A stretch of 64,000 bases of DNA from Dehalococcoidia bacterium (GTDB lineage Bacteria > Chloroflexota > Dehalococcoidia > UBA2979). This document shows positions 1 through 64,000 of the stretch, piece after piece. The notes beneath the pieces are model-generated. The model did not search any database. It was not told where the DNA came from and was given only the letters and a program-made list of their open reading frames with translations. A program made the translations under genes and the position numbers. Position 1 is the first letter of the stretch. The number at the start of each line of letters is the position of its first letter. The stretch covers positions 1,568,001 to 1,632,000 of the forward strand of contig CAXXDN010000002.1 of assembly GCA_963667465.2 (NCBI GenBank), given 5' to 3'.

Positions 1-170
1 AGGGCTGGGAGATCATCGAGGATCAGGCAGTGGGCTTCTCGACGATCCTCGAATTCGCCTCGGAGGACAGGGCACTGCAGGGCTCGGCCTCGTTCGACAC
101 GTTCGAGGAAAACGAGGACTACACGCAGATCAGACTGCAGATCCAGAGCGCGGGAACGTCGCCGAACTGA
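1..170 (+). CDS. 3' end of hypothetical protein (truncated by window edge)
   Basis: Open frame from base 3 (GWEIIEDQAVGFSTILEF...SPN) to TGA at 168-170 with coding-like codon bias. Confidence 0.6.
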   Translation, partial: GWEIIEDQAVGFSTILEFASEDRALQGSASFDTFEENEDYTQIRLQIQSAGTSPN

Positions 171-279
171 TCCCGACAGGCGCGCGGGGCGGCGTGCCTG
201 TGCAAGAATGCCAATCGGTCCCGCCCTCGCCGTCCCGAAGCGACCCCGAGGCGCGGCGCCGGGAAACGGCGGCGTCGCC

Positions 280-687
280 GTGAACGCACAGACCTGCGGA
301 TTCGGATCGGGCTTCCTGCGGCGCGGCTGCAGTCGCGACGCCATCACCGACTGCGTCTACTGCGGCCGCCCGTTCTGCGAGGAGCACGGCGAGCGCGCCG
401 AGGACTACATGGACGTCTGCGCCGGCAAGCGCTGCAGCGAGAAGCTGCACGACCTGCGAGCGCACGCGGAGTGGCGCAGCCGCGTGTCCGCGGCGAATCG
501 CATGAGCGTGTGCGCGGTGGAGAACTGCGCGGAGCGGATGCGTCACCAGTGCTCGCGCTGCCGGATGCTGTTCTGTCGCGAGCACATCCGCGAACGAGAG
601 ATCGCGGACCACTCGGTGCAGCCGCCCGCGAAGGTGCTGGCTGTCGTCTGCACCCACTGCCAGGAGCGCCGCAAGCTCTGGGACTGA
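280..687 (+). CDS. Small Cys/His-rich protein with two AN1-like zinc-finger repeats
   Basis: Two CxxC-x3-FCxxH motifs (CVYCGRPFCEEH; CSRCRMLFCREH) plus further Cys pairs; start GTG 280 or ATG 208. Confidence 0.7.
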   Translation: MNAQTCGFGSGFLRRGCSRDAITDCVYCGRPFCEEHGERAEDYMDVCAGKRCSEKLHDLRAHAEWRSRVSAANRMSVCAVENCAERMRHQCSRCRMLFCREHIREREIADHSVQPPAKVLAVVCTHCQERRKLWD

Positions 688-841
688 CCGCCGGACCTCG
701 CCGAGGTGGCGCGAGGGCGTGCAGCCGCCGAACACGTGCCACAGTGCGGACCCCACCCTCATCTGCACCCACTGCGCGGAGCGGCCTCGGAGCTGGAGCT
801 GAGCGAGGAGTACCGCCCGGTGCGAGGGCGCGGCTCTTCGC

Positions 842-2524
842 TCAGGACTCGCCGCTTGTGAGGTAGCTCGCCGGCCGGTGCTCCGCGATCGGGTCGGTGT
901 CCGGCGCGAGCCGACTCGAGCGCACCAGCCCGCGCTGCACGTCCGCCGCGACCGCGAGTGGGCGTCCGGCCAGCGCCTCGGCGGCGACTGCGCCCGAGGG
1001 GTCGACAACGTACGCGCCGCCTGCTTCCTCGGAACCTGCGGACGCCGCGAGCCACACACGGTTCTCCGCGGCCCGTGACCGCGCGAGGGCGCGCACCGCC
1101 TCGGGCGCGAAACCGGGCAGCGGCTGCGCGCACCAGACCAGCAACTCCGCGCCCTGTAGCCGCAGCCCGCGCGCCGGCTCCGGCGCGAGCGCGTCGCCGG
1201 CGAGCAGCAGCCCGATCCGTCCGAGGCGCGTCTCCACCAGCGGCGGCGGGTCGGCGCCGGGGCTGTAGCCGGCCGCCCGCTCCGCCTCGTCGAGGTGCGC
1301 CTGCCGGCAGGACGCGATCACCTCGCCGCCGTCGAGCAGCGAGAGCCGCTTGCAGGTGGCCGCGCCGTCGCGCTCGGCGAGGCCGACGGCGAGCATCACG
1401 CCGGCGTCCGCGCTGAGCGTCCGCAGCAACGGCAGCAGCTCACCCTCGTCCAGCGCGTGCGCGTCCGTCCTCGCGAGATCCGGCAACACGACGAGCTCCG
1501 CGCCCTGCGTGGCGAGCGTGGTGACGAGGGCGCGCAGCCGCTCCATCAGCGCCACGGCCGACGGCGAGACCTCGATGGCCGCAGCAGCCACCCGGACGAC
1601 CTGCGCGTCCGCGGGCGCGGCCGGCTCGGTCAGCGAGTCACCGGAGACCGCCGCCGCGCCGTACAGCTCGATGCGCGGGGCGACGGGCGGCCCGTTCGCC
1701 TCGTCGAGGTCGATGACAGCGTGCACGATCCCCGGGCTATCGCTCGGCGCCTGCGCGCGCCAGCGTCCGCTCGGGTCGACGACACCGCTGCGTCCGGCAT
1801 AGACGATGCTGTCCGCCTCGACGCCGACCTTGTCGGCGGCGGCGATCCAGGCGCCGTTCTCGATTGCCCGCGCCGCCAGCATGTAGTCGACCTGCGGGTT
1901 GGAGAGCGCCGCCGGGTCGCGGCCCGAGGAGACCCACGCCGTGCAGTCCAGGAGCAGCTCGGCGCCGCCAAGGGCAAGCTCGCGCGTGATCTCCGGCAGG
2001 CGGCCGTCCGAGCAGATGAACAGCCCGGCCTGGCCCACCGCCTCGGCAGTTCCCGCACCGGCCGCCTTGACGGCGATCGGTGCTCCCGCCTCGCCGGGCG
2101 CGAACCAGTGGCGATCGAAGTGCCAGAGGAAGCGCTTGGGCTGTCGGGCCGCCACGCGTCCGTCGCGCCCGAACAGCACCGCCACGTTGCGCAGCAGGCC
2201 GTCGCTCGCCGCGTCGTCGCCGCCCCGCTGCACGAGGCCGACCGCGATCGCGCAGCCGTGGCGCGCCGCGTGCTCCCCGAGGACGTCCTCGACCTCCTCG
2301 TCGGCGTAGACGTTGGCCGCCTCGTAGGCCTCACGCGAGTGCAGGTAGTAGGCCGGATAGCTCGCTTCGGGGAGCACGATCAGGTCTGGCGCTCCGCCCG
2401 AGGAGCCGGCCGCGGCCTCGTCGATGCGGCGCAGCAGTTCCTCCCAGGCCGCCTCGTGGTCGGCCAGCTCGAAGGCGGGGAGTTGCAACAGGGCGAGGCG
2501 CAGCGTGCGGCCGCCGTCGGTCAT
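842..2524 (-). CDS. Carbon-nitrogen hydrolase (nitrilase family), two-domain
   Basis: N domain LIVLPE...K...FICSDGR (E-K-C triad); second degenerate copy LVVLPD...RAAENRVW. Confidence 0.85.
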   Translation of the reverse strand: MTDGGRTLRLALLQLPAFELADHEAAWEELLRRIDEAAAGSSGGAPDLIVLPEASYPAYYLHSREAYEAANVYADEEVEDVLGEHAARHGCAIAVGLVQRGGDDAASDGLLRNVAVLFGRDGRVAARQPKRFLWHFDRHWFAPGEAGAPIAVKAAGAGTAEAVGQAGLFICSDGRLPEITRELALGGAELLLDCTAWVSSGRDPAALSNPQVDYMLAARAIENGAWIAAADKVGVEADSIVYAGRSGVVDPSGRWRAQAPSDSPGIVHAVIDLDEANGPPVAPRIELYGAAAVSGDSLTEPAAPADAQVVRVAAAAIEVSPSAVALMERLRALVTTLATQGAELVVLPDLARTDAHALDEGELLPLLRTLSADAGVMLAVGLAERDGAATCKRLSLLDGGEVIASCRQAHLDEAERAAGYSPGADPPPLVETRLGRIGLLLAGDALAPEPARGLRLQGAELLVWCAQPLPGFAPEAVRALARSRAAENRVWLAASAGSEEAGGAYVVDPSGAVAAEALAGRPLAVAADVQRGLVRSSRLAPDTDPIAEHRPASYLTSGES

Positions 2525-2575
2525 CGCGCCCTCTCCTCCAACCGACCGGGCCGGCCGGTCAGACCGCGCGGGCGC

Positions 2576-3352
2576 TCAGCCCTCGACCACCGGGTTGCGC
2601 AGCACCCCGACGCCGCCGACCTCGACCGCGACGATGTCGCCGTCGGCGAGTTGGTGCGTCTCGCCGGGTGTGCCGGTGAAGATCAGGTCACCACGCTCGA
2701 GCGTCATCGCGCTCGAGATCTGCGCGATGCAGCGCCGGATCGAGTGGATCAGGTCGGCCGTCGTTGCGTTCTGGATCTCCTCGCCGTTGAGTCGCACCGC
2801 AATCGGGATCGTCTCCGGGTCGAGGTCGGTCGCGATCCAGGGGCCGACGGCGGTGAAGGTGTCGGCGGACTTGGCGCGCCACCACTGGAGATCGCCACGC
2901 TGCCACGGGCGCGCGGAGACGTCGTTGCCGCAGGTGTAGCCGAGGACGTAGTCGTCCACGCGCTCCTCGGGGATGTTGCGCCCGCGGCGGCCGATCACCG
3001 CAACCACTTCGCCCTCCTCGTCGACGCGGCCGGCGCCGGGCGGCAGCACGATCGCCTCGCCGGGGCCGATCACGGAGCTCGGCGTCTTGATGAACGGTTC
3101 CGGCTGCGCGGGCGCCGGGCGCGCGCCCGCCGATTGCGCCGCGCCGGAATCGAGGTGGCTGCGATAGTTGAGGCCGATCGCGAGCACCTTCGATGGGCGC
3201 GTCGGCGCGAGCAGGCGCGCCTCCTCGAGCGGCACGACCTCCCCGCTGCGCTCGCGCCGGCCGAAGAGGCCGCCGCGGATCAGGTGCAGCGCGCCGTCCT
3301 CGACGATCGCATGCACCACCCTGCCCCGAACCCGTGCCCGTGCAAGCAGCAC
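2576..3352 (-). CDS. Fumarylacetoacetate hydrolase family protein
   Basis: KVLAIGLNY, EGEVVAVIG, GYTCGNDVSAR, GDLIFTGTP motifs. Confidence 0.92.
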   Translation of the reverse strand: MLLARARVRGRVVHAIVEDGALHLIRGGLFGRRERSGEVVPLEEARLLAPTRPSKVLAIGLNYRSHLDSGAAQSAGARPAPAQPEPFIKTPSSVIGPGEAIVLPPGAGRVDEEGEVVAVIGRRGRNIPEERVDDYVLGYTCGNDVSARPWQRGDLQWWRAKSADTFTAVGPWIATDLDPETIPIAVRLNGEEIQNATTADLIHSIRRCIAQISSAMTLERGDLIFTGTPGETHQLADGDIVAVEVGGVGVLRNPVVEG

Positions 3353-3518
3353 CGCGCCCTCCTCCGGCTACGCCGCGCGCGGCTTCGCGCGGCCTCGATC
3401 ACGCCGGTGCTCATGCTACGATGCGCGGCGCCGCTCGCGGGTCACCAGCGGCGAGATCGCAGGGGATCGCGCGGCGACACAAGCCCGGCGACCCGGTCCG
3501 CACGACGAGGAGCCGCTG

Positions 3519-4721
3519 CTGCTCGGGATCCACCACACGCTCTCCCGCCGCACGGAGCCGTTCCGACCGATCGAGGATCGCCGCGTCCTCATGTATGTCT
3601 GCGGCATCACGCCCTACGACGCCGGGCACCTCGGACACGCGCTCACCTACGTCGTCTTCGACGTCGTGCGCCGCTACCTCGAGTTCCAGTCCTTCGAGGT
3701 GCGGCACATCCAGAACATCACCGACATCGACGACGACATGGTGCGCGTCTCCGCCCAGCGCGGCCTCTCCATCGCGGAGCTGACCGAGGAGACACACACC
3801 CGGTTCCTGGAGGACATGGACGCGCTCAACGTGCTGCGCCCGGACGCCTACCCAAGCGTCTCCGGAAGCATCCCCGAGATCGTCGAGCTGATCTCGCTGC
3901 TGCTGGAGCGCGGCCACGCCTACGAGGCCGCGGGCCACGTCTTCTTCGACGCACGGAGCGCGCCCGCCTTCGGCGCGCTCAGCGGCATGACGCCGGACCA
4001 GCTGCGCAACGCCCCCCGCACGGACACGATGCCCGAGGAGCCCGAGCACCTGAAGCGCGACTCGCTCGACTTCCTGCTCTGGCAGCCCTCGGACTACCCG
4101 GGCGCAGCATTCGATGCGCCCTGGGGGCGTGGCCGCCCCGGCTGGCACATCGAGTGCTCCGCGATGGCGCGCGCGAACCTCGGCGACCGGATCGACATCC
4201 ACGGCGGCGGGAGCGACCTGGTCTACCCGCACCACGAGTCCGAGATCGTGCAGTCGGAGCATGCGACGGGGGTGGCGCCGTTCGTCGGCTGCTGGATGCA
4301 TATCGGCACGCTCACGCTGGACGGCGTGAAGATGTCCAAGTCGCTCGGCAACCTCGTCAAGGTCGGCGAGCTGCTGGAGGCAGGCCACGCGCCGGACGCG
4401 ATCCGCCTCGCGCTGCTCGGCACGCACTACCGCGAAGAGCACCCCTGGATCGATGCCGTCCTCGCGCGCGCCGAGGAGCAAGCAGCGCTCCTCCGCCGCG
4501 CGGCCACGAGCACCGGAGGCCCGCCGGACCAGCTACGCGTGCAGCCGCTGCGCAACGAGTTCATGGACGCCATGGACGACGACTTCGACACCCCTCGCGC
4601 CATCGAAACCCTGCTCACCATCGCCCGCGCCCTCGAGGCCGGCGCCCTCCACGGCGCGACGGCGATTCCCGCGCTGGTCGAGCTTGCGGATGTGCTGGGG
4701 CTGCGGCTGGGCCGGGAGTAG
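3519..4721 (+). CDS. CysRS-like class I ligase lacking anticodon domain (MshC-like cysteine ligase)
   Basis: [52 protein letters not shown]; about 400 aa; probable CTG start after GAGGAG (3507-3512). Confidence 0.8.
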
Positions 4722-4722
4722 G

Positions 4723-5541
4723 TTAGAACCCGGGCAGCCGCGCGCGGCCCACATCGTCTCGCTCGCTAATCTTCTGCCAGAAGTCCCCGCCTCGCGGGTC
4801 CTTACTGGCGAAGACCATGTGGTAGATGCTCGCTCCAGCTCGATTTCGCGCCTGTTGGCGATCATCAAAGACTGAATATCCGATCGAGCGAAGTTGTGTC
4901 TCGTAGAGATCGAGCAGAGCGCGGTACGTCAACCTTCCCCGATGGATGCCGGGAATGAGATCGCGCCACTCAGGTGTCCCGAAGAAGCGATCGAGCCTTC
5001 CCTCCAGTGACGGCTCGCCAATGAAGCGAAGAATGTACCCGGTCATGAATGTAATGATGAGATCGACCCGCAGGTCCGCGGTCATCTCCCGAATGGCATC
5101 GAAGGAGACTTGGAACGCCGTCGGGTCAATGACGGCCAGACCCAGAGTTCCGCTTGCGGATGTCGGCGGAAAGAGGTGCTCGCGGGCGGCAACTGCAGCT
5201 TCGTTGCAATCCAACGCAGTCAATCGGACCTTCCGCGTATCTTTCTCACCGACGCGCTGCCTCAGCGCCGCGACTGCCTCAGCACTGACGTCGTTCAAGA
5301 AGAGCGCGTCGAACTCCCCTCGCCGCGCAGCCAACAGAGCTGAGCCGGGACGTTCCTCTCTACTTGCCTCATCCACACAGAGGCCCGGACCGGAGAAGAG
5401 ATCGGCATAGACCAATCTCCACCTTCTGCGCATACCTACCGTGAAGATGTCGAGGTAGCGTTCGATCAGAAAGAGCTTCGTCCGAGTCCATGGTTGCAGC
5501 GGAAAGGCAGGCAGGCCGTCACCTGCTATGAGGTCAGTCAC
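4723..5541 (-). CDS. tcmP: Three-Cys-motif partner protein TcmP (SAM-dependent methyltransferase-like)
   Basis: WTRTKL...YL, YADLFSGPG, IDP, DRFFGTPEW, YHMVFASK motifs; directly downstream of DUF5131; more AT-rich codon usage than flanks. Confidence 0.85.
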   Translation of the reverse strand: MTDLIAGDGLPAFPLQPWTRTKLFLIERYLDIFTVGMRRRWRLVYADLFSGPGLCVDEASREERPGSALLAARRGEFDALFLNDVSAEAVAALRQRVGEKDTRKVRLTALDCNEAAVAAREHLFPPTSASGTLGLAVIDPTAFQVSFDAIREMTADLRVDLIITFMTGYILRFIGEPSLEGRLDRFFGTPEWRDLIPGIHRGRLTYRALLDLYETQLRSIGYSVFDDRQQARNRAGASIYHMVFASKDPRGGDFWQKISERDDVGRARLPGF

Positions 5542-5554
5542 TGCACGATCCGCA

Positions 5555-6280
5555 TTAGGCCGGCACGCCGTCCCATGTCCGCCCGTCGAGCAGGCGGCCC
5601 GCGGCCTTCTTGCTCATCCGCATCCCCGAGGCGTCGTGGGCGCCCCATTGCTTGAAGAAGAAGGGGACGCGGGCGGCGCGGCACTGGTCGCGGATGGAGC
5701 GGGCCCACTCTGGCCGCATTGGACGGGATCGGGGTCCGCTCTCACCGCCTGCGATCACCCAGTGGATGCCATCGAGGTCGAGGTCAAGCGGGCCGAGCAG
5801 CGGCTCGCAGGAGAGGAAGCGGACACTCGCGTCGATCGTCCGCAGTTCGTCGATGCGCGTCGTCCAGCGCTGGTTCTCGACGGAGACGCCGAGCCAGATG
5901 TTGTCCGGCCACGGAAGCGCCGGCGCAAGGTCCGCAGCGCGCTCCGGCCGCTTGGTGAGCACCTGGAACTTGTGCCAGTGCGCTCGCTCCATCACGTCGA
6001 ACACCTCGGCGACGAAGGAATCGGCGACCTCCTCGTGGAACAGGTCGCTCATGCTATTCACGAAGATCGTCCGCGGGCGCTTCCACTTCAGCGGCTGCTC
6101 CAGCCGCTCAGGCCGCAAGACGACGTCGAAGCCTTGCTCGTAGGGGTGCCCCGGCACACCACGGAAGCGCTCCGCGAAGCGCTTCGCGTAGCAGTTGGCG
6201 CAGCCGGGTGAGAGCTGCGTGCAACCCGTCACCGGGTTCCACGTCGCCTCGGTCCACTCAATCGCGCTGCGGTCGGCCAT
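5555..6280 (-). CDS. DUF5131 / phage Gp37-Gp68 family radical-SAM-like protein
   Basis: IEWTEATWNPVTGC-x6-CANCYA, FVNSMSDLFH, QVLTKRP, FLSCEPLLG, WVIAGGESG, FFFKQWG. Confidence 0.93.
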   Translation of the reverse strand: MADRSAIEWTEATWNPVTGCTQLSPGCANCYAKRFAERFRGVPGHPYEQGFDVVLRPERLEQPLKWKRPRTIFVNSMSDLFHEEVADSFVAEVFDVMERAHWHKFQVLTKRPERAADLAPALPWPDNIWLGVSVENQRWTTRIDELRTIDASVRFLSCEPLLGPLDLDLDGIHWVIAGGESGPRSRPMRPEWARSIRDQCRAARVPFFFKQWGAHDASGMRMSKKAAGRLLDGRTWDGVPA

Positions 6281-6286
6281 GGCACC

Positions 6287-6304
6287 ATCCTAGAACGTTT
6301 GTTC
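6287..6304 (-). promoter_or_regulatory. LexA (SOS) box GAAC-GTTT-GTTC abutting -10 TAGGAT of a leaderless DUF5131 promoter
   Basis: GAAC-N4-GTTC at 6293-6304; minus-strand TAGGAT (6292-6287) 6 nt before the ATG. Confidence 0.75.
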
Positions 6305-6404
6305 CGCACACTGTACCCCGCGACACCCGCCGAATGCTACACCCCGCGCCGCTCCGCGCGCGCTGTAGTACGCTCGATAACCTGCTAGGGCCTGGGAGGG
6401 CACT

Positions 6405-7742
6405 GTGCTCGAAATCGGCGGCGGTCTGCTCGCCGTCCTTTTCCTTGTGTTGCTCAACGGCTTCTTCGTCGCTGCCGAGTTCGCGCTCGTCACCGTGCGA
6501 AGCACGCGCGTGCAGCAGCTCCTCGCCGAGGGGGCGCCCGGCTCGCGCAATGTCGACGACGGCATCCGCAACCTCGACAGCTACATCGCCGCCTGCCAGT
6601 TCGGCATCACCCTCGCCAGCCTCGCCCTCGGCTGGATCGGCGAGCCCGCGCTGGCCGGCCTGGTCGAGCCCGTCGTCGGCCCGATCGGCGGGCACGCCGT
6701 CGCCGTGGCGATCGCCTTCACCATCATCACCGCGCTGCACGTGATCGCCGGCGAGCTGGCGCCGAAGGGCGTCGCGCTGCAGTACCCGGAGCGCGTCGCG
6801 CTGCTCATCGCCGGCCCGCTGCGGCTCTTCCGCGCCGCGTTCCGCCCCGCGATCTGGATCCTCAACGAGAGCGGCTGGGCTGCCTCGAAGCTGCTCGGCG
6901 TGAGCCGCGACGTCGAATCCGAGAAGCACCTCGGCTCCGAGGAGCTGCGCCTCGTGGTGCGCGCGAGCCACGATGCGGGCGAGCTCAACGCACAGCAGGA
7001 GTTCATGCTGCAGCGCGTGATCCGCTTCTCCAGCCTCAACGTGGAGAGCGTGATGACCCCCCGCCCCGAGGTGATCGCGATCCCCGCCGGGACGCCCGTC
7101 GCCGAGGCGACGGCCTTCGCGAAGGAGCACCGCCACTCGCGATACCCCGTCTACCGCGACGATCTCGACAACGTGATCGGCGTGCTGCACGCGCGCGACC
7201 TCTTGCTCGTCGAGGGCGACGCCTCGCTGGACTCGCTGACCCGTGAGCCGCTGATGGTCCCGGCGCAGATGAGCGTGCAGGAGCTGCTGCGCCTGATGCG
7301 CGTGCGCCGCACGCAGATCGCCATCGCCGTCGACGAGTACGGCGGCACCGACGGCATCGTCACCCTCGAGAACGTGCTCGAGGAGATCGTCGGCGAGTTG
7401 CAAGACGAGTTCGAGGTTCCCGAGGAGGCCGCCGTGCGCCGCCCCGGCGGCATCGTGCGCATCGACGCCGCCGAGAGCGTGGACGCGCTCGGCGAGCTGC
7501 TCGGCATCGAGGTCGAGCCCGGTCCCTACAAGACGGTGGCGGGCCTGCTGCTGGAGCACCTGCGCGAGATCCCGCAAGTCGGCGACACGATCGACCTCGG
7601 CGGCTACGAGTTCGCGATCGCCGAGATGGACGACCTGCGCATCGCGGCCGTCGAGGCGCGACAGCTCGCCGAGGACGAGGCGCCGGAGGGCGCGGACGGT
7701 TCGGCAGGGGCTGCCGCGACGACTCGCGAGACCGTCCCCTGA
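6405..7742 (+). CDS. Hemolysin/CNNM (HlyC/CorC) family membrane protein with CBS pair
   Basis: LNGFFVAAEFALV, GELAPK, HSRYPVY, VDEYGGTDGIVTLENVLEEIVGE. Confidence 0.93.
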   Translation: MLEIGGGLLAVLFLVLLNGFFVAAEFALVTVRSTRVQQLLAEGAPGSRNVDDGIRNLDSYIAACQFGITLASLALGWIGEPALAGLVEPVVGPIGGHAVAVAIAFTIITALHVIAGELAPKGVALQYPERVALLIAGPLRLFRAAFRPAIWILNESGWAASKLLGVSRDVESEKHLGSEELRLVVRASHDAGELNAQQEFMLQRVIRFSSLNVESVMTPRPEVIAIPAGTPVAEATAFAKEHRHSRYPVYRDDLDNVIGVLHARDLLLVEGDASLDSLTREPLMVPAQMSVQELLRLMRVRRTQIAIAVDEYGGTDGIVTLENVLEEIVGELQDEFEVPEEAAVRRPGGIVRIDAAESVDALGELLGIEVEPGPYKTVAGLLLEHLREIPQVGDTIDLGGYEFAIAEMDDLRIAAVEARQLAEDEAPEGADGSAGAAATTRETVP

Positions 7743-9054
7743 GACGCGCCATCGCACTCCGCAGTCCGGTCTACTACGGATGGGTGATCCTCGTCCTGGG
7801 GATCCTCTGCTCGAGCATCGCGGCCGCCACGATGTTCTGGACGATCACGATCTACATCCCGGCGCTCGCCGAGGAGTTCGCCGTGGACGGCGAGGCCCGG
7901 CGCTTCCCGGTGGTCGTCGCGTTCATGCTGGGCTCACTGGTTTCCGCGGTCTCCGGGCCGCTGGCCGGCCGCTGGATGGACACGCGCGGTGCGCGCGAGA
8001 CGATCCTCGTCGGATCCGCGATGTCCGCCGTGGCGCTGCTGGCGACCTCCCAGGCGAATGAGCTGTGGCAGATCGGCGTCGGCTGGGGCGTCGTCAGCGT
8101 CGGGCGTTCGATGATCTTCCCGGTCGCCTACAGCTGGCTGGTAACGCGCTGGTTCCAGCGGCGCCGCCAGATGGCGCTCGGCGTGCTCACCATCGGCTTC
8201 GGCATCGCCGGCATCGGGGTGCTGCCGCTCTCGATGGTCGAGGAGCGCTGGGACTGGTCGGCGGTGATGATCACCAGCGCGCTGCTGCTCGTGCTCATCA
8301 ACGGGCTGATCGCGCTGCTGCTGGTCTACGACCGTCCCGCCGAGATCGGCTCGCAGGTCGAGGGCATGACGGAGAGCGAGGCGCGGGCGAGCTCCTCCGA
8401 GACCGCCGGATTCTCGATCGGAGAAGCGCTGCGGTCGCCTGCCTCTGGCTGCTCGCCGGCGCGTTCATGACCTTCTTCATCGCGCCCGCTACGTTCTCCA
8501 CCCTGCAGCTGGACTTCTTCGAAACGAGCGGGGTCGAGCAGGCGGCGCTCGTCGTCGCCATCGGCGCCGCCGTGCGCGGCTTTTCGAGGTTGCCGTTCGG
8601 GTTGCTGGTGCTGGGGCGGATCCGCCGCGTCTTCCTGCTCGCGATCGTGGTCGCGCTGACACAGGTCGCGGCGCTCATGACGGTGGTGATCTCCACGTCC
8701 ACGCCAAGCCTCGCCGTCTTCGTCATGATGTGGGGCCTCGGCGGCGCCTTCGTGCCGATGCTGGAGCCGACGCTGATCAATCGTGCGTTCGGCGTCCGCC
8801 ACTTCGGGACGATCACCGGCGCGATGATGATGCTCGCGTTCCCGGGTACGGCGCTCGGCCCGATCGCCGCCGGCGCGCTGTTCGACGCGACGGGCTCGTA
8901 CCGCCTCGCGCTCACGATCATGGTGGGCGTGGTGGCGATCTCGATCCTCTTCTTCGCGCTCGCCTCGCTGGTGGTGAACGGGGCGCGCCACCGCCAGGCC
9001 GCCGCCGCACGCGGGATGAGCAACTGGCCGCCCGACACGGCGGACGCGCGCTAG
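7739..9054 (+). pseudogene. MFS transporter split by a 1-nt frameshift near 8443 (pseudogene or sequencing error)
   Basis: N half (YYGWVI..., GRWMDTRGAR) in ORF 7784..8470; C half (WLLAG...FDATGSY) in ORF 8065..9054; one added base restores SPAFWLLAG; start probably CTG overlapping upstream TGA. Confidence 0.8.
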
Positions 9055-9099
9055 GATGGCGCACGCGACCACGAGCGCAGCACCCGAAACGGAGCCCCG

Positions 9100-9852
9100 A
9101 TGAGCGCGAGCCTGGAAGACCTCTTCGGCGGCCAGCCGCCCGGCGAGCCGGATCCGGACGAGGGCGAGCTCCGCCGCGCCCTCGTGGTGGCGGCTCACCC
9201 GGACGACGCCGACTTCGGCGCGGGCGGGACGGCGGCGCTGCTCGCCGGGGCGGGCTGGGAGGTCCGCTACCTCGTCGTCACCGACGGCTCGAAGGGGTCC
9301 GACGACCCGGCCTTCACTCCGGAGACGCTCGTCGCCGCGCGCGAGCGCGAGCAGCGCGAGGCGGCGCGCATCCTCGGCGTCGGCTCGGTCGTCTTCCTCG
9401 GCTATACGGACGGGGAGCTGGTCTACTCACGGGAGCTGCTGGGGGCGGTCACGCGCGAGATCCGCGCGTTCCAGCCGTTCGCCGTCTACACCCACGACCC
9501 GGAGCCGGTGATCATCAACAACTCCTTCGTGAACCACAACGACCACCGCATCAGCGGCCTCGCCGCCGTCGACGCCGTCTACCCCACCGCCCGCGACCGC
9601 CTCAACTTCCCCGAGCAGGTCGAGGGCGGCCTGCCCACCCACAAGGTGCGCGAGCTCTACCTCTGGGGCGCGAACGAGCCGACCGTCGAGGTCGACATCT
9701 CGAGCGTGGCCGACACGAAGATCGAGGGGCTGCTCGCGCACGTCAGCCAATTCGGCGGGCGCGCGGACTTCGCCGAAATGGTGCGCGAGCGCTGGCGCGA
9801 GGAGGACGGCCGCTACCTCGAGCGCTTCCGCCGCGTCGGCCTCTTCCGCTGA
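9100..9852 (+). CDS. PIG-L family deacetylase (MshB/Mca/BshB-like)
   Basis: AAHPDDAD, TDGSKG, REREQREAA, HNDH, AHVSQ. Confidence 0.9.
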   Translation: MSASLEDLFGGQPPGEPDPDEGELRRALVVAAHPDDADFGAGGTAALLAGAGWEVRYLVVTDGSKGSDDPAFTPETLVAAREREQREAARILGVGSVVFLGYTDGELVYSRELLGAVTREIRAFQPFAVYTHDPEPVIINNSFVNHNDHRISGLAAVDAVYPTARDRLNFPEQVEGGLPTHKVRELYLWGANEPTVEVDISSVADTKIEGLLAHVSQFGGRADFAEMVRERWREEDGRYLERFRRVGLFR

Positions 9853-9887
9853 CGGTGCGCTGACGGCCGTCCAGTGACAGATCCGCC

Positions 9888-10433
9888 ATGACAGCCGACC
9901 ACGGCCACGGTCACGAGACGGTCGCGGGGCCCGGCTACTGCCCGAACTGCGGGACCGCCCTCGAAGCGGCCTCGGAGACCGCGCCCGTTGCGGCCTCCGG
10001 TCGCCGGCCGCCGGCCTGCCCGAGCTGCGACTTCGTGCGCTGGGAGAACCCCAAGCTCGCCACCGGCGTCGTGATCGAGCACGAGGGCGCGATCCTGCTC
10101 GTGCGCCGCAACCACGACCCGATGTACGGCTTCTGGTCGTTCCCCTCCGGCTTCGTCGACCGCGGCGAGTCGGTCGAGGAGGCCGCGCGGCGCGAAACCC
10201 TCGAGGAGGCCGCGGTCGAGATCGAGATCGAGCGCCTGCTCGGCGTCTACAGCAGCTCGGGCGACCCGGTGGTGTTCATCGCCTGGGCCGGGCGGATCAG
10301 CGGCGGCACGCCGCGGCCCGGGCCGGAGGCGCTGGAGGTCGGCTTCTTCCCGCCCGACGCGCTCCCCGACCTCGCCTTCCCCCACGACCCGGAGATCGTC
10401 GAGACGTGGCGGCGTGCGCGGGGCGAGGGATGA
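9888..10433 (+). CDS. NUDIX hydrolase with N-terminal zinc ribbon
   Basis: CPNCG...CPSC; GFVDRGESVEEAARRETLEE Nudix box; LAFP. Confidence 0.92.
   Translation: MTADHGHGHETVAGPGYCPNCGTALEAASETAPVAASGRRPPACPSCDFVRWENPKLATGVVIEHEGAILLVRRNHDPMYGFWSFPSGFVDRGESVEEAARRETLEEAAVEIEIERLLGVYSSSGDPVVFIAWAGRISGGTPRPGPEALEVGFFPPDALPDLAFPHDPEIVETWRRARGEG
10396..10421 (+). repeat. 26-bp direct repeat, copy 1 (inside NUDIX 3' end)
   Basis: TCGTCGAGACGTGGCGGCGTGCGCGG identical to 11138-11163. Confidence 0.9.
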
Positions 10434-10461
10434 CGTTGCAGACTCGCCTGCGCCAGTCGCG

Positions 10462-10857
10462 TCAGGACGCTCGCGCCCCGACTTCCTCGCCAACCTCCCA
10501 CCAGCCCGAGGCCGCGGCGAGCGAGGTGCTGACGTACTGGTTGAGGCTCACGCCCTCGCGTTCGGCCGCCCGAACGAGCGCGGTATGGAGCGACGATGGC
10601 AGTCGCACCTGGAAGCGGCCGCTGTGGGCCGGATCGGGGCGTGGGAATGGCACTGCGTCACCATCCTCGAGGGCGATCTCGATCCAGAGCTCCATCGCCT
10701 CGTAGATCATCGACGCCGCCTCGGCGGGCGTGTCTCCCTGGGAGATGCAGCCGTCCAACTCCTCCACCCACGAGACCCATCCGGCATCGCCGTCGGCCGT
10801 CTCGCTGCGTATCATCCCGACGTGATACGGGAGCCTCAGATAGTCCTGCACATCCAT
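10462..10857 (-). CDS. hicB: HicB family antitoxin
   Basis: YLRLPY, ELDGCISQGDT, SGRFQVRLPSSLH...EGVSLNQYV; RBS AAAGGAG. Confidence 0.9.
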   Translation of the reverse strand: MDVQDYLRLPYHVGMIRSETADGDAGWVSWVEELDGCISQGDTPAEAASMIYEAMELWIEIALEDGDAVPFPRPDPAHSGRFQVRLPSSLHTALVRAAEREGVSLNQYVSTSLAAASGWWEVGEEVGARAS

Positions 10858-10900
10858 TGCGCGCTCCTTTGGCGCTACTGTATATGGTACTACTCCGTCC

Positions 10901-11134
10901 GTGAGAGACGCAAAGCGCATCGAGCGACTACGTCGGAGTCCCCATGGTGTCAGGCTGGACGAACTGCGAGCGGTTCTTGAGTCCGCGGGCTTCACGCTCG
11001 TCCGCACGAAGGGGAGCCATCACATCTTCACGCACCCGCAGCGACGTGCCCGGCTCGTCGTCCCTTACCGGCGCCCGTTGCTGCCGGTCTACGTTCGCAA
11101 GGCACTGGAAGCGATCGACGAGCTTGCCGGCTGA
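10901..11134 (+). CDS. hicA: HicA family toxin
   Basis: LESAGF...TKGSHHIFTHP...VYVRKAL. Confidence 0.88.
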   Translation: MRDAKRIERLRRSPHGVRLDELRAVLESAGFTLVRTKGSHHIFTHPQRRARLVVPYRRPLLPVYVRKALEAIDELAG

Positions 11135-11137
11135 CGC

Positions 11138-11163
11138 TCGTCGAGACGTGGCGGCGTGCGCGG
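11138..11163 (+). repeat. 26-bp direct repeat, copy 2 (orphan NUDIX 3' end)
   Basis: Identical to 10396-10421; continues in frame as VETWRRARRGREP-stop. Confidence 0.9.
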
Positions 11164-11204
11164 CGCGGACGCGAGCCGTAGGCTAGGTGGCGCAGGGAGT
11201 ACGC

Positions 11205-11540
11205 ATGAACATCGATCTCTACATCGCCCGCGGCGACGCGATCGCCGGGGAGGCGCTGACCGTGATAGCCGAGGGTAGCGCCGCCGCCGGGCTCGACGAC
11301 GCCGCCATCGAGACGATCGAGGTCTCCTCGGACGACGAGGCGCGCGCGCTACGCTGCCTCGGCTCACCGACGATCCGCATCGAGGGCCTGGACATTGAGT
11401 ACGGCGAGCGTGAGCCGCCGGAGACGACCTCCGGCGAGCGCTACTACAGCACGCCCGAGGGCTGGAACCGCCTGCCCACCGCAGGCATGGTCGCCTTCGC
11501 GATTCGCGAGGCGCGGGCACGCCTCGGAGGCGGCTCGTGA
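11205..11540 (+). CDS. Thioredoxin-like DUF2703/DF-family homolog
   Basis: GSPTIRIEGLD core and R-x-Y-x-TPEG...P tail typical of the family. Confidence 0.6.
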   Translation: MNIDLYIARGDAIAGEALTVIAEGSAAAGLDDAAIETIEVSSDDEARALRCLGSPTIRIEGLDIEYGEREPPETTSGERYYSTPEGWNRLPTAGMVAFAIREARARLGGGS

Positions 11541-12169
11541 GCGGCGCCGGCCGCCCGGAAGAGCAGGACAGCGCCGACGCCCCCGCCGACGCCCCCAAGA
11601 GGCGGAAGCGGCTGCGCGGACGCGGCGCCGCGCTCGGCGCGGGTGGCCTCGCCGCGCAGCTCAAGCGACGCGCCGAGGCGGCAGCGGCCGACGCCGCGCC
11701 GCACGTGCGCGCGCTGGCCGAGCAGGCGCAACGCCTCGCCGCCGAGGGAGCGGCGAGCGCTCGCGAGGAAGCCGAGCGGCGACGTCCGGCAGCGGAGCAG
11801 GCCGCGAAGGACGCCCTCGGAACGGTGCGCGAAGCTGCCGAACGCGCGAAGCCGGAGGCGGAGCGCCTCGCTCGCGAAGCAGTGCACAAGGGCGAGGTCA
11901 TCGGCAAGGCGCTGAAGCCGCAGGTCTCGCGCGTCGCGCAGGACACCGCGGAGTTCGCACGCGAGCACGAGGACGAGCTGCGCGGCGCGGCCGGCAGCGC
12001 CGCGCGCGCTGCCGCGCGGACCGCCGCGCGCGGCGCCACCCCGGCCCCACTGCGCCCCGCCGTCGACGCCTTCGAACGCGAGCTGCAGCGCAAGGAAAGC
12101 CATGCCACCCGCGAGGACACAGCCGAAGCGACCGACGGCACGGAGGACACCACCACCCCGTCCGCCTGA
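11537..12169 (+). CDS. Ala/Glu-rich helical hypothetical protein
   Basis: GTGA overlap with upstream gene; amphipathic helical repeats. Confidence 0.6.
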   Translation: MSGAGRPEEQDSADAPADAPKRRKRLRGRGAALGAGGLAAQLKRRAEAAAADAAPHVRALAEQAQRLAAEGAASAREEAERRRPAAEQAAKDALGTVREAAERAKPEAERLAREAVHKGEVIGKALKPQVSRVAQDTAEFAREHEDELRGAAGSAARAAARTAARGATPAPLRPAVDAFERELQRKESHATREDTAEATDGTEDTTTPSA

Positions 12170-12178
12170 ACGCCAGCC

Positions 12179-12260
12179 CGCCCACTATTGGCGCGCCCAC
12201 TACGGGCGCGCCCACTATTGGCGCGCCCACTACTGGCGCGCCCACTACTGGCGCGACTAC
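12179..12260. repeat. Tandem repeat, 15-bp unit CGCCCACTAYKGGCG x5 plus partial
   Basis: Units start at 12179, 12194, 12209, 12224, 12239. Confidence 0.95.
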
Positions 12261-12295
12261 CTCGTGTCCGCCCCGGCCGGGGTGACGGGCGGCGC

Positions 12296-12343
12296 TTGAC
12301 GCAAGACCGCAGCAGGGGATACGTTTGTTGCGAACATATGTAC
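12296..12343 (+). promoter_or_regulatory. lexA promoter with autoregulatory SOS box
   Basis: TTGACG (12296-12301), TACGTT (12320-12325), GAAC-ATAT-GTAC (12332-12343). Confidence 0.7.
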
Positions 12344-12392
12344 CCGGCAGGCGCACGGGGGCGAATTGCCGGGCGGGAGCGAGGTGACAGTG

Positions 12393-13064
12393 ATGACGGA
12401 GATGCAAGAGGGACGGGACTCGGCGCGCGACCGCAGCTCCGGACTGTCAGACAAGCAGCAGCGCATCCTCGACTTCCTGCGCTCCTTCCTGCTCGAGAAG
12501 GACTATCCACCCTCGATCCGTGACATCCAGCAGGGCTGCGAGATCTCCTCCACCTCGGTCGTGGACTACAACCTCAAGCGCCTCGAAGAGCGCGGCTACA
12601 TCCGGCGCGACCGCGAGGTCTCGCGCGCGATCGAGCTGCTCGACGGCACCGGACGGCGGCGCGGCAGCATGACCGTCCCGCTCGTCGGCGCGATCGCCGC
12701 CGGCTCGCCGATCCCGATGCCGCCGGACACGCTGCCACCCGGTTACGAGGAGGTCCCCGTCACCGAGGCACAGACCCGCGGCCGCTCGAACGCCTTCGCG
12801 CTGACAGTCCAGGGAACCTCGATGATCGACGCGCTGATCGACGATGGGGACATCGTGATCCTCGAGCCGACGCAGAGCTGCGACGACGGCGACATGGTGG
12901 CCGTCTGGCTGCACGACGAGAACGAGACCACGCTCAAGAAGTTCTTCCACGAGGGCAGCCGCATCCGGCTACAGCCGATGAACTCGGCGATGGATCCGAT
13001 CTACACCGCGCCCGAGAACGTCAAGGTGCAGGGCCGCGTCCTCTCCTCGATCCGCCTCTCGTAG
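12393..13064 (+). CDS. lexA: SOS repressor LexA
   Basis: YPPSIRDI, STSVVDYNL, GAIAAG cleavage site, GTSMID, TLKKF. Confidence 0.97.
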   Translation: MTEMQEGRDSARDRSSGLSDKQQRILDFLRSFLLEKDYPPSIRDIQQGCEISSTSVVDYNLKRLEERGYIRRDREVSRAIELLDGTGRRRGSMTVPLVGAIAAGSPIPMPPDTLPPGYEEVPVTEAQTRGRSNAFALTVQGTSMIDALIDDGDIVILEPTQSCDDGDMVAVWLHDENETTLKKFFHEGSRIRLQPMNSAMDPIYTAPENVKVQGRVLSSIRLS

Positions 13065-13152
13065 GACGCCGCTCGCCGCACCGCGCCTCCGGCGAGTGGC
13101 TTGGGCAAGAGTCCGGCGCGCCTCGGCTCTCCGCCGCAACCCGTGTGTCGCC

Positions 13153-13383
13153 TGTGGGGGCTGCGCCCCCACACCCCATCCCGGACGAGCATGCGCAAGG
13201 CGATCCCGAAGATGCGAGGGATACCTCGCGGGGCCGCTCGAACCCACCCACCCGCCCTCGGATGTTCCTTCTGTCGGGGCTGTGCCCCCACGCCCCCCTC
13301 GGAACCAGCGAGGGCGCTCGCGACGTGCGAGGGCGAATCCGGTCCCCTCTCTCCCCGAGGGGGAGGGCGGGGGTGCGGGCGCT
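13153..13383 (-). repeat. Intergenic palindromic (REP/BIME-like) repeat cluster
   Basis: GTGGGGGCTGCGCCCCCAC hairpin; 13286-13383 is a reverse-complement homolog of 17939-18035. Confidence 0.75.
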
Positions 13384-13570
13384 CGCCGAACCTCCAGGCG
13401 GCAACGAACGTCTGGAGCCTCGCGCCGGTCTCTCGTGGGGGGCCCCCCGGCGGCGCTGCAACCGCGGCCAGCGGCGGCCAGTCCGGCTATCCCTGCCGGA
13501 CTGGAGCCGGGGCGTAGCCCCCGGCAGGCGGGGCGCGGGCTTGCGCCCTGCGCGGCGCCTGCCGTGATCC

Positions 13571-14647
13571 CTAGCGCGCCGGCGCGGCGCCGGGCCTCGC
13601 CCTGCCGCGCACTCCTCGCGCCGATCGCGGGAGGCTGGTGAGCAGCAGCTCGAGGGCGAGCACGTCCGCATAGCGGCCCGTCTTGACCGCATGGTCCGCC
13701 GCCTCCACCGCGCGCAGCGCGCGCTCGGCAGCGGGGCGGCCGATCGTCTCCGCCTGCGTGACGAGGCGGCCGAGCGGGTAGGGGTGCGTCACGCCGGTGG
13801 CGCGGCCGATCTCCTCGCGGCTCGCGCCCTGCTCGATCAGCTCGGCGGCGCGGATCAGATTGCGCAGCTGGCGCGCGATCAGCGCCTGGAGGCGGCCGGG
13901 ATGCTCGGCGCCACCCTCGATCAGCCCGCGCAGCCGCAGCAACGCGCTCGCGGTCCGGCCCTCGACGGCGTCGTCGACGAGCGCGAACACGTCCTCGTCG
14001 CGCGCGGCCGTGGTGAGCAGCTCGACGTCGGCGACGCTGACGGGCCGCTCCCCGGCGAGGCGCGCGAGCTTGTCCAGCTCGTTGCTGAGCGCCCAGAGGT
14101 CCGCGCCGAGCAGCTGGCTGAGGCGTTCGGCGGCGGCAGGCTCGATCTCCGCGCCGATCCGCCGCGCGCGCTCGATCAGCCAGGCGGCCACCTCGTTGCC
14201 GCCGCGGCCGTAGAGGCGCATCGCCTCGAACTGCTGCACGTCGGCGCCCTCGAGGGCGCGCAGCGCGCGCAGCAGCGGCGAGCGGCCGAGCGTCGTCCGC
14301 GCCTCGCGGGTGGGGGCTGGCTCCAGCAGCACGAGGTGGTTGGTGTCCGGCAGCACCGGCAGTGCGTCGAGCAGCGGCTGCCATTCGTCGGCGACGCCGC
14401 GGCCCGCGCCGAGCGAGACGATCAAACCTTCGACCACGATCACGCGCGCGTTGGCGAGGAACGGCACCGTCGAGGCCTGCCCGGCGAGCGCCCCGGCCGT
14501 GAGACCGCGGACGGGCAGCTCCGCGGTGTTGAGATCGAGCATCCCGTCTGTGTCGAGGCGTGCGCGCAGGGCGCGGTAGGCCTCGCGCAGGCGGAAGTCG
14601 TCCGAGTCGCGGTTGGCCTGCGTCGATCCGAGGTAGAGATGCAGCAT
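13571..14647 (-). CDS. holA: DNA polymerase III subunit delta
   Basis: TVPFLANARVIVVEGL, LSNELDKL, VFALVD, ADHAVKTG. Confidence 0.9.
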   Translation of the reverse strand: MLHLYLGSTQANRDSDDFRLREAYRALRARLDTDGMLDLNTAELPVRGLTAGALAGQASTVPFLANARVIVVEGLIVSLGAGRGVADEWQPLLDALPVLPDTNHLVLLEPAPTREARTTLGRSPLLRALRALEGADVQQFEAMRLYGRGGNEVAAWLIERARRIGAEIEPAAAERLSQLLGADLWALSNELDKLARLAGERPVSVADVELLTTAARDEDVFALVDDAVEGRTASALLRLRGLIEGGAEHPGRLQALIARQLRNLIRAAELIEQGASREEIGRATGVTHPYPLGRLVTQAETIGRPAAERALRAVEAADHAVKTGRYADVLALELLLTSLPRSARGVRGRARPGAAPAR

Positions 14648-14662
14648 CGCGTCCGTCCCGGC

Positions 14663-14947
14663 CTAGTCGAGATCCAGCCGCCAGCCGAGCCAGGCGGCGA
14701 TCGTGGTGACCACGAGGACCACGGGGCCCGGCCAGAGCAGCTGCGCGACGAACTCGCCGGTTCCGCCCTCGTCCGCCGTGACCCCGCGATAGAGCGCCCA
14801 GAGCAGCGCGACCGCGATGCCGGGCAGCAGCAGCCACCAGTGGAAGGCGGGCTGGCCGTCGTCGAGTAGCGGCGAGCGCAGCCGTCCGGGCTGCTCCTGC
14901 TGCTCGTCCTCCTCGCCCGCGAGGTCAGCCTGCTGCTCGTCGGCCAT
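14663..14947 (-). CDS. Small membrane protein, two TM helices
   Basis: Acidic N-terminus plus two hydrophobic stretches; directly upstream of holA. Confidence 0.7.
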   Translation of the reverse strand: MADEQQADLAGEEDEQQEQPGRLRSPLLDDGQPAFHWWLLLPGIAVALLWALYRGVTADEGGTGEFVAQLLWPGPVVLVVTTIAAWLGWRLDLD

Positions 14948-15130
14948 CGTTCGAGGCGTCCTCGCCGGGGAGCGGCGTGCGCGCGCCCGATGCTACGTGC
15001 GTCGCGGCCCGCTTGCCACTGCGGAGCGCCGCCGAGCGCCGGGCCCTCACCCGTGAGGGGAGCGAGCCGGACCACCCTCGAGCGCTGCGCCTCGAGCGCC
15101 GCAACCGGCACGCGCGCGGGCTGCGGGCGA

Positions 15131-15212
15131 GCCCCCTCACCCCCCCTCTCCCGCCGGGGGAGAGGGGGCCGGACTTCCAACTCGCGCGTCGCGTGCGCCC
15201 CCACCCCGCCCT
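15131..15212 (+). repeat. CCCTCTCCC-GCCGG-GGGAGAGGG palindromic repeat array, left part (interrupted by IS110)
   Basis: One full unit 15131-15197, then the start of a second unit broken at the IS110 core. Confidence 0.85.
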
Positions 15213-15214
15213 AA

Positions 15215-15455
15215 TGGGGTTCGACCGGACCCTGGAGCGATCTGGGAGACTGGTCTTGGACCGGCCGGCCGGTGAGCACTGCCCCTCCCCGAGACACTGC
15301 GATCTCCAGGGAGAGACCGTGCCCCGGCTGGTGCGTCCGGGTGGTCCACAGCACTCCTGGGGTGTCGTGCCCGAGAGCACTGGTCCATTAGGCCGTCGCA
15401 GGACCAGCCCGGCAGGTCGCAAACAGCAGCACGAAGCGCAGGAAAGCGAGGCACG
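15215..15455 (+). ncRNA. Putative IS110 bridge RNA
   Basis: Internal loops contain CCTGGGGTGTC (15356-15366, equals right end) and CCATTAG (15385-15391, revcomp of left end CTAATGG); target loop CCCCTCCCC / GGGAGAG. Confidence 0.8.
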
Positions 15456-16679
15456 ATGACCCTCTACGTCGGTGACGACTGGTCCGAAGACCACCACGAT
15501 GTCCAGCTCATGAACGAGGCCGGCGAACGGCTCGCCGCCAGGCGGCTGCCCGAGGGCGTCGCGGGCGTCGCCGTGCTGCACGAACTGGTTGCCGAGCACG
15601 CCTCAGACCCGGGCGCGGTCGTGGTCGGCATCGAGACCGACCGCGGACCCTGGGTCACGGCCCTGCTCGCGGCCGGCTACCGCGTCTACGCGATCAACCC
15701 CCGCTCGGCGGCGCGCTACCGTGAGCGTCACCACCTGGGCGGCGCCAAGTCCGACGCCGCCGACGCGAAGCTGCTCGCCGACCTCGTGCGCACCGACCGC
15801 CACAACCACCGTCCGCTGGCCGGCGACAGCGACGAGGCTGCCGCGGTGCGCATCCTCGCCCGCGCCCACCAGCAGCTGATCTGGGACCGCGTGCGCCAGA
15901 CCAACCGGCTGCGCAACGCCCTCAGGGAGTATTTCCCGGCTGCCCTGCAGGCCTTCCCCAGCCTCGCGCACGGCGACGCCCTGGGCGTGCTGGCGCGGGC
16001 GAGCGAGCCGCGCGAGGCGGCGCGCCTGAGCACGTCGAAGATCCGCTCGGCGCTGCGCCGCGGCGGACGTCAGCGCAACCTCGAGCGGCGCGCCGCCGCG
16101 GTGCGCGACGCGCTGCGCTCCCCGCAACTCGAGGCGCCGCCTGCCGTGAGCCGGGCGTTCGCCGCGAGCACCCGCGCGGCGGTCGCGCAGATCAGCGAGA
16201 TCAACCGTCAGCTTACGGAGCTCGAGGCCGCGCTCACGAGCCATTTTGAGCAGCACCCGGACGCCGCAATCTACCGTTCCCTGCCCGGTCTCGGTGTCGT
16301 GCTCGGCGCCCGGGTGCTCGGCGAGTTCGGGGACGACCCCGAACGCTACGAGTCGGCGAAGTCCCGCAGGAACTACGCCGGCACCTCGCCGCTCACCGTA
16401 GCATCGGGCCGCAAGCGCAGCGTGCGCGCCCGCTTCGTGCGCAACCGCCGGCTCGCCGACGCCGTGGACCGCTGGGCGCTCTGCTCGCTGCAGGCGAGCC
16501 CCGGCTGCCATGACTTCTACCACCGCCGCCGCGCCGCGGGCGACCTCCACCACCAGGCGCTGCGCGCTCTCGGCAACCGCCTCGTCGGCTACCTCCACGG
16601 CTGCCTGAAGGCACGTCGCCCCTACGACGAGGCCACCGCCTGGGCGCACCGCCACGACCGCGAACAGCTCGCCGCTTGA
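15456..16679 (+). CDS. IS110 family recombinase (DEDD)
   Basis: YVGDDW, GIE, INP, KSDAADA, SLPGLG, AGTSP...SG, ALRALGNRL. Confidence 0.97.
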   Translation: MTLYVGDDWSEDHHDVQLMNEAGERLAARRLPEGVAGVAVLHELVAEHASDPGAVVVGIETDRGPWVTALLAAGYRVYAINPRSAARYRERHHLGGAKSDAADAKLLADLVRTDRHNHRPLAGDSDEAAAVRILARAHQQLIWDRVRQTNRLRNALREYFPAALQAFPSLAHGDALGVLARASEPREAARLSTSKIRSALRRGGRQRNLERRAAAVRDALRSPQLEAPPAVSRAFAASTRAAVAQISEINRQLTELEAALTSHFEQHPDAAIYRSLPGLGVVLGARVLGEFGDDPERYESAKSRRNYAGTSPLTVASGRKRSVRARFVRNRRLADAVDRWALCSLQASPGCHDFYHRRRAAGDLHHQALRALGNRLVGYLHGCLKARRPYDEATAWAHRHDREQLAA

Positions 16680-16713
16680 CGCCTTAGCACCCTGGGGTGT
16701 CTAACCCGCCGGG

Positions 16714-17896
16714 GAGACCTTTGCGTAATGCCGCCGCGAGGGGCAAAGTGCGGGGGCGGGGGCGAAGCAGCGTGGGGAGTGGCGCCATGCATCGGCGAAC
16801 CGGTCAGCGGTCGCTCGCGGAGGGGTGGATCCCCGAGGAGCTCGGACGCAACGATACCCTCGAGCGGATCGGCGCCGCGCTGGACTGGGAGCGCATCGGG
16901 GCGGTCGTCGACGGGGTGCATGCCGCGCCCCGGGGCAGGCCCGCGTACCCGCCGCTGACGATGCTCAAGGTAATGCTCCTGCAGCAGTGGTACGCGGCCT
17001 CTGACCCGGCGATCGAGGAGGCGCTGCGCGACCGCATCTCGTTCCGCAGGTTCGCCGGCCTGGGCTGGGACGACGGCACACCCGACCACTCGACGATCAG
17101 CCGCTTCCGCAAGCAACTCAGCAGGCACGGCCTCGCGGAGCGCGTGTTCGCCGAGCTGGGCCGTCAACTGGAAGAGCGGGGGCTGCTGGTCAAGCAGGGG
17201 ACGCTGGTCGACGCCACCATCATCGAGGCACAGGCGCGGCGGCCGCCGCTGGGGCGAGGCCCGGGCGCGAGCAGCGAGACCGACCCCGACGCGGCCTGGA
17301 CGCGCAAGGGCGGCGCGGCGCACTTCGGCTACAAGGCGCACATCGGGATGGACGCCGGCTCCGGGCTGATCCGGCAGGCGCTGCTGACGCCGGCGAACGT
17401 GAACGACACGGAGCCGGCGGACCGTCTGCTGGCCGGCGATGAGGCGGCCGTCTACGCCGACAAGGCGTACGACACGAAGGCGCGGCGCGCGCGGCTGAAG
17501 TCGCGGGGGGTCAAGGACCGGATCATGCACCGCCCGAACAAGCACCACCCGGAGCTGCCGCGCTGGCGGCGGCGGCGCAACGCGCTGATCTCGCGCGTGC
17601 GCGCGCCGGTCGAGCAGGTCTTCGGGACGCTGAAGCGCAGCTACGGCTACCGCCGGGTGCGCTACATGGGGCTGGAACCGAACGCAACCGAGCTATGGCT
17701 GAAGTGCACGGCCTACAACCTGAAACGGGCGGTCCGTCTGCCCCCCGCCTGAGGCCTGTCCCGGGGCGGAGTGCGCCCCGGGCACGGTCTGAGGCCTCCG
17801 CCGCGCCCCGCCCCAGGCCGCCAACGGCCCTCGCAGGGCCGCCCGTCGCCCCGGCTTCCCCGGATCTGCCGATTTCGCCAGTTACGCAAGGGTCCC
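16714..17896 (+). mobile_element. IS5-family insertion sequence
   Basis: Terminal inverted repeats GAGACCTTTGCGTAA / TTACGCAAGGGTCCC (13 of 15 match); flanking duplication GCCGGG at 16708-16713 and 17897-17902. Confidence 0.9.
16787..17752 (+). CDS. IS5 family DDE transposase
   Basis: GRPAYP, PDHSTISRFR, VDATII, FGYKAH, YADKAY, RAPVEQVFGTLK. Confidence 0.96.
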   Translation: MHRRTGQRSLAEGWIPEELGRNDTLERIGAALDWERIGAVVDGVHAAPRGRPAYPPLTMLKVMLLQQWYAASDPAIEEALRDRISFRRFAGLGWDDGTPDHSTISRFRKQLSRHGLAERVFAELGRQLEERGLLVKQGTLVDATIIEAQARRPPLGRGPGASSETDPDAAWTRKGGAAHFGYKAHIGMDAGSGLIRQALLTPANVNDTEPADRLLAGDEAAVYADKAYDTKARRARLKSRGVKDRIMHRPNKHHPELPRWRRRRNALISRVRAPVEQVFGTLKRSYGYRRVRYMGLEPNATELWLKCTAYNLKRAVRLPPA

Positions 17897-18035
17897 GCCG
17901 GGGGAGAGGGGGCCGGCCTTCCAACTCGCAAGTCGCGTGCGCCCTCACCCCCCGCCCTCTCCCGCCGGGGGAGAGGGGCCGGATCCGCCCTCGCGCGTCG
18001 CGTGCGCCCTCGATGGTTCCGAGGGGGCGTGGGGG
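17897..18035 (+). repeat. Palindromic repeat array, right part
   Basis: Resumes GCCGGGGGAGAGGGG; further full unit at about 17941-18005. Confidence 0.85.
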
Positions 18036-18072
18036 ACGAGGGGCGCAGCTCCCGGCAGCAGAGGCGCGCGTA

Positions 18073-18840
18073 CTACGGGAAGAGGTCGTCCTCGACGCCA
18101 CGCACGATCTCGCGGGCCGATCCCTCGCCGCGCTCGTAGGGGTAGCCGCGCACGATGACGACCGGGACGCCCTCGCTCTTCGGCATCGAGAGGCCGGCGG
18201 CTCCGGCGATCTCGTCGGCGGGGCAGGGCGTGCTCACGCGCATGATGCGGCCGTCGAGGTCCGGCAGACCCTCCAGCGGGCGCAGCGGGCGCAGGCCCGC
18301 GAGGCCAATCGCGATGTTCGTCTGGCCCGTCCGCCAAGCCCGCCCGAAGGTGTCGCTCACGATCACCGCCAGTCCGATGCCGAGTCGCTCGCGCACGCTG
18401 TCGCGGAAGGCGCGGGCCGAGGCGTCCGGGTCGACCGGCAGCAGCGAGATCAGGTCCGTGCCGCCGACGTTCGAGGCGTCGACGCCGCTGTTGGCGCAGA
18501 CGAAGCCGTGGCGCGTCTCCGTAATCAGCACGCCCTTCAGCTGCCGCACGACGCGCACGGACTCGCGCAACACCGCCTCTGTCTGGCGCGGGTCCTTGTC
18601 CCACGCCTCGGACCACTCGAGCGCGAAGGGCGAGGGCTCGAACTCGTCGAGCGGCAGCACGCGGCCCTCGGCCTTGGAGACGATGCGCTGCGCGACCACG
18701 ATCGCGTCGCCATCGAGGAACGGCGTGCACTGGGCAGCGGCGGCCTCGATCGCGAGGGCGGCGATGTCGTCGCCTTCCTCGACGAGCGGCATCCCGGCGA
18801 CGCCGATCACGCGTACGTCCGGGTAGGAAGGGGCGCTCAC
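18073..18840 (-). CDS. cofE: Coenzyme F420-0:L-glutamate ligase
   Basis: IVSKAEGR, GFVCANSGVDASN, LLPVDPDASA, SDTFGRAWR, ADEIA. Confidence 0.95.
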   Translation of the reverse strand: MSAPSYPDVRVIGVAGMPLVEEGDDIAALAIEAAAAQCTPFLDGDAIVVAQRIVSKAEGRVLPLDEFEPSPFALEWSEAWDKDPRQTEAVLRESVRVVRQLKGVLITETRHGFVCANSGVDASNVGGTDLISLLPVDPDASARAFRDSVRERLGIGLAVIVSDTFGRAWRTGQTNIAIGLAGLRPLRPLEGLPDLDGRIMRVSTPCPADEIAGAAGLSMPKSEGVPVVIVRGYPYERGEGSAREIVRGVEDDLFP

Positions 18841-19505
18841 TCGGGCAGTCCGGAGATCTCCACGTGGGTCTGGGCGCGGTGACGGATGTTGATGCCGATC
18901 AGCAGGATCGTCAGGCCCTCGACGAAGCGCGAGTAGCGCAGCGGGCCGGCGTCGACGGCGCGCACGCCCTCGATCTCCTCGGCGAGGGCGAACACCGTGC
19001 GCTTCGCCTCCTCGTTACCGCCGGTCACCAGCACGTCGGCGTGCACAGGCTGGTCGGGGTCGAGCAGGATCTCGGCGGAGAGGTTGTGGAACGCGCCGAT
19101 CACGCGCGAGTCCGGCAGCAGTGCGGCCGCCTCCTCGGTGGCGGAGCCGGCCTCGACCTCGACCGGGCGAGGGCCGCGCTCGAAGCGCACCGGCACCACC
19201 GCGTCGACGACGATCTTGCCGGCGAGTGCCCCGGCGAGGTCGGCGAGCGTGGCGGCGTGGCCGTCGTAGGGGACGGTGACGACGACGAGATCCGCCTGCG
19301 CGACAGCGTCCGCGTTCGCCGCGCCGCGTACGTCACCGACGCCCTCGCGGCCCTCGATGCTCGCGCGCAGCTCCGCGGCGATGCTCTCGCCGCGAGCGGC
19401 GTCGCGGCTGCCGATCACAACGTCGCGGCCGGCGAGCGCGAAGCGTACGGCGAGGCCGCGGCCCTCTGGCCCGGTGCCGCCGATCAGGGCGATGGTGCGA
19501 GACAT
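18837..19505 (-). CDS. npdG: NADPH-dependent F420 reductase
   Basis: GGTGPEGRGLA, IGSR, GSATEE, GAFHNLSA, VDAGPL. Confidence 0.93.
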   Translation of the reverse strand: MSRTIALIGGTGPEGRGLAVRFALAGRDVVIGSRDAARGESIAAELRASIEGREGVGDVRGAANADAVAQADLVVVTVPYDGHAATLADLAGALAGKIVVDAVVPVRFERGPRPVEVEAGSATEEAAALLPDSRVIGAFHNLSAEILLDPDQPVHADVLVTGGNEEAKRTVFALAEEIEGVRAVDAGPLRYSRFVEGLTILLIGINIRHRAQTHVEISGLPE

Positions 19506-19669
19506 CCGCAGTCCTCGATTCCTTGGTGGTCAGCCCGCCGGCGACGCCCGCCGGATCGGCGCGAGCAGCCCGGTGCAACCCGCCGCCTGTCCGTACAATG
19601 AGCCGCGCGAAGCCTACCGGCGGGCGGCGGACAGCAGCAACCGGCCGCCGCAAGACTGGAGCAGCGAAG

Positions 19670-20467
19670 ATGAGCGAGCAGGCTGCGACGGTGGAGGTGG
19701 CTTCGCCCGCCCTCGAGCTGCGCGCGATCGCGCATCGCTACCCCGGGCGGCGCGGCGCCGCGCCGCTGCGCTCGCTGGACAACGTGACGATCGAGGTCGG
19801 CGCCGGCGAATTCGTCTCGCTTGTCGGGCCGAGCGGTTGCGGCAAGACGACGCTGCTGCGCATCGCGGCGGGGCTGCTGACGCCCTCCAGCGGCTCGGTG
19901 CAGGTGCTGGGGGAGGATCCGGGGCGGCGCCGGGGCGCGCCCGCGGTCGGGCTTGTTACGCAGGAGCCCGGCCTGCTGCCGTGGCGCACGGCGGCGGGCA
20001 ACGTCGCGCTGACGCACGAGCTGGCCGGCGGGCGCGCCTCGCGCGCCGACGTGCTCGCGCAGCTCGGGCGGGTCGGCATCCGCGCCTTCGCCGACTTCCA
20101 CCCGCGCGAGCTCTCCGGAGGCATGCGCCAGCGCGTCGCGCTCGCGCGGGCGCTGGCGCACGAGCCGCGGCTCCTGCTGATGGACGAGCCGTTCGGCGCG
20201 CTCGACGAGCTCTCTCGCGAGGAGCTGCGGCGCGAGCTGCTGCGGATCTGGGAGCGCGAGCGCATCTCCGTGCTGTTCGTTACGCACTCGATCCGCGAGG
20301 CGGTGCTGCTCTCCGACCGCGTGGTCGTGATGAGCCCCGGGCCCGGGCGCATCGTCGCCAACCTGTCGGTCGAGCTGCCGCGGCCGCGCGCCGAGGACAT
20401 CGAGGAGACACCGCCGTTCGCGGCGCACGTCGCGCGCATCCGCGCCGCGCTCGAGGGCGACGCCTGA
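19670..20467 (+). CDS. ABC transporter ATP-binding protein (SsuB/TauB/NitT type)
   Basis: GPSGCGKT, LSGGMRQR, LLMDEPFGALD, VTHS. Confidence 0.95.
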   Translation: MSEQAATVEVASPALELRAIAHRYPGRRGAAPLRSLDNVTIEVGAGEFVSLVGPSGCGKTTLLRIAAGLLTPSSGSVQVLGEDPGRRRGAPAVGLVTQEPGLLPWRTAAGNVALTHELAGGRASRADVLAQLGRVGIRAFADFHPRELSGGMRQRVALARALAHEPRLLLMDEPFGALDELSREELRRELLRIWERERISVLFVTHSIREAVLLSDRVVVMSPGPGRIVANLSVELPRPRAEDIEETPPFAAHVARIRAALEGDA

Positions 20468-21432
20468 TGCGCCCCGCAACCACCTCGGACGTCGCGGACC
20501 TGCTCGACGGCATCCCCGGCGAGGCCGCCGCCGGCGAGGCCGGCACGGGCGTCTCGCTGCGGCGGCTCCCCCCGCCGCGCGAGACCTCGCGCGACGAGGC
20601 GGATCTGCTGGACGCGACGCTCTACGTCGCGCAGCCACCGCCCGCCCGAGGCTGGGCGCTACCCTCGCGCCGCGAGCTGCTCCTGACCGCAGCCCCGCCG
20701 CTGGCTGCCGCGCTGCTGCTGGTGCTGGTCTGGGAGCTCTGGATCCGCGTCCGCGAGGTGCCGATCTACCTCGCGCCCGCACCGTCGCAGGTGATCGAGA
20801 CACTGAGCGAGGACCCCTCGCGCTTCATCGAGGCGGGCAGCGTCTCCGCACAGCACGCGCTCGGCGGGCTGCTGCTGGGCGCTGGCAGCGCCTTCCTGCT
20901 CGGCGTGCTGATGGCGCACTCGCGGGTGATCGAGCGCTCGATCTACCCGTTCGCCATCCTCGTCAAGGTGACCCCGATCGTCGCGGTCGCGCCGCTGATC
21001 GTGATCTGGTTCGGCTTCGGCGTCTGGCCCAAGTTCATCGTCGCCGCGCTGATCACGTTCTTCCCGATGCTCGTGAACACGATCACCGGCCTGCGAACGA
21101 TCGACGCGGCGACGCACGACTTCTTCCTCGCGCTCGGCGCCTCGCGCTGGCAGGTGCTGTGGCGGCTGCGGCTGCCCTCCGCTCTGCCTTACCTCTTCGC
21201 CGGGCTGAGGATCTCGATTCCGCTGGCGCTGATCGGGGCCGTGATCGCCGAGTGGATCCGGGCCGACTCCGGCGTCGGCCAGATGATCGTGATCGCGCAC
21301 GGGGACTTCGACACGCCGACGCTGTTCGGCGCGATCATCGTGCTCGCGGTGATCGGCGTGGCGTTCACCGCCGCGCTCGCCCTGATCGAGCGGCGACTGC
21401 TCTTCTGGCACGACTCCTCGGCGGGACCGTAA
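20467..21432 (+). CDS. ABC transporter permease (SsuC/TauC type)
   Basis: TPIVAVAPL, GASRWQVLWRLRLPSALP, GAVIAEW. Confidence 0.93.
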   Translation: MRPATTSDVADLLDGIPGEAAAGEAGTGVSLRRLPPPRETSRDEADLLDATLYVAQPPPARGWALPSRRELLLTAAPPLAAALLLVLVWELWIRVREVPIYLAPAPSQVIETLSEDPSRFIEAGSVSAQHALGGLLLGAGSAFLLGVLMAHSRVIERSIYPFAILVKVTPIVAVAPLIVIWFGFGVWPKFIVAALITFFPMLVNTITGLRTIDAATHDFFLALGASRWQVLWRLRLPSALPYLFAGLRISIPLALIGAVIAEWIRADSGVGQMIVIAHGDFDTPTLFGAIIVLAVIGVAFTAALALIERRLLFWHDSSAGP

Positions 21433-21491
21433 GGCCGCCAGCGCCGATGCTGGCGAGCGCCGATGCTGGCGAGCGCGAGAGCGGCCGAGGG

Positions 21492-22535
21492 ATGGCGCGA
21501 CGAATGAGCCGAGCGAGACTACGCACGCGCAACGTCACGACGGCGGGACTGCTCGCGCTGCTGCTGCTCGGCGGGCTCCTCGCCGCGGCCTGCGGCGATG
21601 ACGAGGGCGAGGCCGAACTGCGCGAGGTCACGTTCATGGCCGGCTTCCGGCCGCAGGCCACGCTGCCCTTCACCGCCGTCTACGTCGCCGCCGCGCAGGG
21701 CTATTTCGCCGAGGAGGGCCTCGCCGTCGCGATCCAGCACTCCACGCAGGGCGAGCACCTGCAGCTGCTGCTCGCCGGTGACGTCCACTTCACCACGGGC
21801 ACCGCGGCGCAACTCATGCGGCGCCGCGCGGCCGAGACCCCCGTGCGCGCGGTCGCGCTGTTCGGGCAGCGCGGCGACCAGGGCTTCGTCGCGCACGCCA
21901 CCTCCGGCATCGACACCCCTGCCGACTTCGCCGGCCGCAGCGTCGGCTTCAAGGCCGGCGTCGTGCCGGCCGAGCTGCTCGCCCTGCTCGCCACGGCGGG
22001 CCTCGAGGCGGACGACGTCGACCTGATCGGCGTGCCCTTCGATGAGCGCGTCTTCATCGAGGGCGGCGTCGACGTCTTCCCCGTCTTCCTCAGCAACGAG
22101 CCGAACCGGATCCGCAACGCCGGTTTCGAGGTCAACGTCTTCGACCCGGCCGACCACGGCGTCGCCACGCTCGGCCTGACGCTCCTCGCGCACGCGGACA
22201 CGATCGCCGACGACCGCGACCTCGTGCAGGCGTTCGTGCGCGCCGCGATGCGTGGCGCCAACTACGCCGCGGCCAACGTCGAGCGCGCGATCGAGATCGT
22301 GCTGACTCACGCCGAGGGCGCCGACGCGTCGCACCAGCGCTACCTGCTGGAGACCGACCTGCGCAACGCGCAGCGCGCCAACGGCATGGGCCGCGCCACG
22401 CTCGACCAGTGGGAGGCGCTGCAGGCCGTCCTGATCGGGTTCGACCCGGCCTTCGACGGTCCGGTCGATGTCTCGACGGTCTTCGACGGCTCGTTCGTGG
22501 ACGCGATCTACAACGACGACGGCACGCTCAAGTGA
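21492..22535 (+). CDS. ABC substrate-binding lipoprotein, NMT1/THI5-like
   Basis: Lipobox LAAAC; YVAAAQGYFAEEGL; NEP. Confidence 0.88.
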   Translation: MARRMSRARLRTRNVTTAGLLALLLLGGLLAAACGDDEGEAELREVTFMAGFRPQATLPFTAVYVAAAQGYFAEEGLAVAIQHSTQGEHLQLLLAGDVHFTTGTAAQLMRRRAAETPVRAVALFGQRGDQGFVAHATSGIDTPADFAGRSVGFKAGVVPAELLALLATAGLEADDVDLIGVPFDERVFIEGGVDVFPVFLSNEPNRIRNAGFEVNVFDPADHGVATLGLTLLAHADTIADDRDLVQAFVRAAMRGANYAAANVERAIEIVLTHAEGADASHQRYLLETDLRNAQRANGMGRATLDQWEALQAVLIGFDPAFDGPVDVSTVFDGSFVDAIYNDDGTLK

Positions 22536-22675
22536 GCCCGCGCGAGCCCGAGGCGCCGCCGGGCACCGAGGAGATCCGGCAGGCCGCCGAGGCGCTCGCC
22601 GGCCTGCTGCCGCTGCCGACACCGCTGGTCTACTCGCCCGCGCTCTCCGAACGCCTCGAGGCGCACGTTTCGCTG
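22532..22675 (+). pseudogene. 5' remnant of a threonine/serine dehydratase (IlvA-like) gene
   Basis: GTGA-coupled frame EEIRQAAEALAGLL...TPLVYSPALSERLEAHVSL; similarity breaks just before the expected KLE. Confidence 0.65.
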
Positions 22676-22699
22676 GCAAGCCGGGACGCCGCCGGACAG

Positions 22700-24547
22700 C
22701 TAGCGCCAGATCGAGATGCGTCCGCTGGCGCGCTCGACGTCGTCGAACATGATCTCGAACGTCCAGCGCCCTGCCTGGAGGCCGTCCTCGAACGGCAGGC
22801 CGACCCACCAGGTCCCGCTCTCGCCGCCCCGCCAGGGAACCTGCGGCGACTCGTAGGCAAGTTCGCCATCGCGGAAGACGCGCCAGCGCAGGTGCTCCGC
22901 CGTCGAGGCGCCCTGGTACTCGAAGAACGCCAGCAGCTGGGGTGAGCCTACCTCGGGCGGCTCGGCCTTGCCGGGCTCGATCCGGCTCATCGTCGAGCCG
23001 AAGCGCAACTGGCCAACCCACGGCGTGGGCGTCCACACCCCGACGTAAGCGCGGCCCGAGGCGCGCAGCTGGCCGTCGACCCATACCTCGAGCGTCCACC
23101 GGCCGTCGGGAATGCCGGAGCGGTTGGGCGAGGAGAGCCGGTCCGACACCACGGCGAAGGGACCGCTCGTCCAGCGGTAGGTGGAGGAGAGGTGGTCCTG
23201 GAAGGAGTCGTAGTAGTACCAGAACTCCTGCACGATCGCGCCGTTCGGGATGCCCTGCGCGACGAACTCGTACTGCAGCTCCGTCGTCCGCCAGGAGAAA
23301 GCCCGGCCGTAGTCGAAGAGGTTCCGCTCCCCGTCCTCCTCGATCACCTCGGCCGCGAATTGCGGCGCGCCGATCACAATGCCGTCTTCAGGAGCGGCGA
23401 GCGAGGTACCCGGCACGCCGCCGGGGTGCGAGAGCGGCGGCACATAGGGCGCGCCCCTGCTTGACTCGCGCGCCTGATCGAGCACCGCTGCCGCCAGCTC
23501 CAGCGGGCGGACGTGAACGATCGGCACGGTAGCGTTGTAGCTGGATTGCGCGGCGATGCCGATCAGATCGCCGGCGCTGTTGTAGACGGCGGCCCCGCCG
23601 TAGCCGTGCGGCAGCAACGCGTCCGTCTTCAGCCAGGCGCGATCGCCGAGCGCCGAGTCACCGCGACCGCCGGACAGCGTGGCCTCGGTCACCGTGACCG
23701 CCTGCGGCGTCTCGGCGCCCGAGGGATGCAGCCCCGGGTGCCCGAGGATCAGCAGCGAATCACCGTTCGTGAGGGTGCTCGAGTCGCCGATCCCGGCCGC
23801 CGGCAGCACGAGCAGCGCCCCGCCCGTGTCGCCGGAGCCGTCCGCCACGTCCTCGCTCGCGACAACCTCGCTTGCGGCGGCGGCAGGCGCGCCGCCGATC
23901 TCATCAAGCAGCGCCACGACACGCAGCACCGCGAGCTCCGAGACCGGATCGAGCGCCGCGAGAACGGCGCGGTAGGCGACCACCGGCTCCTCGCCGGGAA
24001 TCGGACTGACGGCGATGGCGATCTCCGAGTAGCGCCTCGTACCGTCCGCCTCGAACGGGTCGACGACGTGAGAGCTCGTCAGGATCAGCCCGTGAGCGAC
24101 ATCAATCACGACGCCGCTGCCATCGCGCACGATCGGCGGGCTCCGTTCCGGATCGGTGACCAGCACCTGCACGACGCTGCGCGCGAGCTTCGCGCGGAAC
24201 TCATCCGGATCCGGCTCGGCGTCCTGCACGGCAGTCACCGCGGCCTCGTCGTTCTGGGCGTCGGCGTCGGCCGCGTCTTCCGCAGCGCCGGCGGGCCGCA
24301 AGTCTATCGGGAGCAGCAGGAGCGCCGGCGTCGAGTCGGGAGCCGGAGCGGAGGCGGGCGCCTGCGCGTCGGCGGGAGCGGCGGGAGTGATGGCGGATCC
24401 GGCGGCGGCCGTGGCGGCAGGCGCCGACGGAGCGGGGGTGGGTTCCTCGCCCGGGATCAGATCGGCCGCCTGCTCGCAGCCGACGGCCGCGACGGCCGCG
24501 ACGGCCAGCGCGAACAGGGCGAGCAACAACAGCGTCCGACGACGCAC
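22700..24547 (-). CDS. Lipoprotein with degenerate trypsin-like (S1) domain and C-terminal beta domains
   Basis: Lipobox AVGC; GSGVVI, ILTSSHVV, LGHPG, KTDALLPHGYGG. Confidence 0.8.
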   Translation of the reverse strand: MRRRTLLLLALFALAVAAVAAVGCEQAADLIPGEEPTPAPSAPAATAAAGSAITPAAPADAQAPASAPAPDSTPALLLLPIDLRPAGAAEDAADADAQNDEAAVTAVQDAEPDPDEFRAKLARSVVQVLVTDPERSPPIVRDGSGVVIDVAHGLILTSSHVVDPFEADGTRRYSEIAIAVSPIPGEEPVVAYRAVLAALDPVSELAVLRVVALLDEIGGAPAAAASEVVASEDVADGSGDTGGALLVLPAAGIGDSSTLTNGDSLLILGHPGLHPSGAETPQAVTVTEATLSGGRGDSALGDRAWLKTDALLPHGYGGAAVYNSAGDLIGIAAQSSYNATVPIVHVRPLELAAAVLDQARESSRGAPYVPPLSHPGGVPGTSLAAPEDGIVIGAPQFAAEVIEEDGERNLFDYGRAFSWRTTELQYEFVAQGIPNGAIVQEFWYYYDSFQDHLSSTYRWTSGPFAVVSDRLSSPNRSGIPDGRWTLEVWVDGQLRASGRAYVGVWTPTPWVGQLRFGSTMSRIEPGKAEPPEVGSPQLLAFFEYQGASTAEHLRWRVFRDGELAYESPQVPWRGGESGTWWVGLPFEDGLQAGRWTFEIMFDDVERASGRISIWR

Positions 24548-24702
24548 AACGCCTCCCTCGGCGATTGTCTCCGTCCCCCGCCCGGCAGCCGGACAACCCC
24601 AACCTAGCGCTCAGGCCGCTCCATGTCATCTGTAAACCGGCCACGGCGCGGTTGAACGAGCCGGTTGTCGTACACTCCCCGGGCAGCGGGGAGGTCCCTT
24701 TC

Positions 24703-25518
24703 GTGCAGTGGCTGGACCGGATGCGGCCCCCGGCGGTGGCCGTCGTAGACCTGCAGGGCATGATCGGACCGGCAGTCCGTCCGATGGACTTCACGCGCTT
24801 GCTCGCGCAGCTGCGCGAGGACCAGTCGGTCCGCGCGGTGGTCCTCAACATCGACTCACCCGGCGGCACGGCGGTTGGCTCGGAGATGATCGCGCGGGCC
24901 GTGCGGCGGCTGCGCGAGGAGAAGCCGACCGCCGCGTTCATCGGCGGGATCGGCGCCTCCGGCGGTTACATGATCGCCGCCTCGTGCGAGCGGATCGTCG
25001 CCCTGCCCTCGGCGATCGTCGGTGCGATCGGCGTCATCTCCTACCGCCCGATCGTGCACGAGGCGCTCGACCGCCTCGGCGTGCAGATGCACGTCGGCAA
25101 ATCCGGCCGCCTCAAGGACATGCTCTCCCCCTTCCGCGAGCCCACCGAGGAGGAACGCGAGAAGGAGCAACGCCTGCTCGACTCGCTCTACGAGCTGTTC
25201 GTCGAAAGCGTCGCCGCCGGGCGTGGCCTCGACAGCGACCACGTCCGCGAGTTCGCCACCGGCGAGGTCTTCGCCGCCGCCGACGCGATCGAGCGCCAAC
25301 TGATCGACGCCACCGGTGACCTCGACGACGTGATCGACTGGGCGGCGGAGCAGGCGCAGACGCCGCGGCGCGTGCGGTTGGTCCGCCCTCGCAAGGGCCT
25401 GCGCGGACTGCTGCTCGGCCGCGCCTCGGCGGCGCTGGTCGCCGGCCTGCTCACGGAGTTGGACGCCTCGGCGCCCACGGGGGGCGGCTACGCGCTCTAC
25501 ACGGGCGGCCGGTCGTGA
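24703..25518 (+). CDS. sppA: Signal peptide peptidase SppA (S49)
   Basis: IDSPGG, ASGGYMIA, GAIGVI, KSGRLKD; RBS GGAGGT before GTG. Confidence 0.92.
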   Translation: MQWLDRMRPPAVAVVDLQGMIGPAVRPMDFTRLLAQLREDQSVRAVVLNIDSPGGTAVGSEMIARAVRRLREEKPTAAFIGGIGASGGYMIAASCERIVALPSAIVGAIGVISYRPIVHEALDRLGVQMHVGKSGRLKDMLSPFREPTEEEREKEQRLLDSLYELFVESVAAGRGLDSDHVREFATGEVFAAADAIERQLIDATGDLDDVIDWAAEQAQTPRRVRLVRPRKGLRGLLLGRASAALVAGLLTELDASAPTGGGYALYTGGRS

Positions 25519-26081
25519 TCATCCCCTTCGACGGCAAGACGCCGCAGATCGCGGCCAGCGCCTGGATCGCGCCGGGCGCGACAATCATCGGCGACGTGGT
25601 GATCGGCGAGCGCAGCTCCGTCTGGCCGGGCGCGGTGATCCGCGGCGACTACGCGTCGATCCGCATCGGCGCGGACGTGAGCGTGCAAGACAACGTCGTG
25701 ATCCACAACGACGAGCCGCTGACGATTGGCGACGACGTCACGATCGGCCACGCCGTCGTCATCCACTGCAAGGAGATCGGCGACGGCGTGCTGGTCGGCA
25801 ACAACTCCACGGTAATGCCCGGCGCGGTGGTCGGCGCGAACTCGATCGTCGGCGCCGGCGCGCTGGTGCCTCCGAGGATGGAGACGCCGCCCTACTCGCT
25901 CGTGCTCGGCGTGCCGGGCAAGGTGCGGGAGGCCGCGCCGGACCGCATCGAGCGCCTCAAGCGCGAGGCCGAGGGTCCGATGCCCTACTCCGAGAACGCG
26001 GCGCGCTACCGCGCCGAGGGCATCGAGGATCGCACGGTCTGGACCCCTCCCGCGGACGCTCCGGAGCACGAAGCCACTTAA
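25515..26081 (+). CDS. Gamma carbonic anhydrase family protein
   Basis: IIGDVVIG, VIRGD, VQDN, VTIGH hexapeptide repeats. Confidence 0.93.
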   Translation: MIIPFDGKTPQIAASAWIAPGATIIGDVVIGERSSVWPGAVIRGDYASIRIGADVSVQDNVVIHNDEPLTIGDDVTIGHAVVIHCKEIGDGVLVGNNSTVMPGAVVGANSIVGAGALVPPRMETPPYSLVLGVPGKVREAAPDRIERLKREAEGPMPYSENAARYRAEGIEDRTVWTPPADAPEHEAT

Positions 26082-26170
26082 CGCTCCGGTTACGGTGCGC
26101 CGCCGTACGGTGGATCTGCGGCGCGCAGGGCTCCAGCCGCTGTCCTCCCGGCACACCACGGAGGTGCACA

Positions 26171-27484
26171 GTGCGGCGAAGCACCTGGATCAACACCATC
26201 GGGATGGCCGTCATCATCGTTGCCTCGATGACGCTCGGCGGTCTGCTGGCCGTCAATGTCGCGGGCGACGGCGAGCGCGGAGCGCCGGAGACGAGCGTCG
26301 CCGTCGCGACCGCCACTCTTGCGACCGCCCCAGCGGAGCCGCCCGCCCCCTCGCCAACGGCGCGGCCTGCGCCAACATCCAGCCCAGCGGCCACCTCGAC
26401 CCCGACCGCCGTGACCCCGACCGCCGTGACCCCGACCGCCGTGACCCCGGCCGCGACGGCGACGGCGACCGCGCGGCCCAGCGCGACCCCCGAGGCCACC
26501 CCGACGCCGGCTCTGGCCGGGGAACCGGCGGTGGCGCTCCCCGACCTGCCGGACCTGGTCGATCGGGTGATGCCGTCGATCGTGCAGATCCGCGTGGGCG
26601 CAGCAGGCACGGGGAGCGGGATGGTGATCGACCGCGACGGGCACATCCTCACGAACCGCCACGTGATCGAGAACGCCACGAGCATCGTCGTCGAATTGCC
26701 CGACGGCACGACGGCGACGGCGGAAGTGATGGGGTCCGACGCCGGGAACGACCTGGCGGTGATCCGCGCCGAGCTGCCCGCCGAATCGCTCACTCCCGCC
26801 ACGTTCGGGGACTCCGGCACGGTCCGCGTCGGCGAGCCGGTCTTCGCCATCGGCAACCCCTTCGGGCTCGGCTTCACCGTGACGTCCGGCATCATCAGCG
26901 GCCTGGGGCGGGAGTCCGACGGCGAACCGGGCGGGCACCGCATCCGCGGCGTGCTGCAGACCGACGCCGCCGTGAACCCCGGCAACTCGGGCGGTCCGCT
27001 CTTCAACGCCGACGGCGAGGTGATCGGCATCAACACAGCGCTCGAGAACCCCTCCGGCCAGCGTGTATTCGTGGGCGTCGGCTACGCGGTGCCCTCGAAC
27101 ACGGCGCGGCGCTTCATCCCCGCACTGATCGCGGGCGAGGAGATCGAGCACCCGCAGCTCGGCATCGCAGGCATCGGGCTGGACGTGATCAGCGCCGGGG
27201 ACGCCGGTGTCGACAATGAGCGAGGCGTCTACGTCACCCACGTCGTGCCGGACAGCGCCGCCGCCGCCGCCGGCCTGGTCGCCGCCTCGACCCCGGATGG
27301 CTCCGGCCTCGACCGTGGCGGCGACGTGATCACCGCGATCGACGGCGTCGCGGTGAACGACGTCCAGGAGCTCGCCCGGATCATCGACAGCCACGACGTG
27401 GGCGACACGGTCACGCTGACCGTGGTCCGCGACGGACAGCCGATCACCGTGGAGGCGACACTGCGCGCCTGGATCACCAGCTGA
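26171..27484 (+). CDS. HtrA/DegP-like serine protease with PDZ domain
   Basis: TNRHV, DLAVI, QTDAAVNPGNSGGP, GDVITAIDG. Confidence 0.95.
   Translation: MRRSTWINTIGMAVIIVASMTLGGLLAVNVAGDGERGAPETSVAVATATLATAPAEPPAPSPTARPAPTSSPAATSTPTAVTPTAVTPTAVTPAATATATARPSATPEATPTPALAGEPAVALPDLPDLVDRVMPSIVQIRVGAAGTGSGMVIDRDGHILTNRHVIENATSIVVELPDGTTATAEVMGSDAGNDLAVIRAELPAESLTPATFGDSGTVRVGEPVFAIGNPFGLGFTVTSGIISGLGRESDGEPGGHRIRGVLQTDAAVNPGNSGGPLFNADGEVIGINTALENPSGQRVFVGVGYAVPSNTARRFIPALIAGEEIEHPQLGIAGIGLDVISAGDAGVDNERGVYVTHVVPDSAAAAAGLVAASTPDGSGLDRGGDVITAIDGVAVNDVQELARIIDSHDVGDTVTLTVVRDGQPITVEATLRAWITS
26398..26449 (+). repeat. In-frame 15-bp tandem repeat (TPTAV x3) in the HtrA linker
   Basis: GACCCCGACCGCCGT x3 plus partial. 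Confidence 0.9.
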
Positions 27485-27503
27485 GCTGACGCCCTCGAGG
27501 GAC

Positions 27504-28058
27504 TCAGGACGCGGGCGGCAGCGGCAGCGGGCGTCCGGCGACCAGCAGCCAGGCGCGATCGGCGGCGGCGGCGACGCGCTGGTTCACGCGGCCCAGCAGA
27601 TCGCGGTAGTGGCGGCCAAGCGGGTACGCCGGCACCAGGCCCGCGCCGACCTCGTTCGTCACCACGATCGTCTCGCCCTCACGCGCGCGTGCGGTGGCGA
27701 TCAGCCGCTCGGCCTCGCCGTCCAGTTCGGCGTCGAGGGCGGCGACCGCCTCGAGGGTCGGCGCCTCGCCGAGCTCGAGCAGGCGGTTGCTCACCCACAG
27801 CGAGAGGCAGTCGAGCAGCACGCACGCAGCGCCGTCCGCCTCCGCGAGGGCGCCCACCGGGTCACGCGGCGCCTCGAGCGTGCGGGCGGCGGCCGGCCGG
27901 TCGCGGCGGTGCGCCTCGATCCGGGCGGCCAGCTCCTCGTCGCTCGCGACCATGGTCACGAGGTAGACGAGCGGGTGGCCGGCGTCGCGTGCCAGCCGTT
28001 CGGCGAAGCGGCTCTTGCCGGAGCGTGCGCCCCCGGTGACGAAGCTGATCTCACCCAT
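27504..28058 (-). CDS. cobU: Adenosylcobinamide kinase / guanylyltransferase
   Basis: GGARSGKS, DCLSLWVSN, TNEVGAG, YRDLLGRVNQ. Confidence 0.95.
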   Translation of the reverse strand: MGEISFVTGGARSGKSRFAERLARDAGHPLVYLVTMVASDEELAARIEAHRRDRPAAARTLEAPRDPVGALAEADGAACVLLDCLSLWVSNRLLELGEAPTLEAVAALDAELDGEAERLIATARAREGETIVVTNEVGAGLVPAYPLGRHYRDLLGRVNQRVAAAADRAWLLVAGRPLPLPPAS

Positions 28059-28084
28059 GCTGGACGTCCGAGAGCGCAGCTCGG

Positions 28085-28882
28085 CTAGGTAAAGAGGAGC
28101 TGCTCGAGCCAGCCCTCGGACGAGGCGGCCACGAGCGCGATCAGCGTCGTCGCCTGGGCGATCTCGATTGCCGCGCCGTGCGTGTCGCCCGTCACGCCGT
28201 GGAGCATCCTCGCGGCGGCAGCGGAGAGGATCAGCGCGCCCGCGAATGCAACGAGCGGCAGGACCAGCCCTCCCGCGCCGAACAGCGCGAACGCGGCGGC
28301 GAAGGCGATTGCGGCGGAGAGCGGGGCCGCCAGCGGCCAGGCGCCCTGCCGCAGCGCGTAGCCCAGCCCTCGAGGCCGCGCCGGCGGGAACAGCACGACG
28401 ATCGGCGCCACGGACCAGCGCGCCAGCGCCGGCGCGAGCACCAGCCCGGCGGTGCGAATCTCGCCATCGAGGGCAGCGAGCGCGGACCACTGCACGATCA
28501 GCACGATCACCAGCGCCATCACGCCCGCGGGGCCCACGTTGCCGGCGCTCATCACGCCGAGGCGCTGCGCACGATCGCCTTGCAGCGCCATGCCGTCGGC
28601 GGTGTCGGCGACGCCGTCGAGGTGCAGACCAGCGCTGATCACCGCGAGGAAGGCGATCAGTACCGCCGAGACGACGCCCACCGGCAGCAGCTCGCCGAGC
28701 AGTGAATCGATCAGGGCCAGGCACAGGCCGATCAGCAGTCCGATCGCCGGATACCAGCCGAGCGCCCGTCCGAAGCTGCGGTCGTCCCAGGTCCGCACGG
28801 CGCGCAGCCGCAGCGGCGTGATGAACTCGAGGGCGATCAAAAGCGCAGCGAGTTGCGCACGCAGTTCCGCGAAGGCGCCCAT
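28085..28882 (-). CDS. cobS: Adenosylcobinamide-GDP ribazoletransferase
   Basis: GLHLDGVADTADG, GVTGDTHGA. Confidence 0.95.
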   Translation of the reverse strand: MGAFAELRAQLAALLIALEFITPLRLRAVRTWDDRSFGRALGWYPAIGLLIGLCLALIDSLLGELLPVGVVSAVLIAFLAVISAGLHLDGVADTADGMALQGDRAQRLGVMSAGNVGPAGVMALVIVLIVQWSALAALDGEIRTAGLVLAPALARWSVAPIVVLFPPARPRGLGYALRQGAWPLAAPLSAAIAFAAAFALFGAGGLVLPLVAFAGALILSAAAARMLHGVTGDTHGAAIEIAQATTLIALVAASSEGWLEQLLFT

Positions 28883-28925
28883 CAATCCCTCCTGACCTGC
28901 CCGGCTCCTGACCCTACCCGGCTCC

Positions 28926-30047
28926 TCAGCCGCGCGGCGGGGTGTCCGATACCCCAGCCTCGCCGAAGGTCGCCATCTCGTCGAGCACGCGGCAGGCGGC
29001 GACGCAGAGCGAGATGCCAAGCGCGGCGCCGCTCCCCTCACCAAGCCGCAGCCCGAGGTCCAGCAGCGGCTCGGCCTCGAGCGCCTCCAGCACCACCGCG
29101 TGTCCGGGCTCGGGCGAGCGGTGCGAGGCGACGATGTAGTCTCGCACCCCCGGCGCGATCACGGCAGCGACCAGCGCGGCGGCGCCCGAGATCAGGCCGT
29201 CCATCAGCGCGGGGATCCGCGCCGCCGCCGCGCCGAGGTAGACCCCGGCCAGCACGCCGATCTCGTGCCCGCCGAGCGCCGCGAGCAGCGCCACGCCGTC
29301 CGCGCGGTCCGGGCGATTCGCGGCGAGCGCGGCCTCGACGGCCGCGATCTTCGCCCGCAGCGCCGCGCCCTTGACGCCGCTGCCACGCCCGGTCACGGAG
29401 TCGGGAGGCCGTTCGGTCGCGGCCGCGATCAACGCGGCGGCGGCGGTGCTGTTGCCGATGCCCATCTCGCCGCAGCCGACGATGTCGAGCCCCGGCCCCG
29501 CGCACTCCTCCTCGACCAGTGCGATACCGGCGGCAATCGCTCGCTCGGCGGTCTCCCTGCTCATCGCCGGGCCCTCAGTGATGTCGCCGCTGCCGCGCGG
29601 CAGGTCGAGGCACGCGAGCGCCGGGCTGCCGGACCGCTCACGCTCTCCGGCCTCCCTCTCGCCCTCGACCGCGCGCAACACGCCGGCATCGACAATGCGC
29701 ACGTGCGCCCCGGCGTGATCGGCGAGCACGTTGATCGCCGCGCCCCCCGCGAGGAAGTTCGCGACCATCTGCGCCGTCACCTCGGGCGGATAGGCGGAGA
29801 CGCCTCGGGCGGCAACCCCGTGGTCGGCGGCCGCCACCACTACGAGCCGCTGATCGAGCCGCGGGCGTGCGCAGCCGCGCATCCCGGCGATGCGCACTGC
29901 GAGCTCCTCGAGGCGTCCGAGCGCGCCCGGCGGCTTCGTGAGGCGGTCCTGGCGGGCGCGCGCCTCGGCCGCAGCCCGGGCAGCGGGGGGCGCGATCGCG
30001 GCGGCGGCGGCGGCGATCGCGGCGGCGGGGTCGGATCGAGACGGCAT
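28926..30047 (-). CDS. cobT: Nicotinate-nucleotide-dimethylbenzimidazole phosphoribosyltransferase
   Basis: TKPPGALGRLE, ADHGV, GEMGIGNST, LRLGEGSGA. Confidence 0.97.
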   Translation of the reverse strand: MPSRSDPAAAIAAAAAAIAPPAARAAAEARARQDRLTKPPGALGRLEELAVRIAGMRGCARPRLDQRLVVVAAADHGVAARGVSAYPPEVTAQMVANFLAGGAAINVLADHAGAHVRIVDAGVLRAVEGEREAGERERSGSPALACLDLPRGSGDITEGPAMSRETAERAIAAGIALVEEECAGPGLDIVGCGEMGIGNSTAAAALIAAATERPPDSVTGRGSGVKGAALRAKIAAVEAALAANRPDRADGVALLAALGGHEIGVLAGVYLGAAAARIPALMDGLISGAAALVAAVIAPGVRDYIVASHRSPEPGHAVVLEALEAEPLLDLGLRLGEGSGAALGISLCVAACRVLDEMATFGEAGVSDTPPRG

Positions 30048-30149
30048 TGGCGCTCCAGGGCGCACGCCAGCCGGGGGCGTCCGGCGGTCCGGCGCAGTAT
30101 GCCGTCCGGGCCTCGTAGAGGGCTATCGCGTTCGATTATGGCGACCAAC

Positions 30150-30232
30150 TTGTGCGAAATCGCACGATTTCGGCGGATCATCCCGGAATTCGATTGTGAA
30201 ATACTTGACAAACGAGGATCGGGCCCTATGAT
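30150..30232 (+). promoter_or_regulatory. Sigma70 promoter overlapped by Rex-like operators
   Basis: TTGACA (30205) N16 TATGAT (30227); TTGTGAA-ATAC-TTGACAA (30194-30211) and TTGTGCG-AAAT-CGCACGA (30150-30167). Confidence 0.65.
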
Positions 30233-30295
30233 CCGCCCGTCACAAGCCAAGACAAATGGCTTGTGACGGGGCGCATTGGCACTCAGCCGCCACGT

Positions 30296-30432
30296 GCCCT
30301 GCCGAATTCCCGCAGCTGCGGGGACCGGGGGAACCACCCACTGGGGTTAACCCTCAGCACGGAGCCTACTCCTTGCGAGGGCGGGTCAGCTGGATCGACC
30401 CGAACCCGTCAGCTAACCCCGGAGGCAAGGCG
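30296..30432 (+). ncRNA. c-di-AMP (ydaO/yuaA) riboswitch
   Basis: GCCGAAT...GGACCGGGGGAACC...TGGGGTTAA...CCCGAACCCGTCAGCTAACCCCGGAGGC consensus blocks. Confidence 0.92.
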
Positions 30433-30513
30433 ATCCAGTCTCGGCCGGAGGGATTCCGGCAAGCGCCCGCCGTTGCATCGCACGCAGCGCCGGGTCGAGG
30501 CAGGGGCTGGACC

Positions 30514-30726
30514 ATGATCACGACTGCGCCTCCCAAGCAGTGCCCTCGCTGCAGCGGCCTGATGATCACCGAGGACGACTGGTACGGGAAGTTCGCAAGC
30601 TGCATCGCTTGCGGCCACGTCCACGAGACCGAGGTTGCCGATCCTCAGGAGCTGCTCGAAGAGGAGCGGCTGGCCGCGGGCAAGCAGCGCCGCCGGCAGC
30701 CGTCCCACGGCAAGCTGCGCCTGTAG
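30514..30726 (+). CDS. 70-aa zinc-ribbon protein
   Basis: CPRC...CIACG; basic C-terminus; downstream of the riboswitch. Confidence 0.8.
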   Translation: MITTAPPKQCPRCSGLMITEDDWYGKFASCIACGHVHETEVADPQELLEEERLAAGKQRRRQPSHGKLRL

Positions 30727-30801
30727 GCACTCCGAGGACCCAGCGCCTCACGCACTCTCACCGGCTCCACGCGGGCCGGTGAGCCGTCGTGTCGTTCGCG
30801 G

Positions 30802-32415
30802 CTAGCGGGCCGCCACCTGGCCGTGGTGCAGCAGCCAATACTCGTACGAGTCCTGCAGCGCCAGCCATGACGCCTCGACCACGTCCGTGGAGGCGCCAAC
30901 GGTGCGCCAGAGGCGCACGCCGTCGGTAGACTCGATGAGCACGCGCACGGCGGCGTCCGCGCCGCCGTCGGGGTTGATGATCCGCACCTTGTAGTCCACG
31001 AGGTGCACGCGCTCAAGGTCCGGGAAGGACTCCAGCAGCGCGCGCCGGACCGCGGCATCGAGGGCCGAGACGGGCCCGTTGCCGTCGGCGGCGGTCTGGC
31101 TCAGCGTCTCCCCGACCTGCACCTTCACCATCGCCTCGGCCAGCATCTCGTTCTCGCCCTCGCCGCGCTCGTGGTGGCGGCGCTCGACGACAAGGAAGTC
31201 CTCGAGGCTGAAGGGCGCCCGGTAGCCGCCGATCGCGCGGCGCACCAGCAGCTCGAAGGAGGCCTCGGCGGACTCGTACTGGAAGCCCTTCGCCTCCTGC
31301 TCCTTCACCTGCTCGGCGAGATCGCGCGCCTGCGCGTCGCTCAGCTCGATGTCGACGCTGTCCTCGGCCAGCTTGGCGACGATGTTGCGCCGTCCCGACA
31401 GCTCGGAGACGAGCACGCGCTCGATGTTGCCGACCGCTCCGGGATCGACGTGCGTGTAGGACCCGGCGGACTTGGTGATCGCCGCGACGTGCAGCCCCGC
31501 CTTGTGCGCGAACGCGCTGGTCCCGACGTAAGGCTGCTGCGGGTTCGGCGCCAGGTTCGCCAGATCCGAGGCGAAGTGCGCGAGGTCCGTCAGCCGTTCG
31601 AGCTGCTCGTCGCTGACCACGTCGAGGCCGAGCTTGAGCTTGAGGTTGGCGATCACGGAGATGATGTTCGCGTTGCCGCAGCGCTCGCCCCAGCCGTTGA
31701 GGCAAGCCTGCACCTGCGTCGCGCCCGCCTGCACGGCGAGCAGCGTGTTCGCCACCGCGAGGTCGGCGTCGTTATGCACGTGAATGCCGATCGCGCAGTC
31801 GACCGCGCGCAGCGCCTCGCCGACGCCCGCGACGACCGCGCCGGGCATCGAACCACCGTTGGTGTCGCAGAGCGTGACGGTGCCGGCGCCCGCGCCGGCA
31901 GCCGCGCGCAGCGTGGCGATCGCGTAGCGCGGATCGTCGGCGTAGCCGTCGAAGAAATGCTCGGCGTCGAAGACCACCTCGCGGCCCTGCTCGACGAGCA
32001 GGCGCACGGAGTCGGCGATCATCGCCAGGTTCTCCTCCTCGGTGGTTTCGAGGACTTCGCGGACCTGTACAGCGGACGACTTGCCGACGAGCGTGACGGC
32101 GGGCGTCTCGCTCTCCAGCACGGCGAGCAGCGCCGGATCGCTGGCCGCATCGCCGCCGGCGCGCCGCGTCGAGCCGAAGGCGACGAGCTTCGCATTCTGG
32201 AGCGGGGTCTCGCGCATGCGCTCGAAGAACTCGGCGTCCTTCGGGTTGGAGCCGGGGTAGCCGCCCTCGACGTAGTCAACGCCGATCTCGTCGAGCCGCC
32301 GGGCGATCGCGATCTTGTCCTCGACGGAGAGGGAGAGGCCCTCCATGCCGAGGCCGTCGCGGAGTGTGGTGTCGTAGAGGCGCACGCCCTGTGGGGCGGC
32401 CGGAGAGCTGCTCAT
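30802..32415 (-). CDS. cimA: Citramalate synthase
   Basis: YDTTLRDG, EGGYPGSNPKD, DAEHFFDGY, SAFAHKAGLH, LVDYKVRI, WRTVG. Confidence 0.93.
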   Translation of the reverse strand: MSSSPAAPQGVRLYDTTLRDGLGMEGLSLSVEDKIAIARRLDEIGVDYVEGGYPGSNPKDAEFFERMRETPLQNAKLVAFGSTRRAGGDAASDPALLAVLESETPAVTLVGKSSAVQVREVLETTEEENLAMIADSVRLLVEQGREVVFDAEHFFDGYADDPRYAIATLRAAAGAGAGTVTLCDTNGGSMPGAVVAGVGEALRAVDCAIGIHVHNDADLAVANTLLAVQAGATQVQACLNGWGERCGNANIISVIANLKLKLGLDVVSDEQLERLTDLAHFASDLANLAPNPQQPYVGTSAFAHKAGLHVAAITKSAGSYTHVDPGAVGNIERVLVSELSGRRNIVAKLAEDSVDIELSDAQARDLAEQVKEQEAKGFQYESAEASFELLVRRAIGGYRAPFSLEDFLVVERRHHERGEGENEMLAEAMVKVQVGETLSQTAADGNGPVSALDAAVRRALLESFPDLERVHLVDYKVRIINPDGGADAAVRVLIESTDGVRLWRTVGASTDVVEASWLALQDSYEYWLLHHGQVAAR

Positions 32416-32511
32416 GGTCTATCGCCGTTCCGTGCTGGCGCGCTCATCGATCGTCGGGCGTGCGGAAGCTGTCTCGCAGGCCATGAGCGCCGTGGAGTGG
32501 GTTGGGATGCG

Positions 32512-32598
32512 CTAGCCGCGCGCGATGATCGACGCCGCCGGCCTCGATGGCCGGACGGCGCGCCTCGCCTTCCTGCGTGCAGTCGCAGCGTGCGTCAT
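32512..32598 (-). promoter_or_regulatory. Putative Ile leader peptide of cimA (MTHAATARRKARRAVRPSRPAASIIARG)
   Basis: TACAAT 7 nt before ATG; tandem Ile codons near the stop; C-rich tract follows. Confidence 0.5.
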
Positions 32599-32708
32599 GG
32601 CGATCATTGTATGCGGCGGCGGCGGGTTGAGGCCAGACGAGGCGCTGAGGACGCCTCGATACCGAGTTGCGGGTCCGAGTGTGCTCAATGTCGTATCGTG
32701 ACTCGCTC

Positions 32709-33332
32709 ATGTTGGTCTTTATCGACGAATCTGGTGACGTCGGCCGGAAGATCGATCGCGGATCGAGTGACTTCTTCGTCCTCGCCGTCGTGATGTTCGA
32801 AGATCACGGCGAGGCCTCCCAGTGCACGCAGGACATCGAGAACCTGGCTGAGGAGTTGGGGCGCGGATCGCGCGAGTTCAAGTTCTCGAAGGACTCGCAC
32901 GCCACACGCATCAGCTTCCTCGATGCAGTCAAGTCATACGGATTCACGTACCGAGTGTTCGTGCTCAACAAGGATCCAGGGAAGCTCTATGGCCCCGGCT
33001 TCAACTCCAAGGACTCGCTCTACAAGTGGGTGTGCGGCACAGCTCTCAAGGACGTTTCGGCCGGGTGGCGCGATGCGATCGTGATGCTGGACCGAAGCGG
33101 TGAGCGGACGTTCCAGCGGCAGCTCAAGAGTTACTTGCAACGAGAAGTGCGGACCCTTCACGGATCGGGCCGAATCAAGAAGGTCAAGGCAAACGACTCC
33201 CGGTCCGACAGGCTGCTGCAACTGGCGGATTATGTCGCAGGCGTGATGAACCGCCGTGCCCAGGGCAAGAAGTGGGCCGACGTGTACTTCGAGCGGATCA
33301 GTGGCCGTGGTGTGACAAGGCGCTGGCCTTGA
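32709..33332 (+). CDS. DUF3800 domain protein (RNase H-like)
   Basis: VFIDESG, EFKF, LLQLADYVAG; codon usage differs from flanks. Confidence 0.9.
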   Translation: MLVFIDESGDVGRKIDRGSSDFFVLAVVMFEDHGEASQCTQDIENLAEELGRGSREFKFSKDSHATRISFLDAVKSYGFTYRVFVLNKDPGKLYGPGFNSKDSLYKWVCGTALKDVSAGWRDAIVMLDRSGERTFQRQLKSYLQREVRTLHGSGRIKKVKANDSRSDRLLQLADYVAGVMNRRAQGKKWADVYFERISGRGVTRRWP

Positions 33333-33346
33333 GCCACCAATAGCAA

Positions 33347-33440
33347 CGCCCCCGCTGAGCGGGGGCGACGGGCGGATTCCTATCCCCGAAGGGAAAGCCT
33401 CTGCCATCCGGCGGCAGTTCGGGCTCCTGCCCGGTTTTCC
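33347..33440. ncRNA. Candidate DUF3800-associated structured RNA
   Basis: Hairpin 33347-33367, then multistem element 33369-33433 directly after the DUF3800 stop. Confidence 0.55.
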
Positions 33441-33472
33441 AGAGAGGATCGTCTACTACAGCACCCCGGCCG

Positions 33473-34579
33473 TCAACCCTGTACTGACCCCGCCAGCCGC
33501 TCCAGCACCGCCTCCGCCATCTCGCGGGTGCCGAGCGCGTCCTCACCTGCGGCGGCGATGTCGGCGGTGCGCAGGCCGTCGCCGATCGCCGCGGCGACCG
33601 CGGCCTCCAGCGCCTGCGCCTCCGCCTCGAGGCCGCACGAGTGCCGCAGCAGCAGCGCCGTGCAGAGGAACATTGCCAGCGGGTTCGCGACGCCCTGGCC
33701 GGCGATGTCCGGCGCGCTGCCATGGATCGGCTCGTAGAGCCCGCGCCCGCGCCCGTCCTCGCGCACTTCGCCGAGCGAGGCCGAGGGCAGCATGCCCAGC
33801 GACCCCGCGAGCATCGAGGCCTCGTCCGTGAGGATATCGCCGAAGAGGTTGCTGGTGATCACCACGTCGAAGTCCGCGGGACGGCGGATCAGGTGCATCG
33901 CTGCCGCGTCGACGAGCACGTGTTCCAGCTCGACGTCCGGGTACTCGGGCCGCACCTCCTCGACCACCTCGCGCCAGAGCCGCGAGGTTTCGAGGATGTT
34001 CGCCTTGTCCACGCTCGTCACGCGGCCGCGCCGCCCCCGCGCGAGCTGGAACCCGAGGTGCGCGACGCGGGCGATCTCGTCCTCGTTGTAGGTCATCGAG
34101 TCGACCGCCGCGCGGCGGCCGTCGATCGTGCGCCGCTCCTGCGGCCGGCCGAAGTAGATGCCGCTCGTCAGCTCGCGGATCACGAGGATGTCGACGCCGC
34201 GCAGCACCTCCGGCTTGAGCGTCGAGCTGTCGATCAGCGCCGGGTCGACCGTGACCGGGCGCAGGTTCGCCCAGAGGCCGAGCGAGGAGCGCAGCGCGAG
34301 CAGGCCCTGCTCCGGACGCACGCTGGCGCGCGGGTCGTCCCACTTCGGGCCGCCGACGGCGCCCCAGAGCACAGCGTCGGCGCGCTCGGCCGCCTCGATC
34401 GTCTCGGGCAGGATCGCGCTGCCGTGCGCGTCGATGCAGGCGCCGCCGACCAGTTCCTCGCTGGTACGGAAGTCGTGGCCGAAGCGCGAGCCGATCGCTT
34501 CGAGGGCGCGCACGCCCTCGGCGGTTACCTCCGGCCCGATGCCGTCGCCCGGCAGTACGAGGATGTCGAATACGGCCAC
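33473..34579 (-). CDS. leuB: 3-isopropylmalate dehydrogenase
   Basis: [41 protein letters not shown]. Confidence 0.98.
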
Positions 34580-34628
34580 GCTGGCCTCCTTGCGCGCGGG
34601 CGGAGTGTAGCGCGGGGCGGGCTAGCGT

Positions 34629-35534
34629 CTATCGCCCGGCCCGACGCTCGGCCCGTGCCGCCGCGGCCGCCCGCGCGGCGATGCGGCGAACGCCTGCGCG
34701 GCGCGGCTCGCCGCCGCCGATGTCGCCGCCGAAACGCACCAGCCACAGCGGCAGCATACTGACGTAGAACTCCACGCGGCGGCGCATGTCCGGGTCGAGG
34801 CTCGCCGGACCCTCGTACGCTCTGACCACGCGCTCGGCGAAGCCGCGCGGGCAGGTCGCAAGCAGCGCCGCGAGGTCGTACGCCGGGTCGGCGATCATCA
34901 CTTCGGTCCAGTCGATGATGCCGGCGAGGCGGCCCTCCGTTTCGGCGAGCAGGTGCACGCAACCGAGGTCGCCGTGCACGAGCGCGCGCGAGGCGTCGCG
35001 CGACCCGCCGCCCTCGATGAATGTAGCGAAGCGGCGCTCAAGCCACGCCCGCCCACGAGGCCCGAGGTGCGGCAGGCAGGCCTCCACCATCGGGCGGTAC
35101 AGTTCCTCGCCGAGGTCGATATCGGGCACGCCGAGCGCGCGCGCCTCCCCGGAGGGCGTCGCGTGCAGCGCGGTGAGCGCGGCGCCAACCTCGCGCGCGA
35201 GTGTCGCCCGCGCCGCGCGGCCCAGGGCGCCGACGGTGACGCCCTCGATGTAGTCGTAGGAGACGGCACGCACGCGCCCGTCGTCACCGAGGAGGGCCCC
35301 GGCGTTGGCCGGCGCGGGGACGCCGCGGGCGGCGAGCAGGGCGAGCAGCGCGGGCTCGCGCGCGTAGCCTGCCTCCAGCTCCCAGTCGTAGGCGAACGGC
35401 TTGAGCACACGGACCGTGCGGTCCCCGAGGCGGTACGCCGTCGCGCCCCAGCCTTCGCCGATGACGCGCGCGCTCGCGGGGTCGGCGCCGGAAACGGCGC
35501 GGGCGAGGACGGCGGCGAGATCCTGCGCGGTCAG
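34629..35534 (-). CDS. Aminoglycoside-phosphotransferase (APH/choline kinase) family protein
   Basis: IGEGW, LVHGDLG...L, GIIDW, DPAYDL; probable CTG start overlapping leuD stop. Confidence 0.8.
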   Translation of the reverse strand: MTAQDLAAVLARAVSGADPASARVIGEGWGATAYRLGDRTVRVLKPFAYDWELEAGYAREPALLALLAARGVPAPANAGALLGDDGRVRAVSYDYIEGVTVGALGRAARATLAREVGAALTALHATPSGEARALGVPDIDLGEELYRPMVEACLPHLGPRGRAWLERRFATFIEGGGSRDASRALVHGDLGCVHLLAETEGRLAGIIDWTEVMIADPAYDLAALLATCPRGFAERVVRAYEGPASLDPDMRRRVEFYVSMLPLWLVRFGGDIGGGEPRRAGVRRIAARAAAAARAERRAGR

Positions 35535-36127
35535 TCCGCCGTCACCGTGGGCAGCAGCGGTGATCGCGTCTGCTCGAACGCCGCGACATCGGCCTCGTAC
35601 TCGAGCGTCATCCCGATGTCGTCGAGGCCGCGCAGCAGGCGGTACTTGCGGAAGGCGTCGATCTCGAACGTGCGCTCCCAGCCGGGGCCGGCGCGCACCG
35701 TCTGCGTCTCGAGGTCCACCTCGATCTCCGCGTCGGGCGTCTCCTCGGCGCGCGCTATGAGCCAGTCGACATCCTCCTGCGCCAGCTCGACGGTGAGGAC
35801 GCCGCCCTGGAAGCAGTTGTTCTTGAAGATATCGGCGAAGGTGGGCGCGATCAGCGCACTCACGCCGAGGCCCTGGATCGCCCACACGGCGTGCTCGCGG
35901 CTGGATCCGGAGCCGAGGTTCTGCTGCGCGATCAGGATCGGCGCGCCCTCGTAGGCCGGGTTGTTGAGCACGAAGTCCGGGTCGGCGCGCCAGGCCTCGA
36001 AGGCGAACGGGCCGTAGCCGGTGCGCTCGATCCGCTTGAGGTACTTCGCGGGGATGATCTGGTCGGTGTCAACGTTGGCGCGGTTGAGCGGGATGGCTTT
36101 ACCGACGACACGGCTGATCGGGTCCAT
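35531..36127 (-). CDS. leuD: 3-isopropylmalate dehydratase small subunit
   Basis: NVDTDQIIP, GSGSSREHAVWA, GLDDIGMTL. Confidence 0.97.
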   Translation of the reverse strand: MDPISRVVGKAIPLNRANVDTDQIIPAKYLKRIERTGYGPFAFEAWRADPDFVLNNPAYEGAPILIAQQNLGSGSSREHAVWAIQGLGVSALIAPTFADIFKNNCFQGGVLTVELAQEDVDWLIARAEETPDAEIEVDLETQTVRAGPGWERTFEIDAFRKYRLLRGLDDIGMTLEYEADVAAFEQTRSPLLPTVTAD

Positions 36128-37581
36128 CAGGCCAGCTCCCTCACATCCACGAAGCGTCCGGCGATCGCCGCCGCCGCCGCCATCGGCGGGCTCACCAGGT
36201 GCGTGCGGCCGCCCGGGCCCTGCCGGCCCTCGAAGTTGCGGTTGGAGGTGGAGGCGCAGCGCTCGCCCGGCAGCAGGATGTCGGGGTTCATGCCAAGGCA
36301 CATCGAGCAGCCGGCGTCGCGCCACTCGAAGCCCGCCGCCGTGAAGATCGCGTCGAGGCCTTCCTGCTCGGCCTGCGCCTTCACGAGGCCGGAGCCGGGC
36401 ACAACCATCGCATGCACACTCGAGGCGACCTGCTTGCCCTCGACGATGCTCGCCGCGGCGCGCAGGTCGTCGATGCGCGCGTTCGTGCAGGAGCCGAGGA
36501 AGACTCGGTCGATCGCGATCTCGCGGATCGGCGTGCCGGCCGCGAGGTCCATGTACTCCAGCGCGCGCGTCGCCGCCTCGCGGCGGGCCGGCTCCTCGAA
36601 GCTCGAGGGGTCCGGCACGACGTCGCCGATCTGCACGCTCTGACCGGGGTTCGTGCCCCAGGTGACGAAGGGTTCGATCGCCGCGCCGTCGAGGACCACC
36701 TCGCGGTCGAAGCGCGCGCCCTCGTCGGTGGGCAGGGTGCGCCAGTACTCGACGGCCTGCTCCCAGGCCTCGCCCTGCGGGGCGCGGGGGCGGCCCTTCA
36801 CGTACTCGAAGGTGGTCTCGTCCGGGGCGATCAGGCCTGCGCGCGCGCCGCCCTCGATCGACATGTTGCAGACCGTCATGCGGCCGTCCATCGAGAGGCT
36901 GCGAATCACCTCGCCGCGGTACTCGATGACGTAGCCGACGCCCCCGTCGACTCCGATCTTGTTGATGATCGCGAGGATCACGTCTTTCGCCATGACGCCG
37001 GGGCCAAGCTCGCCCGTGACCTCGACAGACATCGTCATCGGGCGCGACTGGCGCAGCGTCTGCGTCGCCAGCACGTGCTCGACCTCGGAAGTGCCGATGC
37101 CGAAGGCGAGCGCGCCGAAGGCGCCGTGCGTGGAGGTGTGGCTATCGCCGCAGACGATGGTCAGGCCGGGCTGGGTCACGCCCTGCTCCGGCCCGATCAC
37201 GTGCACGATCCCCTGGCGCGTGTCGAAGATCCCGTAGAGCGGCAGGCCGAACTCGCGGCAGTTGTCCGACAGCACCTGGATCTGCGTCGCCGAGAGCGGG
37301 TCCGGGTTCGGCTGGTCCCGCCCGATGGTCGGCACGTTGTGGTCGACGGTGGCGAGCGTCAGGTCCGGCCGGCGCACCGTTCGGCCGCTCAGGCGCAGCC
37401 CCTCGAACGCCTGCGGCGAGGTCACCTCGTGCACGAGGTGCAGGTCGATGTAGAGCAGTTCGGCTTGCGGACCGGCGTCCGCCTCCGCGCCGAGCGCCTC
37501 GCGGCGAGCGGCGTCGGCCAGCGGGCTCTCGACGACGTGCGCGTCCCAGATCTTCTCGGACAGCGTGCGCGGTGTCGTCAT
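36127..37581 (-). CDS. leuC: 3-isopropylmalate dehydratase large subunit
   Basis: [40 protein letters not shown]. Confidence 0.98.
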
Positions 37582-37751
37582 CGGTGCTCCCATCTCGTGC
37601 AGCGCCGCCTATTGTACGATGCCGGCGCTTGACTGCCGCAGCGGGCGGGCGAGGACGAGTACGCTTCCTGAAGCGCTGACGGGCGCCCAGGCTTGGCCCG
37701 CCCGCCCCGGACCACAGGCAGCGCTCAGAGCGCATGCCGAAGGAGCCGCGC

Positions 37752-38045
37752 ATGGACGCGATGATCCCCCCTATCGTCGTCGAGCCCCGCGAGGGCTGGT
37801 GCATCTGGCTGCGCTTCGAGGACGGCACGGAGGGCGAAATTGATCTCTCGGACGTTGCCCTCCAGGGCGTATTCGCCGCGTGGAGTGATCGCGCGTTCTT
37901 CGAGTCGGTCCACCTCACCCCACACGGCTCGGTCGCCTGGAGCGAGGAGCTCGATCTGTGCGCGGACGCGCTCTACCTTGAGCTCACCGGCAAGTCCGCC
38001 GAGGAAGTAATGCCGGGCCTGCGAGCGCTGGAGGCCGGTGCCTGA
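37752..38045 (+). CDS. DUF2442 domain protein (putative antitoxin)
   Basis: LRFEDGTEGEIDL, GVF, VAW...LDLCADALY. Confidence 0.85.
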   Translation: MDAMIPPIVVEPREGWCIWLRFEDGTEGEIDLSDVALQGVFAAWSDRAFFESVHLTPHGSVAWSEELDLCADALYLELTGKSAEEVMPGLRALEAGA

Positions 38046-38297
38046 GCTCTGCCGCTTCAACGGCATCGTGATCGCCATGTACGCGCGCGAGCACGGGGCC
38101 TCCCCACTTCCACGCACGCCACGGCGGCGACTACGCGTCGGTCGCGATCGACCGTCCGGCGGTGCCGCGGACGGCTGCCGCCACGCGCCGCGGCGCTGGT
38201 CATCGAGTGGGCCATGCTGCGTCAGGCCGAACTCCACGAGGCCTGGGAGCGCGTGCAGCGCGGCGAGTCGCCCGGCCGCATCCCGCCGCTCGACTGA
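38038..38297 (+). pseudogene. DUF4160 domain gene with two frameshifts
   Basis: MPELCRFNGIVIAMY..EH / PPHFHA / LPPRAAALVIEWA...IPPLD lie in three successive frames (shifts near 38097 and 38168). Confidence 0.8.
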
Positions 38298-38315
38298 CCG
38301 CTCGCGTCCCCGCTC

Positions 38316-39863
38316 CTAACCCGAGGCGGCCGCCGCGGTCTGCGGCGAGGTCGTGTTGAGGTAGCGGTTGAGCGCGTGCATGTAGGCCCGCGCCGAGGCG
38401 ACGAGGATGTCCGTGTCGGCGGCGCGGCCGGTGTAGGTACGGCCCGACGCCTCGATGCGGATCGTAACCTCGCCGACGGCGTCGATGCCCTCGGTGACGG
38501 ACTTCACGCTGAACTCGGTCAGCTCGTTCTCGACGCCCATCACGCGGTTGATCGCCTGGTAGATCGCGTCGACCGGGCCGGTGCCGATGGCGGCGTCCTG
38601 TTGCAGTTCGCCCCCCGGATCCACCAGTCGCACCGTCGCCGTCGGGGAGGAGTGGTCGCCCGCCGAGACCTGCACGAGGTCGAGCTGCCACTGCTCGTGG
38701 ACCTGTACCTGCGCCTGCTCGCTGAGGATCGCTTGCAGGTCGCGGTCGTCTACTTCGTCCTTGCGGTCGGCCACGTCCTTGAACGCCTCGTAGACGCGGT
38801 CGAGCACCGCGTCGTCGAGGTCGACGCCGAGGTCGGCGATGCGGGAGCGCAGGCCGTGGCGGCCGGAGACCTTGGTCAGCACGATCGAGTCGCCCGTGGG
38901 GACACCGATGTCGGCGGGGTCCATGATCTCGTAGGTCTCGCGCAGCTTGAGCACGCCGTCCTGGTGGATGCCCGAGGAGTGGCGGAAGGCGTTCTTCCCG
39001 ACCACCGCCTTGTTGGACTGCACCGCCATGCCGGAAACACGCTCGACGATGCGGCTCGCCTGGTGCAGCTCCGGCGTGCGCACGTCCGTGTGCAGGCCCG
39101 AGTAGTCGGCGCGGGTCTTGATCGCCATGATCACCTCTTCGAGGGAGGTGTTGCCCGCACGCTCGCCGATGCCGTTAATCGCGCCCTCCACCTGGCGCGC
39201 GCCGTTGAGCACGCCGGCCAGCGAGTTTGCCGTCGCAAGTCCGAGGTCGTTGTGGCAGTGCACGGAGATGCGCGCCTTGTCGATGTTCGGCACGTTCTCG
39301 GCTACCGAGGCGATCAGGGCGCCGAACTCCTGCGGCAGCGCGTATCCGACCGTGTCCGGGATGTTGACCGTGGTCGCGCCCTCCTCGATCGCCGCCTCGA
39401 GCAGCTGGTAGACGAAATCCGAGTCGGAGCGCGTGGCGTCCATCGGCGAGAACTCGACGTCCGGGCAGTAGCCGGCGGCGCGGGCGACGGCGGCGCGCGC
39501 CATCTCCATCACGTCCTCGCGGTTCTTGCGCAGCTGGTGCGCCATGTGAATCTCGCTGGCCGAGATGAAGACGTGGATGCGCGGCGTCTCCGCCTGCGAG
39601 ACCGCGTTCCAGCACGAGTCCACGTCGTCCGGGTGCGCCCGCGCGAGACCCGCGATCATCGGGCCGCGCACCTCGCGCGCGATCAGCGAGACCGCCTCGA
39701 AGTCACCCGGCGAGGAGAACGGGAAGCCCGCCTCGATGATGTCCACGTTGAGGCGGGCGAGCTGCCGCGCCACCTCGAGTTTGTCCTCCATCGTGAAGCC
39801 CACGCCGGCGGATTGCTCGCCGTCGCGGAGCGTGGTGTCGAAGATATAGACCTTGTCGCTCAT
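38316..39863 (-). CDS. leuA: 2-isopropylmalate synthase
   Basis: FDTTLRDGEQ, HCHNDLGLA, NGIGERAGN, HSSGIHQDG, GPVDA. Confidence 0.97.
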   Translation of the reverse strand: MSDKVYIFDTTLRDGEQSAGVGFTMEDKLEVARQLARLNVDIIEAGFPFSSPGDFEAVSLIAREVRGPMIAGLARAHPDDVDSCWNAVSQAETPRIHVFISASEIHMAHQLRKNREDVMEMARAAVARAAGYCPDVEFSPMDATRSDSDFVYQLLEAAIEEGATTVNIPDTVGYALPQEFGALIASVAENVPNIDKARISVHCHNDLGLATANSLAGVLNGARQVEGAINGIGERAGNTSLEEVIMAIKTRADYSGLHTDVRTPELHQASRIVERVSGMAVQSNKAVVGKNAFRHSSGIHQDGVLKLRETYEIMDPADIGVPTGDSIVLTKVSGRHGLRSRIADLGVDLDDAVLDRVYEAFKDVADRKDEVDDRDLQAILSEQAQVQVHEQWQLDLVQVSAGDHSSPTATVRLVDPGGELQQDAAIGTGPVDAIYQAINRVMGVENELTEFSVKSVTEGIDAVGEVTIRIEASGRTYTGRAADTDILVASARAYMHALNRYLNTTSPQTAAAASG

Positions 39864-39951
39864 CGTTTCGTCACTGTCCTCACCCGTGCCGCTGCTGCTG
39901 CTGTGGGCGCTCGCGTGCTCGCGCCCTCGCTGTCCGGGCCCTCCCGACCGC

Positions 39952-40047
39952 TCACGCGGCGGAGGGCCGGAGAAGCGTGAGGCCGCCCGGCAGGGCGAGC
40001 GGGGCGGCGCGGACGCTGCCGGCAGGCGCGAGGGCGAAGGACGACAT
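39952..40047 (-). promoter_or_regulatory. Putative Leu leader peptide of leuA (MSSFALAPAGSVRAAPLALPGGLTLLRPSAA)
   Basis: ATG 2 nt after ilvC stop; Leu cluster in the 3' half; ends 88 nt before leuA. Confidence 0.55.
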
Positions 40048-40049
40048 CG

Positions 40050-41048
40050 CTACTTCTGCTCTCCCAGCCACTTCATCATCGCCCGCACTTCCTTGCCGAC
40101 CTCCTCGATCGGGTGCTCCGCGTTGAGGCGGCGCAGCGCCAGGAAGCGCGCGCGGCCGGCCTGATTCTCGGCGATCCACTCGCTCGCGAACTGGCCGCTG
40201 CGAATCTCGTCGAGGATTGCGCGCATGCGGTCCTTGACGCCGGGGTCGATCACGCGCGGGCCGCGCGTGTAGTCGCCGTACTCGGCGGTATCGCTGATCG
40301 AGTAGCGCATGTACTCCATACCGCCCTCGTAGAGCAGGTCGACGATCAGCTTCACCTCGTGGAAGGTCTCGAAGTAGGCGGACTCGGGCTGGTAGCCGGC
40401 CTCGACGAGCGTCTCGTAGGCGGCCTTGATCAGCGAGGTCAGCCCGCCGCAAAGGATCACCTGCTCGCCGAACAGGTCCGTCTCTGTCTCCTCCAGGAAC
40501 GTCGTCTGCAGGATCCCGGCGCGCGCGCTGCCGATGCCCTTGCCGTAGGCCAGCGCGATCTGCAACGCGGACTCGCTGGCGTCCTGGTGGATGGCGACCA
40601 GCGCCGGCACCCCAAGCCCGCTCAGGTATTCGCGGCGCACGAGGTGACCCGGCCCCTTCGGCGCGATCATCGTGACGTCGACATCGGCCGGGGCGTCGAT
40701 CTGGTTGAAGTGCACGTTGAAGCCGTGGGCGAACATCAGCGTCTTGCCCTCGGCCATGTGCGGGGCGACGTGGTCCTCGTAGACCTGGCGCTGCACCTGG
40801 TCCGGGACGAGCATCATCAGCACGTCCGAGTCGCGCGCCACGTCGGCGACGCTGCCGACCGTCAGGCCGTCGCCCTGCGCCTTCTCCCACGAGGGCGAGC
40901 CGGGGTAGAGGCCGACGGCGACCGTGAGGCCGGAGTCCTGCAGGTTCAGCGCGTGCGCGTGCCCCTGCGAGCCGTAGCCGATCACGCCGATCCGGCGGTC
41001 CTGCAGCAACCCGAGGTCTGCGTCCTCGTCGTAGAAGATCCTGGCCAC
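40050..41048 (-). CDS. ilvC: Ketol-acid reductoisomerase
   Basis: [40 protein letters not shown]. Confidence 0.98.
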
Positions 41049-41115
41049 GTCTCGTCCTCTCCGCGCCGCGAGCCCGGTTGATCCGGGTGGCCGGCGTCGC
41101 CCGCTCCGCGGGCCG

Positions 41116-41706
41116 CTAGTCGCTCACGTACGGCAGTTCGCCCTCCGGACGGCGCCCGGAGCTTCCGCGGAAGCGCTGCAGCTCCTCGGACTCCGGATCG
41201 TGCATCGCGGTGGTCTCGTCGCCTCGCAGCATCGCGATCCGGCCCGTGCGGGTCATCTCGAGGATCCCGTACGGCTCGAGGTTCTCGATCAGCGAGTTGA
41301 ACTGCCGCTCCTCCGCGACGATCTGGATGATCAGGCTGCCCGGCGCGACGTCCACCGCGCGCGCGCGGAAGATGTCGACCAGATCGAGCACCTCGCGACG
41401 CTGCTCCGTGGTGCACGCCACCTTGATCAGCGCCAGCTCGCGGATCACCGCGTCCTCGCCGGTCAGGTCGGCCACCTCGATCACGTCGATCAGCTTTGCA
41501 AGCTGCTTCTCCACCTGGTCGACGATGCCGTTGTCGCTCGCGACGACGATGGTCATGCGCGAGATGCCCGGCTCCTCGGTGGTGCCGACGGCGAGCGAGT
41601 CGATGTTGAAGCCGCGCCGCCGGAACAGCGAGGCGACGCGATTGAGGACGCCGGGGCGGTCCTCGACCAACGCGACGACGGTGTGCTTGCGCAGCTCGCC
41701 GCTCAT
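41116..41706 (-). CDS. ilvN: Acetolactate synthase small subunit
   Basis: [30 protein letters not shown]. Confidence 0.97.
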
Positions 41707-43406
41707 CGGGCCACCTCGCTCGGGGTTTCAGGCCGGGGCGCCTCGACGGTCTCGGACAGCGCCGAGCCGGCGGGGACCATCGGCCAGACGTTGCCCTCGG
41801 CCTCGACCTGGAAGTCGACGAGGACCGGGCCGTCGTGGTCGTTGGCCTCCTCGATGGCGCCGTCGATCTTGTCGGCGTCGGTGACACGCAGCGCCTTGAT
41901 GCCGTAGGCCTCGGCGAGCTTGACGAAGTCGGGCTGGCTGATCGCGACGGAGACGTAGTTGTCCGCGTAGAACAGCTCCTGCCACTGGCGGACCATGCCG
42001 AGGTAGCCGTTGTTGATGATCGCCATCTTCACCGGCAGGTTCTCGTCCACCATCGTGGCCAGCTCCTGGAGCGTCATCTGGAAACCACCGTCGCCGCAGA
42101 TCGACCAGACCAGCGAGTCGGGCTTCGCGACCTGCGCGCCCATCGCGGCGGGGACCTCGAAGCCCATCGTGCCGAGGCCGCCCGAGGTGATCAGCTGGTT
42201 CGGGTAGCTGAAGCGCATGTGCTGGGCGGCCCACATCTGGTGCTGCCCGACGCCGGTGACGATCACCGTCTCGTCGTCGCACTGCTCGGAGATGCGCTTG
42301 ATGACGCCCTGCGAGGTCATCTGCGGCCCGCTCGGGATCGCCAGCGAGTGCGAGTGGTCGTCGCGCACCTCGTCGATCCAGCGGATCCAGTCGAGGTGCG
42401 AGCGCTGCCGCGTCGCGGCGCGGAGCTGCGGCAGCACGTCCTTGACGTGCCCGAGGATCGGGACCGCGGTCGGCAGGTTCTTGCCGTGCTCGCCGGCGTC
42501 GATGTCGACGTGGATCAGCTTGGCGTGGCGGTTGAAGTCGTTGAAGCGCCCGATCGCGCGGTCGTCCATGCGGTTGCCGATGCCGATCACGAGGTCGGCG
42601 TTCGAGGCGGCCATGTTCGCCTCGTAGGAGCCGTGCATGCCCATCATCCCGTAGGAGAGCACGTGCGTGCGCGGGATGCTGCCAAGGCCGAGCAGCGTGT
42701 TGAGCACGGGGATGCCGGTGTGCTCGGCGAACTGTCGCAGATCCTCGCAGGCCTCGCCGAGGATCACGCCGTGTCCGGCGATGATCAGCGGCCGCTCGGC
42801 CTGGTCGATCAGCTCGGCCGCGCGCGCGATGTCGGCCTCGGCGGCGGCGGCGGGGGGGTCGTAGCCGCGAACCGAGACCTCGCCCGGCCAGACGAACTCG
42901 GCCTCGTCGATGAAGACGTCCTTGGGGATGTCGATGTGGACGGGGCCGGGCCTGCCGGTGGTCGCGAGGTAGGCCGCCTCGGCGAAGGTGTGCGCGAGGT
43001 TCTCGGCGTGCATGACCAGGTAGTTGTGCTTCACGCACGGCGTCAGGATTCCCGTGGCATCGGCCTCCTGGAAGCCGTCCCGCCCGATCAGGTTGCGCGC
43101 GACATTGCCGGTCACGAACAGCGTCGGCACCGAATCCATCATCGCGTTCTGGACCGCCGTCACGAGGTTTGTCGCGCCCGGGCCGGAGGTGGCGAGCGCG
43201 CAGCCGAGGCGGCCCGCGGCGCGGGCGTAGCCGTCGGCGGCATGGCCGCCGCCCTGCTCATGGCGCACCAGGATGTGGCGCACCTCGGGGTGGGAGGGCC
43301 AGCGGTCGTAGAGCGGGAGGACGACCCCGCCGGGGTAGCCGAATACGGTATCGATGCCCACGCGCTTCAGGCTCTCGAGGACGATATCGGCGCCGCTCAT
43401 TCTCAT
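41703..43406 (-). CDS. ilvB: Acetolactate synthase large subunit
   Basis: FGYPGG, RHEQ, TSGPGATN, GQHQMWAAQ, GDGGFQMT, LGMVRQWQ. Confidence 0.98.
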   Translation of the reverse strand: MRMSGADIVLESLKRVGIDTVFGYPGGVVLPLYDRWPSHPEVRHILVRHEQGGGHAADGYARAAGRLGCALATSGPGATNLVTAVQNAMMDSVPTLFVTGNVARNLIGRDGFQEADATGILTPCVKHNYLVMHAENLAHTFAEAAYLATTGRPGPVHIDIPKDVFIDEAEFVWPGEVSVRGYDPPAAAAEADIARAAELIDQAERPLIIAGHGVILGEACEDLRQFAEHTGIPVLNTLLGLGSIPRTHVLSYGMMGMHGSYEANMAASNADLVIGIGNRMDDRAIGRFNDFNRHAKLIHVDIDAGEHGKNLPTAVPILGHVKDVLPQLRAATRQRSHLDWIRWIDEVRDDHSHSLAIPSGPQMTSQGVIKRISEQCDDETVIVTGVGQHQMWAAQHMRFSYPNQLITSGGLGTMGFEVPAAMGAQVAKPDSLVWSICGDGGFQMTLQELATMVDENLPVKMAIINNGYLGMVRQWQELFYADNYVSVAISQPDFVKLAEAYGIKALRVTDADKIDGAIEEANDHDGPVLVDFQVEAEGNVWPMVPAGSALSETVEAPRPETPSEVAR

Positions 43407-43524
43407 CGTGGGTTCCGTCTCTTCCGGTTCTTGCGCTTCACGCTGTGTGTTGTGTGGTTGTTGTGAACGACCGGCAGCCCGACACGCGGGCTGATTGGCG
43501 GCGCGACCTCTATGGCGGCGCCGC

Positions 43525-43620
43525 CTAGCGCAGTACGAGCAGGAGGACGAGCAGGCGCGCCGGCGCGGACGCGGCCAGGCGCCATCGGGGCAGGTGTGGA
43601 CCGGGGAGTGTTGCCCTCAT
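43525..43620 (-). promoter_or_regulatory. ilv leader peptide (MRATLPGPHLPRWRLAASAPARLLVLLLVLR)
   Basis: Eight consecutive Leu/Val codons before the final Arg and stop; promoter TTGACG-N18-GATACT just upstream. Confidence 0.75.
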
Positions 43621-43694
43621 CAGACGGACAGTATCCGCGCGTCCCGCGGGCACCGTCAACAGTGCGTGAGAAGGAGGCGATACGGTCCCGTTTG

Positions 43695-43720
43695 CGGTAC
43701 CACACCTCATTTGGTACCGT
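43695..43720 (+). promoter_or_regulatory. Putative HicB operator and leaderless -10
   Basis: Inverted repeat CGGTACCA-N9-TGGTACCG; TACCGT 6 nt before hicA GTG. Confidence 0.6.
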
Positions 43721-43726
43721 TCACCT

Positions 43727-43954
43727 GTGGACGAGTTGGAGCGGTTGGCGCGGAAGCGGCGGAACGTCCGCCCTGCCGAACTGCACCGCATCCTCGTCCG
43801 GGCAGGGTTCATCGCCCGTGAGGGACGCGGCTCGCATCGCGTCTACCGGCACCCGGACCTCGTCCGCATCTTGACGATCCCTCAGAGCCGGAATCCCGTT
43901 CGCGCGGTCTACGTCGATGAGGCGATCAAGGCGATACGGGAGGTTCAGCGATGA
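43727..43954 (+). CDS. hicA: HicA family toxin
   Basis: AGF...GRGSHRVYRHP...LTIP...VYV. Confidence 0.9.
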   Translation: MDELERLARKRRNVRPAELHRILVRAGFIAREGRGSHRVYRHPDLVRILTIPQSRNPVRAVYVDEAIKAIREVQR

Positions 43955-44319
43955 ACGCCGCAGCCCTGTTGGAGCGCCCCTACCACATCCGCCTCCAGCA
44001 GCGCGATGACGGCGACGGCGCCTACTGGTTCGCGACGGTCGAGGAGCTGCCTGGCTGCATGTCCGACGGCGACACCGAGGCCGAGGCGCTCGCCTCCGTG
44101 CGCGACGCGATGCACGGCTGGATCAGCGCCGCCCTCGAAGCGGGCCGGCCGATTCCCGAGCCGCGCGACGACGAGACAACCCGGTACAGCGGCCAGTTCC
44201 GGGTTCGGCTGCCGAGCGGGCTGCACAAGGCACTGGCCGACGAGGCCCGCCGCGAGGGCGTCAGCCTCAACCACTTCGTAAGCAGCGCCCTCAGCAGCGC
44301 CGTCGGCTGGCGACGCTAG
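43951..44319 (+). CDS. hicB: HicB family antitoxin
   Basis: ELPGCMSDGDT, YSGQFRVRLPSGLH, EGVSLN; ATGA overlap with hicA. Confidence 0.92.
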   Translation: MNAAALLERPYHIRLQQRDDGDGAYWFATVEELPGCMSDGDTEAEALASVRDAMHGWISAALEAGRPIPEPRDDETTRYSGQFRVRLPSGLHKALADEARREGVSLNHFVSSALSSAVGWRR

Positions 44320-44337
44320 CAGCGCCGCGCCCCACCC

Positions 44338-45528
44338 CTACGGCCGCCCGTAGCGCCTCCGCGTAATCGACCGCGCGAGGGCGCCGAGGGGGTGCACGAT
44401 GTGCGCGAAGGGGCCGCCGGTGCGCACCACGTCGGCGTACGTCTCGTCGCCGCGGATCAGCTTCGCGCAGTGGCTCCAGACGCGGCCGGAGCGCTGCAAG
44501 GCCCAGATGAACGGCGGCGGGTAGAGGTAGAAGACCTCCATCAGCCCCTTCGAGATCGCGATCTCGGGCAGCAGCTCGCGCTCCATCAGTTGCTGATAGT
44601 CGCGCAGCGAGTCGCGCTCGCCTCGCAGGTAGTCGTGCGCCACCGGCGCGACGGCCGCGCCCGAGGAGATCGCGGCGAGGATGCCCTCGCCGGAGAGCGG
44701 GTCGATCAGGCCCGCGGCGTCGCCGATCAGCGCCGATCCGTCGGCGGCCAGCGTGCTGCCGTGACGGCGCATCGGCAGGTGGTGGCCGCGCAGTGACTCG
44801 AGGCGGTCCGGGTCGATGCCGTAGTCGCGGCACAGCGCGTGGAGCTGCGGGCGCAGGTCGCCGGCCGTGGCCTTCCAGCAGCCGACGCCGACGTTGACGT
44901 GGTCCTCCTTGGGGAACAGCCAGCCGTACCCGCCGGTCATCGCCCCGAGCTGCAGTACGACGTTGCCGCGCAGCCACTCCGGCGGCCCGTCCGGACAGGG
45001 GAAGTTGCCCTCGAGGCCCACACCGCTCTCCTCGGCGTGCTCGTAGCCGAGCGAGGAGCCGACGACGCCGTTCGCGCCGTCCGCTCCGATCACGACGCGC
45101 GCGTGGTGCAGCTCCGGCGCGGCGCCGTTGCCGACGGCCACCTCGTAGCCGCCGCCACCGAGGCGCGTGACCTGGCGCACGCGCTGGCCGTCGCGGAACT
45201 CCACCCCCGACTGCTGCGCCTGCTCGACGAGGAAGTGGTCGAGGCGGCTGCGTTGCGTGATGTAGGTCAGCGGGTCGTCGTGGCGGAGCGCCACCTTCCG
45301 GCCGTGGCGCAGCTGGATCACGGCCCCCTGGACGACGTCCTCGACGACTGGTTCGAGCGAGAAGGGCAGGAGTGCGTCGCAGCGCACCGTGACGCCTCCG
45401 CCGCAGGGCTTGTCACGAGGGAAGCGCGCGCGATCGAGCAGCAGCGTGTCGACGCCGCGCTGCGCCAGCTCGCGCGCTGCGGTGCTGCCGGCCGGGCCGG
45501 CTCCGACTACGATCGCCTCGACGTCCAC
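44338..45528 (-). CDS. Geranylgeranyl reductase family FAD oxidoreductase
   Basis: VGAGPAGS, FPRDKPCGGG, GADG, GYGWLFP, GDAAGLIDPLSGEGI. Confidence 0.93.
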   Translation of the reverse strand: MDVEAIVVGAGPAGSTAARELAQRGVDTLLLDRARFPRDKPCGGGVTVRCDALLPFSLEPVVEDVVQGAVIQLRHGRKVALRHDDPLTYITQRSRLDHFLVEQAQQSGVEFRDGQRVRQVTRLGGGGYEVAVGNGAAPELHHARVVIGADGANGVVGSSLGYEHAEESGVGLEGNFPCPDGPPEWLRGNVVLQLGAMTGGYGWLFPKEDHVNVGVGCWKATAGDLRPQLHALCRDYGIDPDRLESLRGHHLPMRRHGSTLAADGSALIGDAAGLIDPLSGEGILAAISSGAAVAPVAHDYLRGERDSLRDYQQLMERELLPEIAISKGLMEVFYLYPPPFIWALQRSGRVWSHCAKLIRGDETYADVVRTGGPFAHIVHPLGALARSITRRRYGRP

Positions 45529-45575
45529 GCGCGGATGCTACTCCCGGTCGTCGTTGCGGTCAGGCTCGCGGTGGC

Positions 45576-46460
45576 TCAGCCGATGGCGATCGCGGTCGCG
45601 GCGAGGAAGATCGCCTGCACCACGGCCGCCGCCGCGAAGACGAGCCGCCCGGCGATGCGCTCGCGAGCATGCACGAGCAGCCCGATCGCCAGCCCGGCGA
45701 TCAGGATCACGGTCGCGGCGCTCCCCAGCTCGATCAGCGCGGGACGCGCGATGAATTCCGCGGCCTCGCCGGCGGTGAGGTGGAGGGGAACCGTCGCGGG
45801 CACCTCGCGATGGCGGAGGGCGATCTGCAACCAGACGCCGACGCCGCCGAGTGCGGCGAGGCCGGCAATCAGCAGCGCGATGCGGTCGTTCGTGCGCAGC
45901 GGCCACGGCCCGTTGCGGCGCGCTTCGTGCTCCAACTGCGCGGTCGGGCCGAGTTCTTGCCGGATCAGCACCTGCCGCGCGAAGTCCTGCGGATCGGCGA
46001 TGGTGAGCGCGTAGCTGTGCTCCGGCGTGACCACGTAGACCATCTGCTCCGGGACGCGATCGGTGGCGTAGCACAGCACCGGGCCGATTGGCTCGACCGT
46101 CGCCCGCCCGATCTGGCTGCCCCACCAGGAGGCGCCTCCTGCCCGCGCGATGCCGACGGACTCGGCCGGCATCAGCCGCTCGATCGAGCCGAGCGGGATC
46201 ACCTGCTGCGTCCAGCCCCAGCGGATCAGCAGCGCGTTGCGGTCCAGATGGTAGGACAGCGTCCACAGCGCCCAGGTCCAGTAGCCGAGGAGTACCGCGA
46301 TCGCCGCCGCCAGCAGCGACGCGCTGTAAGCGAGCCAGCCCTCGAACCCGAGCTCCCGGCTCAGCCCGATTGCGAACAGCAACAGCGCGACGGCGAGCGC
46401 CCAGCCGGTAAGCACGCCGCCCACGACCAGGCCGGAGGTGCGAGCGGGTCGGTACTGCAT
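45576..46460 (-). CDS. Membrane protein with bacterial PH-like domain
   Basis: TM helices, SYHLD..LLIRWG..IPL, further TM helices. Confidence 0.7.
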   Translation of the reverse strand: MQYRPARTSGLVVGGVLTGWALAVALLLFAIGLSRELGFEGWLAYSASLLAAAIAVLLGYWTWALWTLSYHLDRNALLIRWGWTQQVIPLGSIERLMPAESVGIARAGGASWWGSQIGRATVEPIGPVLCYATDRVPEQMVYVVTPEHSYALTIADPQDFARQVLIRQELGPTAQLEHEARRNGPWPLRTNDRIALLIAGLAALGGVGVWLQIALRHREVPATVPLHLTAGEAAEFIARPALIELGSAATVILIAGLAIGLLVHARERIAGRLVFAAAAVVQAIFLAATAIAIG

Positions 46461-46510
46461 CGAAGCGGTCGAGCCGTTTCGCCGCGTGGCTCAGCGCGGA
46501 CGCGGCGGCG

Positions 46511-47449
46511 TCACGCGCCGACGGCGGCGCCGGAGTAGACGGGCGTGAGCCACTCGGCGTACTGGGGGAGGCGGCCCGTGATTGCCTGGAAGTAGCGGTC
46601 CTGCAGCTGCATCGTGACCGGCCCGGGTCGCCCGTCGCCGACCGGCACGCGGTCGACCTCGACGACGGGCGTGACGTGCGCGGCGGTGCCCGTCATGAAC
46701 ACCTCGTCGGCGATGTAGAGCTCGGAGCGGTCGATCGTGCGCTCCTCGACCTCCATGCCAAGCTCCTCCCGCGCGATCTGCAGCGCGGTCTCGAGCGTGA
46801 TGCCCTCGAGGATGTTGTCCTGCGGCGGCGGGGTGATGATCCGGCCGCGGCGCAGGATCGCGATGTTCTCGCCGGAGCCCTCGGAGACGTGGCCGTCCTG
46901 GTTGAGCAGGATCGCCTCGTCGAACCCGGCGAGCTCCGCCTCCGTCTTCGCCATCGCGTTGTTGACGTAGAGCCCGTTCACCTTCGCCCGCGCCGGAATC
47001 GAGGTGTCGTCGACTCGCCGCCACGAGGAGGTCATGCAGCGCGCGCCCGCCTCCGGGTCCAGGTAGGCGCCGAAAGGCGCGAGGAAGAGCAGGTAGTCGT
47101 CCTCCAGGTTGTGCATGCGGACGCCGAGGATCTCGGAGGACTTGTAGACGATGGGGCGGACGTAGACGTCCTCGCGGAACTCGCTGCGCACGGCCAGCTC
47201 CTGGATCTGGTCGACCAGTTCGTCGTCGCTTGCCCTCAGCGCCATGCGCATAATCTTCGCGCTCTGGCGAAGGCGCTCGACATGCTCGCGAACCTTGAAG
47301 AGGTAGAGCTCGCCCTGGTCGCCGTTCCAGTTGCCGCGGATGCCCTCGAAGACGGCCGTTCCGTAGTTGAAGGCGTGGGTCATGACGCCGATCTTCGCGT
47401 CCGCGAGCGGCATGAACTCGCCGCGCAGGTACGCCATCGGTATCGCCAT
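46511..47449 (-). CDS. ilvE: Branched-chain amino acid aminotransferase
   Basis: HAFNYGTAVFEGIR, AKVNGLY, EGSGEN, ILEGIT, GTAA. Confidence 0.96.
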   Translation of the reverse strand: MAIPMAYLRGEFMPLADAKIGVMTHAFNYGTAVFEGIRGNWNGDQGELYLFKVREHVERLRQSAKIMRMALRASDDELVDQIQELAVRSEFREDVYVRPIVYKSSEILGVRMHNLEDDYLLFLAPFGAYLDPEAGARCMTSSWRRVDDTSIPARAKVNGLYVNNAMAKTEAELAGFDEAILLNQDGHVSEGSGENIAILRRGRIITPPPQDNILEGITLETALQIAREELGMEVEERTIDRSELYIADEVFMTGTAAHVTPVVEVDRVPVGDGRPGPVTMQLQDRYFQAITGRLPQYAEWLTPVYSGAAVGA

Positions 47450-47640
47450 CGTGTGCTCCAGCCGCCGCCTCCGGGCTGCTGCCGGGCGCGGGCGTGATCG
47501 ATCGTGATGCTTGGCACGATGATATGGGCCGCGCGGATCGGTCGGCAACCGCCGCACGAGGCCGGGCGCTCCCGGGCGCGCTATGCTCCCCTCCCGACGA
47601 GCGCGCAGCGAGGCGCACACGGAGCAGAGGAGGCAGGGCG

Positions 47641-48498
47641 ATGCCCAAGCTCAGCGAGACCTTCACCATCGGTGGACTCGAGATCGCGGCGCTCAGCGAC
47701 GGCGCGCCGGATCGCGCCCTCGGGGGCTTCTTCCGCGACGTCGACCCGGCGGCCTGGACGAGCGCAATCGGCATCACAGACCCCGAGGACCCCGTGCCCT
47801 TCAACTTCGGCTCGTTCCTGATCCGCGGCGACGGCCACATCACGCTGATCGACACCGGCTACGGCGTGCCCGCCCTCGCGATGGGTATCTCCGGGGGCGG
47901 GGAGCTGCCCGAGCGCATCACCGAGCTCGGCGTGCGGCTCGAGGAGATCGACCGCGTGATCCACACGCACCTGCACGGCGACCACGTCGGCTGGAACATC
48001 CACGACAACGAGGACGACCGGCTGATGTTCCCCAACGCCACCTTCTACGTGCACGAGAACGAACTGAACTACTGGACCGGCAGCGCCTCCGACGACAACC
48101 CGATGGCAGAGAACGTGCGCCGCCGCATCAACCCCGTCATCGCGGCCGGCCGCGTCGAGGCCACCGCGGGCGAGTTCGCAGTCAGCGAGGCGCTCACGAT
48201 GGTTCCCGCGCCGGGCCACACGCCCGGCCACTGCACCGTCCTCGCCGCCTCGCAGGGGACCAACCTGCTGCTGCTCGGCGACGCTGCGCACCACCCGGTC
48301 CACCTCGAGCACCACGACTGGATCCCGCAGGTCGACCTCGATCCCGCCGAGTCCACGCGATCGCGCGGCAAGGTCGCGCGGTTGGCGGTCGAGAAGGACG
48401 CGATCGTGACCAGCGGCCACTTCCCGATCCTCTCGCTCGGCCGCATCCGCGAGGTCGAGGGCGGCTACAAGTGGGAGCTGATCGAGGAGCGCGGCTAG
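47641..48498 (+). CDS. MBL-fold metallo-hydrolase
   Basis: THLHGDHVGWN, PGHTPGH, GDAAH, GHF. Confidence 0.93.
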   Translation: MPKLSETFTIGGLEIAALSDGAPDRALGGFFRDVDPAAWTSAIGITDPEDPVPFNFGSFLIRGDGHITLIDTGYGVPALAMGISGGGELPERITELGVRLEEIDRVIHTHLHGDHVGWNIHDNEDDRLMFPNATFYVHENELNYWTGSASDDNPMAENVRRRINPVIAAGRVEATAGEFAVSEALTMVPAPGHTPGHCTVLAASQGTNLLLLGDAAHHPVHLEHHDWIPQVDLDPAESTRSRGKVARLAVEKDAIVTSGHFPILSLGRIREVEGGYKWELIEERG

Positions 48499-49280
48499 CC
48501 GCCGCCCGTCACATCGATGGTCACACCGGTTACGAAGTCCGCGTGCGACGAGGCGAGGAAGCAGGCGACGTTCGCCTGGTCGATCGGCTCGGCGACGCGG
48601 CCCAGCGGAATCGCGGCCACCTGGCGCTCGCGCGACCCTGCCGGCCGCTGCTCATACTCGCGAACGATGCGCTCGGTCATGGTGGTCGCGGGTGCGATCG
48701 CGTTGACGTTGATGCCTGCAGGGCCGACTTCCGTCGCAAGCTTCGCCGTGAACGAGATGATGCCGCCCTTGGCTGTGGCGTAGGCCGCCGAACTCGTCGG
48801 ACTCCTCCCGCGACTCGATCGGGAGGAGAAGTTCACGATCTTGCCGCCGCCCTGCCGGGTCATGTGGGGAATCACGGCGTTGCAGAACAGGAAGGTCCCG
48901 GTGAGGTTGAAGTCCAGCACCGTCTGCCACTCCTCCAGCGTCAACTGATCGGTCGTGGCGCCCCGCCTCGCGATGATCGTGGAGCCGCCGACACCGTTGA
49001 TGAGAATGTCGATCCTGCCGAAGCGCTCGACCGCGCCGGCGACGACGGCGTCCACTTCCGCCTGCTCGAGTGCGTTGGCGTGATAGGCGTGGTGCTCGCC
49101 TCCGCCGGCCGCCGCGAGGGCCTCCAGCGCGCGGTCGAGCAGCTCCTTGTTGTTGTCGACGGCGGCGATCGTGCCGCCCTCGGCGGCGATGATCCCGGCG
49201 GCGGAGCGGCAGATGCCGCTGGCGGCCCCGGTGATCAGCGCCACCTTGCCTTCGAAGCGAGCGAACGAGGTGTCGGCCAT
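48495..49280 (-). CDS. SDR family oxidoreductase
   Basis: ITGAASGI, YATAK, NAIAP. Confidence 0.93.
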   Translation of the reverse strand: MADTSFARFEGKVALITGAASGICRSAAGIIAAEGGTIAAVDNNKELLDRALEALAAAGGGEHHAYHANALEQAEVDAVVAGAVERFGRIDILINGVGGSTIIARRGATTDQLTLEEWQTVLDFNLTGTFLFCNAVIPHMTRQGGGKIVNFSSRSSRGRSPTSSAAYATAKGGIISFTAKLATEVGPAGINVNAIAPATTMTERIVREYEQRPAGSRERQVAAIPLGRVAEPIDQANVACFLASSHADFVTGVTIDVTGGG

Positions 49281-49291
49281 GGTGATGCCCC

Positions 49292-50404
49292 CTACCCGGT
49301 CGCCGGGACGCCGGCCCTCGCGAGGGCCGCGCCGGCGCCGGCCTGCTCGAACGCGCCGACATGCGGCAGCACCTCTCGCGCGAACAGCTCGAGCATCTTC
49401 GTCGTCTTCGCGGGGCCGTAGTACGGCGGGTAGTGGATCATCACCGACGAGGCGCCCGCCCGGGCCAACTCCTCGAGGCGGCGCAACACCGTGTCCGGCG
49501 ACCCGTGCAGCACGGTGTCCCGGGTGATCTTCTCGTAGGCGAACGCATCCTCGTCGCTCTTCTCGGTGACGTCGCCGAGGTAGCTGCCGGTCCTCCCGCT
49601 GAGCAGGAAGCTCGTCATGTGGCGCACGATGCCCTCTTCGGACTCCTCGCGGGCGATCGCGTCCGACTCGGCGACATAGACCATGCGGGCGACGTCGACA
49701 TCGCCGAAGGCCGGGTTCCGGCTGTAGGGAGCCTGCGCCTCCGCCATGTGCTCGCGGTAGAACGCCACGTGTTCGCCGATCGTCTCGATCGATGGCAGTG
49801 CGGACTGCATGAGGCCGAAGCCGTTGCGGGCCGCGTACGCCATCGAGCCTTCCGTGCCGGCCGCCATGTAGATCGGCGGATGGGGCTGCTGGATCGGCTG
49901 CGGGAAGACCTCGCTCTGCTCGTCCATCGTGATCTTGAAGAACTGGCCGTCCACGTTGACGCGCTTGTCGAAGAAGCCCTGCAGGATCAGCGGCACCGCC
50001 TCCTCCCGCATCATCACGTGCCGCTCGTCGTAGTCGACGCCGAGGCCCTCGAACTCGTAGGGCCGGTAGCCGGAACCAAGGCCGAGCTGGAAGCGGCCGT
50101 CGCTCAGGATGTCGACGAAGGCCGCGTTCTCGACGATCCGCAGGGGATGGTGCAGCGGCACGACCATGACGGCCGCGCCGAGCTTGATGCGGCTGGTCTT
50201 CGCGGCGAGGTAGGACAGGTAGCTGAACGGGTCGGGCAGGATGCCGTACGCGTTCGAGAAGTGATGCTCCGCGATCCAGACGCTGTCGTACCCGTTCTCC
50301 TCAGCGGTCAGCACCTCGTTGGTGACGCGTGCGTGGACCGACTGATGCGGATACGGCGACGTCTCCGGGTCCGGGTGCGAGGTGAGCAGCAGTCCGATCT
50401 TCAC
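49292..50404 (-). CDS. LLM-class flavin/F420-dependent oxidoreductase
   Basis: WIAEHHF, HPLRIVE, GRFQLGLGSGY, PIQQPHPP. Confidence 0.93.
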   Translation of the reverse strand: MKIGLLLTSHPDPETSPYPHQSVHARVTNEVLTAEENGYDSVWIAEHHFSNAYGILPDPFSYLSYLAAKTSRIKLGAAVMVVPLHHPLRIVENAAFVDILSDGRFQLGLGSGYRPYEFEGLGVDYDERHVMMREEAVPLILQGFFDKRVNVDGQFFKITMDEQSEVFPQPIQQPHPPIYMAAGTEGSMAYAARNGFGLMQSALPSIETIGEHVAFYREHMAEAQAPYSRNPAFGDVDVARMVYVAESDAIAREESEEGIVRHMTSFLLSGRTGSYLGDVTEKSDEDAFAYEKITRDTVLHGSPDTVLRRLEELARAGASSVMIHYPPYYGPAKTTKMLELFAREVLPHVGAFEQAGAGAALARAGVPATG

Positions 50405-50553
50405 GTTCAGTCTCCCAGCGAATTCCGCCCGCCAACGATAGCCGCATCCCCGCTCAGGCCGCCATCGCCGTACCGCTGCTATAGGCTTGGCGACGAACTG
50501 CGAACTGCAACGGGGCGAGCCGGCGAGAGCGCTTCCGTGCGAGGAGGAGAACA

Positions 50554-51243
50554 GTGACCGCATTCGTGCTCATCCACGGCGCATACCAGGGCGGCTGGAT
50601 CTGGGCCCCCGTCGCCGCACGGCTGCACGCCGAGGGCCATGTCGCGCACGCGCCGTCGCTGGACGGCTGCGGCGAGCGGGCGACACAGCTGCGGCCCGGC
50701 ATCACCACGGAGTCGCAGGCGGAGGAGACCGCGCAGTTGCTCTTCTACGAGGACCTGAGCGACGTGGTCCTCGTCGGGACGTCGTCGGGCGGAATGGTCG
50801 CGGCGAGGACGGCCGAGCTCGCGCGCGAGCGGGTGGCTCGCCTCGTCTTCGTCGACGCGCTCGTCCTCAAGCCCGGCGAGACCATCGGCGATATCGTGAA
50901 CCGGCCGAGGCCAATCAACAGCGACGTGGCGACCGGCCGGCCCTCCGAGGAACGCCTCGCGGACCTGCTCCGCGATCTCCCGCGCGAGAGCGCCGAGTGG
51001 GCGGCGGAGCGCTTCGGCTTGCACCCCGCCGCGGCATTCGCCGAGCCCGTGGTGCTGGACTCGTTCTGGGACCGGGAGTGGGACGCCTCGGTGATCTGGT
51101 GCCGGCGCGCCGCGAACCCCGGCGAGGCGCACCAGCGCCGCTGCGCGGAGGCGCTCGGCGCTCGCTGGCACGAGCTCGACACCGGCCACTACCCGATGCT
51201 CAGCGAGCCGGACGCGCTGACGCGGCTCATCCTCGAGGGGTAA
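50554..51243 (+). CDS. Alpha/beta hydrolase (copy 1)
   Basis: FVLIHGAYQGGWIW, GTSSGG, DTGHYPMLSEP. Confidence 0.92.
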   Translation: MTAFVLIHGAYQGGWIWAPVAARLHAEGHVAHAPSLDGCGERATQLRPGITTESQAEETAQLLFYEDLSDVVLVGTSSGGMVAARTAELARERVARLVFVDALVLKPGETIGDIVNRPRPINSDVATGRPSEERLADLLRDLPRESAEWAAERFGLHPAAAFAEPVVLDSFWDREWDASVIWCRRAANPGEAHQRRCAEALGARWHELDTGHYPMLSEPDALTRLILEG

Positions 51244-51276
51244 CGAGCGAGGCGATTCCGTGCGAGGAGGGAACCG

Positions 51277-51960
51277 ATGACCGCATTCGTGCTCATCCAC
51301 GGCGCATACCAGGGCGGCTGGATCTGGGGCCCCGTCGCGCGGCGGCTCCGCGCAGCGGGCCATGACGTGTACGCGCCGTCGCTCGACGGCTGCGGCGAGC
51401 GGTCGGAGCAGGACCGGCCGGGCATCACTGTCGAGTCACAGGCCGACGAGATCGCGGAGCTGCTCTTCTACGAAGACCTTGGCGACGTGGTGCTGGTCGG
51501 CACCTCGTCGGGCGGGATGGTGGCGACGAGGACGGCGGAGCTCGCACGCGAGCGGATCGCCCGCCTCGTCTTTGTCGACGCGCTCGTGCTGAAGCACGGC
51601 GAGACCAGCGCGGACGTCCTCCAGCGGCCGCGGACCCCCGCCACGGCGACCGGCCGCCCGACCGAGGGGCACCTGGCGCGCCTGCTCCACGGCCTCCCGC
51701 CCGAGACGGCTGCGTGGGCAGGCGAGCGCTTTCGGGGTCGCCCCGGCGGAACCGTCACGCAGCCCGTCGTGCTGGAGTCGTTCTGGGATCAGGACTGGGA
51801 CGTCGCGGTCATCTGGTGCAGGCAGGCGCAGAACCCCGGCGAGGCCCACCAGCGCCGCACCGCGGAGACGTTCGGCGCCACCTGGCTCGAGCTCGACACC
51901 GGCCACTACCCCATGCTCAGCGAGCCGGACGCGCTGACGCGGCTCATCCTCGAGAGCTGA
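51277..51960 (+). CDS. Alpha/beta hydrolase (copy 2)
   Basis: Same motifs; tandem paralog. Confidence 0.92.
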   Translation: MTAFVLIHGAYQGGWIWGPVARRLRAAGHDVYAPSLDGCGERSEQDRPGITVESQADEIAELLFYEDLGDVVLVGTSSGGMVATRTAELARERIARLVFVDALVLKHGETSADVLQRPRTPATATGRPTEGHLARLLHGLPPETAAWAGERFRGRPGGTVTQPVVLESFWDQDWDVAVIWCRQAQNPGEAHQRRTAETFGATWLELDTGHYPMLSEPDALTRLILES

Positions 51961-51983
51961 CGCACGAGGCGGCGCGAGCCGAC

Positions 51984-52235
51984 CGCTCAGCGACCCTTGA
52001 ACACGGGCTCGCGCCGCTCGCCGAGCGCCGCGCGAGCCTCGGCGGCGTCCTCCGAGGTGCGGGGAATGGGCGAGGCGTTCGAGGTCAGCACGGCCGTGTG
52101 TTCGAGCGTGGTGTCCATGGCCGCCCGGATCACCCGCTTGTTGACCCGGGAGACCAGCGGCGGGTTGCGCATGATGCGGTCGCACAGCGCACGCAGCTCC
52201 GCCTCGAGGTCCTCGGCAGGGACGAGCCTGTTCAG
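51984..52235 (-). pseudogene. Orphan 3' fragment of the enoyl-CoA hydratase gene
   Basis: 252 bp matching 53781-54032 with about 8 substitutions counted by eye. Confidence 0.9.
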
Positions 52236-52360
52236 TTCCCCCTCGCCGTATTACGCATGCAGTCTGGCGGGCGTGGCTTCACATTTTGGGGACGGCTTGC
52301 CCTTCGAACGCCGGCTGAGTGCGCAGGAGCTACGGCCGACCGTTCAGCCACTCGCCAGCG

Positions 52361-53770
52361 CTAACCGACGACAACCGGCGCCACCGCTCCGAGCAGCCAG
52401 CGAGCGATCGCCGTCATCGCGGCGTCCTGGTGCGGCTGGCCGAAGACCTGCACGCCGACGGGCATCCCGCCGACACTCATGAGCGGCATGCTCACTGCCG
52501 GGGCGAACAGCATCGAACTCGGGAAGTTGAACACCGGATCGCCCGTCGGGCGCGCGGCCAGTGGCGCGCCCGGCTCGTCGCCGAGCCAGACGTGCGCGGG
52601 GCCCGGGCAGGAGAGTGTGATGATCGCGTCGGCGGATGCGGCGAGGGTGGCGTGCGCCGCCTGGGCGGCCTCGCGGGCGAGCAGCGCCGCCCGGTAGTCG
52701 TCCACCGCCATCGCCTCTGCCCGCGCAAGCACGGCCTTCGCCCGCTCGCTGACGCCGTCCGGGTGCTGGTCGACGAGGTTGCGCGTCGCCCAGCGGTTCT
52801 CCCAGCCGGTGATCGCGTTACACACCTCGCTCGCATCGCCGACGGCGCGCTCGAGCGATTCGACCAGCGGGTTGTCCGTTCGCCGCAGGAGCCGGACGCC
52901 CAGCTCGCTCAACTGACCGAGGGCTGCCGAGAAGCCCTCCTTGCTGGATTCGTCAAGCTCGGCCCAGCCCTGCGTCTCGAGGACGATCAGCCGCTCGGGC
53001 TTGCGCGGCTCAGGGGTCGTCGCGGGCCCGTCCAGGCCGGGCCAGCCGCGATCGCCTCCCGCCCGCCGCACGATCTCGATGGCGACCTGCCACATGTCCT
53101 CGATGCAGCCCGCGTGGACGCCGTGCGTGCTCATGCTTGTCGCCTGCCGCTCGCCGCGGTTGATGCCGCCCTGCGTCGGCTTGAGGGCGACGTTCCCGCA
53201 GTAGCCGGCGGGCCGGATGATCGAACCGCCGACCTGCGAGCCAATCGCCGCCGGGAGCATGCGCGCCGCGACCGCGGCCGCCGATCCCGACGAGGAGCCG
53301 CCCGGCGAGCGCCGGGGGTCGAACGGATTGGTCGTTGGCCCCGGGTGCGCGCCGCCGAGCTCGGCCGTCACGGTCTTCCCGAGGATCACGGCGCCCGCCT
53401 GCCGCAGCGCCCAGACGGCGGCGTTGTCGCGCTCCGGGAAGTTCCCGCTGAACGCCTCGCAGCCGTACTCGGTCGGCATGTCCTTCGTCTCGAGGAGGTC
53501 CTTGATCCCGACGGGCATGCCGTCGATCGGGGAGCGCGGCTCGCCCGCGGCCCAGCGCTCCGTGCTCGCGTCGGCGGCCGCGCGCGCCGAGTCCCGGTTG
53601 AGGTACGCGAAGGCCTGCACCACCGGCTCGCGCTCCTCGATGGTCGTCAGGCAGCGCTCGAGGTAGTCGCGGGGCGTGTCAGCGCCGCTGCGGAAGCGCT
53701 GGGCGGCGTCGTGGAACCTCAGGGGCTCATGGGCCCGCGGGTCGTAGCCCGTCGCGCTGGCCTGCGTCAT
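52361..53770 (-). CDS. Amidase (amidase signature family)
   Basis: GIKD, GKT, PGGSSSGSAAAVA, GSQVGGSIIRPAGYCG. Confidence 0.95.
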   Translation of the reverse strand: MTQASATGYDPRAHEPLRFHDAAQRFRSGADTPRDYLERCLTTIEEREPVVQAFAYLNRDSARAAADASTERWAAGEPRSPIDGMPVGIKDLLETKDMPTEYGCEAFSGNFPERDNAAVWALRQAGAVILGKTVTAELGGAHPGPTTNPFDPRRSPGGSSSGSAAAVAARMLPAAIGSQVGGSIIRPAGYCGNVALKPTQGGINRGERQATSMSTHGVHAGCIEDMWQVAIEIVRRAGGDRGWPGLDGPATTPEPRKPERLIVLETQGWAELDESSKEGFSAALGQLSELGVRLLRRTDNPLVESLERAVGDASEVCNAITGWENRWATRNLVDQHPDGVSERAKAVLARAEAMAVDDYRAALLAREAAQAAHATLAASADAIITLSCPGPAHVWLGDEPGAPLAARPTGDPVFNFPSSMLFAPAVSMPLMSVGGMPVGVQVFGQPHQDAAMTAIARWLLGAVAPVVVG

Positions 53771-53783
53771 CACCCAGCCTCGC

Positions 53784-54641
53784 TCAGCGACCCTTGAACA
53801 CGGGCTCGCGCCGCTCGCCGAGCGCCGCACGAGCCTCGGCGGCGTCCTCGGAGGTGCCGGGAATCGGTGAGGCGTTCGAGGTCAGCACGGCCGTGTGTTC
53901 GAGCGTGGTGTCCATGGCCGCCCGGATCACCCGCTTGTTGACCCAGGAGACCAGCGGCGGGTTGCGCATGATGCGGTCGCACAGCGCACGCACCTCCGCC
54001 TCGAGGTCCTCGGCGGGGACGAGCCTGTTCAGGACGCCCCACTCCGCGGCCGTCGCGCCGTCGAGGTGGCCGGTGAAGGAGAACTCGAGCGCGCGACCGA
54101 GGCCGGCCAGTCTCGTCAGGTAGTAGGCGCCGCCGTTCTCGATGATCTGGCCGACCTGGTGGTAGGAGATGAAGCGCGTGTGCTCGCTGCCGTAGCGGAT
54201 GTCGCATTGCAGCGCCATGTCCATGCCGAACCCGGCTGCCACGCCGTTGACCATCGCGACCGTCGGCTTGCGGATGAACGAGATGTCCTTCATCAGCTTG
54301 GTGATGCCGTAGTAGAAACGCTGGCGCGTCGCATCGAGCCCGCCGGCCTCGTACGGTGCGTTGCCGAGGAAGTTGTCGCCGCGCTGGAAGTCGCCAAGGT
54401 CGGTGCCCCTGACGTTCACGCCCGCGCAGAAGCCGCGCCCGACACCGGTCAGCACGATCACCTTGACGTCCGGGTCGTCGTCGCCGGCGCGCATGTACTC
54501 GCCGACCTTGGCCAGCGTGCCGGTCCGCTCGGGACCGCCGACGGCGGCGTTGAGCATCTCGGGTCGGTTGAACTTGATCCAGAGGATCCCGTTGTCCTCC
54601 TTCTCGTAGAGGAGGTACGGGACGAGTTCGAGTTGCTGCAT
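53784..54641 (-). CDS. Enoyl-CoA hydratase/isomerase family protein
   Basis: FNRPEMLNA, GRGFCAG, KPTVAMVNGVAAGFG, REPVFKGR. Confidence 0.93.
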   Translation of the reverse strand: MQQLELVPYLLYEKEDNGILWIKFNRPEMLNAAVGGPERTGTLAKVGEYMRAGDDDPDVKVIVLTGVGRGFCAGVNVRGTDLGDFQRGDNFLGNAPYEAGGLDATRQRFYYGITKLMKDISFIRKPTVAMVNGVAAGFGMDMALQCDIRYGSEHTRFISYHQVGQIIENGGAYYLTRLAGLGRALEFSFTGHLDGATAAEWGVLNRLVPAEDLEAEVRALCDRIMRNPPLVSWVNKRVIRAAMDTTLEHTAVLTSNASPIPGTSEDAAEARAALGERREPVFKGR

Positions 54642-54762
54642 GGGAAACCCCTTCGGACGCCTCAGATTCTCAGACGCGCCAGAGCGTAGCGCCTTGCCGG
54701 GGAAGCGGACACTCGCCAGGCCGGACGGGCACGTCGCCGCCAAGCGACCTTCGCGGGGCCGA

Positions 54763-55617
54763 TCAGCCGCTGAACAGCACCGGCTCCCCGCCCGAGGCGA
54801 TCGCCTCGGTGCGACGCCGTACCTGTTCGATGGCCTTTTCCGGCTGCGTGAGCACGTAGAAGCGCTCCTCGCGGATCGCTGCACAGACCAGATCGGCGAT
54901 CTCCCCGGGTGTCCGGTATTCGCCCTCAGGCTCCGCTTGCCGGTCGCGCATCCGCGCCTCGTAGCGCTCGCGCTCCAGCGCCACCCGCTCCTCGTCGCCG
55001 GGCTCGCGGTACTCCGCCGGACGTTCGCTCTTCGCGATTCCACCGGAGATGCGACCGGGTATGAGGAGCGAGGCCCGCACCATCGCGCCGGCCTCGGCAA
55101 GCTCGTGGTGCAGCACCTCGGTCAGCGTCACGATCGCGCCCTTGCTCACTACGTACGGACTGTTGCCGCGCCGCCCGCCGAAGGCCGGGACAGTCGTGGT
55201 GTTGACGATGTGCCCCTCGCCCTGCGCCAGCATGATCGGCACGAAGACGCGCACGGCGTGCACGGTGCCCCAGAGGTTGCCGTCGAGCGTCCAGCGCCAG
55301 TCCGCGTCGCTCGCCTCCCAGAGATTCGCGCTGCGCGGGTTCACGCCGACGTTGTTGCAGAGCACATGCACCGCGCCGAATTCCTCCAGCGCGCGCTCGG
55401 CGAGAGCCTGCACCGCGGCGAGCGCCCCGACATCCGTCGGCACCGCGAGGCAGCTCGCGCCCGCCGCGCGCAGCTCGGCCTCCGCGCTCGCCAGTCCCGC
55501 GGCGTCGATGTCCGCCAGCACGACCCGCATCCGCTCCTCCGCGAAGCGTCGCGCCAGCGCGAGCCCGAGGTTCCCGACTCCCGCGACGATCGCCACCCGG
55601 CCGCTGAGTTCTTGCAC
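54763..55617 (-). CDS. SDR family oxidoreductase
   Basis: GRVAIVAG..NLG, NNVGV, YVVSK, AIREERFYV. Confidence 0.9.
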   Translation of the reverse strand: MQELSGRVAIVAGVGNLGLALARRFAEERMRVVLADIDAAGLASAEAELRAAGASCLAVPTDVGALAAVQALAERALEEFGAVHVLCNNVGVNPRSANLWEASDADWRWTLDGNLWGTVHAVRVFVPIMLAQGEGHIVNTTTVPAFGGRRGNSPYVVSKGAIVTLTEVLHHELAEAGAMVRASLLIPGRISGGIAKSERPAEYREPGDEERVALERERYEARMRDRQAEPEGEYRTPGEIADLVCAAIREERFYVLTQPEKAIEQVRRRTEAIASGGEPVLFSG

Positions 55618-55750
55618 TCTCGTTCCCCCTCGCCGCCGCGCCAGCCGGAGACTCGCATCGGAGCTTGACGCCCCGGACTCCAGCTGGATGCTAGTCTCCG
55701 CGCCGGCGGCCTGCGAGCGAGCCTGCGCCTGCCGCGAGGGGAGCGAACGC

Positions 55751-56497
55751 GTGACAGCCGACCGCGATCTCGAGGGCAAGACCGCGCTCATCACCGGTTC
55801 CGGCCGCAACCTCGGACGCGCCATCCTGCTCGAGTTCGCGGCCCGTGGCGCGAACGTCGTCGTCAACGCGCGCAGCAACCGCGCCGAGGCCGAGGCGGTC
55901 GCGGAGGAGGCCCGCACGCTCGGTGCGGACGCCCTCGTGGCACTCGGCGACGTGGGCGACGCGGACGCGGTGGGCGCGATCGTTGACAAGGCGCTGCGGC
56001 GCTTCTCCGCGATCGACATCTCCGTCAGCAACGCCGCCACCCGTCCGCACCAGAGCGTCCTCGACATCAGCCCCGAGGAGTGGCGGCGCTCGCTCGCGAC
56101 CAACCTCGACGCCTCGTTCCACCTCGCGCAGGCGGTCGCGCCCTCGATGATCGAGCGGGGCCGGGGCCGCATCATCCACATCGGCGGCGGCTTCGGCGTC
56201 GAACCCGGCCGGGTGCACACGCTCGCGGGCAAGGCGGGCCTGCTCGGCCTCACGAGGGCGCTCGCGGCCGATCTCGGGCGCCACGGCATCACCGCCAACA
56301 TGGTCGCCCCCGCGGCCATCGACGTGAGCGGCGAGCGCGACGGGCGCCCGCCCGAGAGCGGGCCGGACGCCGTCCCGCTGGGCCGCTGGGGCACGCCCGA
56401 GGACGTCGCCTGGGCCTGCGCCTTCCTCGCCTCGGAGCGCTCGGGCTTCATCACCGGCCAGGCGCTGTACGTCAACGGCGGGCGGATGATGCGCTGA
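55751..56497 (+). CDS. SDR family oxidoreductase (atypical HxxxK active site)
   Basis: ITGSGRNLG, SNAA, HTLAGK, ITGQALYVNGG. Confidence 0.9.
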   Translation: MTADRDLEGKTALITGSGRNLGRAILLEFAARGANVVVNARSNRAEAEAVAEEARTLGADALVALGDVGDADAVGAIVDKALRRFSAIDISVSNAATRPHQSVLDISPEEWRRSLATNLDASFHLAQAVAPSMIERGRGRIIHIGGGFGVEPGRVHTLAGKAGLLGLTRALAADLGRHGITANMVAPAAIDVSGERDGRPPESGPDAVPLGRWGTPEDVAWACAFLASERSGFITGQALYVNGGRMMR

Positions 56498-56673
56498 GGG
56501 CCGGCGCTCGGCCCGGGAGCGCCGGGTCTCGCGCGACTCGATCTGTAGACTCGATGCGCGGCCCGGCCCCGCGGGAGACGCCTCCGCAGCCGGGCGGCCG
56601 AGCTCGCCGCTGCGGCGCGCCGCATGGAGAGCGAACGGCACACGTCAGGTCGGCGCAGGACCCGGAGGTTGCG

Positions 56674-57882
56674 ATGGCGGGACCGCTGAGCGGGATTACG
56701 GTGCTCGACTTCACCTGGGCGATGGCCGGCCCCTACGGGGTGATGATTCTCGCGGACCTCGGGGCGGAGGTGTGGAAGATCGAGACGCCGTTCCAGACGG
56801 AGCGGCGGCGCGGGAACGGGCCCTACGTGCACGGGGTCAGCACCTACTTCTTCTCGATCAACCGGGGCAAGAAGAGCATCATGCTCGACCTCAAGGCGCC
56901 CGAGGCGACGGAGATCGTGCACCGGCTGGTGCGGCGCGCCGACGTCGTCACCGAGAACTTCTCGCCGGGGACGATGGAGCGCCTCGGCTTCGGGTACGAG
57001 GCGCTGTCGGCGCTGAATCCGGCGCTGGTCTACGCCTCGACGTCCGGGTTCGGGCAGACGGGGCCCTACCGGGAGCGGGGCGCCGTCGACATCATCGCCC
57101 AGGCGACGGGTGGAGTGATGAGCACGACCGGGCACGAGAGCGATCCGTCGCCCTCGCGCGCGGGGTACTCGATCGGCGACATGGCCGGGGGGATCTTCAC
57201 CGCGATCGGAGTGCTCTCGGCGCTGGTGGAGCGCAACTCGAGCGGCCTCGGTCAGCACGTCGACGTCGCGATGGTCGACGCCCAGGTGGCGCTCATGGAG
57301 AACGCGATCGTGCGCCACTTCGCAACGGGCGAGGTGCAGCCGCGGGCGGGACTGCGGCACCCGCTGAGCACGCCCCACCAGGCATTCCCGGCGAGCGACG
57401 GCTGGTTCGTGGTGGCTGGAGTGCGAGACCACGGCTGGCAGCTCTTCTGCGGCATGATCGAGGCGGACGAACTCGCGGTGGATCCGCGCTTCGCGGAGAA
57501 CGCGCTGCGAACGCAGAACTACGCAGAGCTGGAGCCGCTGATGTTCGCGGCGACGCGGCGGAAGCCGCGGGATCACTGGCTGGAGACGCTGAAGGACCAG
57601 TTCCTGGTGGCGCCGCTGAACAACGTCGCGGACGTGGCGCGGGATCCGCATCTCCGGGCGCGCGACATGTTCCGCGAGCTGCCGACGTGGACCGGCGGGA
57701 CGCTGACGGTCTCGAACACTCCCGTGAAGCACTCGCGCACGCCCGGCGGAGCGGAGCGCGGGGCGTCGAAGCCGGGCGAGCACAGCCGCGAGCTGCTGGA
57801 CAGCATCGGCTTCCTCGAGGCGGAGATCGACGACCTCGTGGCGCGCGGCGTGATCGCGGAGGAGCCGGCAGAGGACGAGTAG
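56674..57882 (+). CDS. CaiB/BaiF CoA-transferase (family III)
   Basis: PLSGITVLDF..AGP, LADLGAEVWKIE, NRGKKS, ENFSPG, SGFGQTGP. Confidence 0.95.
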   Translation: MAGPLSGITVLDFTWAMAGPYGVMILADLGAEVWKIETPFQTERRRGNGPYVHGVSTYFFSINRGKKSIMLDLKAPEATEIVHRLVRRADVVTENFSPGTMERLGFGYEALSALNPALVYASTSGFGQTGPYRERGAVDIIAQATGGVMSTTGHESDPSPSRAGYSIGDMAGGIFTAIGVLSALVERNSSGLGQHVDVAMVDAQVALMENAIVRHFATGEVQPRAGLRHPLSTPHQAFPASDGWFVVAGVRDHGWQLFCGMIEADELAVDPRFAENALRTQNYAELEPLMFAATRRKPRDHWLETLKDQFLVAPLNNVADVARDPHLRARDMFRELPTWTGGTLTVSNTPVKHSRTPGGAERGASKPGEHSRELLDSIGFLEAEIDDLVARGVIAEEPAEDE

Positions 57883-57901
57883 GCCGCTCCGGCCGCGACG
57901 C

Positions 57902-58921
57902 CTACGGCAGCATCGTGGGCAACACCCACATAGGCGTCTCGCCGACCTCGTACGTCTCGAGCGGCGTGAGCGTCCCGCTCTCGCCGTCCACCCGGTACGA
58001 GGTGAGGCGGCCGGACTCGAGCCCGCTGGCGAACACGAAGCGCCCGCTCGGATCGAGGCCGAACGCGCGCGGGACGGGCTCGGCCGCGACGCGTCCGGTG
58101 GCCGTCAGTAGCCCCGTCGCGTCATCGAGGGCGAAGCTCGCGACGCTGTTGTGCCCCCGGTTCGGTGCGAAGAGGAACCTCCCCGACGGGGTGATCTGGA
58201 TCTGCGAGCAGGAGTTGCCACCGTCGAAGTCGGCGGGGAGCGTCGAGACGGTCTGCACGGGAGCGAGCGTTCCGCTCTCCCGGTCGAATGCCCAGGCAGT
58301 CACGCTGCAGCCCTGCTCGTTCGAGGTGTAGACAAGGTCCTTGTCCGGATGGAAGCAGAGGTGGCGCGGCCCGTCCTCGCCCTCGGGCTTGGCCATGGCC
58401 GGGTCGTTGGGCGTCAGCTCGCCGCTGCGTTCGTCGAACCTGAACTGGAAGACCGCGTTGGGGCCCCGGTTCTCGATGTGCGGAACGAAGACGAAGCGGT
58501 TCGAGGGGTCCGTCTGGATCGAGTGCGCCCCGGTCGCCGTGTCGAGCCAGTGCACGGCCGGACCGCCGAGGGCGCCGGCGGCGTCCAGCGGGTGCACGGC
58601 CACCTTGCCGATGAAGTAGTAGGACGAGAACAGGAAGTTCCCGTTGCGGTCGGTGGCGACGAAGTTCGGCTCACCCTCGAGCGGTACCGTCCCCGTCATC
58701 GAGAGATCGCCCGTGTCGGGGTCAACATCGAAGCTCGACATCAGGCGCTCGTTGCGGCGCCCGACGTACATGCGCCTCCGCTCGGGATCGAGGGCGAGTG
58801 GCGCCGGTCCCCCCGACACCTCGATCTCGTGCCGCTGCTCGAGCCGGCCATCGGTGGGGTCCATCACGTAGCGCAGGATCTTGTCGTCGCCCTGCAGTGA
58901 GACGTAGACGTAGGTGGTCAT
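57902..58921 (-). CDS. 6-phosphogluconolactonase-like beta-propeller (lactonase family)
   Basis: GAHSI, GPRHLCFHP, NRGHNSV, PRAF. Confidence 0.9.
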   Translation of the reverse strand: MTTYVYVSLQGDDKILRYVMDPTDGRLEQRHEIEVSGGPAPLALDPERRRMYVGRRNERLMSSFDVDPDTGDLSMTGTVPLEGEPNFVATDRNGNFLFSSYYFIGKVAVHPLDAAGALGGPAVHWLDTATGAHSIQTDPSNRFVFVPHIENRGPNAVFQFRFDERSGELTPNDPAMAKPEGEDGPRHLCFHPDKDLVYTSNEQGCSVTAWAFDRESGTLAPVQTVSTLPADFDGGNSCSQIQITPSGRFLFAPNRGHNSVASFALDDATGLLTATGRVAAEPVPRAFGLDPSGRFVFASGLESGRLTSYRVDGESGTLTPLETYEVGETPMWVLPTMLP

Positions 58922-58966
58922 TCGTTGCCTTCCCCTCGGCGCATGCGGGCTGTGCGAGCCCGTGCG

Positions 58967-59293
58967 TCAGCTGTCGCGCGATCGTGAGCGGCGGCGGGAG
59001 CCCCTGGCCTGTGCGTCCGGGGCGAGCACCGCCTCGGCGTGCTCGATATCCGCGAGCGCCTGCCGGAACACCACCTGCTTGAGATAGGTCTGGTACGGGA
59101 CACCGAGGATCGCCGCCGCGCGCTTCACGACGGCGATCTGGCCCTTACCCCAGCGCAGGGTGACGCTGCCGGTCGCGAGCTCCCGGTCGGCCTCAGCCTC
59201 CAGACGCGAGACGAGTTCGGAGACGCTGGCGTCTTCCTCGACACGCTCGTCGACGACTTTCATCTCGCGGGACTTGCGCGGCCTGGCCATCAT
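58967..59293 (-). CDS. CopG/RHH-type putative antitoxin (BrnA-like)
   Basis: VTLRW...VKRAA..LGVPYQTYLK. Confidence 0.75.
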   Translation of the reverse strand: MMARPRKSREMKVVDERVEEDASVSELVSRLEAEADRELATGSVTLRWGKGQIAVVKRAAAILGVPYQTYLKQVVFRQALADIEHAEAVLAPDAQARGSRRRSRSRDS

Positions 59294-59565
59294 TCCTCCT
59301 CCCGTTCGAAGCAGCTGATCACGATCACCGAGTCGTCGTGGGGGTGGCGCGTCCAGTAGAGGCCGTGCGTTTCGGTCGCGCTCTCAAACCGCTGTCGCGC
59401 CTCATCCCAAGAACTCTCTCCCCCGTTGAAGAACGTGCGGGTCGCATCCTCCGGCGTCGTACCGTGCCGCAATGTGATGTGCAGCATCTCTGGTACCTCC
59501 GCGTCGTAGTAGCAGCGAAAGCGCTCAGCACCGGCCTCGATGATCAGCGCCTCGCGAATCGGCAT
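59290..59565 (-). CDS. Putative BrnT/RelE-like toxin
   Basis: HG..PE....F, R, VIVISC pattern; ATGA coupling to RHH gene; leaderless TACACT. Confidence 0.55.
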   Translation of the reverse strand: MPIREALIIEAGAERFRCYYDAEVPEMLHITLRHGTTPEDATRTFFNGGESSWDEARQRFESATETHGLYWTRHPHDDSVIVISCFEREEE

Positions 59566-59574
59566 GCCGCGAGT

Positions 59575-59593
59575 GTACTGCAAATAGCATTAC
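59575..59593. promoter_or_regulatory. Imperfect palindrome, candidate antitoxin operator
   Basis: GTACTGC-AAATA-GCATTAC overlapping the -10. Confidence 0.45.
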
Positions 59594-59626
59594 ATTGGGT
59601 GGCTCTTCCGGACACTGCTGGTACAG

Positions 59627-60874
59627 CTAGATCGCGCCGGCCGCGCGTAGCGACTCGATCTCCCCGGCGTCGAGGCCGATCTCCGCCAGCACCTCAGCGG
59701 TGTGCTCGCCGACGAGGGGAGCGCGGCGCGTGATCGCGAGCGGGGAGTCGGAGTACAGACCCCAGCTGCCGGGGTAGCGGAAGCTGTCGCCGAGCTCGGG
59801 ATGTTCGACGTCGACCCAGTAGCCGCGGTCCTCCCAGTGCGGGTCCGCGAGGATCTCGTCGACGCTGCGCACGGCGCCCCACGGCAGCCCGCGCTCCTGC
59901 GCCCCCCGGCAGGCCTCCTCGGCGGTGACCTGCGGGAAGAAGGCGTGCAACACGTCCGCGATGTGCTCCTGGCTCTCCTCGACGACCTGCGCGTCGCGGT
60001 AGCGCTCGTCCAGGAGGTCGGCGGCGGCGCCGTACTCGTCCATCCACTCGGCGAAGATGCGGACCCGCTCGGGCGAGATCCGCTGGTTGAACATCGCGTT
60101 GATGTAGGTGCCGTCCTTGCAGAGGTACTGCGTCCGGGGGCGCGGCATCGACCAGGCCGAGTGGCGGCCCGTCTGGCGGCGGACGACACGGCCAGTCGAG
60201 AAGTAGGTTGGGATCGCCGACTCCGTGGTGAGCGAGCAGGCCTCGTGGATCGAGACATCGAGGTGCTGGCCCTCACCGCTCATGTCGCGGTAGACGATCG
60301 CGGCGCTGATCGCGACGAGGGCGAAGTGGCAGCCGATGTGCCAGGCGTTGCCGCCGCCCGGCGCGATCGGCGGCGCGTCCGGGTTGTCCTCCTCGTCGTA
60401 GCCGCACTGCGCCATCTGGCCGCCGGCCGCCAGTTGCACGAGGTCCGTCGTCTGGAAGTCGCGCCAGGGGCCGTCCTGACCGAAGGGCGTGAGCGAGCAG
60501 TAGATCAGCCGCGGGTCGGCGCTGCGCAACTCGTCCGGGCCGAGACCGAGCGCCGCCAGCCGGCCGGGCGGCTGCGTCTCGAGGAAGACGTCGGCGCCGG
60601 CGACGAGGCGACGCAGCATCGGGCCGCCCTCGGCACTCTCGATGTCGAGCGTGATCCCGCGCTTGCCGCTGTTGTAGTGCCAGAAGGAGAGACTGCGGTC
60701 CGGGTGCGGCTCGTCGTGGTGGTAGGGACCGACCCGGCGCTCGGGCGCGCCTCCCGGCGGCTCGACCTTGATCACGTCCGCGCCGAGGTCGGCGAGCAGC
60801 CGTCCGCACCACTGGCCCTGCTCGCCGGCCAGCTCGACCACGCGGAGATCCGCGAGCGGGCCGCCGGCCGTCAC
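59627..60874 (-). CDS. CaiB/BaiF CoA-transferase (family III)
   Basis: PLADLRVVEL, LADLGADVIKVEPP, NSGKR, TPFGQDGP. Confidence 0.95.
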   Translation of the reverse strand: MTAGGPLADLRVVELAGEQGQWCGRLLADLGADVIKVEPPGGAPERRVGPYHHDEPHPDRSLSFWHYNSGKRGITLDIESAEGGPMLRRLVAGADVFLETQPPGRLAALGLGPDELRSADPRLIYCSLTPFGQDGPWRDFQTTDLVQLAAGGQMAQCGYDEEDNPDAPPIAPGGGNAWHIGCHFALVAISAAIVYRDMSGEGQHLDVSIHEACSLTTESAIPTYFSTGRVVRRQTGRHSAWSMPRPRTQYLCKDGTYINAMFNQRISPERVRIFAEWMDEYGAAADLLDERYRDAQVVEESQEHIADVLHAFFPQVTAEEACRGAQERGLPWGAVRSVDEILADPHWEDRGYWVDVEHPELGDSFRYPGSWGLYSDSPLAITRRAPLVGEHTAEVLAEIGLDAGEIESLRAAGAI

Positions 60875-62259
60875 GAGGCGGCTCCAGATCCGGCTGCCGC
60901 CTCCGCCTCAAGGTAAGGCTCGATCGGCAGGTCGTCGGGCCAGATCGAGCCGTCCCGGTAGCCCTCGCCAAGCTCCTCCGCGCTGAGGCCGAGCAGGCCG
61001 CACAGCACCTCGCGATTGTGCTCCCCAATGAGCGGAGCGGCCCTGCGCGACGTGGTCCCGGTCGCCGATGCGCGGAAGGGGAGGTTCTGGTAGCCCATCG
61101 GGCCGAGCCCGGCGTGCGGAAGCTCCGTGAACATCCCGCGATGGCGGAGCTGCGGATCGCGCGTGACGCGGTCCTCGTTGCTCTGGACGGGCATCGCGGG
61201 GACGCCGGCAGCCTGGCAGCGTTCGGCCAGCTCGTACTTCTCGAGGGTCTGCGTCCACGCCTCGATCTGATGGTCGAGATCCTCCTGGTGCGCGACCCGG
61301 CCGTCGTTGGCGGCGAAGCGGGACGCGCGCGCCCACTCGGGGTCGCCCATCACTCCGGCGAGGGCGCTCCATTGCTCGTCGTCGCGGCAGACGATCGCGC
61401 ACCAGTCGTTGTAGCCGCCGGGGGCCGTGCGGTAGGCGTTGTGGGGGGCGACCAGCGGGCCGCGGTAGTTGTCGAGGAGCGGCGTCCCCGGCCAGTGCGT
61501 GCGGTTGCCGGGCGGGAAGCCCTCGCGGCGCATCGGCCGGCCGTTGACGGTCGCGTCGAGGATCGCCGCTCCGGCGAGCGCGATCCCCGAGCCGACCTGC
61601 GAGAGGTCGACATGCTGGCCGCGGCCGGTCACGTGGCGGTGGTGGAGCGCCGTCATCACGGCGATCGCACCGTAGATGCCTCCGGTGTCATCGAGGTACG
61701 ACCAGCCCCAGCCGGCCGGCGGCTCGCCCGGCAGCCCGGAGAGGAACGTCATCCCGGAGAGCGCCTGCGCGCTCGGCCCGTAGGTGCGATAGGGGTGATC
61801 GCGGCCGGTGTGCCCGAGGGCGGAGAGCGAGACGTAGATGATGTCCTGCTTGATCTCACGCAGCTGCTCGTAGCCGAGCTCCCAGCGCTGCATCACCCGC
61901 GACGTGAAGTTCTCGATCACGACGTCGGAGACGGCGATCAGGCGCTTCAGCAACTCGCGGCCTCGCAGGTTGCGAAGGTTGAGGGTGACGCTGCGCTTGT
62001 TGACGTTCTTCTCGCTGAACCAGTGGCTGTTGTTGAGGTTCGGCTCGATGTGCTCGGGCCGGCCGGTGTTCGTGTAGCGGTCGTTGTGGTGGACAGAGCC
62101 GGGCGCGGGCCACTCGACCTTGATCACCTCCGCGCCGAGCGTGCCGAGGATGCGCGTGCCCCAGGGCCCGGCGCGCACCCAGCTGAGATCGACGACGCGC
62201 ACGCCCTCGAGGGCACGCGCACCGCCGCGGGCCGGCTGCCCGCCAGATCGCTCGCTCAT
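60871..62259 (-). CDS. CaiB/BaiF CoA-transferase (family III)
   Basis: ALEGVRVVDLSW..AGP, NKRSVTLNL, ENFT, GRGQHVDLSQ. Confidence 0.95.
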   Translation of the reverse strand: MSERSGGQPARGGARALEGVRVVDLSWVRAGPWGTRILGTLGAEVIKVEWPAPGSVHHNDRYTNTGRPEHIEPNLNNSHWFSEKNVNKRSVTLNLRNLRGRELLKRLIAVSDVVIENFTSRVMQRWELGYEQLREIKQDIIYVSLSALGHTGRDHPYRTYGPSAQALSGMTFLSGLPGEPPAGWGWSYLDDTGGIYGAIAVMTALHHRHVTGRGQHVDLSQVGSGIALAGAAILDATVNGRPMRREGFPPGNRTHWPGTPLLDNYRGPLVAPHNAYRTAPGGYNDWCAIVCRDDEQWSALAGVMGDPEWARASRFAANDGRVAHQEDLDHQIEAWTQTLEKYELAERCQAAGVPAMPVQSNEDRVTRDPQLRHRGMFTELPHAGLGPMGYQNLPFRASATGTTSRRAAPLIGEHNREVLCGLLGLSAEELGEGYRDGSIWPDDLPIEPYLEAEAAAGSGAAS

Positions 62260-62266
62260 CGCCGCC

Positions 62267-62737
62267 TCAGTTCTCGAAACGCCAGCCGTCGGCCGCCTCG
62301 CCGCTGACGCGCCAGCGCGGCACGACGAAGGCGTCCTCCGGCGCGTGATCGTAGACCACCTCGACGGGCGCGCCGATTGCCGCGGCGTCCTCGTCGTCGA
62401 CGAGCACGCCGCCGATGCGCACCGGCTCGCCATTCGCGTTCGCGCAGTCGGGAAGCTCGACGAGCGCGACAACGTAGGGGACTGCCTCGCGGAAGGCGGC
62501 GAGCACCGGGTGGCAGACGACGACGTAGCCTGCGATCACGCCCCGCCCTGCGGACTCGTGCCAGCCGAGGTTCAGCGAGCGGCACGAGGGGCAGACCGGG
62601 CCGGGTGGGAACCAGCGGTGCGCGCAATCCTCGCAGCTGCGGACGAGCAGGCGGTGCGCGGCCGTGCCTTCCCACCAGCCGGCGCTGTCGAGGTCGGGCT
62701 GGTGGTTGATCAGCGAGTAGTCGATTGGCCCCGGCAT
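62267..62737 (-). CDS. DUF35 Zn-ribbon/OB-fold protein (ChsH2-like)
   Basis: CEDC...PP..VCPSC, GRG, PYVVALVEL. Confidence 0.92.
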   Translation of the reverse strand: MPGPIDYSLINHQPDLDSAGWWEGTAAHRLLVRSCEDCAHRWFPPGPVCPSCRSLNLGWHESAGRGVIAGYVVVCHPVLAAFREAVPYVVALVELPDCANANGEPVRIGGVLVDDEDAAAIGAPVEVVYDHAPEDAFVVPRWRVSGEAADGWRFEN

Positions 62738-62755
62738 CGTGCCTCCCCGGCGCTG

Positions 62756-64000
62756 CTAGCGGCGCAGCGCGACGGACCAGCCCTGGGCGGTGCCGCCGCC
62801 GCCGACGCTGAACGAGATCGTCGGGGGGCTCGGGTCGTTCCAATTGTCGCTCCGCCGGTCCTCGCGGCTGCGGACCTGGCGGCAGCCGCCCGCGCGGTCG
62901 TAGTGGTGCTCCCCGTCCGCCCAGCCGGGGCAGTAGTCGTCGGCCTTGCCGCGCAGCTGGCGCGTCATCTCGATCAGGTAGCCGACGCCGTGGGCGTAGC
63001 CCTCGGAGAGTTGGCCGCCGTTGGTGTTCTGCGGCAGCTCGCCGTCGAGGCCGATCCGCCCATCGCCGATGAAGGCTCCGCCCTCGCCCTCGCCGCAGAA
63101 GCCGAACGCCTCGAGGTACTTCATCGGCGTGGTGGTGAAGTTGTCGTACATCGTGACGATGTCGATGTCCTCGCGGTCGATGCCGGCGTTGGTGAAGGCG
63201 CGCTCGCCGATGTACTTGCTCCAGCCGGCGTTGACGTCCTGCAGTGCCCAGACCCAGTACGGCTGGTAGGAGGAGGCGCGCGCGTTCCCGCCGAGGATGT
63301 AGACGGGCGGCTGCGCGAGGTCACGCGCCCGCTCCGCGGAGGTGAGGATCAGGCAGCCGGCGACGTCGTTCTCCTGGCAGCAGTCGAGCAGCCGGAACGG
63401 CTTCGTGATCCAGCGCGAGTTCTGGTGGTCGTCGATGGTGATCACCTCGCGGCGCGTGGCCTTCGGGTTGTTGGTCGCGGCCTTGCGCTGGGTGACGGCA
63501 AGCTCGGCCATGTTGAGCGTGCTGTAGCCGTAGCGGTGGAGGTAGGCCATCGCTTCCATCGCGAAGCGGGTGGGCGCGCCGCGGATCCCCCACGGGATCT
63601 CGTACTGGTTCATGCCGCTCGCGAGTTGGGGCTGCGCGGCCCCGGGCTCCGAGCCTCGGGCGGTGGGGGCGCCGCCGCCCATGCGCACGCCGGAGCGACC
63701 GTTCATCGAGCGGAAGATCGCGATCGCTTCGCAGTGGCCGCCCTCGAGCAGGCCGACGGACTGGTGCACGAGCTGGCCGATGCTGTTGCCGCCGCCGAGG
63801 ATGTCGACGCCCACGTTGGTGCGGATGCCGAGCGCGGTCGCGACCTGGTCGTTCGTGCAGGAGTCGCCGGCGGAGGTCTGATGGCTGGTGATGCCGTCGA
63901 TCTCGTCGATGGCGAGGCCCGCGTCGCGGGCGGCCTTGAGGATCGCCTCGCAGGCCATCGAGAGCGTGGTCCGGCCCGACCAGCGCGAGTACTCGGTCTC
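62756..64000 (-). CDS. Thiolase-like (SCP2/Ltp2-type) protein, 5' end outside window
   Basis: NNPKA, LLDCCQEND, YDNFT, NTNGGQLSEGYAHG. Confidence 0.9.
   Translation of the reverse strand, partial: ETEYSRWSGRTTLSMACEAILKAARDAGLAIDEIDGITSHQTSAGDSCTNDQVATALGIRTNVGVDILGGGNSIGQLVHQSVGLLEGGHCEAIAIFRSMNGRSGVRMGGGAPTARGSEPGAAQPQLASGMNQYEIPWGIRGAPTRFAMEAMAYLHRYGYSTLNMAELAVTQRKAATNNPKATRREVITIDDHQNSRWITKPFRLLDCCQENDVAGCLILTSAERARDLAQPPVYILGGNARASSYQPYWVWALQDVNAGWSKYIGERAFTNAGIDREDIDIVTMYDNFTTTPMKYLEAFGFCGEGEGGAFIGDGRIGLDGELPQNTNGGQLSEGYAHGVGYLIEMTRQLRGKADDYCPGWADGEHHYDRAGGCRQVRSREDRRSDNWNDPSPPTISFSVGGGGTAQGWSVALRR

Follow-up and report, generated by a model that had tools for sequence, protein, structure and literature searches.

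Positions 15211-16702 of the window (the whole 64-kb stretch of DNA that was analysed) hold a 1,492-bp IS110-family element with a CT core at both junctions, and with high confidence, judging from its sequence and that of its relatives, this is an intact IS110-group element, very probably recently active, that carries an IS621-type bridge-RNA-guided recombinase system. The element consists of a 243-nt left end (15213-15455), a 407-aa DEDD/Tnp recombinase and a right end of 23 bp, core included, after the stop codon. The comparisons below support the view that the left end codes for a bridge RNA with two loops, predicted to match both the joined ends of the element itself and host palindromic repeats of one class.

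A BLAST search of the genome with the element returned ten full copies, 99.9-100% identical and all sharing positions 1-1492, as well as one further partial copy at a contig end. Across the ten full copies the reading frames are intact and the left ends identical, and CT is present at both junctions of every copy with no further target duplication. Terminal inverted repeats are absent, as the ends read CTAATGG... and ...GGGGTGTCT. The first-pass annotation had delimited the element as 15211-16704; alignment of the ten copies retains this start and moves the end to 16702, the longer reading having arisen from a 4-bp CTAA repeat which, within this genome, is peculiar to the window copy. Among the assembled contigs of four runs, none joined 16702 back to 15213 and none bridged the empty form of the window site; contigs drop rare forms, and this absence therefore says nothing about circles or excision. 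Among public runs, none of RNA was found to contain the sequence.

All ten copies were mapped to the equivalent position of one REP-like palindromic repeat, ...CCCCNCC-CT-CTCCC...GGGAGAGG, a short imperfect palindrome that exists in many copies and whose units are clustered and in tandem near the window. The earlier proposal that this host repeat is the target was thereby borne out, with none of the ten insertions in unrelated sequence. The right flank is CTCCC in nine copies and AACCC in the window copy. Genome-wide, 192 hairpins combine a CT-CTCCC left arm with a GGGAGAG-like right arm, and nine of them are element junctions, leaving 183 unoccupied repeats with the common right arm. The left flanks of 8/10 occupied sites match the left target guide at six or more of seven positions, compared with 37 of the 183 unoccupied repeats (Fisher p = 1.6e-4), and the three commonest other left-flank classes hold no insertion among 61 repeats (CGGCCCC 33, CGATCCC 16 and CGGCTCC 12). 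The guide U faces G in 40/42 strict empty sites, and a base other than G is found opposite it in 3/8 occupied versus 1/37 empty sites (p = 0.014). Three candidate empty sites had been suggested nearby: that at 17957 matches at the seven flank positions bar the variable one and that at 15146 at six of seven, whereas that at 13349 was dropped, as only its right half fits and its left half matches at 3/7. The coordinates of all features are summarized in Table 1.

Table 1. Features of the IS110-group element and its surroundings, in window coordinates; RNA features are predictions.
Feature	Positions	Strand	Basis or remark
Unoccupied near-match REP-like unit upstream, CT at 15146-15147	15130-15175	+	ccctcacccccc-CT-ctcccgccggggg; left flank 6/7 guide positions
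Left target half (LT) of occupied unit, ...CCACCCCGCC	15196-15210	+	register as in nine other copies (CCCCNCC before CT)
Left CT core	15211-15212	+	10/10 copies start CTAATGGGG and finish GGGGTGTCT
Right donor half (RD) AATGGGG; with core CTAATGG	15213-15219	+	left-end positions 2-8 invariant in 37 orthologous left ends
5' stem-loop of predicted bridge RNA, helix 15223-15227/15251-15255	15223-15255	+	5 pairs, 96.2% of cells paired, 1 compensatory
Target-binding loop module, outer stem 15264-15279/15319-15332	15264-15332	+	14 pairs, 98.3% paired, 5 changed on both sides
Left target guide CCCCUCC plus two core-binding positions (CC), CCCCTCCCC in DNA	15282-15290	+	hypervariable in orthologues, tracks left flanks
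Hairpin in target loop, GAGA/UCUC	15291-15306	+	4 pairs, 3 compensatory, 99.3% paired
Right target guide GGGAG plus AG (core-binding)	15309-15315	+	reverse complement of CT-CTCCC
Candidate target-loop handshake guide AC	15316-15317	+	complementary to last two left-donor bases GT
Donor-binding loop module, stems 15338-40/15409-11, 15345-47/15401-03 and 15351-54/15395-99	15338-15411	+	10 pairs, 5 compensatory
Left donor guide CCUGGGGUGU plus C	15356-15366	+	identical to right-end terminus 16691-16701
Hairpin in donor loop, GUGC/GCAC	15367-15380	+	4 pairs, never vary
Right donor guide CCAUUAG	15385-15391	+	reverse complement of CTAATGG
Candidate donor-loop handshake guide	15392-15393	+	first base G pairs with last left-target base C
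Recombinase gene, 407 aa	15456-16679	+	PF01548 6.9e-38; PF02371 7.1e-11
-35-like TTGACG overlapping stop codon TGA (16677-16679)	16676-16681	+	CTTGAC at constant distance from end in 30/31 right-end types
Left donor half (LD), CCTGGGGTGT	16691-16700	+	copy alignment; motif count
Right CT core and element end	16701-16702	+	10/10 copies align over 1-1492
Right target side of occupied repeat, window copy, AACCCGCCGGG	16703-16713	+	atypical; nine others CTCCC
IS5-like element, DDE transposase 16787-17749; bounds approximate	16714-17895	+	PF01609 3.3e-32; PF05598 9.5e-27
Unoccupied full-match target, next repeat unit, CT at 17957-17958	17940-17975	+	repeat comparison

Adjoining the window copy is an IS5-like element with inverted repeats at 16706-16728 and 17882-17904, which lies outside the IS110 element. 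It was considered as the true target of the IS110 copy and rejected, since it is single-copy in the genome, lies within the loop of the occupied unit, flanked by its own 9-bp direct repeat (CCGCCGGGG), and is absent beside the nine other copies.

How one repeat class could be singled out is suggested by the left end. Every guide motif named in the first-pass annotation was found at its claimed position, and both right guides end in AG, as expected for a CT core. The assignment of guides to targets follows the strand rule of IS621, where, according to the available text of PMC11208160, left guides carry top-strand sense and right guides are the complement of that strand; it also agrees with guide-flank covariation across orthologues. 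Here the left target guide reads like the top strand of the left target. Its fit had been called imperfect, and so it is, although the register can be set: CCCC-U-CC plus CC stands against CCCC-N-CC-CT, with U opposite the variable N and with C, not U, as the second core-binding base. The alternative register, in which the last C falls on the first core base, was rejected because most orthologous guides end in CU aligned with the core. CTCTCCC, with which the right target guide would pair, is a common heptamer (13 found versus 16.7 expected in the 64-kb window), hence this match alone is not significant; what lends it weight is the sequence flanking the other copies, together with the orthologues. 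Among 37 distinct left ends of orthologues the target-loop guides differ, and they do so in step with the flanks of the element concerned; at least four nucleotides directly after the core match the right guide in 41/46 distinct guide/flank combinations. In a permutation test over 21 distinct guide pairs, right-flank match runs summed to 90 (22.6 when permuted) and left-flank matches to 105 (57.6 when permuted), neither sum being reached in 10,000 permutations; four loci with flanks cut by contig ends (L098, L099, L101 and L102) were left out. Poor left-side fits were seen at L068 (1/7 in the fixed register) and at one L080 site (2/7).

The donor loop is linked in the same manner to the ends of the element itself. 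The string CCTGGGGTGTC occurs twice in the 64-kb window, once in the right end and once in the donor loop, against an expectation of 0.02, and none of 100 shuffled sequences reached two. CTAATGG likewise occurs twice, in the left end on the forward strand and in the donor loop on the reverse strand; with 0.99 expected this is not significant window-wide, and the pair is notable only because of where its copies lie. Six of the seven positions of the right donor guide (CAUUAG) are invariant in 37/37 left ends, and at least 90% retain its first C; in actinobacterial orthologues the left donor guide and the right end co-vary, TGGGATGT being found in both. The candidate handshake base of the donor loop can pair with the last left-target base at 77/77 loci, with G-C in 72, C-G in three and G-T in two. 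In the target loop the corresponding A stands opposite T at 74/74 loci with a right end found, and as this pair never varies it is consistent with the model and no more.

The orthologue set comprised 80 loci, of which three gave no left end (L090, whose 5' part is absent, and L027 and L033, whose left ends are truncated) and L083, L097 and L103 gave no matched right end. A consensus structure of 41 pairs leaves 97.6% of cells paired across the 37 distinct left ends, compared with 25-42% when partners are slid, and shows compensatory change in 15 pairs (3-9 when slid) and 78 cells (4-16 when slid); the alignment used for scoring was also the one from which the structure had been built. Such compensatory changes in the stems point to selection on the RNA fold. 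The guides are not buried, as the consensus places them in two internal loops between stems with compensatory change; the pairs of the donor-loop hairpin, being invariant, are uninformative either way. The minimum-energy fold of the single sequence instead pairs the C-rich left with the G-rich right target guide, at -97.1 kcal/mol versus -43.5 kcal/mol for the consensus structure on this sequence, and is not better than that of shuffled sequences (z = -0.48). For this G+C-rich left end the single-sequence fold was judged uninformative and the comparative structure was used. A search of the sequence against Rfam gave no bridge-RNA family at E up to 1. The sole Rfam match over threshold was Ms_AS-4, antisense within the recombinase gene.

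The recombinase has the two domains listed in Table 1, and its PF01548 match spans positions 1-155 of the 155-position profile. A PDB search with the single sequence found no match, whereas a profile of 11 orthologues (L091 and L104 were excluded from the protein alignment owing to translation errors) matched IS621 (8wt6, 9.9e-11) and ISCro4 (9t56, 3.7e-11). Residues D8, E60, D100, D103, S317 and G318 are invariant among the 11 orthologues. The catalytic aspartates of IS621 have D8, D100 and D103 as their aligned counterparts, the numbering of the chain being, as we infer, 2 off from the published D11, D102 and D105, and S317-G318 aligns with the catalytic Ser-Gly of IS621 and ISCro4. E60 was assigned by its I-E motif, as the HMMER alignment is shifted there by two residues.

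A promoter formed only when the ends are joined had also been proposed, and the sequence across the joined ends does read TTGACG-N18-TCTAAT, with TTGACG at 16676-16681, then 18 nt, then TCT at 16700-16702 followed by AAT at 15213-15215. Conservation of the -35-like part is confounded by the stop codon and that of the -10-like part by donor recognition. Sigma-70 -10 boxes nearly always have A at position 2. The junction hexamer TCTAAT has C in place of this A and would thus fail the rule of our own promoter scan, which in the integrated element found no promoter-like and no terminator-like site.

Taken in order, the proposed cycle would begin with release of the element as a circle, or with its ends otherwise joined, which would bring the right-end -35 TTGACG 18 nt upstream of the -10-like TCTAAT spanning the CT core. 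Transcription into the left end may then yield an RNA of about 200 nt with a 5' stem-loop, a target-binding loop and a donor-binding loop, presumably bound by the 407-aa DEDD/Ser recombinase. The left donor guide, which repeats the right-end terminus and the first core base in the same sense, would pair with the bottom strand, and the right donor guide with CT plus AATGG at the left-end terminus. The target guides, one with the sense of CCCCNCC plus C and the other complementary to CT plus CTCCC, would jointly specify one subclass of the REP-like repeat. The recombinase would finally catalyse strand exchange at the CT core, giving the junctions LT-CT-RD and LD-CT-RT without further duplication.

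The window copy departs from this scheme at its right junction, where AACCC places two mismatches to the right target guide beside the core. We considered a pre-existing CT-AACCC repeat as its target and rejected it, since a search of this genome found no such repeat unoccupied and none at all except the occupied site itself. The AA of the CT-AA junction is the dinucleotide with which the element's own left end begins, and a CT-AA-CCC right junction is found, independently, in two related genomes (L025 and L026). It is conceivable, though we consider it rather unlikely, that in this clade the exchanged region at times reaches two bases beyond the core on its right side, with the heteroduplex repaired toward the donor, or that the left target half alone directs a half-match insertion. 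If either reading were true, natural junction variants would read out the geometry of strand exchange in an uncharacterised branch of bridge recombinases.

That every target is a hairpin-forming repeat could also mean that the recombinase reads the repeat by protein-DNA or hairpin contacts alone, with the left end, which lies directly 5' of the ribosome-binding site and start codon, acting as a regulatory leader for transposase expression; the available text of a preprint on ISPpu10 (10.64898/2026.03.19.712850) does describe a target stem-loop that adds specificity beyond base pairing. We regard this as extremely unlikely, for orthologues with different target loops sit in different flanks, each fitting the guides of its own element and many not being repeats (for instance at L050, L070, L081, L093 and L096), the match of guides to flanks was never equalled by permutation, and in this genome repeats sharing the hairpin arm with other left flanks remain unused (0 of 61). 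The internal copies of the end sequences might instead be DNA-level subterminal binding sites of the recombinase, and the donor-loop segments have the typical look of such sites, one being a direct repeat of the right end and the other an inverted repeat of the left end. Hardly any weight can be given to this idea, which leaves unexplained the target-matching segments, their covariation with the flanks and the compensatory stem changes around them.

Another question is whether the element still moves. A past burst, with all copies now fixed and the bridge-RNA anatomy complete yet immobile, would agree with the altered right target of the window copy and with the contigs of the four runs, which hold neither a circle junction nor a polymorphic empty site; rare circles, though, would be invisible in contigs, and ten copies of 99.9-100% identity with intact frames and identical left ends argue for recent spread. 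We thus think it very unlikely that the element is immobile, and the preferred reading remains that of a recently active bridge-RNA system.

Among the closest known systems is IS621 of Escherichia coli, a member of the IS110 group. As far as the available text of PMC11208160 and PMC11208158 describes it, IS621 shares with the window element the same two Pfam domains, the DEDD and Ser-Gly residues, the CT core, a long left and a short right end, and an RNA, predicted in the window element, ordered as 5' stem-loop, target loop and donor loop; its promoter split over the joined ends has a candidate counterpart here. The likeness extends, within the same text, to left guides with top-strand sense, complementary right guides ending in AG, handshake positions (candidates in the window element) that follow the right guides immediately on the 3' side, and a REP element as natural target. 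The two differ in that the window recombinase has 407 aa and that of IS621 326 aa, the extra length lying between the two domains; in that the right target guide here is 5 nt plus core, compared with 2 nt plus core (a 4-nt guide) in the available account of IS621; and in an extra helix of the window element, 15259-62/15415-18, which encloses both loops. Pairing to both core strands is strongly preferred in IS621, according to the available text of PMC11208160, whereas the left guides of this clade do not conserve their second core-binding base, which in the target loop is U, A or C and in the donor loop G. ISPpu10 and ISPpu9 of Pseudomonas putida, in the sources as available, resemble the window element in being multi-copy in one genome with all insertions in one conserved intergenic palindrome. 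In the available text of the preprint, the stem-loop that adds specificity to ISPpu10 is a GC-rich 5' extension, whereas the target hairpin here lies 3' and overlaps the right target. Elements of the IS1111 group have the same recombinase family and also use guide RNAs; they are described in the available text of PMC11208160 as having long RNA-carrying right ends and subterminal inverted repeats of 7-17 bp. The left end of 243 nt and right end of 23 nt place the present element in the IS110 group and not in IS1111.

The element clearly adds a further instance of a mechanism already known, which it leaves unchanged, and its behaviour has already been described for IS621 and ISPpu10. Its value lies in showing natural bridge-RNA targeting with unusual clarity: one guide pair explains ten identical copies and a single genome supplies an internal negative control, the same hairpin arm with another left flank never being used. 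The relatives, at 67-92% protein identity, amount to a series reprogrammed by nature, with 21 guide pairs and with sister elements among them in which the left guide has moved to a different repeat subclass. This series is useful for working out how guides behave in a branch far removed from IS621, with its longer right target guide, relaxed second core position and 407-aa recombinase, and for choosing new recombinases to test. In biological terms, it illustrates a way for an insertion sequence to multiply within a small genome of about 3 Mb with its insertions falling in repeats and not in genes.

A BLAST search of the interval against its own genome (2.97 Mb, two contigs) recovered ten full copies of the IS110 element, 99.9-100% identical, together with one further, incomplete copy where a contig ends. 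The alignments all cover positions 1-1492, so the element spans 15211-16702; the start given in the first-pass annotation stands, and the end, placed there at 16704, is corrected. The element starts with CTAATGGGG and finishes with GGGGTGTCT, with CT at both junctions. Its only gene codes for a protein carrying both Pfam domains of IS110-family recombinases (DEDD_Tnp_IS110, 6.9e-38; Transposase_20, 7.1e-11). A single-sequence search of the PDB gave no match, and a profile built from an alignment of 11 orthologues matched the transposases of ISCro4 (3.7e-11) and IS621 (9.9e-11). In these profile alignments D8, D100 and D103 coincide with the catalytic aspartates and S317-G318 with the catalytic Ser-Gly described for IS621 (PMC11208158); E60 lies within an I-E motif where the HMMER alignment is shifted by two residues, and all six residues are invariant in 11/11 orthologues. 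An Rfam match to the actinobacterial sRNA Ms_AS-4 (16280-16361, minus strand; 65.1 bits, gathering score 50) falls within the gene's most conserved part in antisense orientation, and that family may simply have been built on an IS110-type transposase gene.

Features of the IS110 element (window positions) and copies of a second IS110-family element (contigs C1 and C2 of the same genome)
Feature	Position	Strand	Remarks
Left target guide CCCCTCC	15282-15288	+	reads as left flank CCCCNCC; followed by two core-binding positions
Right target guide GGGAGAG	15309-15315	+	reverse complement of CT+CTCCC, right flank in 9/10 copies
Left donor guide CCTGGGGTGTC	15356-15366	+	repeats right-end terminus plus first core base
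Right donor guide CCATTAG	15385-15391	+	reverse complement of CT+AATGG, left terminus
Recombinase	15456-16679	+	407 aa; sole open reading frame of the element region
Second IS110 element (L105-L107)	C1:222895-224409, C1:459327-460841, C2:26149-27663		

The element had been proposed to target the host palindromic repeat, and mapping the copies with their flanks bears this out: none lies in unrelated sequence, and all ten share one insertion point in the left arm of the REP-like repeat, reading ...CCCCCTCACCCC-N-CC / CT / element / CT / CTCCC..., with AACCC replacing the right flank CTCCC in the window copy. A genome census counted 192 hairpins whose left arm is CT-CTCCC, of which 9 are the element's own right junctions and 183 are unoccupied. 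Classed by the heptamer preceding the core, the unoccupied repeats comprise CCCCGCC (36), CGGCCCC (33), CGATCCC (16), CGGCTCC (12) and others, and the element occupies only CCCCNCC (8 copies), CCCAACC (1) and CGCCCCC (1). A match to the left guide at 6/7 or more positions is found in 8/10 occupied sites vs 37/183 empty ones (Fisher p = 1.6e-4), and none of the 61 repeats in the three large non-matching classes is occupied. Around the window copy the repeats form a tandem cluster (15130-15212 and 17893-17975, units of ~65 bp), and 63 bp of the left flank recur at 17894-17958 with 91% identity.

According to the strand rule of Durrant et al. (PMC11208160), left guides read as the top strand, since the bottom strand is their pairing partner; for right guides the partner is the top strand, and each guide includes the core. 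The donor-loop segments and the GTGC/GCAC hairpin between them are present as annotated, and the two segments match the element's own termini; CCTGGGGTGTC occurs only twice in 64 kb (0.02 expected). The complementarity of GGGAGAG to the repeat likewise holds. The left target guide was placed by comparative alignment: most relatives have CT as the last two bases of the segment, immediately ahead of the hairpin, vs CC in the window element. This register sets the guide's U opposite the variable position N (G in 5 occupied sites, A in 2, C in 2, T in 1), which accounts for the imperfect match already recognized at first pass. Under the stricter pattern CCCCNCC-CT-CTCCC there are 42 unoccupied sites, 40 of them with G at N. 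This position (-3) is G in 36/37 unoccupied CCCCNCC repeats vs non-G in 3/8 occupied, a contrast of small numbers (Fisher p = 0.014); the guide U would pair with a top-strand T target and wobble with C.

Species-representative genomes yielded 80 orthologous loci (handles with L) at 67-92% protein identity, by record title mostly Dehalococcoidia with some Acidimicrobiales, Actinomycetota, Smaragdicoccus and Mycobacterium. The guides of each element agree with the flanks of that element, for example on the right TCGTG (L050), ACAAC (L068), ACGT (L081), AGGCC (L091), ACCGC (L093), AGACG (L096) and AACCT (L104), and on the left CAACAAC (L081) exactly and several others if U-G wobble is allowed. 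At least four bases match directly after the core in 41/46 distinct guide/flank combinations. When each of the 21 guide pairs was represented once, right-flank runs summed to 90 (permutation mean 22.6) and left-flank matches to 105 (mean 57.6), and none of 10,000 permutations reached either value; these sums retain the misses, namely the window copy and L025/L026 (0) and L049 (1) on the right, and L068 (1/7) and one L080 site (2/7) on the left. The donor side covaries as well, actinobacterial elements carrying TGGGATGT in guide and right end alike. The base following the right donor guide pairs with the final left-target base in 77/77 loci (G-C 72, C-G 3, G-T 2), corresponding to the handshake guides described for IS621; the target-loop handshake position (A) faces an invariant T and is only consistent with this model. 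In two loci, L097 and L103, the left end is normal and its donor guide is of the usual type, and no matching right-end terminus was found within ~220 bases past the gene end; their right end may be longer or degraded.

Left ends were present in 77/80 loci, giving 37 distinct sequences with the window. Stems and donor loop are conserved among them, variability peaks in the columns of the two target-guide segments, and the terminal AG of the right target guide is invariant. On the question whether the guides are buried in stems, RNAalifold, with pairing barred only in the first 12 columns (CT+RD, the right donor half, and bases to the presumed start), gave two internal loops in which the target guides, and the donor guides for the most part, stay unpaired. 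The minimum-energy fold of the single left end did not favor open loops. A structure with all four guides forced unpaired, differing from that consensus by three donor-loop pairs only, gave 97.6% standard pairs in 1,515 cells vs 25-42% with partners slid by 1-3 columns, 15 pairs with compensatory change vs 3-9, and 78 such cells vs 4-16, values biased somewhat in its favor as it was scored on its own source alignment.

The right junction of the window copy (16701-16713) reads CT-AA-CCC vs CT-CT-CCC, leaving each end with a 4-bp CTAA; the junction recurs in L025 and L026, making three elements in three genomes. The census found no unoccupied CT-AACCC repeat in the window's genome, and the two bases that open the element's left end are likewise AA. 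One possible origin is heteroduplex repair next to the core. Hiraizumi et al. suggest repair of mismatched nucleotides once the bottom strands have been exchanged; on our reading of their numbering, the bottom strand in IS621 is cut to the left of the core, not to the right. Insertion guided by the left half alone is also possible, by analogy with the 'half-match' events reported for IS621 in a preprint.

As annotated, the joined ends carry TTGACG-18 nt-TCTAAT, a candidate promoter, and a promoter scan of the integrated element found no promoter-like site. CTTGAC stands at constant distance from the end in 30/31 right-end types; this conservation alone is no proof of a promoter, because the -35 shares bases with the stop codon and the -10, whose second position is not the usual A, doubles as the donor core region.

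Two other elements were seen. A single-copy IS5-like element (DDE_Tnp_1 and DUF772; approximately 16714-17895) lies within the loop of the same repeat unit as the window IS110 copy, with imperfect inverted repeats (16706-16728/17882-17904) and a flanking 9-bp direct repeat CCGCCGGGG. The second IS110-family element (~1,515 bp, three copies) is bordered by a C run at each junction, repeats its termini internally within the left end (GATGGGGACA and GTAAGG) and carries TTGAC close to the right end. It probably represents a further bridge-RNA element, one with a different, not repeat-specific target.

The window element thus appears to be a bridge-RNA-guided IS110 element, whose expression, circular form and activity are predicted. 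In anatomy and behavior it corresponds to IS621, down to the REP element that serves as natural target (PMC11208160), and likewise to ISPpu10 (preprint). It differs in its distant sequence, longer protein, longer right target guide, unconstrained second core-binding base of the left guides and extra enclosing helix; these differences are of degree, and the type of mechanism is already known. In related genomes, sister elements L028-L031 and L079 carry the left guide TGGCTCC and lie in CGGCTCC-type repeats, the 12-copy subclass left unoccupied in the window's genome, a joint switch of guide and repeat that amounts to natural retargeting.
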